This document shows, piece after piece, positions 1-32,000 of a stretch of 32,000 nt of DNA. The position numbers and the translations under genes are program-made. Location: NCBI GenBank assembly GCA_038889235.1, contig JAWAHN010000001.1, positions 494,499 through 526,498 of the forward strand. Direction: 5' to 3'. Source of the stretch: Candidatus Jordarchaeales archaeon. GTDB taxonomy: Archaea > Asgardarchaeota > Jordiarchaeia > Jordiarchaeales > Freyrarchaeaceae. How positions within the stretch are numbered: position 1 is the first letter of the stretch; every line of letters starts with the position of its first letter. The notes beneath the pieces are model-generated. The model had not been told where the DNA came from and searched no databases. It saw only the letters and a list, made by a program, of their open reading frames with translations.

Positions 1-621
1 CGGCTTGACTTGGATGAAGTAGTCAGCTAGCTTAGCGGTATCCGTCTTTCGTACATCAACAACTATTAGAGTTCTTTCTTTTCTTCCTTTCTCCCTGAAG
101 AACCCTCTAGTGAACGCGGTATAGCGCGACATGTGACGTGGGTGAGCGTGAATAGGGTTAGACCCCCAGTAGACCACGACATCCGCTCTGTTTTTGACTT
201 CCCCTAAAGTGCAAGTTGGGCAACCGACCTCTTGAACTGCAAGAACAGAGGGACCATGGCACACAGTCGTGGTACTGTCTATTACTCCACCTACTTCTTC
301 AGCCAATTCAAGGCCTACCCTTTGAGCGTCACAATCAGTGTTGCTCCAGCCATAGAGGAGGGGGTGCTCAGCGTTAACTAAAATTTTAGCGGTTTCTTTA
401 ACAGCCTTTTCTAAGGTGGTTTCCGTGAAAACTCCGTTTTTCTTTATGAGTGGTGTTCTTATACGGTGTTCACTCTGAGCATTGAGGAACTTGCTAGCAC
501 CAACGGAGCAGACATTTTCAACTTCTATGATTCTTCCAACAGAATCTAATATTACCTTGACGTCATCGCAAAGTGAGCCGCATACAGGGCAAACAACGTC
601 TGTGACTATTTCTCGAGACAT
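1..621 (-). CDS. fwdB: Formylmethanofuran dehydrogenase subunit B (5' part; runs off the window start)
   Basis: Not in the ORF track; translated by hand from the ATG at 621 (GGAGG SD upstream): MSREIVTDVVCPVCGSLCDD...LLYGWSNTDC...TTVCHGPS...CTLGEVKNRADVVVYWGSNPIHAHPRHMSRY. Shows the N-terminal CxxCxxxCDD cluster motif and the CHGP Mo/W-ligand motif; open to position 1; follows fwdD. Confidence 0.95.
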   Translation of the reverse strand, partial: MSREIVTDVVCPVCGSLCDDVKVILDSVGRIIEVENVCSVGASKFLNAQSEHRIRTPLIKKNGVFTETTLEKAVKETAKILVNAEHPLLYGWSNTDCDAQRVGLELAEEVGGVIDSTTTVCHGPSVLAVQEVGCPTCTLGEVKNRADVVVYWGSNPIHAHPRHMSRYTAFTRGFFREKGRKERTLIVVDVRKTDTAKLADYFIQVKP

Positions 622-683
622 CGTTAAACCTCCAAGTAAGGGCCATCATTCATAGGATTTCAAACGTAATATAATAGTTTTGG

Positions 684-1082
684 TTACGATTGAAGATTGC
701 TTATTAGCGTCCTTATGTTGGGAACCGTTGACTCAAAAACGGGTTCAACAACCACTCGTGTCGCTTTAAACGAAGGCATACCCGTTGAATTTGTTTCGGG
801 ATTAACTATCTTGTTCCCCCAGGGTCCCAGTGGAACCACAAGTATTCCCTTGTGAGGTTCATCTCTAGACCTTTCCGCCCTGAGAACCACTTCACCGTAA
901 GGAGATTTCACGAGAACGTAGTCCCCCGGAAGGATGTCTAGTTCTTTCATGTCTTCGTAGTCCATGTAGCACACGCCGCAGGCTCTCTGGTAGCTGTACC
1001 CCATTTTCTCCCCTTCCCTAGCGGCGCCCTGTTCAACGGTTCTACACGTCACGAGAATCATTTCAAGAGACTTCTTAACCAT
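684..1082 (-). CDS. fwdD: Formylmethanofuran dehydrogenase subunit D (molybdopterin dinucleotide-binding)
   Basis: RTVEQG, VLVKSPYGEVVL, PLGPWGNKIV and TNSTGMPSFKA motifs typical of FwdD/FmdD; directly upstream of fwdB. Confidence 0.93.
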   Translation of the reverse strand: MVKKSLEMILVTCRTVEQGAAREGEKMGYSYQRACGVCYMDYEDMKELDILPGDYVLVKSPYGEVVLRAERSRDEPHKGILVVPLGPWGNKIVNPETNSTGMPSFKATRVVVEPVFESTVPNIRTLISNLQS

Positions 1083-1233
1083 AACATACCCTCCAGAAGG
1101 GTGGAAATGTGCTCGCTACAGGTCACCTACCAGCCGAGCGTTTTTAAGTACTCCAACCTTCACAAGCCGATAATCCAACTATTTCACGCTTAAAAAAGTT
1201 TTTCGCACATAGGTAAAAAGAGGCGTGGAAAAA

Positions 1234-1479
1234 TCAAAGTATTTTCATGGCGCCCGAGGGGCAGGCGTTTTCACACGCTCTACAGCTCGGAAGCAGTTCT
1301 ATACAAGCATTACTCACAACAGTACATACGCCGTTCACAAGCCGTAAGATTGGGGCATATTTCATCCAAATTAATGGGGTGCGCCTGTTTTCGGGGTTAA
1401 ATGGGCAGACTTCAATGCAGTTTCCACAACCCCAGCAGATTGTAGGGTCGACGGTTATTACCTTTTTCTCGCTTGTCAT
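1234..1479 (-). CDS. 2[4Fe-4S] ferredoxin, FwdG-like
   Basis: CWGCGNCIEVCP and CIELLPSCRACENACP cluster motifs; co-oriented with fwdDB. Confidence 0.85.
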   Translation of the reverse strand: MTSEKKVITVDPTICWGCGNCIEVCPFNPENRRTPLIWMKYAPILRLVNGVCTVVSNACIELLPSCRACENACPSGAMKIL

Positions 1480-1685
1480 GAATTATTCCCCGTGTGGAAC
1501 AGTGATGGGCTCAGCATTTTAAACTTATAGGGGGTCCAGCCCTAGACACTTGCACCGTATCACATGTAAAAGATTGAGGGCTACGCTTTTCCATCCTTTT
1601 ATAGAAACACAATTTTTTTAAGGACTGAAACATTGTAATAACCCGACACAGTTGACGATGTTCCCATCGTTAAGGAGGAGTTCTG

Positions 1686-1940
1686 ATGGAGTCTTATAAG
1701 CTCGCGAACATATACAAGCTGCACATAAACACAGCGCTTTGCGTCGGTTGCAATGATTGCGTCATAGCTTGTCCACATAATGCCAGTCTGCCTCCTGAAA
1801 TGAGGGGGGACGAGAAGAATTATACTATAATAGTCAAGAATGGGAAGGCTGTTGTGTCGAACCAGAGTTACTGTGACGGATGTGGAATATGTATCGAAGC
1901 TTGTGGGCCACGTGCGATAAGCTTGAGAGTTGTCAGGTGA
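1686..1940 (+). CDS. fwdG: 2[4Fe-4S] ferredoxin, formylmethanofuran dehydrogenase subunit G-like
   Basis: CVGCNDCVIACP and CDGCGICIEACG motifs with the FwdG-type spacer (TIIVKNGKAVVSN); GGAGG SD; precedes fwdF. Confidence 0.8.
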   Translation: MESYKLANIYKLHINTALCVGCNDCVIACPHNASLPPEMRGDEKNYTIIVKNGKAVVSNQSYCDGCGICIEACGPRAISLRVVR

Positions 1941-1950
1941 GGTGATTTAA

Positions 1951-2628
1951 GTGTATCCTTACTGTGCATCTGAGATTAAGGAGGACAAAGTGGTCACCCG
2001 AATGAAGACACTCGACATCGACATAACTTTAACTTTAGATTTGAAAAAATGTGTTGGATGCGGAACGTGCGCAGTAGTCTGTCCGAAGGAGGCCATAAGA
2101 AGGGGACCGGTGGGCGCCGTCGAAAAAGGGGAGGCGAAGCTCCCTCCTGTGCTGGTTGACGCGAAAAAGTGCAGCTTTTGCGGTGTTTGCTCGTATATGT
2201 GCCCCTTCGAAGCCTTGGAACTTAGGATAAACGGAGAGCCTAGGTTAATACTGGTCGAGGAGGGGGCGCTTCCACCGCTCAAGTACGACGAGTTCGTCAC
2301 GCTTAAAGGAAACCGCACGGCGAAAAAGTATGCTGAGGGCGAGCTTATTGTTCACTGGGAGCTGTGCCCTGCTGGGTGCTCAACTTGCGCTGACATTTGT
2401 CCAAATGAGGCAATAAAGATACCGAAGCCTGAGAAGCCTTGGGAAAAGGGGCCTAGAGTTCAGGTGGAACAGGAAAAGTGCCTACTCTGCGGTGCATGTG
2501 TCTACGCTTGCCCAGCTCCTGGAGCTCTTGAGCTCAAGAGAACTAAGATAAAGTACGATGAAAAAGCCGAGTATACTTCTCTCTGGAACAGGATAGTTGA
2601 GAAGCTTACCACTAAAATAGTGTCTTAG
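1951..2628 (+). CDS. fwdF: Polyferredoxin, FwdF-like (four [4Fe-4S] motifs, short form)
   Basis: CVGCGTCAVVCP, CSFCGVCSYMCP, CPAGCSTCADICP and CLLCGACVYACP; EGELIV and PKPEKP segments resemble FwdF; GTG start after GAGGTGA. Confidence 0.8.
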   Translation: MYPYCASEIKEDKVVTRMKTLDIDITLTLDLKKCVGCGTCAVVCPKEAIRRGPVGAVEKGEAKLPPVLVDAKKCSFCGVCSYMCPFEALELRINGEPRLILVEEGALPPLKYDEFVTLKGNRTAKKYAEGELIVHWELCPAGCSTCADICPNEAIKIPKPEKPWEKGPRVQVEQEKCLLCGACVYACPAPGALELKRTKIKYDEKAEYTSLWNRIVEKLTTKIVS

Positions 2629-3203
2629 GGCCGCTGTGCGGCTATTCCTTCGCCTTGTATTTTGAATACTTCTTCTTTTTTCTTTAGCTCTCCCCTTTCT
2701 AACAGAAAGAAGACTACTTTTATCTCGCTTTCAGATAGGGTTAGCGTCATCACGGATGGAAGACCCCAGTCCGATGAGCCACCCCAAGCTCCCGTCGCGC
2801 TTCCCGGATTGAGGAGGAGTGTGTTTTTAGCTAGCTTTACGTCAGGGTGGTGTGTATGGCCTGAAATGAGTATTTTTGTTCCCAGGGTCTCAGCAACTTT
2901 TAGCAGCTGCATCGTGTCCCCCCTCGGCCAGATACCCGTTCCATGTACGAGGCCTATTTTGACTGGCGGCAGGTGTAATACTTCCTTTTCGGGGAGGGGG
3001 AGGTAATCCATGTTTCCTCTTACGACCTTTAATGGTGCTATCTTTTTCATCCACGACAGTACTTCCTGGGAGGTGAGATCTCCTGTTGAGAGAACTAAGT
3101 CAAATGATTCACTTTCTATGAACGATTTGAGCTTGCGCGGGATTTCTGTCACCCTATCGGGTATGTGCGTGTCTCCCAGTACCAAGACTATTTTGTCACT
3201 CAT
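2625..3203 (-). CDS. Metallophosphoesterase, YfcE/MJ0936/Vps29 family
   Basis: GDTH, TGD, GNMD, LVHG, SGHTH and NPGSATG calcineurin-like motifs. Confidence 0.92.
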   Translation of the reverse strand: MSDKIVLVLGDTHIPDRVTEIPRKLKSFIESESFDLVLSTGDLTSQEVLSWMKKIAPLKVVRGNMDYLPLPEKEVLHLPPVKIGLVHGTGIWPRGDTMQLLKVAETLGTKILISGHTHHPDVKLAKNTLLLNPGSATGAWGGSSDWGLPSVMTLTLSESEIKVVFFLLERGELKKKEEVFKIQGEGIAAQRP

Positions 3204-3287
3204 GCTCTCCCAATTTCTGAGTAAGCTTTTATCCCCTTTTATGCTTTCTACATCTTGGGTTCCTGATTCGCGTCTTTCTTCGGGGGA

Positions 3288-5462
3288 GTGTCAGACATGG
3301 AGAAATTGAGACTCGACGACATAGAGGGCGTGGGCGAGAAGATTAAGGGTAGGCTCATAGAGTTTTTCGGCTCTGAGGACGAGGCTGTCAAAGCTATTTT
3401 GGAGGGGAGGGTCGTAGAGATATCAAGCATACCAGGAGTCGGGCTGGGTAAAGCTTACAACATAGTTAGGAGTGCCTGGGAGCTGGTTGATGGAGTGAAG
3501 TGGGACAGTGTTCTTAGGACTGACGGAGCTAAGAAGATTTATGAGGACATGTTGAAGATAATTCAGAGCTACGCGTTGACAGAGTATGCTAAACAGAAGT
3601 TACGCCTTTTCTGGCCGTACCCTGCTTCGAAGATCGGTAAGGTTATGGAAAGACTTGACGTCTTCTCGGAGGCGAAAAGTGTCGTTGAGTCGGCGAGTCC
3701 TGACGTCTTAGAGAAAATTCGTAATGCACTACGCAAAATCAAATATTTCAGCAAGGCGGCGGTGAAGAAGATTAAGGGAAGGATCATTGTTACAAGGAGC
3801 GAGGCAGAATATGCTAAGTTAAGGGAGGCGGGCATCAACGACTACTGCAATGTCTTACTCCTTGGGGAGGGGGACAGCGTTAGGGATTATGCTGAAGGCT
3901 ACGATTTAGTGATCTTCATCGGAGAGGCTTGGGAGGAGGACTATGTCGGGAACATGGTGGTAGTTTCTAAAGGGTGGAGTATCGAGGACTTAGTACCGGA
4001 GGCGATTATCTCCTTTTACGCTGAGAACTACGAAACGGTCGAGGCTGTATGCGACTTCGCTGAAACAATTTTCAGTCTCCCCGAAGCAAGGCATTTGGAT
4101 GCTCTTAGAAAGGAGCTGGACAAAGAAGCTTTGAAAAGAGTTAAAGAGATTATGAGGAACATCACAGGGGACGGGGAAGTTGCTTGGGGCGTTGATTCTG
4201 AGTTGGATAAATACAGAGGAGCATTGAGGAAACTTAACGGGGCGGTTGCCGAGGTTGAGGCTTGGGTTAACGAGACTATAAGGAGGAGGCTTGAGGAGAG
4301 CGAGGCGAAATTAAGGGGGGAACAAATAGTAAAGATATTGGAGGAGGCGGGGACCTCGGCGCTGGAGGCCAGTAGGCTTAGAAGACTCCTTCCCCCAGAA
4401 GTTGACGAAGTTATAACTCTTACCATAAGTGAAGGTGAGAAAAAATTCTGTGAAATCCTGGGGATATCGGAGAAGGAAATTTTGTGGCTCGACGGAATCT
4501 TTCCAGAAGAACCCATGCTGCCCGTTTCCATGATCCCAAAGAAACTCATAGAGTTCGAAAGCTGGCTTAGCAGGCAGTGCGCCGTCAGAAAGCACAAAGT
4601 CCTGCGTGAGATGGCACGTGAACTTTCAAAGCACATGGACGCGGTTAAGAGGGGGCTGCGGGTGGCCCTGGAATTGGACCTTTATCTTTCGGTGGGATTG
4701 TTCGCGAGGGATTACGGCTTGAACCCTCCAAAGGTTGTTAGCGGCGTCGGCGTGTTTTTCAGAGGCGGGGTTAACATCTTTTTAAAGAGGAAGGAGCTGG
4801 AAGGTGAAGGGACTGTTGTCCCGGTAAACTACGTGGTTGGGGATGTCGGAGTGAGGATTGACGGGGTTGGAGGGGAAAGAGTCATACTTCTTTCAGGAGC
4901 AAATTCTGGAGGGAAAACAACCCTCCTACAGCTCATAGCACAGGTTTGCATCCTAGCTCAGATGGGGTTCCCTGTTCCGGCGGTTGAAGCTGTCATAGGC
5001 CCATTTGAGGAAATATACTTCTTTGAAAAGTCGCAAGGGATGGTTTCTGCAGGCGCACTGGAAACAACACTTAAAAGGTTTGCAGCCATAGCCTCGACGG
5101 ACACCTCGAAACTCGCACTATTCGACGAACTTGAAGCTATGACTGAAACAGGAGCTGCAGCTGCGATAATCGCCAGTCTTTTAGATCTACTGGGGAGACA
5201 GGATAAAACTTGCGTTGTGGTTGTCAGCCACCTCGCTAAAGAAATAATGTCTTTGACGAGGAGTCGAATTCGTGTAGATGGAATAGAGGCGACAGGATTG
5301 AATGAGAAGTACGAGCTGATAGTAGATAGGAATCCTAAGTTCAACTACTTGGCCAGATCAACGCCCGAACTTATCCTGAGAAGGTTGTACGCGCTATCTG
5401 CAGGAAAGGAGAAGGATGTTTTTAGTGAGATGCTTGAAAGACTGGAGTTACTGCGTGGGTGA
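3288..5462 (+). CDS. MutS-family ATPase, archaeal MutS5 type (N-terminal helix-hairpin-helix, C-terminal MutS V domain)
   Basis: IEGVGEK and IPGVGLGKA HhH motifs; Walker A SGANSGGKTTLL; LALFDELEAMTE; VVVSHL. Start may be the ATG at 3297. Confidence 0.88.
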   Translation: MSDMEKLRLDDIEGVGEKIKGRLIEFFGSEDEAVKAILEGRVVEISSIPGVGLGKAYNIVRSAWELVDGVKWDSVLRTDGAKKIYEDMLKIIQSYALTEYAKQKLRLFWPYPASKIGKVMERLDVFSEAKSVVESASPDVLEKIRNALRKIKYFSKAAVKKIKGRIIVTRSEAEYAKLREAGINDYCNVLLLGEGDSVRDYAEGYDLVIFIGEAWEEDYVGNMVVVSKGWSIEDLVPEAIISFYAENYETVEAVCDFAETIFSLPEARHLDALRKELDKEALKRVKEIMRNITGDGEVAWGVDSELDKYRGALRKLNGAVAEVEAWVNETIRRRLEESEAKLRGEQIVKILEEAGTSALEASRLRRLLPPEVDEVITLTISEGEKKFCEILGISEKEILWLDGIFPEEPMLPVSMIPKKLIEFESWLSRQCAVRKHKVLREMARELSKHMDAVKRGLRVALELDLYLSVGLFARDYGLNPPKVVSGVGVFFRGGVNIFLKRKELEGEGTVVPVNYVVGDVGVRIDGVGGERVILLSGANSGGKTTLLQLIAQVCILAQMGFPVPAVEAVIGPFEEIYFFEKSQGMVSAGALETTLKRFAAIASTDTSKLALFDELEAMTETGAAAAIIASLLDLLGRQDKTCVVVVSHLAKEIMSLTRSRIRVDGIEATGLNEKYELIVDRNPKFNYLARSTPELILRRLYALSAGKEKDVFSEMLERLELLRG

Positions 5463-6254
5463 CAAGACTATTTCTATCACGTCACCTTTTTTCAGGCCAA
5501 ATATCTTGGCTGCATTATCCTGGTTTACTGCAAGCTCTAGAAGACCGTAACTGTTTGTAACAAACACGAAAGAGCCCACGGGAACATATCCATAAGACTT
5601 TTCGAGGGGAGCCTCGATTGTTTCACCTTTCACGATTGCTTTCAGCTTCGAGCCATACGTGACTTTAAGCTTGTAAAGAACTTCCGATGAAACGTTCGTT
5701 ATTACGTTTCCGAAACGGTCTATGTGGAGAATAGTGGAGACTATTTTCGACCCCTGAAGTTGAGGTTTCGGGAGACTTATTTTTACGTAGTCGCTTACTG
5801 GTGGTCCAACGGAGCTTGGCGGTCTACCGTTTGCTATATGCGCTGCGACCGGTGCGAAGACTGTAAGTCCATGGAAGGTTTCGAAGGGCTCATTAAGGGT
5901 GAGGGTTTTATCCCGGATCTCGTAAACTCCAATCAGTCCTTCTGCTTCCATCAGAAGGCTGAATAAACCGTTATCTGGCCCGACAGCTACATGTCTCTTC
6001 GTTTGGACGACTATGCCTCTCCTTTCTGTCCCAACACCGGGATCGACCACTCCGACAAAGATTGTTCCGTTTGGGAAGAACCTTGCAGACGAAGAGAGGA
6101 GGAGGGCGCCGTGGATGATGTCGAAACTATCGACTTCATGCGAAATATCTACGATTGTCGCGTCTGGACATATCGACAAAATAACTCCTTTCATTGAGGC
6201 TACGAATGAGTCTCTAAGGCCAAAGTCGGTCATTAACGCTATTATTTTTCTCAC
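5448..6254 (-). CDS. SAM hydrolase / SAM-dependent halogenase family protein (DUF62)
   Basis: MTDFGLRD, DISH, VVDPGVGTERR, GPDNG, TFHG, HIDRFGN and ELAVN motifs; GTG start with GGAGG SD. Confidence 0.93.
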   Translation of the reverse strand: MRKIIALMTDFGLRDSFVASMKGVILSICPDATIVDISHEVDSFDIIHGALLLSSSARFFPNGTIFVGVVDPGVGTERRGIVVQTKRHVAVGPDNGLFSLLMEAEGLIGVYEIRDKTLTLNEPFETFHGLTVFAPVAAHIANGRPPSSVGPPVSDYVKISLPKPQLQGSKIVSTILHIDRFGNVITNVSSEVLYKLKVTYGSKLKAIVKGETIEAPLEKSYGYVPVGSFVFVTNSYGLLELAVNQDNAAKIFGLKKGDVIEIVLSPTQ

Positions 6255-6310
6255 TGCGGAAACCCTCCATCTCGTGAAAAGTAGAGGGGGGAAACGTTTA
6301 AGGTTAACTG

Positions 6311-6874
6311 GTGGAAGTGAAATTTGAGTTCGCGGAGGAAGCGAGAGTGTACAGGACTAGGGGTTTGTTCATAGGGCGCTTTCAGCCATTCCACCTAGGA
6401 CACTTGCACGCAGTTAAGACCTTGCTGAGCGAGGTGGAGGAGCTTATCATAGGGGTTGGCAGCGCTCAGTATAGCCACACGCTTAAAGACCCGTTTAGCG
6501 CTGGAGAACGGATACTCATGATAAGGCTTTCACTGGAGGAGGAGGGAATCCCAGCGTCGCGCTACCTAATTATTCCCATACCTGATGTGAACGACAACCG
6601 CCTCTGGGTGGCCCACGTAGTCTCACTTGTTCCTCCCTTTAGGGTGGTTTACTCAAACAACAGTTTGGTAAGAGTGCTCTTCGAGGAGGCTGGGTACGAA
6701 GTTAAACCTGTTCCATTCTATCAAAGAGACAAGTACTGCGCGACGAAAATCAGGGAAAAAATGGTTAAAGGGGAAGAGTGGGAGGATCTTGTTCCACCTG
6801 CAGTCGCGAGGGTTATAAGGGAGATTAAGGGAGTTGAGCGGATAAGACTGGTGTTTGAGGGGGAGCGTCACTAA
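6311..6874 (+). CDS. nadM: Nicotinamide-nucleotide adenylyltransferase (archaeal NMNAT)
   Basis: GRFQPFHLGH, GSAQYSH, PFSAGERI and ATKIR motifs. Confidence 0.95.
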   Translation: MEVKFEFAEEARVYRTRGLFIGRFQPFHLGHLHAVKTLLSEVEELIIGVGSAQYSHTLKDPFSAGERILMIRLSLEEEGIPASRYLIIPIPDVNDNRLWVAHVVSLVPPFRVVYSNNSLVRVLFEEAGYEVKPVPFYQRDKYCATKIREKMVKGEEWEDLVPPAVARVIREIKGVERIRLVFEGERH

Positions 6875-6887
6875 AGGGGGTAGATAA

Positions 6888-7394
6888 GTGGTTTCAGCTT
6901 CTGTCGTAGAGTGGAGGGGGGCTTTCGTCTCCGTTGCTAGAGGGGAACGAGGGCTACTTGCCGCGACACTTCCATGTAGGAGTGCCGATGAGGCTAAAAG
7001 AAAAATTATGGAGATTGTTCCGAGCGTGGAGACTTGGGACGACGATATGTGCAGAGAGGTTGCTGAGAAGATTTTCAGAGCACTCGAGGGGGAATGCTTA
7101 GACTTTAACTATGAAGTTGACCTTTCGAATCTCACCCCTTTCCAGAGGAAGGTTCTTGAAGAGGTCAGAAGAATACCTCCCGGCGAAACGATAACTTATG
7201 GTGAGCTGGCTAGGAGGATTGGTAATCCTAGGGCTGCGAGGGCTGTTGGGAGAGCTTTAAAGAGGAACCCGCTCCCCATAGTTATACCGTGCCACAGGGT
7301 AGTGGGGGCATGTGGGATCGGAGGCTACACGGGCGGATTAGAAATTAAAGTCAAGTTGCTTATAAACGAGAAAGCCCGGGTGTGTAGAACATGA
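6888..7394 (+). CDS. ogt: Methylated-DNA-[protein]-cysteine S-methyltransferase
   Basis: TPFQRKV, TYGELA, RAVGRAL and NPLPIVIPCHRVV active-site motif. Confidence 0.95.
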   Translation: MVSASVVEWRGAFVSVARGERGLLAATLPCRSADEAKRKIMEIVPSVETWDDDMCREVAEKIFRALEGECLDFNYEVDLSNLTPFQRKVLEEVRRIPPGETITYGELARRIGNPRAARAVGRALKRNPLPIVIPCHRVVGACGIGGYTGGLEIKVKLLINEKARVCRT

Positions 7395-8458
7395 ACAGGA
7401 TAAGGATTGATGGTAGCTTGGGTGAAGGTGGTGGACAGGTTCTCCGAACCAGCGTCGCCCTCTCAGCTTTATCAGGTAAAACGATTGAGGTATTCAACAT
7501 AAGGGCTAAGAGGCCCAACCCAGGACTTCGAGCTCAGCACATGACCGGAATAAAAGCTGTCGCGGAGATAGCTGGAGCTAAGGTAACTGGCTTGAGCGTT
7601 GGATCAACCACCATAGTGTTTGAGCCAGCTGGGCTAAAGGGAGGAAAGTACAGGTTTGACGTTGGAACTGCTGGATCTGTGACTCTTGTTCTTCAGTCAA
7701 TAATGCCGGCAGCGTTATTCGCCCCCGAAAATATGGAACTGGAGATAAGGGGTGGAACGGACGTCGCATGGAGTCCACCGGTAGACTACTTCATAAACGT
7801 TGTAGTACCCAATCTGAGGCTCATGGGATATGTAGCCGAGATAAAGCTGGAAAGGAGAGGGCATTACCCTAAAGGAGGAGGGCTAGTTAGGGCGGTCATA
7901 ACGCCGGTTAAGAAGCTTAAGGCGATAAGGCTCATGGAAAGAGGAGAGGTAAAATTAATAGAGGGGGTATCTCACGCGGTGAACCTGCCAGCCCATGTAG
8001 CTGAAAGACAGGCCAGAAGTGCGGAAGCAGTACTTAAAAGGGCCGGCTACGATGTTGACATTAAAATCGATGTCCCCCGCGAAGGAGCCCACCTAGGCCC
8101 TGGTTCGGGGATAGTCTTATGGGCTAAAACTAAGGTGGGAAGTGTGATAGGTGCAGATAGTCTTGGGGAGAAGGGGAAGCCTGCGGAGAAGGTGGGCGAG
8201 GAAGCAGCCCAAAAAATACTTGAGGAGCTTGAAAGCGGCGCTCCACTAGACAGGCACATGGGAGATATGATTATACCCTTTATCGCCATAGCTGACGGCA
8301 CCTCGGAGGTTAGAATTTCGAAGATCACTATGCACCTTCTAACGAACATTATGGTAACTGAGAAAATTCTAGGAGTCAAATTCCAAGTTGAAGGAAGGGA
8401 AGGAGAAGTCGGGGTGGTGAAGGTTAACGGTTTAGGGTTGGAGAACCCGCACATATAA
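7391..8458 (+). CDS. rtcA: RNA 3'-terminal phosphate cyclase
   Basis: IDGSLGEGGGQVLR, NPGLRAQH, GGTDVAWSPP, RGHYPKGGG and LDRHMGD motifs; ATGA overlap with ogt. Confidence 0.96.
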   Translation: MNRIRIDGSLGEGGGQVLRTSVALSALSGKTIEVFNIRAKRPNPGLRAQHMTGIKAVAEIAGAKVTGLSVGSTTIVFEPAGLKGGKYRFDVGTAGSVTLVLQSIMPAALFAPENMELEIRGGTDVAWSPPVDYFINVVVPNLRLMGYVAEIKLERRGHYPKGGGLVRAVITPVKKLKAIRLMERGEVKLIEGVSHAVNLPAHVAERQARSAEAVLKRAGYDVDIKIDVPREGAHLGPGSGIVLWAKTKVGSVIGADSLGEKGKPAEKVGEEAAQKILEELESGAPLDRHMGDMIIPFIAIADGTSEVRISKITMHLLTNIMVTEKILGVKFQVEGREGEVGVVKVNGLGLENPHI

Positions 8459-8577
8459 CAAGAATTTTTTCTTTTCAAGACTGGAGTGAGTAAGTTTGTA
8501 TGCTTGACATTGCATTAACGTTGCCGGTGTTGCCCGGCTTCTCGGCTTGTAATTAGGGGGCGTATTTTTCTGCTTCG

Positions 8578-9603
8578 TTAACCTTCACTGCGCTCGCCTT
8601 TCTTTTTTATGGCTTCTACCGCTTTGTTTACCGCCTCTTTAACTCCCAACCCCTCTACCGCTACTGCTTCAATGGCATCCTTGAACATGCTCTTAGCCGC
8701 TGCCAGCTCCTCTTGTTTTGCAAGGTCCACTTTGTTTATAACTGTGATTATTGGTGTGTCTGGGGGCATAAGCTCTCTCACCTCTCTCAGGAGTGAAGCT
8801 TGCTCCTTCAAGGAGTAGCCGCATGAAGGTGTTGGGTCGACGACGAAGATTACTGCTTGAGCCAGCCACTTTATGGCCGCTATCGCCTGCTTTTCTATAG
8901 GGTTCCTTTCGCTCATAGGTCTGTCCAGTATCCCCGGCGTGTCCATTATTTGGAAAAGTTTATCTCCAACTTTGAAGTGGCCTAGTATCACAGTCTTTGT
9001 CGTGAACGGGTACTCCGCTATTTCCGGCTTAGCGCTCGAAGCCGCTCTAACTATGCTGCTCTTACCCGTATTCGGGCAGCCTGCGACCACTATGGTAGGT
9101 ATTTCCGGGTTTATCGAGGGCATTTTAGCCAGTTTTTTGCGCGCATCCTCTAGGAAGAGAAGTCTATCATCGAGCTTCTTTATCATCGAAGTCATCCTAC
9201 CGTAGGCTTCAATCCTAGCTCTAGCGGCATCTTCGGGAGACTGGGCGCTCCTTATCCTGCTTACCGCTTCAGACGCTATTCGGGCAATAACCTTCGCGGC
9301 GCCTTCTAGCGAGGCCAAGTATTTTTTCAGCGTCTGAGTTCCGATAAGGACCTCGCACATCTCACGGTAGAAGGGGTGGAGCTTGTCTATACTTGGGAAA
9401 CTTTTAACAACTTTCATTAACCTGTTCTCGAGAATTTTCGACGCGGTCCTCACTCTAGCCTCTTCCCTCTTCTTTGCCTTCTCTAAAGGGGTGTCGCGGG
9501 AAGATATGCTAACACTGGCTTTTGAAGCTCTATGGAAAGCTATGTCGAGCAACTCCTTAGCGCTGTGAACTTTCTTTATCGTTGCGAAAGGTTGTAGCAG
9601 CAT
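8578..9603 (-). CDS. NOG1-family GTP-binding protein
   Basis: N-terminal helical domain (LHPFY, AYGRM), G1 GCPNTGKSS, YPFTTK, DTPGILDRP and NKVD. Confidence 0.94.
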   Translation of the reverse strand: MLLQPFATIKKVHSAKELLDIAFHRASKASVSISSRDTPLEKAKKREEARVRTASKILENRLMKVVKSFPSIDKLHPFYREMCEVLIGTQTLKKYLASLEGAAKVIARIASEAVSRIRSAQSPEDAARARIEAYGRMTSMIKKLDDRLLFLEDARKKLAKMPSINPEIPTIVVAGCPNTGKSSIVRAASSAKPEIAEYPFTTKTVILGHFKVGDKLFQIMDTPGILDRPMSERNPIEKQAIAAIKWLAQAVIFVVDPTPSCGYSLKEQASLLREVRELMPPDTPIITVINKVDLAKQEELAAAKSMFKDAIEAVAVEGLGVKEAVNKAVEAIKKKGERSEG

Positions 9604-9650
9604 GGATTCGAACGCTCCTCACTTGTTTCACGATAAAGATTTAAGCGTAT

Positions 9651-9666
9651 AAAAAAGGTTTTTATC
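9651..9666 (+). promoter_or_regulatory. Putative BRE-TATA promoter of the proteasome beta gene
   Basis: AAAAAAGG followed by TTTTTATC about 40 nt before the ATG at 9705. Confidence 0.5.
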
Positions 9667-9704
9667 TAACTCTAGTTTATCCTCCACTCTAGGAGGGAAC
9701 ATTA

Positions 9705-10304
9705 ATGGCTGGATATCCCGACTCAGCTACGTCGGTAGGGATAACTTGTAGCGACGGAGTTGTGCTTGCATCGGAAAAAAGGATAACCTGGGGGGACATT
9801 GTTCTAAGCCGTAAAGGTAGAAAGGTTTTCAAGATAACTGATAGGATTGGGGTTGCATGCGCCGGGCTAGTATCAGACATGCAAGTCTTAGCAAGGCGTC
9901 TAGAGGCGATATCTAACATCTACTTCATGGAGGAGAAGAAGCCTATACCCGTAAGAACAGCCGCAAAAATCCTGGCGAACATACTGTTTGACGCCAGGCT
10001 GTACCCCCTCCTCACGCAGATCATAATAGGTGGCATAGACAAGGAGGGGCCAGTGATCTATGTTTTAGATCCTCTCGGGTCTATTTTGAAGGAGAAGTAT
10101 GCAGCCGTTGGCTCAGGCTCATACATAGCATTCGGGACGCTTGAAAGATTTTACAGGGACGGTTTATCTGTTAACGAGGGAAGGGAGATAGCTATAAGGT
10201 CGATAAGGGCTGCTGCGAGGCGCGACGTCGGCTCGGGAGAAGGCATAGACATAATTATAATCACTAATGATGGTGCTAAAATTGAGTCTATAGAAAAACT
10301 GTAG
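9705..10304 (+). CDS. psmB: 20S proteasome beta subunit, predicted non-catalytic
   Basis: SATSVGITCSDGVVLASEKR, AGLVSDMQ, LDPLGS, AAVGSGS and RDVGSG motifs; Ala at the catalytic Thr1 position. Confidence 0.93.
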   Translation: MAGYPDSATSVGITCSDGVVLASEKRITWGDIVLSRKGRKVFKITDRIGVACAGLVSDMQVLARRLEAISNIYFMEEKKPIPVRTAAKILANILFDARLYPLLTQIIIGGIDKEGPVIYVLDPLGSILKEKYAAVGSGSYIAFGTLERFYRDGLSVNEGREIAIRSIRAAARRDVGSGEGIDIIIITNDGAKIESIEKL

Positions 10305-10377
10305 TAAGTTATGCATAAACAATCTCTTTAATTATATGAAATTTATGTTTTCATCTTCAACTTGGAGGGTTTTACTT

Positions 10378-11331
10378 TTGGTTAAGAAGTCTTTGGAGGG
10401 ACTTGCTGAGACTGCTGAGAGGGCACTTGTTCTAGGTATAGGTGGGGGAGGGGATATTCTGGGGGCATTTCCAACTGGCAGGTACCTTGAGAAGCTCGGT
10501 GTTGAGGTTATTTTTGGAGGTGTTGTGTGGGAGCGAATAGTTTACGACCCTAAGCCGGGTCCTAGGAGTCTCGATGAAATAATTGGCGTTGAGAGAATTT
10601 CTGAGACCACCGGGCTTGCTGATTGGGACACGCGAACCAGTTATGGTGTTGTCTTCCAGTGTAGTAACATGGCGAGGTTTCTTGGTAGGAAGACGCTTAT
10701 GGTTGACATTACTAAGGGTGTTAGAGGTGTTGTTAGAGGTCTCAAAGAGACCGTAAGGCGCCTAGACGTAGACTTCATCGTCGGTGTTGATGTTGGAGGT
10801 GATGTTCTAGCTCAAGGAGGGGAGAGGGGGCTGAAGAGCCCACTTGCAGACGCTATGATGCTTGCATCGTTACACCAGGTCGACGTGCCAACAGTCACGG
10901 CGGTTTTCGCCCCTTCATGTGATGGGGAGCTAACCACTGAGGAGATTTTGGAACGCATAAGTAGGATAGCCGAAAAGGGGGGCTACTTAGGGGCTAGGGG
11001 TCTCGCTCCCGAGGATTTTGAAGCTATGAGCGAAGCTTTGAAATACGTTAAAACCGAGGCGAGCATGCTACCTTTACTTGCATGGAGAGGGATGAGAGGG
11101 ATTATAGAGATAAGGGGAGGGGAGAGGAAAGTAAACCTTTCTATTCTCTCGACACTAACATTCTATTTCGACACTGACGTAGTTTATTCGCTTAGCTCTC
11201 TTGCGAAAAAGGTGTCAGATACAGAAAGTATTGAGGAGGCAAACAACAGGTTGCATGAGATGAACATAACGACAGAGTACGATTATGAGTTACAGTACGT
11301 TAGCAAGCGTGGAATGACGGGTGGAACTTAA
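10378..11331 (+). CDS. DUF1152 family protein
   Basis: GIGGGGD, GVDVGGDVL, SPLADA and CDGEL motifs; TTG at 10378 follows GGAGGG (ORF track start 10336). Confidence 0.85.
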   Translation: MVKKSLEGLAETAERALVLGIGGGGDILGAFPTGRYLEKLGVEVIFGGVVWERIVYDPKPGPRSLDEIIGVERISETTGLADWDTRTSYGVVFQCSNMARFLGRKTLMVDITKGVRGVVRGLKETVRRLDVDFIVGVDVGGDVLAQGGERGLKSPLADAMMLASLHQVDVPTVTAVFAPSCDGELTTEEILERISRIAEKGGYLGARGLAPEDFEAMSEALKYVKTEASMLPLLAWRGMRGIIEIRGGERKVNLSILSTLTFYFDTDVVYSLSSLAKKVSDTESIEEANNRLHEMNITTEYDYELQYVSKRGMTGGT

Positions 11332-11408
11332 ACGTAAACTATAACCGTGAAAGCTGGCATGATGAAATTAGTGGATAAAAAACGTATCGTTTGATTGGAG
11401 GGGTATTA

Positions 11409-11987
11409 TTGCCCGGTTGGGAGAAGCGGTTCCAAGATTATGGTGTTGATCTTGAGAAGCTCTTGAACAGCTTTGCGGCGGAATTGGAGAAGGAAGGTTT
11501 TAAAGTCAAGCTTAACAGGAAAAGGATGTCTCTCGAGGCCACATATGAAAGTGATGTCGATAAGAGCTGGGGGCAGATAGTGCTCTCCGGGGAGCCTAAT
11601 AACTTCGTTCTTAGAATCGACTGGGATGCTGATTTGCGAAAGCTTTTCTGGGTTAAGCTGGCATTAAGATCACTGGTTCTTGTAAAGAAGATGAGCGCCG
11701 CCCGTTTAACGTCCGAGAAAATTTCTTGGTCTCCGTCTGAGGAGGTGACTGGTGAGGTAGCTGTTGATGTACCTCCCGAGCTGGCTGAGCTGAAAAGGAG
11801 AGTCGAAGTAGAACTTGATGGTAGAAGGAGCGCTTACCTTGCACAGGCAGATATGCTGGAAAAAGAGGGGAAGTTTGGGGAGGCGGCGAAATTTTACCTA
11901 AAAGCGGCTATCATATCTCAAGAGCTGGGAGAGAAAACATATGCAATCGAGTTCGAGAAAAAGGCCGAGAACCTTAGACGCAAGTAA
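11409..11987 (+). CDS. Hypothetical protein (alpha/beta N-terminal domain, C-terminal TPR/MIT-like helical hairpin)
   Basis: Long ORF; TTG at 11409 after GGAGGGG; C-terminal AYLAQADMLEKEGKFGEAAKFYLKAA pattern. Confidence 0.75.
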   Translation: MPGWEKRFQDYGVDLEKLLNSFAAELEKEGFKVKLNRKRMSLEATYESDVDKSWGQIVLSGEPNNFVLRIDWDADLRKLFWVKLALRSLVLVKKMSAARLTSEKISWSPSEEVTGEVAVDVPPELAELKRRVEVELDGRRSAYLAQADMLEKEGKFGEAAKFYLKAAIISQELGEKTYAIEFEKKAENLRRK

Positions 11988-12024
11988 TCGTTAAACTCTG
12001 AGAGGCGCGGTTTGGACGTTTAAA

Positions 12025-12177
12025 TTAACTTCTTACGGGAGTGTTTCTGCGGCTCTTCTTCGTGCTTTGGATACGAACCCCCTCATTTTTGAATGAAGAC
12101 TCGCCGCTTTCACCATGGAGTTTTATCCATTCGTCGAGAAGCTTAAGAACGTGCATTTCGACGGGCGTGCGACGCAT
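12025..12177 (-). CDS. Possible small leaderless protein (50 aa)
   Basis: ATG at 12177 lies 22 nt downstream of TTTTATAAA (12208-12200); fills an otherwise empty gap; no recognisable motif. Confidence 0.3.
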   Translation of the reverse strand: MRRTPVEMHVLKLLDEWIKLHGESGESSFKNEGVRIQSTKKSRRNTPVRS

Positions 12178-12230
12178 AGCGTTACTTTTAGATTGTACAT
12201 TTATAAAACTTTGAGAGCATACTTTGTAGG

Positions 12231-12818
12231 TCACTCCATGGCTTTAACAAAGAGCTCTACTTTCTTCCTGAAACGGTAGAAAGAGAGGAAGAGGAAGACT
12301 GGTGTAGATATCAGGGAAGAGATCACTGGGATGATGAACACCGGACTATTGAATATCGAGTAATTTGAGTTTAGGCTTCCCCATAGCAGGCAGATTAAAG
12401 TGACGTATCCAGCGTATAGAAGAGACGCAACACCGTAAACCGTGTACTTCCAGTCCTCCCATAGCTCTCCCTTAGTGAGGGATGCAAGGTTCCATGTTTG
12501 AATAAAAGTTAACGTGAACAGTAGCAGTCCGGTCAGCAGTAGTATGGTTACTGCTGGTTCGAGAATCGGATGAAGCTTGAAAAACTCCCTGAGAGACATT
12601 ATGTCCGTTACGGGGCGGAAAAAGACGGTAAGGTTATTTAATTGCACTTCAATTACTGCGGGTTTTTCAATCGAAACTTCGAACCTTATTGTGGGTGTAG
12701 TGAAAACCCCCACGACAGGAGTAACGATTATTAGAAGTAGGAGTGTTTTTGCCAAAAAGCCACCAGGCTTCAAAGTAACATTTCTTTTTCCTCCAGCCTT
12801 GTCACTTGGAAAACTCAA
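12231..12818 (-). CDS. Hypothetical four-pass membrane protein
   Basis: Four hydrophobic segments; beta-rich first loop; basic C-terminal tail (YRFRKK); starts 24 nt after the upstream gene. Confidence 0.75.
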   Translation of the reverse strand: MSFPSDKAGGKRNVTLKPGGFLAKTLLLLIIVTPVVGVFTTPTIRFEVSIEKPAVIEVQLNNLTVFFRPVTDIMSLREFFKLHPILEPAVTILLLTGLLLFTLTFIQTWNLASLTKGELWEDWKYTVYGVASLLYAGYVTLICLLWGSLNSNYSIFNSPVFIIPVISSLISTPVFLFLSFYRFRKKVELFVKAME

Positions 12819-12842
12819 CTCTTACTTCCACCCCTCAGCCCA

Positions 12843-13670
12843 TCAGCTTTCTTGTCTAACCCAAGTGACATCCTCTCCTAGTATACTCAGGAGGTATCGC
12901 AGATTATCATAGTTTATCCCTAAGGCGTCAGCAATTTCTTTCACACTTCTCGTGCCATCGCATAGCGCTTTTAAGTTTCTGTAAAACCGGACATATTCAT
13001 CGCGTATGCCGAAGAAGAGGAGTTTTCCAGTGTTTATTTTTCGAATAACCGGGCAAAGCTCCACACGCCCTACCACGCCGTGCTCGAGAAGCATCTTAAT
13101 AATGGAGATGCATTTCTCGAGGGGGACACCGGTTTGCTTGCTTATTACCGTAACGGGTTTTTTTCCGTCAATGGCATTTGCCACCTTAAGCAGATCAGCG
13201 TCATCTCCCAGTTCACCTAGCGCCAGCCCGTCGGCATTTTTAAGATAGAAAACTTCCCAAGCTTGGACATCGAACTCGTCTATAACGGGTGTTTGACTTT
13301 CACTTAGTTCAGACATGGCATCGTATTTTATGTGCTTTACGACTCTCCTAGCGAGCCTTAGAATTAGAGGTGTCCGCGTTATTAATGGTGCAATAGAACT
13401 ATTCGTTTGAGCAGCTAAAACCATGGAGTCTGATACCCTCCAAAGTATCACGGGAGCGGTATTGCTAGGAATAACGTAGCTGCCGACGGGAAGTGATAAG
13501 GAATGTTCTTTAACAAAGTTCGACACAGACTTTAAAACGGAACGGCTGAAGAACTTGTCAGCATATACTATGCGTCCTTTAATGTCGATAAGACACAATT
13601 CTACCATTGTTACGGAGTTCTGAAGTGCCTTCATAAGCTTTGACTTAAACCGCTTAAGAGAGTTAAACAA
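12843..13670 (-). CDS. Longin/roadblock-like + tandem winged-helix protein, NPRL2 (GATOR1)-like
   Basis: N-terminal alpha-beta-beta-alpha-beta-beta-beta-alpha pattern; two wHTH units ([22 protein letters not shown]..., [19 protein letters not shown]...). TTG at 13670 follows GGAGG (ORF track start 13736). Confidence 0.65.
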   Translation of the reverse strand: [275 protein letters not shown]

Positions 13671-13847
13671 CTTGTTACTACCTTCCTCCCTCCCCCCATT
13701 ATACGTACAATTAGCTGCGTTCGCCATAGAGATCAAACTCCGTCAAAGTTTTTTGATCGACCGGCTACGACGAGCGACTACACTGTTGCACTAGCGCGTT
13801 GTTTATATTTTTGGATATGGAGCGCTTAAAAATTTTCTCTTGAGTTT

Positions 13848-14243
13848 TTAAACAGACATAGACTTACTCTTTAAAGAGAGAATTTTTTCTAAGAATTTGC
13901 GGCTTATAACGCCGACCACACGCCCATCGTGGCAGACCACGAGGCGTGAAGCATTAGTTTTAAGAAAAACTCTCTTGACTTCTTCCAACGAGTCTTCTTT
14001 ATCCACCATGTAAACGGGCGAGGACATTATTTCTTCAGCTATGGTTTCAGCAGGGTTGCCTCCATCAGCTACGAACTGAAATATCTGCTTATCTGTTATG
14101 ATCCCGACAACGTTGCCTTCTTCGTCTTGTACGAGAACCGAGCCCACTTCTTCTTCAACCATTTTCTTTGCAACTTCACATAGCGAGTCGTCTGTTTTAC
14201 AGAAGACAACATTACGCCTCGCTATATCGTAAGCCCTAGACAC
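13848..14243 (-). CDS. CBS domain-containing protein (single CBS pair)
   Basis: MVEEEVGSVLV..GNVVGIITDKQI and IMSSPV...SRLVV..GRVVGVIS repeats; GTG at 14243 after GGGGGG (ORF track start 14387). Confidence 0.9.
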   Translation of the reverse strand: MSRAYDIARRNVVFCKTDDSLCEVAKKMVEEEVGSVLVQDEEGNVVGIITDKQIFQFVADGGNPAETIAEEIMSSPVYMVDKEDSLEEVKRVFLKTNASRLVVCHDGRVVGVISRKFLEKILSLKSKSMSV

Positions 14244-14363
14244 TTGGTGGCCCCCCACTGTCTGGGAATTATTGCCGTTTAACCCATTAAGACGATGCTT
14301 AATAAATGTTTTATGTTGCCCGTGAACGTTACATGTTTGGAAAGTATGTTTCGAGGTGGGCCC

Positions 14364-15122
14364 TTGATCGCTGATGCTCACTGCCACATGGACCTCTATG
14401 AGGATATCAATAGTGTAGTTGAAAGGGCGAGAGGGGTGGGAGTGAGTAAGATAGTCTCAGTCGCTATCGATTTAGGATCTATGCAAAAGATTCTCGAGAT
14501 AGCCGACACCTTTAGGCCTATAGTTGAGCCTGCACTCGGATTACACCCGATCGCCGTGAATGCAAGTTCAAGGATGAGCGAAGTTTTAGAGGAAAGTCTA
14601 GCCATAATGGAGGAAAACGCTGACAGAATGGTTGCCGTTGGGGAGATTGGACTTGACAGGTACGAATCATGTGAAAGAGAAGTGCGATTAATGCAAGAGA
14701 AAGTCTTTAGAACTATGCTCGACTTCGCAGCCGAGAAAAAACTGCCGGTAATCATTCACTCTTATAAGGCTGAGAGGAGGGTTTTCGATGTACTCGAAGA
14801 ATACGAAGGACTGGTGGTTATCATACACTGGTTTACTGGGCCAGCCGAGCTGCTCGAAAAAGGGATAGAGAGAAACTACTATTTCTCTGTGACGCCCGCA
14901 ATAAAGTACTCTGGCAAGGTTAGAAGGGTAGCACGACGCGTTCCGTTAGACAACCTGTTATGCGAATCTGACGGACCGGTGGAATACAAGGGACTTGTCG
15001 GCGAGCCAGCAGACTGTAGAATGGTGGTTGAGGAAGTGGCCAAGGTAAGAGGGTTAAATTTTGGCGAGGTTGCAGTAGAGCTTCTTAGAAACTTTAAAGC
15101 GGTGTTCAAGAGGGCAAAGTGA
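14364..15122 (+). CDS. tatD: TatD-family metal-dependent nuclease
   Basis: DAHCH, VGEIGLD, VIIH, IHWF and CESDGP motifs; TTG at 14364 after GAGGTGG. Confidence 0.93.
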   Translation: MIADAHCHMDLYEDINSVVERARGVGVSKIVSVAIDLGSMQKILEIADTFRPIVEPALGLHPIAVNASSRMSEVLEESLAIMEENADRMVAVGEIGLDRYESCEREVRLMQEKVFRTMLDFAAEKKLPVIIHSYKAERRVFDVLEEYEGLVVIIHWFTGPAELLEKGIERNYYFSVTPAIKYSGKVRRVARRVPLDNLLCESDGPVEYKGLVGEPADCRMVVEEVAKVRGLNFGEVAVELLRNFKAVFKRAK

Positions 15123-15255
15123 CCTTGAATTACGTGAAAAACCTATTATTTTGTACAAACAAGTATATATGATTACGGGATAAAAATATGACTTTAACAG
15201 ATACTAGTATCTTTGCGGGAGCCTTTAGTTTTTAGAACATTCTACATGTGTCCGG

Positions 15256-16800
15256 GTGGCAATGCCTATGCTTCCCAGCGAGCTTCTAGTTGTTAAAGTC
15301 CAAGGGAACAGGATTCTTCCCCGTTTCGCTAGGCTTAGCAGGGAGAACATAGAGCTAGCGTCGGAAATCATAGACATTTTTAGGAGTAGTGTTGGAAAGA
15401 AGAGGGAAGAGATAGTTGACATCATCGAGGAGTTTGAGCAAGGCGTAAACTATCGTTTTATTAGGGGCTTAAGGGTGCTGCTTGAGAGGAGGAGCACGTT
15501 CGAAGTCAAAAGCAGGCTTAACCCTGCAGACGTGCGGAAGGCGGTCTTCGAGGAGGCTAGCAAATTAGGTGGGCTCGTAACGAGCACGGAGGAGAGGAAG
15601 AGGATCCTTGAAAGGGTTGCCTCAAAGTTTTCGGCTAGCATTGAGGAAGTAGAGGAGGCACTTTGGGCAGACCAGGAGGGGGAGCACGTTCTAACTGATT
15701 TTAAAGAAGTAGAGCCTGAAGAGCTCCTCAGAATTTACAACTTGTCACTGGCTCAGACATTACTTTTTAATGCGACAAGTATGAGCGTCTACATTGAGGG
15801 GCAGTTCAGAAATGTGCTCAGAGAGGTTAAGTATAGGGGATTGATGTACTTTGCTGAGAAGGCGGGGAGGGGGGTTATGTTGACCATCGACGGGGCTGCA
15901 TCTCTTCTGAAACTAACTGAGAAGTATGGGACGTCTATGGCCAAACTTTTGCCGTCAATAGTTTCCTTGGACAGGTGGGGTTTAAGGGCTAACGTGGTGA
16001 GAAGGGATGTTGACGGAAAGCCTAGGGTTTACGAGTTCCTGTTAAGCCATAAAGATAAGCACCTCTTTAGTGTTAGAGAGGAAGGTGAGGCAGAGAAATT
16101 TGATAGTAGTGTCGAGGAGGAGTTCTACATCTCCTTCCAGTCACTTGGAACAGACTGGAAGATAAGGAGGGAGCCTGAGGCGCTCATTGCAGGTTCCTCG
16201 ATTTTCCTCCCAGATTTTTCGCTAGAAAAGGGAGACGTGAAAGTATACGTGGAAATAGTTGGCTTCTGGACTGAGAATTATGTTAAAAGGAAGCTTGAGA
16301 AGCTCAAGGAGTTAAAGGAGAAAATTATTTTGCTTGTTAACGAGGAGCTAGCGTGTTCATCATTTGAAAAACATCCAAACGTGATATATTACAGGAAGAA
16401 GGTACCGTTGAAAGAGCTCTTGAAAGTGCTTGAAAAACAGGGTGCTGAGGCAACCGTCAAAAAGCTTGAGCCTATAGAAATTGGAATATACAAGCCGAGA
16501 GCAGATGTAGTGTACTTGAGCGATGTTGCAAGCGAATTGGGAGTGAATGTAACAGTGTTGAAGGAAAGACTTAGAATTAATGGTTACTGTCTGCTTGGTG
16601 ACATGCTGGTAAGCGAGGCGCTCCTAAAAAGAGTTGAAGCTGAGCTCGGTAAAGCGGAGGGGGCGACTAGAAGCGATGTGGAAGAAATCCTCAGAAGGTA
16701 TGGCATAAGCGACTTTGACCCGGTGCTAGAATTCCTGGGATTCAAGACCGTGTGGCATGGAGTGGATCCTCGAAAGGCCAAAGTAGTAAGGGGAAAGTAG
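15256..16800 (+). CDS. bax1: DUF790 / Bax1 endonuclease (XPB partner) with C-terminal winged-helix extension
   Basis: MLPSELL start (ATG 15268 possible), YNLSLAQTLLF, DGAASL..TEKYG..AKLLP, FDSSVEEEF, REPE and PDF...YVEIVGFWT motifs. Confidence 0.9.
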   Translation: MAMPMLPSELLVVKVQGNRILPRFARLSRENIELASEIIDIFRSSVGKKREEIVDIIEEFEQGVNYRFIRGLRVLLERRSTFEVKSRLNPADVRKAVFEEASKLGGLVTSTEERKRILERVASKFSASIEEVEEALWADQEGEHVLTDFKEVEPEELLRIYNLSLAQTLLFNATSMSVYIEGQFRNVLREVKYRGLMYFAEKAGRGVMLTIDGAASLLKLTEKYGTSMAKLLPSIVSLDRWGLRANVVRRDVDGKPRVYEFLLSHKDKHLFSVREEGEAEKFDSSVEEEFYISFQSLGTDWKIRREPEALIAGSSIFLPDFSLEKGDVKVYVEIVGFWTENYVKRKLEKLKELKEKIILLVNEELACSSFEKHPNVIYYRKKVPLKELLKVLEKQGAEATVKKLEPIEIGIYKPRADVVYLSDVASELGVNVTVLKERLRINGYCLLGDMLVSEALLKRVEAELGKAEGATRSDVEEILRRYGISDFDPVLEFLGFKTVWHGVDPRKAKVVRGK

Positions 16801-16862
16801 TGTTGCGCTTTTCAGCGAAACTTTTCCTGAGCTGAGCTCCCGCTGGAAATGTCGGGCAGAGG

Positions 16863-17534
16863 TTAGGATGCGATACTGTAAACTCCGTCCCGCTTCTCAA
16901 CGAGGTTGCGTTCCTCTAGACGTTTAAGGCAGTTCTCAACAACTTTTTCCCTTAAGTCTAGTTCCTCCGATATTTCTTCTATGTTTGCCTTGCCCTTCAT
17001 TACCAACAAAGACAGGACCAGCTTCTCTAGGTAGTCCAGGCCCAACTGGTTTATGAGATCACTTATCTTAATGTTGACCTTCTGCTTAGCGCTAAGAAGC
17101 TTCACTCTTTCCCTTTCTAAATCCCTCAGCTTACTGTTGATTTCCTCTAGCTTTTTAACAAGCTCTTTAAGCTTGAACGTGAGCTCTTCCAAAGCTCCTA
17201 AAATAGGCTCTGTACTCTCCTTCTCCCTCTTAGCTTCAAGTATTTTGAGCTCGTAGAGTGATGGAGCGACGGAGAAGTCAAGTAGGAGAAAACTGTTGAT
17301 CCCATAGTATGTTCTTTCTGGTCCTACGCTGGACTTTTCGTATCCAAGCTTAACAACGAGACCTTTTTCCTCCAGGACTTTTAAGTGGTCCATCACGGCC
17401 TTCTGGCTTATGTTTAGCAGCCGGGCTAGCTGGAACGGATAGTGAGGGCATATCGACAACAGCTTTAGCAAAAGCCTCCTCGTTGGGTTAGATAATATGT
17501 AGAAAATTTCCTCGACATCTACTGGTTCACGCAA
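16863..17534 (-). CDS. ArsR-type winged-helix regulator, Phr/HSR1 heat-shock regulator-like, with coiled coil and second wHTH
   Basis: LSNPTRR, SQKAVMDHLKVLEEKGLV and GPERTYY match the recalled Pyrococcus Phr pattern; directly downstream of cdc48. Confidence 0.8.
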   Translation of the reverse strand: MREPVDVEEIFYILSNPTRRLLLKLLSICPHYPFQLARLLNISQKAVMDHLKVLEEKGLVVKLGYEKSSVGPERTYYGINSFLLLDFSVAPSLYELKILEAKREKESTEPILGALEELTFKLKELVKKLEEINSKLRDLERERVKLLSAKQKVNIKISDLINQLGLDYLEKLVLSLLVMKGKANIEEISEELDLREKVVENCLKRLEERNLVEKRDGVYSIAS

Positions 17535-17542
17535 AACGACCC

Positions 17543-17569
17543 CCCTCCTTTTCCGTCTAAAAAGGAGAG
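17543..17569 (-). promoter_or_regulatory. Stem-loop covering the Shine-Dalgarno of the Phr-like gene
   Basis: mRNA sense CUCUCCUUUU-UAGACGG-AAAAGGAGGG: 8 Watson-Crick pairs plus U-G and C-G extension; includes GGAGG. Confidence 0.55.
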
Positions 17570-19792
<2,223 letters not shown>

Positions 19793-19830
19793 TTAGGATG
19801 TAGCTAGGACCACGGCACACCCATCAGCCA

Positions 19831-19882
19831 TGCCAGCTCCATACTCTCACCCCCTTCGAGTGGTGATGTATGAGAGCTGGCA
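19831..19882 (-). promoter_or_regulatory. 52-nt stem-loop in the cdc48 leader
   Basis: TGCCAGCTC/GAGCTGGCA, CATAC/GTATG and TCACC/GGTGA stems are nested in order. Confidence 0.65.
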
Positions 19883-19885
19883 AAC

Positions 19886-19914
19886 TTTACTTGAAGTATA
19901 TTACTTTTAGTAAT
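19886..19914. promoter_or_regulatory. Tandem AC-N5-GT palindromic sites, putative Phr/HSR1 operator
   Basis: TTTAC-ttgaa-GTATA (19886-19900) and ATTAC-tttta-GTAAT (19900-19914), just downstream of the predicted start site. Confidence 0.55.
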
Positions 19915-19939
19915 CTACTTACACTTCTAGCAAAAGGAA

Positions 19940-19954
19940 TTTATAAACTTTTCG
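19940..19954 (-). promoter_or_regulatory. BRE-TATA promoter of the cdc48-regulator operon
   Basis: Minus strand CGAAAAG-TTTATAAA. Confidence 0.65.
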
Positions 19955-20224
19955 CTTAGTCTCAGACGAGCTTAATTAAGACCACTCATAGTTTCCCGTA
20001 TAGTTCGTTTTTCTAAACATGCGCGCCGCTAAAGCACTTCCAAATCGTAAAAGAGATTTATTTGATTATTCTCAATCATACTTCTCCACTACTGAATCGA
20101 ACATGTCCAACTCTAATTTTTCGTTAACGGCTCTGAAGTGGTGAAAGTTTCAGTATTGCTGGATTAATCGTGGTTTATGAGTGGTGTGTTGAGTTTGTGC
20201 GCTTTGTGTGTTCATCCATCTTAC

Positions 20225-20267
20225 TTATTAGTTTTTCTAATAAAAAAATCAAAAAAATTTAAATTAA
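20225..20267 (+). promoter_or_regulatory. Promoter of the reductase/activator pair with an upstream 7-5-7 inverted repeat
   Basis: TTATTAG-ttttt-CTAATAA (20225-20243), then AAAAAAA-TTTAAAT (20251-20264), about 50 nt before the TTG start. Confidence 0.45.
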
Positions 20268-20313
20268 AGGTGCTATCGAGATGCTTTCAGATAACTTTTT
20301 GGTGGTGTGAAGT

Positions 20314-21597
20314 TTGTCTGACGGGTACCGTGAGATGTGGAAAGAGCTCGGATTAGACTTGGAGAGGCACGATGCGCTTTTGGCATCATTACTGCCGGTT
20401 TACCAAGAAGTGTACCTCTCTCAGAAAAACAGGCCCAAGTCGATGGGGTACTATGACTTCGTCGTCTCAGAGATACATGGGTTAAGGGTAAAGGAACTCG
20501 TGGATTTCAGAAAAAAGGGTGGAAAGGTTGTCTCAACTTTCTGCCTTTACGTCCCTGAAGAACTCGTGATCGCCGCGGGAGCGGTGCAAGTTGGTCTCTG
20601 TGGTGGAGCGAATACGACGATTGAGTACGCAGAAAGGGACTTGCCTAGAAATCTCTGCCCGCTGATTAAGTCGTCTTACGGATTCAAGATATCCGCCTTG
20701 TGTCCCTACTTTGCCGTAAGTGACCTTATCGTTGGAGAAACCACTTGTGACGGGAAAAAGAAGATGTACGAGTTTCTCAGCAGACATGCTCCGACTTATG
20801 TTGTCGAGGTGCCTCACAAGCCAAACACTGAGCATGCCAAAATGCTTTGGTTTGAAGAGCTTAAGTTACTTAAGGATAAACTTGAGGAGCTTACTGGGAA
20901 CAAAATTACCGTTGAGAAGCTCAGGAATGCGGTTAACATTGTGAATGAGAAGAGAAACGTTCTCAGGAAGCTTTTTGAGGCAAGGAAGGCCCGTCCCTCG
21001 CCCATAAGTGGTAAGGATGCTATTCTTGTAACTCAAATAAGCTTCTATGATGATCCACGGCGTTTCGTCGAAAAGACAGAAGAACTCGTTAGGGAACTTG
21101 AAGAGAGAATAAAGAACAAGGAGGGCGTCGTAGACGAAGATGCTCCAAGAATAGTAATTAGCGGATGCCCCATGGCTATTCCGAATTGGAAGCTTCACCA
21201 TATTATCGAGAGCAGCGGAGCGGTAGTGGTTGCAGAGGAATCATGTACGGGTTCAAGGTATCTTAGCATCGAAAGCATTAACGCGAACGCCAAAAGCGTG
21301 GATGAGTTTCTCAGGGCGATGGTTGATGCTTACAGCAACATTCACTGCGCTTGTTTTACACCTAATGATGAAAGAGTTAATGACGTAGTGAAGTTGGTCA
21401 AGGAGTTTAGCGCTGATGGTGTCATACACTACAATCTCCACAGTTGCCACCCCTACAGCGTTGAGGCGAACAAGGTGACCAGAGCTCTCAAGGAGAAGGG
21501 TATCCCTGCAATTAGCATAGAGACAGACTACAGCCAAGAGGATGTGGGCCAGCTCACCACTAGAGTGGAAGCTTTCATCGAGATGCTCAAAAAGTAG
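20314..21597 (+). CDS. Double-cubane-cluster-type anaerobic reductase (DCCP; 2-hydroxyacyl-CoA dehydratase superfamily)
   Basis: YREMWKELGLDLERHD N-terminus, TFCLYVPEE, GLCGG, PRNLCPLIKS, CPYF, VGETTCDGKKK, EESCTG, HCAC and SCHPY. Confidence 0.85.
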   Translation: MSDGYREMWKELGLDLERHDALLASLLPVYQEVYLSQKNRPKSMGYYDFVVSEIHGLRVKELVDFRKKGGKVVSTFCLYVPEELVIAAGAVQVGLCGGANTTIEYAERDLPRNLCPLIKSSYGFKISALCPYFAVSDLIVGETTCDGKKKMYEFLSRHAPTYVVEVPHKPNTEHAKMLWFEELKLLKDKLEELTGNKITVEKLRNAVNIVNEKRNVLRKLFEARKARPSPISGKDAILVTQISFYDDPRRFVEKTEELVRELEERIKNKEGVVDEDAPRIVISGCPMAIPNWKLHHIIESSGAVVVAEESCTGSRYLSIESINANAKSVDEFLRAMVDAYSNIHCACFTPNDERVNDVVKLVKEFSADGVIHYNLHSCHPYSVEANKVTRALKEKGIPAISIETDYSQEDVGQLTTRVEAFIEMLKK

Positions 21598-21707
21598 TTG
21601 ACCACATAAGACCACGATTCACACCAACACTACTCGTCCATTTCATTTTCAACTTATTCTTGAATTTCAGAAAAGGAGTTTTTGATTTCTCTCCTCTAGG
21701 TGAGATG

Positions 21708-22487
21708 ATGGGCTACGTCATTGGGCTTGACATGGGATCAACAACGACTAAGGCATTGCTTCTTGCGGATAAAGAGATGATCTACGAGATTCGCCCAACA
21801 GGAGTGAATCCTCATGAGACAGGGAAAATGCTTCTCTCTCTACTATGTTCAAGGGCTGGGATCAGCTTAGACGATGTAGCCTGCATTGTGGCTACAGGTT
21901 ATGGGCGAGTGAACGCGCCCTACGCCAGTATAAAGATATCTGAGATAGCTTGTCACGCTAAGGGAGCCTATTTCATCAATAGAAACGTGCGTATCGTGAT
22001 TGATGTCGGAGGACAAGATAGCAAGGTGATAGCGGTAGGTAGCGAAGGAGAAGTTGTAGATTTCTATATGAATGATAAATGTGCCGCTGGCACAGGAAGG
22101 TTCCTTGATATTATGGCGTCCACTCTGGAGATGAGCCATGAAGAGATGGCGCATGCCGCTCTCAGCTCACGCAACCCGGCGAAAATATCTAGTATGTGCA
22201 CGGTTTTCGCTGAATCTGAAGTTATTTCTTTAATAGCTAAGGGGGCTAGAAAGGAAGACATTGCCGCAGGACTATGTCATGCTATAGCAGACCGGCTGGC
22301 CTCTATGGTGAGGAAGCTAGGGGTTAAGGGAGTTATCATGATGAGTGGTGGGGTAGCTAAAAACACAGGGTTAGTTAATATTCTAGGGAAGAAACTTGGA
22401 GAGAAAATATACGTGCCAGATGAGCCGCAAATAATAGGCGCACTGGGAGCAGCGCTAATAGCCAAGGAGAAAAATAGGCGATATTAG
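21708..22487 (+). CDS. ATP-dependent [4Fe-4S] activator/reductase (HgdC/BadG/DCCP-R family, ASKHA fold)
   Basis: GLDMGSTTTK, ATGYGR, EIACH, DVGGQDSK, MNDKCAAGTGRF, ISSMCTVFAESE, GGVAKN and GALGAAL; ATG 21708 (or 21705) after AGGTGA. Confidence 0.93.
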   Translation: MGYVIGLDMGSTTTKALLLADKEMIYEIRPTGVNPHETGKMLLSLLCSRAGISLDDVACIVATGYGRVNAPYASIKISEIACHAKGAYFINRNVRIVIDVGGQDSKVIAVGSEGEVVDFYMNDKCAAGTGRFLDIMASTLEMSHEEMAHAALSSRNPAKISSMCTVFAESEVISLIAKGARKEDIAAGLCHAIADRLASMVRKLGVKGVIMMSGGVAKNTGLVNILGKKLGEKIYVPDEPQIIGALGAALIAKEKNRRY

Positions 22488-22581
22488 AAGTTGTTAATAG
22501 AGGGTAGTCGTTTGGCTGCCTATTAGCAACATTACAGTTACAGGAAATCTTAGAGTATTAGTTCATTCAAAGCTTCTCAAT

Positions 22582-23919
22582 TTATTCTTCCACTCCCTTG
22601 CGCCTTCTTCTGGATATTGCTATCTCAGACGTTTTCGAAACGACCTCGTAGAGTATAGCCTTTTTTCCCTCTCTTTTCCTTAGAAGTCTTCCGAGTCTCT
22701 GGATGAACTCACGTTTGCTTCCACTTCCTCCAAGAATCACGCCAACATTTGCTTCGGGAACGTCTATACCTTCATCTAGTACTTTGCTAGTCACTACGGC
22801 ACGGTAAACTCCTTCCTTAAACTTTCTTAGTATTTCGCGTCTTTCCTTTTTCGGAGTCTTGTGCGTTATCGCCGGGATAAGGAAGGCTGAGCTCACCTTG
22901 TAGACTAGGCTATTGTGCTCCGTGAATATTATGATCCTGTCGTTTGCGTGTTTTTCGAGTATTTTTGCTAGCACGTTGAGCTTGGAGGACGAGTTTATGG
23001 AGATCGTTCTCGCTCTGTGTCTCGCTAGGAGGGCTGCTCTCGCCTTCGGGTCCCTCCCGCTTTTAAGGATAAGCTTTCTAAAGTCTTCAGGGGAGTTCAT
23101 GGAGAGGTTGTTCTCTTTCAAGTAGTTGATGTAGATGTTATAGGCTTCATCGTACGCCTTTCTTTCTTCGGGCGTTAGGTCGACGAGGACGCGTTTTATC
23201 TCGTACTCTGCAAGATGGCGGCCGGTTAGCTCTTTTATGGGAACCTCGTACTTCACTCCGCCCACTAGGCGGCTGAGTTCAACGTGCAGTCCGTCTGAGC
23301 GTTCGGGGGTTGCTGTGAGCCCCATTCTATACGGGGCGGCAGACATCTCGGCGATGTGTGAGTAGCCTGGCGATGGCAGGTGGTGGACTTCGTCAAAGAC
23401 TATGAAGGAAAATTTGTTTCCCAGTTCTTCAATCCTGAGGTACGCAGTGTCGTAGGTTGCTATGGTTATGGGTCCTAGTGTGTGCTCGCCTCCCCCGTAG
23501 AGTCCTACTTCCACGCCGAAGGTGTCTGACACCGCTGTGGCCCATTGATCCATTAGGTCGAGTGTTGGTACGACTACCAACGTCGCCTCGGAGACAATGG
23601 ATATGGCTTTCAGGGCGACGAACGTTTTACCGGACCCTGTCGGCATCACTATGACTCCGCGTTTTCCGGCTTTAACCCATGCGTTCACAGCATCTTCCTG
23701 GTAGTCTTTCAGCTTAGCGTTGAACTTAAGTATAGGGCATGGTATAAGGTCTAAAACGTTGTCGACGAACTTAAGGTTTGACTCCTTAAGAAATTCGACG
23801 ATGTCCCTGTAGTATATTGCAAGCGAGCGGTAGGCGCCTACCCTGTCATCCCACCTCGAGTGGGGGACTTGCATGCCGTAGATCAGTATGGTTCCCTTGT
23901 CATACTCCAGCTTAATCAA
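22582..23919 (-). CDS. xpb: Archaeal XPB/Rad25-type DEAH helicase
   Basis: N-terminal damage-recognition-domain-like segment (YDKGTILI...YRSLAIYY), PTGSGKT, FDEVHHL, GLTATPER, VLDEGIDVPEA and QRLGRLLR. Confidence 0.93.
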   Translation of the reverse strand: MIKLEYDKGTILIYGMQVPHSRWDDRVGAYRSLAIYYRDIVEFLKESNLKFVDNVLDLIPCPILKFNAKLKDYQEDAVNAWVKAGKRGVIVMPTGSGKTFVALKAISIVSEATLVVVPTLDLMDQWATAVSDTFGVEVGLYGGGEHTLGPITIATYDTAYLRIEELGNKFSFIVFDEVHHLPSPGYSHIAEMSAAPYRMGLTATPERSDGLHVELSRLVGGVKYEVPIKELTGRHLAEYEIKRVLVDLTPEERKAYDEAYNIYINYLKENNLSMNSPEDFRKLILKSGRDPKARAALLARHRARTISINSSSKLNVLAKILEKHANDRIIIFTEHNSLVYKVSSAFLIPAITHKTPKKERREILRKFKEGVYRAVVTSKVLDEGIDVPEANVGVILGGSGSKREFIQRLGRLLRKREGKKAILYEVVSKTSEIAISRRRRKGVEE

Positions 23920-23961
23920 TGAACTTCACCTTTAAGGGATAAGATGGAAACGGTTCTAATT

Positions 23962-24804
23962 TTAGTTTTCCGCCCTTTTTGAGGTGGGCTCACCCGTCTT
24001 TTTGCCCAGGAAGATCCAGACGGGGCAGAGCCACTTGACGTAAAAGTGTTTTAGGATGAATGTTGCAGCGCGCATTACAACTCTGCCTATCCTTGAGTTT
24101 GGTATGAGCCGGCGGAGGGAGCGTATCTTTTCGTCCAAGTTCCAGGAGTATAGGCGTATTCCCACGCTCTCGAATGCTTTCACCAGTTTCGGGTATAGTG
24201 GGAGGAAGAAGACCTCGTTTGTTTCACCTCTCTTAGTCGACTTAACATAGGCCTCAGCGATCCTTCTTGGGAGGAGCGTGAAGAAGGGGAGGAGGTAGTG
24301 GTTGTCTTTCAATATGATTCGGGGGGATATCCTGTTGGGGCACGTTAGGTAGACTATTCCTCCCTTTCTTAGAACTCTAGCTACTTCACCCACCATCTTG
24401 GACGGATTGTTCAGGTGTTCTATTACGTCACTGCAGGCTACGAAGTCAAAAGCCCCGTTCTTGAAGGGCATGCTTTCCCCGCTCGCCACCAGCAGGTTCA
24501 ACTCAACACCCTCCTCTCTCCCCCACGCCGTTGCAACTTTAAGGTACCTTGGGTCCACGTCGAAAGCAACTGTGGCAGAACTTCTCTTGGTGAAAGCTAT
24601 TGCTAGTCCGCCTGCTCCGCACCCGACATCAAGAAAGAACTTTCCTTCAACTGGCAAGAGACGTTCCAGAACTTCTAGGAGCATTTCCCCCCTCCTGACC
24701 CCAAGAAAGGTGTACATGAAGTAGAGGTCGTACAGCTTCTTAGAGCCAGGAACAACCGGCTTTATCAGCTCCCTCCAAAGCGTCTTGGCATCTTTTTCTG
24801 CCAT
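23962..24804 (-). CDS. Class I SAM-dependent methyltransferase
   Basis: FLDVGCGAGG, FDVD, GESMPFKNGAFDFV..SDVIEHL and VLRKGG motifs; ATG 24804 after GTGGTG (ORF track start 24879). Confidence 0.88.
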   Translation of the reverse strand: MAEKDAKTLWRELIKPVVPGSKKLYDLYFMYTFLGVRRGEMLLEVLERLLPVEGKFFLDVGCGAGGLAIAFTKRSSATVAFDVDPRYLKVATAWGREEGVELNLLVASGESMPFKNGAFDFVACSDVIEHLNNPSKMVGEVARVLRKGGIVYLTCPNRISPRIILKDNHYLLPFFTLLPRRIAEAYVKSTKRGETNEVFFLPLYPKLVKAFESVGIRLYSWNLDEKIRSLRRLIPNSRIGRVVMRAATFILKHFYVKWLCPVWIFLGKKTGEPTSKRAEN

Positions 24805-24875
24805 TAGAAGCACCACTCTCCGATGCTTAGAATGACAAGATGCAGAAGGCGATATTATAAGAGTTTGGTGGTCTT

Positions 24876-26390
24876 TCATCCGTAGCGCGCTAACCCTTCA
24901 ATGCACGAGTAGTTCACCTTTAACTTGTTTGCCTGCGTCATTTCTCTCATTATTGCTTTCTCGAGCGAGCCGAAGAGCCGTTTAACCTGCTCCTCTACAG
25001 GGACGCACATCTTTATAGCTTCCCTCATGTGGCGCCCTTCTATCAAATCGCTCCCTTCTTCGACCGCTAGGTCTCCGGCCATTCTAACAACGCCGCCGAG
25101 ATCCCTCAACCTTAATGTTATAGCCCCCTTTACTCCATCTATAACTTCAGCCCTCCTTATGGCTTCTCTGATGAGTTCTTCAACAGCCTCCCTCGTGGCA
25201 TGTGGTATCCTTCCGTCGGAAACCACCTCTTGGGCGACAAACTGCGCTATTTTCGCCCTGTTCTCCGGCGTGTCAGGCATCGTGGAGTTTAGGAGAATCT
25301 CGTAGCCGTTCCCTTGAATCCTCGACCTCAGAGGGGACAGTATGGCAGGCAGGTCCTGTATGTTACATGCTCCTATGAACATGAAGTCACATGGCACATC
25401 GTCGACCCTGACGTTTGAACCACTACTCTGAGGGTTACGCCCGGTTATGGGAAACTTCTTGTCCTGCATGGCTGTCAAAAGGAAGCTTTGCAGGTGACCT
25501 AGGTGGGGTAGCTCATCTATGTAGAGGACACCTTCGTGAGCCTCGTGTATGGCTCCAGCAACAACTCTCTTATACGGGGGAGTGCCAAGCTCCGGGTGCC
25601 CCCCGTAAGGGTCGTGAAGCACGTCTCCCAGAAGCTCCGTCTCGCTTGCCCCCGTCGCCTGCACAAAAGTCTTCCTGTTTAGCGGGATCAGGATCTTCCT
25701 CGGCCTGGACTTTTCGAACTCCCCTAGAACTTCCAGGTCTTTTTGACCAAGCACCCTAACAGAGGGGCCATCAGGGTCGTGGCCGACCGCCTCGTAAAAA
25801 ACTACCTCCTCTTTTCCGTCAACCCCTCTGACGGTGTAGGGGACCACCTTCCTACGTCTCTTTTGCTCGATAGGAAAAACGTACTTCTCGTAAAGGTCCC
25901 TAAAAGGGGACGAAAAGTCACCTTTGTCGACCTCCTTGTAACTACCACAGTAGGGGCAAGTAATGTTAGAGGAGGAACTCATCATCCCACAATTCTTACA
26001 CCTGTAGCCCAGCCTGACAGCAACCTCGAAAGGTATGTCTTTCGGTGTGACGAACCGACCCACCTGTTCTTCCCCACGCTTCGTATCCCCTCTAACGACT
26101 TCTACCATTGGTCTTTCAGGGTTCTTGGGGTTATGTACAACCCAGACCTCTTCTTTGGGGGGAGGCAGAAGAAATGCGATGGCTTTAGCTATCATTGACT
26201 TGCCTACACCCGGGTAGCCGACTAGAAGGAGGTGTCTCCTTTGCTTCACAGCCAGCTTAGCCATCTTAACGGCGTGGTCCTGCCCTATGACTCTGTCAAG
26301 TGGATTAGGCGGAATTAAAATGTCCATTGTGGTTTCAAGTTCATCAAGGTAGAAGCCAACTGTGGGGTCGAGAAGGACGCGGCTAGGCAC
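24876..26390 (-). CDS. LonB-type AAA+ ATPase lacking the protease domain, with zinc-ribbon insert
   Basis: VIGQDHA, GYPGVGKS, ATGASETELLGDVLHDP, AIHEAHEGVLYIDE, VPCDF, PLRSRI and LRLRDLGG; CKNC...CPYC insert; ends about 40 aa after the AAA lid. GTG 26390 after GGGGGA. Confidence 0.88.
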   Translation of the reverse strand: MPSRVLLDPTVGFYLDELETTMDILIPPNPLDRVIGQDHAVKMAKLAVKQRRHLLLVGYPGVGKSMIAKAIAFLLPPPKEEVWVVHNPKNPERPMVEVVRGDTKRGEEQVGRFVTPKDIPFEVAVRLGYRCKNCGMMSSSSNITCPYCGSYKEVDKGDFSSPFRDLYEKYVFPIEQKRRRKVVPYTVRGVDGKEEVVFYEAVGHDPDGPSVRVLGQKDLEVLGEFEKSRPRKILIPLNRKTFVQATGASETELLGDVLHDPYGGHPELGTPPYKRVVAGAIHEAHEGVLYIDELPHLGHLQSFLLTAMQDKKFPITGRNPQSSGSNVRVDDVPCDFMFIGACNIQDLPAILSPLRSRIQGNGYEILLNSTMPDTPENRAKIAQFVAQEVVSDGRIPHATREAVEELIREAIRRAEVIDGVKGAITLRLRDLGGVVRMAGDLAVEEGSDLIEGRHMREAIKMCVPVEEQVKRLFGSLEKAIMREMTQANKLKVNYSCIEGLARYG

Positions 26391-26594
26391 GTAAATCCCC
26401 CAAATCAACAATCGCAAATAAAACAATTACAGGGGAAATAAAAAGGCAAGTAATTCCAGAAGGAAACGCCGCAGACCAGCCAGCTTAACCTACACATGGA
26501 AAAGAATTAAAGAGTAGGAGGGGGAAGTTAGACATAGAACAATGCTCCCGCCTAAATGAACCTTTAACGATAATTGCTACTCGCGCGAGGTGGT

Positions 26595-26936
26595 TTGGTG
26601 CTCAAAGAGGCGTTCCTGTTTCTCTCCGGAATATTTATGCTCGTCATAGGACTGCTGATGACCCTATTTGTTTTAACGACACCGATAGGAGTGTTATTCC
26701 TACTTATAGGAATTATATGTATCATAATTGGTATAACGTCAGAAGGGGCCGAGACTGCAACGGGAAGGGTTAAAACGGTCCCACCACCAGTACCCGCTAA
26801 ACCTAAAGTAGCAAGGGAGAAGAAGGAGGAACAGGAAAAGGGTCTTCCCCCAGGATACATGTACTGCCTTTACTGCGGGGAGAAAATACCTAAAGCTTCT
26901 AGGTTTTGCCCTAACTGCGGGGCTGCATTAGAGTGA
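26595..26936 (+). CDS. Membrane protein with C-terminal zinc ribbon
   Basis: Two N-terminal hydrophobic helices, Pro/Lys/Glu-rich linker, YCLYCG...FCPNCG; start TTG/GTG at 26595/26598 after GAGGTGG. Confidence 0.8.
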   Translation: MVLKEAFLFLSGIFMLVIGLLMTLFVLTTPIGVLFLLIGIICIIIGITSEGAETATGRVKTVPPPVPAKPKVAREKKEEQEKGLPPGYMYCLYCGEKIPKASRFCPNCGAALE

Positions 26937-26976
26937 AAAAGTGAGAAAAGGAGGGGGGAGGGGGTGGTTGGGCGGT

Positions 26977-27366
26977 TTACGACGGAGCGTAAACCGCTCT
27001 CCAGACCAGTTCTCCCAGCTTGCGGGACGAGAAGTAACTTGTTTTTTCTATCTTTACTTGAGCCCCGTACTTCAGTAGGAGAATGTAGAAGTTTTGGAGT
27101 GTTTGTCTGTCTAAGATCAGCGTTATGAAGTTCACTCCTGTCTTGGATACCATAATGCCTTCCCTGATGAGGTTCATTTTCCTTTCAGCTTCTTCTAGGA
27201 AGAGCCTTACTTCCTTCGGTTGGCATGGTAGCCCATTAAACGAGAACGTGACTTTGTATACACCTTCTTTAGCTATGCGGAGGAACTTTGTTCGCAAAGT
27301 CGACACCTTGTCCATTCCCACAAAGTTATCTTTTGGTAGGACTGTCTGTACTGGTGGTCCACGCAT
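26977..27366 (-). CDS. Hypothetical protein (possible ACT/ferredoxin-like fold)
   Basis: ATG 27366 after GGGGAGG; alternating beta/alpha pattern; fills the gap before purM. Confidence 0.6.
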   Translation of the reverse strand: MRGPPVQTVLPKDNFVGMDKVSTLRTKFLRIAKEGVYKVTFSFNGLPCQPKEVRLFLEEAERKMNLIREGIMVSKTGVNFITLILDRQTLQNFYILLLKYGAQVKIEKTSYFSSRKLGELVWRAVYAPS

Positions 27367-27517
27367 TACTGTTTGTTCCTCCCCTTGTCTTTGAGTAGAA
27401 GAAGGGAGAGCGTAGAATATATTTAGTACTGTGACCCTGATTTCCAGTGTTTCCAATGTTTCCGACGTTGAAGCCTTTCACTGGATGCATGAAAAATACG
27501 GGTTGAGGGGAGCACGC

Positions 27518-28588
27518 TTGAGTAGCGGGATAACTTATAGGAATGCGGGCGTGGACATTAATAAGACGAGAAAGGCACATGAAAAGATTGGTGCGCTCAT
27601 TGAGCGGACTTTTGGTTTCAGAAGGGGACTGTTTGGAGAAGTTTTAGGGCCTTTCGGGCACTATGCTAACCTGATAAGTATCGGGGGCAGTAAGGCGCTG
27701 GCGCTTCACAGCGACGGGGTCGGAACTAAGGTTCTAGTTGCACAGCTCATGGACAAGTATGATACTGTGGGAATAGATTGCGTTGCCATGAACGCTAATG
27801 ACTTGATATGTGTCGGCGCGGAGCCCGTGGCATTAGTCGACTACCTTGCTGTCGAGGAGCCAAGGGAGGATATGATCTCCGAGATAATGAAGGGGCTCGT
27901 GGCTGGAGCGGAGGAGGCTGGGATGGCCATTGTCGGGGGAGAGACGGCCGTAATGCCTGACGTGATAAAAGGTGCTGTCCCGGGAAGGGGGTTTGACCTT
28001 TCAGCGGCCAGTATAGGGGTTGTTGATGTCGACAAGGTTATCACTGGAGCGGCGATGAAGCCGGGGGATTTAGTTATTGGGTTGGAGAGCAGTGGTGTGC
28101 ACTCGAATGGCATAACGCTGGCGAGAAAAGTGCTACTTGAACGTGCAGGCTTAAGTGTTCACGACAGGCTTCCAATATCGGGGGAAAGGGTTGGCGACGC
28201 ACTCCTAAAGCCTACTAGGATATACGTCAAACCTGTTCTAGAGGCTTTAAAGGTTGCCGAGGTTCGCGGGCTAGGACACATAACTGGAGGGGCGTTCAGT
28301 AAGCTTAACAGGATCTGCATGGGGAGAGTTGGTTTGCTTTTAGACCACATGCCTGAACCGCATCCAGTTTTCTTAGACATACAAGAGGCTGGGAACGTGG
28401 ACGACGGGGAAATGTATAGGACGTTTAACATGGGTGTTGGGTTCGTGATCGTGACGAGCAAGGATACTGCCGACGACGCCATTGAGGTTTGCAAGAGACA
28501 TGGAGTTGCTGCGAACGTTATAGGAAGGGTGGTTGAGGGAAAAGGTGTGCGCGTGGTTACCCCTAAGGGGCGCGTAATTGATATGTAA
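27518..28588 (+). CDS. purM: Phosphoribosylformylglycinamidine cyclo-ligase (AIR synthetase)
   Basis: TYRNAGVDI, SDGVGTK, GIDCVAMNAND, GGETAVMP, SSGVHSNG, HITGGA and RTFNMGVG; TTG 27518 after GAGGGG. Confidence 0.97.
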   Translation: MSSGITYRNAGVDINKTRKAHEKIGALIERTFGFRRGLFGEVLGPFGHYANLISIGGSKALALHSDGVGTKVLVAQLMDKYDTVGIDCVAMNANDLICVGAEPVALVDYLAVEEPREDMISEIMKGLVAGAEEAGMAIVGGETAVMPDVIKGAVPGRGFDLSAASIGVVDVDKVITGAAMKPGDLVIGLESSGVHSNGITLARKVLLERAGLSVHDRLPISGERVGDALLKPTRIYVKPVLEALKVAEVRGLGHITGGAFSKLNRICMGRVGLLLDHMPEPHPVFLDIQEAGNVDDGEMYRTFNMGVGFVIVTSKDTADDAIEVCKRHGVAANVIGRVVEGKGVRVVTPKGRVIDM

Positions 28589-28607
28589 CTCGGGGGAAGG
28601 TGGGCCT

Positions 28608-30701
28608 GTGACTAATTGGAATGTTGGGTTGAAGGGATTCGCAGCAAGCCTGCTTGGAAAGGGGGACGTGAAAGTCTGGAGTAAGGATGAGCTTAACGCA
28701 GCACTCATACTTTTCAGCGACGTTCTGGCAAAACTTCTCCTTCTAGGATCCATGCTTCCTATTCTGTTGAGAACCGACTATCTCCCAGCGTGGTACTTTT
28801 CAACAGTTACTGGAATCTACAATGCGCCCTTCACGCTTTTCGGCATGTTAAATATTCATGGAGTGCAAATTCCCACTGTGATTCAAAGGGGGGACCTCAT
28901 TCCACCAGATTTCCAGATCTATGCCCCCCATATCCCGTGGACGCTCGTATCGGCGTTTATCTCGTCGAGCGTGCTCGCGACGCTTATCGGAGGAATAGCC
29001 TACAGTTACTACGCATACGCTAAGACCGTCAAAACTGGAAGCAACTTCACTGCCTTACCTTTTGGTCCAAGTCTCCCCGCAACCTTCCTAGTGATCGCCT
29101 ACATATTGATCGTGGTGAGGAACCTACTAGGACTTGACATCTACACTGCTGTCTCGGTAGCTATAATGGTGAATATAGTGTGTTCAATAACCGAGGTGGT
29201 TCTCGCTCTGACAGTGATCGGACGCGTTAAGGGGCGCCTCCCGCTTCCGGGAGTGCTCGGGGTCTCAGCCGGAATTGGAGTTGCGTGGGCCATAGTCGGA
29301 CTCTTCAGCTTCGTGGCTGGAACACCTGTGGGTGGAGTTTGCGGAGCGCTAAACAATTGGCCCCAAATTAGCCCAGTCGTAGGACTGGTGACGACTGCGC
29401 TGCTACTAGGAGGCCTTGTCCTCAGGCAGTACAGTAGGGTTCCGCCGGCTCTAGCCGCACTGGCTGTTGGAGCATTCTTAGCGTCTTTAAACGCACTATG
29501 GTTGGGGGTCTACTCGGCTACGGGAGACTTACTTTTCTACTTCAGAGAGGTTTGGACTACCGTGTTTGGAGGAATTGGACCACAGTTCTTGCTAGCCTAC
29601 CTGTTGGGGATTAACCCGGCTCCCTATGTTTACTACGGGATCTCCTCTTCATGGCTTCCATCCATTCGCCTCGAAATTCTGGGAAGGGGGCTCGAAATTC
29701 TCCCACTAGTTGCAGCCATAGCGGTTCCAATCCAGGTTTACGACACCGTGGAGAGCTACGCTAACACCATGTCGTGCAACCTCGCGCTGGCGCGCAGAAT
29801 GAACTTCAGTGGAGGAGAAGCCGAGAAGTGGGCTTACGAGGAAGGCTACGATCCATCAGACGTAATGCTCGTGGGCGCGTTTGCGAGCTTGGTGGGAGCT
29901 CTGTTTGGAGGGTGGGCTCCAATGGTTAACTATGTTGGGTCGGCGGGCTACGTTAGGGTTGGAGCTAGAGTCGGGTACCCTGTGTTAGCCAGCTTGCTTC
30001 TAGCGGTTGTAACTTGGATCGGCGTGTTCTACTTAATCCCCTTGCTTTTACCCATATCCGTGACAGCACCTTTCCTTTTGTTCCTCGGGGGGATTACTGT
30101 AGCTCAAGCTTTCATGGAAACCTATGAGTACAACGGTGGAAACTTGGAAACCGTCTGGGGGGACTTTTTGGCGGTGTGCTTGGCCGTTGTTCCACAGATC
30201 TTCTTATGGACGGCCAGCGTGCTGACAGTTAACTTCAGCTTCTTGTTGACAGGTGAAGCTATGAGCGCTGCTCTGTCACCATACAGGTTGCTGAACGAAG
30301 TATTCTATTTCACCTGCCAGCTCGACGGGTTAATAGTCAGGGTTCCTTATGCCAAGCTTCTCGGAGTGTACGGTTACAGTGTAAACCCGACTTTTAGCTA
30401 CGCGTCGCTCGCTTTAGGTTGGTCCGGCGTGTTATTCTTCGGGTTAAATGCAAGCCTAGTGGGACTCGTTTGGGGAAGCATATTTTCAGACGTGAATCAT
30501 AGAAAGACTAAGCGCGCCGCCGCGATAGCGACCGCCGCCGCAGTCCTATCGGTAGCGGGGGTCATGCACTCGTTCTCTGTCCCCTTGAACAGCTTAGAGG
30601 TGCTCTCCGCCATTCCATGGGGGCTGTTTTACCTCGCAATGGCTGTGTTAATTCTCTTGATCGGCCGGCGTCAGGTCGGACACGCCGCCCCTAAGGCCTG
30701 A
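28608..30701 (+). CDS. AzgA-like / NCS2-family permease (probable nucleobase transporter), divergent
   Basis: More than 12 hydrophobic helices; ALPFGPSLP, NYVGSAGYVRVGARVGY and APFLLFLGG resemble AzgA-type permease motifs; GTG 28608 after GAAGGTGG, 19 nt after purM. Confidence 0.7.
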   Translation: MTNWNVGLKGFAASLLGKGDVKVWSKDELNAALILFSDVLAKLLLLGSMLPILLRTDYLPAWYFSTVTGIYNAPFTLFGMLNIHGVQIPTVIQRGDLIPPDFQIYAPHIPWTLVSAFISSSVLATLIGGIAYSYYAYAKTVKTGSNFTALPFGPSLPATFLVIAYILIVVRNLLGLDIYTAVSVAIMVNIVCSITEVVLALTVIGRVKGRLPLPGVLGVSAGIGVAWAIVGLFSFVAGTPVGGVCGALNNWPQISPVVGLVTTALLLGGLVLRQYSRVPPALAALAVGAFLASLNALWLGVYSATGDLLFYFREVWTTVFGGIGPQFLLAYLLGINPAPYVYYGISSSWLPSIRLEILGRGLEILPLVAAIAVPIQVYDTVESYANTMSCNLALARRMNFSGGEAEKWAYEEGYDPSDVMLVGAFASLVGALFGGWAPMVNYVGSAGYVRVGARVGYPVLASLLLAVVTWIGVFYLIPLLLPISVTAPFLLFLGGITVAQAFMETYEYNGGNLETVWGDFLAVCLAVVPQIFLWTASVLTVNFSFLLTGEAMSAALSPYRLLNEVFYFTCQLDGLIVRVPYAKLLGVYGYSVNPTFSYASLALGWSGVLFFGLNASLVGLVWGSIFSDVNHRKTKRAAAIATAAAVLSVAGVMHSFSVPLNSLEVLSAIPWGLFYLAMAVLILLIGRRQVGHAAPKA

Positions 30702-31565
30702 CAACGTGCACACTCCACCGTTTTTCCCATTCATGACTATGGTTGCCAACGGGTAAACCTCGCTTAGGGCGGCTTCCAGGGTTATGGAATTTATGGGAGT
30801 CATTTTAAGTGAAGGTGAGACTAATCCAGAGGCGATGAGGATTTTGAGCGCGTCTTTCAGTCTAAGGTCTGAGGTTCCGTTGTAGTAAACCTTGGATGGG
30901 TTTCTGAGCAAGTATAGGGCGGCGTCTTGTAACCTCCTTCTTCTCAGTTCTAAGAGGGCGGCGCTGCAGTTTTTCGGAGGGGGCGGGGCAGTCCATACCA
31001 GTGTTTCTTTTCCAACCCCTTGGAGGTACACTATGCGGTTGTCGTAGAGCTTTTTCAGCACCTTTCTCGGGTTCGGCATCACTCTGCATGAAACTTTGAG
31101 AACTAGGTTGGCGTCGATTCCAGGTGGCATGTGTAGGATTAAGTTATAAAGTGTTCTTGCCTCCCTCCAGTCGTCGTGTTCTCCTTTAAGCAGGTTGCTG
31201 TTCGTGGCTGTGACGAAGAGCTTTCCGTCTGAGACTACGAGACCGCCGGCCATTTCTAGGAAAGCCTTAGTTATCTTTTCGGCTTCCCCGTCAGGGATTC
31301 CGGTAACTTCTTTAACGAGCCTCGGTAGCTCGGCTGGAACTTGAAGCACTCTGAGAAGCCTAGCTGTAAGGGCGCTCATCTTTCCAGTATGGAATACGTC
31401 TATGTGCCTCCTGGTCTCGTATGCGGGTAGCAAGGGGATGCCGCAGCCGAACTTTTTATTCAGCGATTCGAGAAAGACCTTTCGCACGGGTTCAGCGAAA
31501 GGAGCGTTGAGCGAGGCTGAGAATGCCATGGCGTCTCTGCAAGCCCTTGTAGGGTTGACGAGCAA
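30648..31565 (-). CDS. Hypothetical protein, possibly tandem winged-helix
   Basis: 305-aa ORF starting 3 nt after the NurA-like stop; three helix-helix-strand segments; 3' end overlaps the permease by 54 nt. Confidence 0.65.
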   Translation of the reverse strand: MLVNPTRACRDAMAFSASLNAPFAEPVRKVFLESLNKKFGCGIPLLPAYETRRHIDVFHTGKMSALTARLLRVLQVPAELPRLVKEVTGIPDGEAEKITKAFLEMAGGLVVSDGKLFVTATNSNLLKGEHDDWREARTLYNLILHMPPGIDANLVLKVSCRVMPNPRKVLKKLYDNRIVYLQGVGKETLVWTAPPPPKNCSAALLELRRRRLQDAALYLLRNPSKVYYNGTSDLRLKDALKILIASGLVSPSLKMTPINSITLEAALSEVYPLATIVMNGKNGGVCTLSGLRGGVSDLTPADQEN

Positions 31566-31568
31566 ATG

Positions 31569-32000
31569 TTAGACCCCCCTCCCCCTCTTTCCCCAAACGC
31601 TCTCCAATCCGTGTTTTGGTTTAAACATCCTGTAGAAAACGTTTGCCTCAACTCCTTCCTTTTTAGCCATTTTAACTATCCTAGCGAAGAACTCGTCTGT
31701 TAGGAAGTCGAGTAGGGTGTCTTCCACGAGGCTGAAAGCGTGTGCGAACTCTAAGGGCCAAGGAACGTTGTTCATGTTACTTGCCTGGTAGTAGAGAGCA
31801 GAGCAGAGGTATTCAAAGAGTCTCTCGTCCTCGACGACGCTGCGGTGGACTTCAACCCTTATAGGCATGGCGTCGTGGGGCTTGAAGTAGAAGAAGCGCA
31901 TGTCCGATATGAAGCCGGCATAGTTCTTGCCGAAAACCTTCCTCTTCGCCAGCTCCCCCCAGAGCTTGCTCTTCCTGGGAGCTGTGATAACCAACTTTCT
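31569..32000 (-). CDS. NurA-like nuclease, C-terminal part (gene extends beyond the window end)
   Basis: Frame open to position 32000; FFYFKP...PIRVEV and NNVPWPLEFAH resemble the NurA C-terminal FY.K...P.RVE and GYP.PL..AH motifs. Confidence 0.6.
   Translation of the reverse strand, partial: RKLVITAPRKSKLWGELAKRKVFGKNYAGFISDMRFFYFKPHDAMPIRVEVHRSVVEDERLFEYLCSALYYQASNMNNVPWPLEFAHAFSLVEDTLLDFLTDEFFARIVKMAKKEGVEANVFYRMFKPKHGLESVWGKRGRGV

Follow-up and report, generated by a model that had tools for sequence, protein, structure and literature searches.

Two neighbouring genes of a hot-spring Jordarchaeales (Asgard) archaeon very probably specify a double-cubane cluster protein (DCCP) of class I together with the ATP-dependent reductase cognate to it (DCCP-R), a reading in which we have high confidence for identity and mechanism alike. 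They lie in the window, i.e. the whole stretch of 32,000 nucleotides analysed here, from a genome that is 95% complete. The first gene (20314..21597, + strand) begins with TTG and encodes the 427-aa DCCP of the class-I (long-form) type; the second (21705..22487, + strand) encodes an ASKHA-fold ATPase of 259-260 aa and begins 107 nt past the DCCP stop, after the spacer 21598..21704 (+ strand). An earlier note on this DNA had proposed a DCCP/DCCP-R-type pair rather than HgdA/B, and our results bear it out. The locus is an Asgard addition to a known DCCP family, whose name already stands in automatic annotation: NCBI calls a 93%-identical orthologue a “double-cubane-cluster-containing anaerobic reductase”.

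The earlier note had named a family HMM search and an alignment to the DCCP of Carboxydothermus hydrogenoformans as the ways to check this assignment. The protein scores 501.1 bits against the NCBIfam equivalog NF040772 (cut-off 350) and 433 bits against PF06050, the HGD-D domain. With C. hydrogenoformans DCCP (PDB 6ENO/7YYL) it aligns over its full length (query 6-426 versus chain 5-422; E 5e-143 to 1e-142, 478 bits), with three small gaps. The N-terminal ~60 residues are covered, and residues 6-66, which form the N-terminal extension, match residues 5-65 of the 6ENO/7YYL chain without a gap. The E-values of the homology searches, from 1e-130 to 1e-150, are far past chance. Membership of the protein in the DCCP family is shown.

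The open reading frame 20314-21597 contains Cys at 77, 96, 115, 130, 145, 285, 311, 345, 347 and 378, as well as ETTCDGKKK (residues 142-150) and SCHPY (377-381), exactly as the earlier note had read them. Seven of these Cys (77, 96, 115, 145, 311, 345 and 378) form the motif of the family, with the spacing X18/X18/X29/X165/X33/X32, and all seven align with Cys of 6ENO. This spacing is one residue off the published seven-Cys pattern, CX19CX18-19CX29CX166-170CX32-34CX32C (PMC7317905), which is probably a matter of counting, since the N-terminal half of C. hydrogenoformans DCCP itself, in the gapless part of the alignment, also has X18/X18/X29. An alignment with 16 relatives (56-93% identity) shows no variation at the seven motif Cys, C130, C347 or N113; both sets of three Cys, rather than a single one, are thus conserved. 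All ligand positions are therefore occupied, and the predicted ligands of the [8Fe-9S] cluster are C77, C115, C145, C311, C345 (or C347) and C378, C96 being the predicted non-ligand seventh Cys, in a numbering that follows a review and two anchor residues, N111 and Cys94. N111 of C. hydrogenoformans DCCP contacts Cys115 of DCCP-R (PMC9351452). It corresponds to N113 of the query, which is predicted to be the contact to the reductase.

In the 95%-complete genome, PF06050 and PF01869 each match a single gene. A second HGD-D or BcrAD gene is absent from it, in agreement with the earlier reading that a single such subunit is present. This gene content excludes the two-subunit dehydratases and the four-subunit benzoyl-CoA reductases, the latter (BcrABCD, BzdNOPQ) being built of two HGD-D-type subunits and two different BcrAD-type ATPases. 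It also weighs against a first alternative, in which the pair would be an activator and a CoA-ester enzyme akin to 2-hydroxyacyl-CoA dehydratase or class-I benzoyl-CoA reductase. The PF06050 domain is common to both families, relatives are labelled ‘BcrC/BadD/HgdB’ in JGI annotations, and the closest match of the activator is HadI. HadBC/HadI and HgdAB/HgdC indeed belong, for both components, to the same superfamily as the window pair, and the activator scores 190-232 bits to HgdC and HadI. But these dehydratases act on CoA esters with two unlike subunits, each carrying one three-Cys cluster, whereas the window DCCP combines the two Cys triads within a single chain and is without a second subunit. 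The protein is also far under the equivalog cut-offs of these families: 135 bits for BzdN (cut-off 454), 125 for HadC (700), 80 for BcrC (421) and 48 for HadB (750). Its N-terminal extension is one that makes the DCCP channel too narrow for CoA esters (PMC7317905), and the ORFs of the window include no CoA-transferase or acyl-CoA genes. We consider this alternative very improbable.

For the second gene the longest open frame is 21660-22487 (+ strand). Its PDB homologues align only from residue 17-21 onward, and a Shine-Dalgarno GGTGA (21699-21703) stands ahead of ATGATG (21705-21710), at the end of the intergenic spacer; these two observations place the start most likely at 21705 or 21708 and not at 21660. 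The product matches PF01869 (BcrAD_BadFG) with 210 bits (cut-off 31.5) and TIGR00241 (acyl-CoA dehydratase activase-type) with 274 bits (cut-off 125). The cluster ligands of C. hydrogenoformans DCCP-R, C115 and C152 of 7YYL_E (PMC9351452), have their counterparts in C125 (in NDKCAAGTGRF) and C164 (in SMCTVFAESE) of the query, as counted from the ATG at 21708; in the long ORF these are C141 and C180. With both domain matches and both cluster Cys in place, the ASKHA-fold [4Fe-4S] activator that had been recognized downstream of DCCP is confirmed. In the homodimer, C125 and C164 are the predicted bridging ligands of one [4Fe-4S] cluster. Among PDB chains the highest score is that of HadI (4EHT, 232 bits), followed by HgdC (1HUX, 190) and DCCP-R itself (7YYL_E, 177). 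That the activator is nearer to HadI than to DCCP-R counts against the identity proposed for the pair.

We propose a mechanism on the strength of homology to the C. hydrogenoformans system, for which structures are solved; the cluster type, the homodimeric state and the ATP coupling of the pair are accordingly given here as expected from that homology. The DCCP-R homodimer would carry its [4Fe-4S] cluster between the subunits, held by C125 and C164 of each, and would receive an electron from ferredoxin or another donor of low potential. It would then bind MgATP and dock at the DCCP homodimer's twofold axis, and ATP hydrolysis and product release would push the electron uphill to the [8Fe-9S] double cubane within DCCP, for which six Cys presumably serve as ligands, the seventh lying alongside. 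A small substrate would reach the cluster via a narrow channel shut by the N-terminal helices, and there be reduced.

It is conceivable, but improbable, that the double cubane is not catalytic at all, and is instead a low-potential electron store or relay to a separate, unlinked partner, as in BzdN, or that the cofactor itself requires selenium, e.g. as a bridging Se. The [8Fe-9S] cluster of BzdNO does store electrons (PMC11971306), and a selenium-containing cofactor is a formal possibility according to Haft and Gwadz (bioRxiv 10.1101/2022.07.06.499078). The fold of the window protein recurs in BzdN of class-I benzoyl-CoA reductase (PDB 8S02), which also binds [8Fe-9S] and is the protein's third-best PDB match (123 bits). 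However, BzdN works as a heterodimer with BzdO, together with two different ATPase subunits, its cluster relaying electrons, and such partners, a BzdO-like gene among them, are absent from the window's genome. Furthermore, when produced in E. coli, C. hydrogenoformans DCCP turns over small substrates unaided (PMC7317905).

Compared with C. hydrogenoformans DCCP/DCCP-R (CHY_0487/CHY_0488; PDB 6ENO, 7YYL, 7YZM, 7YZQ) the window pair is a full-length collinear match. Both systems have the N-terminal extension, the seven motif Cys, the contact Asn and an adjoining ASKHA reductase with both cluster Cys. They differ in that the host of the window is archaeal and its two genes are set apart by the 107-nt spacer, and in that its reductase is 16-17 residues longer and closer in sequence to HadI. 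The E. coli proteins YjiM and YjiL, candidates for class-II DCCP, resemble the window pair by the seven-Cys motif and the adjoining archerase-type ATPase (PMC7317905), but YjiM is without the channel-closing N-terminal helices that the window protein has.

The neighbours of the pair are cdc48 and xpb, in the window as well as in three related Jordarchaeales MAGs, in which the gap between the two genes is 118 nt, versus 107 nt here. A Shine-Dalgarno-like GGTGGTG (20301..20307, + strand, from reading of the sequence) precedes the TTG start of DCCP by 6 nt; this element and the TTG are both kept across the genus. No terminator-like site was found on the + strand of the 21598-21704 spacer, an Rfam search of 19500-22700 gave no match, and scans for bacterial promoters and terminators did no better than chance. 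The G+C of the DCCP gene equals that of the window. In a quick ML tree the protein falls in a well-supported Jord/Freyr clade, whose sister is formed by the Bathyarchaeia DCCPs; the gene is apparently inherited vertically inside the Jord/Freyr group.

Supply of electrons by the ferredoxins of the Fwd system had also been suggested. The FwdB, FwdD and FwdF-like polyferredoxin genes are genuine, but they lie at 1-2628 of the window, ~18 kb from the pair, with over 15 unrelated genes in between. Nothing links the pair to these ferredoxins in particular; the suggestion is unsupported, and we do not retain the Fwd genes as context of the pair.

Metatranscriptomes gave only a weak hint on expression. 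Raw reads from a hot spring (X6, ~3% sampled) included none on 17500-24000, even cdc48 drawing none, so that this sample does not bear on expression of the pair; X8 gave nothing. In sediment contigs (X5), which are 95-99% alike to the window and so derive from a relative, the depth is 8-32 over cdc48 but 0.25-3.7 over those parts of DCCP that are covered, with zero cover on DCCP-R and on the spacer upstream of DCCP. This weakly hints at low expression of the pair.

Among members of the genus, 20220..20270 (+ strand) is the sole well-conserved stretch of the 536-nt spacer between cdc48 and DCCP. This core promoter block comprises the TATA-like CTTACTTATTAG (20220-20231), the operator-like TTTTTCTAATAAAAAAATCAA (20232-20252) and TTTAAATTAAAGG (20258-20270). 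The same layout, TATA followed by TAATA-N5-TATCA, also stands 5' of DCCP in other Jord/Freyr genomes and in the LysR-linked operons of Bathyarchaeia. On a PWM built from Bathyarchaeia-type sites only (6 genome loci and locus L020) the window site scores 13.8 bits, and more than 25 better sites exist elsewhere in the genome. The regular expression TCTAATAA-N4-7-AT[CT]A has one genome match, the DCCP promoter, but it was written after seeing the site. No convincing motif is shared by the regions upstream of dsrE-tusA, selD and the LysR gene of the same genome. With this PWM rank, which is not significant, we did not retain a LysR operator at the DCCP promoter, and the operator role of 20232-20252 is suggestive only.

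The physiological substrate of DCCP was still unknown in 2025 (PMC11971306). Our best guess, a tentative one, is a reductive step in selenium assimilation, which might provide selenide or carrier-bound reduced selenium for SelD. It stems from the fact that DCCP co-occurs with, and often adjoins, selD, yedF/tusA, dsrE and a selenium-type LysR, and that the genome has these genes elsewhere. In a fuller version, which we find slightly more doubtful, DCCP/DCCP-R would supply a step still missing from selenium assimilation, that of an ATP-driven reductase of very low potential, converting zero-valent or carrier-bound Se from DsrE/TusA/YedF-type proteins to selenide for SelD, as part of a scattered regulon of the selenium-type LysR, with 20232-20252 as its operator-like element.

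The window's genome (G000) encodes a selD with a Sec codon (G000:C1:553192-554227), SepSecS, a LysR at G000:C1:949890-950825 that passes NF040786 (LysR_Sec_metab; cut-off 250) with 273 bits, and dsrE next to tusA at G000:C3:397438-398105. These partner genes are spread over three contigs and not clustered with the pair, and no selenium gene is found near it in the window. The AIR-synthase-like gene at 27431-28588, considered as a selD by comparison with locus L020, is PurM (376 bits). Over the whole genome aragorn called no tRNA-Sec, and merely 7 tRNAs in total, so that we read this result as a failure of the tool rather than as an absence.

Across genomes, selD is present in seven of the eight DCCP-positive ones (41 searched, i.e. 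the window's genome and 40 relatives), the exception being a 73%-complete MAG. Where a DCCP locus has 2.5 kb or more of sequence on either side (50 loci), selD and tusA/yedF are each found within 6 kb in 17 cases and LysR in 14. Such counts overstate the selenium link because kin are not independent. Direct neighbourhood of DCCP with selD, yedF and the selenium-type LysR is seen in Bathyarchaeia, Chloroflexota, Actinomycetota, Thermodesulfobacteriota and Promethearchaeota. The gene orders are LysR <-> dsrE-tusA-DCCP-selD in Bathyarchaeia and DCCP-DCCP-R-yedF/selD in Chloroflexota, Actinomycetota and Thermodesulfobacteriota. The DCCPs of these operons are of the same family as that of the window. 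Those of Bathyarchaeia, the sister clade, have a similar promoter layout, and their partner genes are the same as in the window's genome; their DCCP loci, however, are without an adjoining DCCP-R, which the window locus has. The association of DCCP with selenium is itself already published: genomes with SelD hold 955 of the 970 NF040772 proteins (Haft and Gwadz, bioRxiv 10.1101/2022.07.06.499078).

The same counts can be read otherwise. The pair could be a generic ATP-driven reductase of small nitrogenous or unsaturated molecules, of the acetylene, azide and hydrazine kind, serving detoxification or use and having no role in selenium, in which case its association with selD would reflect only that both belong to strict anaerobes. 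The sole activities measured in the family are indeed those on acetylene, azide and hydrazine, which are reduced (PMC7317905), the pair has no partner gene between cdc48 and xpb in the window, and 29 of the 50 well-flanked DCCP loci have no selenium gene nearby. Conversely, the adjacency to selD, yedF and LysR across several phyla is hard to ascribe to habitat alone, and a single-copy gene would be expected within 12 kb by chance in less than 1% of cases. We regard the odds of this generic role as about even.

Irrespective of substrate, a Jordarchaeales member is added to the DCCPs, which are viewed both as ATP-driven reductases resembling nitrogenase and as the archetype of the benzoyl-CoA reductase/2-hydroxyacyl-CoA dehydratase family. 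The main value lies in the family-wide pattern, DCCP beside selD, yedF and LysR_Sec_metab in several phyla, a pattern already in the literature. With the present pair, the published co-occurrence of DCCP and SelD extends to a Sec-using Asgard archaeon.

The 427-aa protein encoded at 20314-21597 (+ strand, TTG start) carries cysteines at 77, 96, 115, 130, 145, 285, 311, 345, 347 and 378, ETTCDGKKK at 142-150 and SCHPY at 377-381, all as the earlier note had listed them and as reproduced by script. Its reading as the double-cubane cluster protein (DCCP) of a DCCP/DCCP-R-type pair proved right; the family is a known one. The protein passes the NF040772 model (double-cubane-cluster-containing anaerobic reductases) with 501 bits for a cut-off of 350 and covers the whole PF06050 (HGD-D) domain (433 bits), while the BzdN, HadC, BcrC, HadB, BcrB and BzdO models give 27-135 bits against cut-offs of 421-750. 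The best PDB matches are the DCCP structures of Carboxydothermus hydrogenoformans, 7YYL (E 5e-143) and 6ENO (E 2e-142), with query residues 6 to 425/426 aligned to the chain from residue 5 to its end and three small gaps. The alignment includes the N-terminal ~60 residues, a segment that closes off the substrate channel of DCCP and that E. coli YjiM lacks (PMC7317905). Thus, in contrast to YjiM, the window protein is, judged by its sequence, the long, class-I form. The nearest database protein (93% identity, from a Candidatus Jordarchaeales MAG) is named “double-cubane-cluster-containing anaerobic reductase” by NCBI; other relatives are found in Jordarchaeaceae and Freyrarchaeum/Freyarchaeota.

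The seven motif cysteines (C77, C96, C115, C145, C311, C345 and C378) are spaced X18/X18/X29/X165/X33/X32, which differs from the printed motif by one residue at three points. We take this difference as a matter of counting because C. hydrogenoformans DCCP itself shows X18/X18/X29 in a gapless N-terminal alignment. Two residues anchor the numbering: Cys94 of the paper, the seventh and non-ligand cysteine, is query C96, and N111, which contacts DCCP-R by a hydrogen bond to its Cys115 (PMC9351452), is query N113. The seven cysteines, C130, C347 and N113 are invariant in an alignment with 16 relatives (56-93% identity). In the CxC pair 345/347 the predicted ligand is either C345 or C347.

The next open frame (21660-22487, + strand) was claimed to encode an ASKHA-fold activator, and its product is indeed an ASKHA ATPase of the BcrAD_BadFG/acyl-CoA dehydratase activase type (PF01869 210 bits, TIGR00241 274 bits). 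Among proteins of solved structure it comes closest to HadI (232 bits), then to MbdQ (200), HgdC (190) and DCCP-R (177). Both cluster ligands of C. hydrogenoformans DCCP-R, C115 and C152, are matched, by C125 (NDKCAAGTGRF) and C164 (SMCTVFAESE). Since all solved homologues align only from residue 17-21 onward and GGTGA (21699-21703) lies 5' of ATGATG (21705-21710), the long frame most likely overshoots the real start, and the protein probably has 259-260 aa. GGTGGTG (20301-20307) stands before the TTG start of the DCCP gene; the genus keeps both, and remoter relatives have ATG at the equivalent codon. The G+C content of both genes is 47%, for 48% in the window. The sequence prerequisites for the DCCP/DCCP-R mechanism are present in this pair. 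By homology, a DCCP-R dimer would carry one bridging [4Fe-4S] cluster and a small substrate would be reduced at DCCP (PMC9351452, PMC7317905); we infer the cluster type, stoichiometry and ATP coupling of the window pair.

The genome assembly (2.14 Mb, 95% complete) holds exactly one PF06050 gene, in agreement with the single subunit noticed earlier, and exactly one PF01869 gene. Two-subunit dehydratases and four-subunit class-I benzoyl-CoA reductases are therefore excluded by gene content.

The pair lies between cdc48 (17570-19777, − strand, divergent) and xpb (22582-23919, − strand, convergent), with no metabolic gene directly beside it; three other Jordarchaeales MAGs have the same order. 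The other window genes, encoding a proteasome beta subunit, Cdc48, XPB, a Bax1-like DUF790 protein, a NOG1-type GTPase and a DUF1152 protein, fit an Asgard archaeon. Bax1-like and xpb genes are usual neighbours in archaea; here the DUF790 nuclease gene (15256-16800) and xpb are 5.8 kb apart, with an ArsR/TrmB-type regulator, cdc48 and the DCCP pair between them. Such activators generally draw electrons from ferredoxin or flavodoxin. Beyond this, the proposed feed from Fwd ferredoxins is unsupported because the genes for FwdB, FwdD and an FwdF-like polyferredoxin (1-2628) are 18 kb away.

The sole block of the 536-nt cdc48-DCCP spacer conserved across the genus (20220-20270) contains a TATA-like element, then TTTTTCTAATAAAAAAATCAA. 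It matches a TATA + TAATA-N5-TATCA layout that precedes DCCP both in other Jord/Freyr genomes and in Bathyarchaeia operons facing the LysR gene. This resemblance is a lead, not a result, because a PWM built from Bathyarchaeia-type sites alone gives the window site just 13.8 bits, a score exceeded at more than 25 other places in the genome. In one metatranscriptome with raw reads, none fall on a 6.5-kb stretch around the pair, cdc48 included, so that this data set says nothing about expression of the pair. In sediment metatranscriptome contigs of a 95-99% alike relative, cdc48 is well covered, DCCP thinly and in parts, DCCP-R and the spacer not at all; for the pair this low coverage is a hint at most.

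In a quick ML search of 95 DCCPs, rooted only at the midpoint, the window protein belongs to a 13-member Jord/Freyr clade with strong support, whose sister is a Bathyarchaeia clade (SH-aLRT 94); Promethearchaeota and Hermodarchaeota DCCPs are placed elsewhere. Only 8 of the 41 genomes searched (this one and 40 relatives) have a match above cut-off. The pattern suggests that the gene was inherited vertically among the Jord/Freyr archaea, with a patchy wider distribution. In G004, a genome from another genus of the family, the sole NF040772 match (C9:20344-20712) scores 40 bits, spans profile positions 15-137 and contains an in-frame TGA; this fragment may be the remnant of a decayed DCCP gene, in a sister genus that has kept selD.

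Because selenium genes were repeatedly met on inspecting distant DCCP loci, we fetched 80 loci, picked solely by DCCP similarity, and scanned their ORFs with profiles made from a handful of seed neighbours. Of these loci, 50 have 2.5 kb or more on either side of DCCP; in this set DCCP-R is near DCCP in 33, true selD within 6 kb in 17, tusA or yedF in 17, a LysR gene in 14 and dsrE in 8. The gene after DCCP at locus L020 encodes SelD (NCBIfam, 336 bits), the ~200-aa TusA-like neighbour is YedF (TIGR03527, 209 bits), and the best model for the LysR genes is NF040786, “selenium metabolism-associated LysR”. Six Bathyarchaeia have LysR divergent from dsrE-tusA-DCCP-selD, one Promethearchaeota MAG has selD-DCCP-selD, and the order DCCP-DCCP-R-yedF or -selD is found among Chloroflexota, Actinomycetota and Thermodesulfobacteriota. 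At the archaeal loci L035-L040 (Bathyarchaeia), L051 and L073, selD directly follows DCCP or flanks it on both sides. No DCCP-R gene lies within 6 kb of DCCP there, so either another locus must supply the ATPase or DCCP must do without it. The DCCP-selenium link is already published: 955 of 970 NF040772 proteins are in SelD-containing assemblies (Haft and Gwadz, bioRxiv 10.1101/2022.07.06.499078, who discuss it), Lin et al. 2015 show in a STRING table, next to YedE, YedF and LysR_Se, a “2-hydroxyglutaryl-CoA dehydratase subunit” together with a “CoA-substrate-specific enzyme activase”, and a later preprint lists DCCP and DCCPR among the putative selenium genes.

The genome holding the window has all the partner genes (selD, SepSecS, LysR, dsrE, tusA), scattered rather than clustered. 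Its selD (contig C1:553192-554227, ~26.7 kb past the window end) has an in-frame TGA in a G-U-A-C-K active-site motif (LHG-U-ACK). A 31-nt insert at 553441-553471 shifts its frame, and removal restores SDVY directly followed by AKGATEIVGF; the insert is bulge-helix-bulge-like, an 8-bp hairpin flanked by 3-nt bulges plus a 4-bp GUGU/GCAU helix. One LysR gene passes NF040786 (273 bits, cut-off 250), and dsrE and tusA are adjacent on contig 3. Two more DsrE-family ORFs, next to each other at C1:541727-542491 and ~11 kb upstream of selD, score 94 and 32 bits with our DsrE profile. SepSecS scores 412 bits. Only 7 tRNA genes, tRNA-Sec not among them, were called by aragorn in the 2.14 Mb, although SepSecS and the Sec-type selD are there; many of the tRNA genes probably contain introns, are split or are missing from the assembly. 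Seven of the eight DCCP-positive genomes have selD (the one without it is a 73%-complete MAG) and eleven genomes have selD without DCCP, counts that are descriptive only, kin not being independent.

As physiological role of the pair, a step forming reduced selenium that feeds SelD is a tentative and rather doubtful assignment; the main alternative is a selenium-independent reduction of small molecules. The window DCCP gene itself is a new Asgard member of its family, automatically annotatable and without unusual feature of its own.
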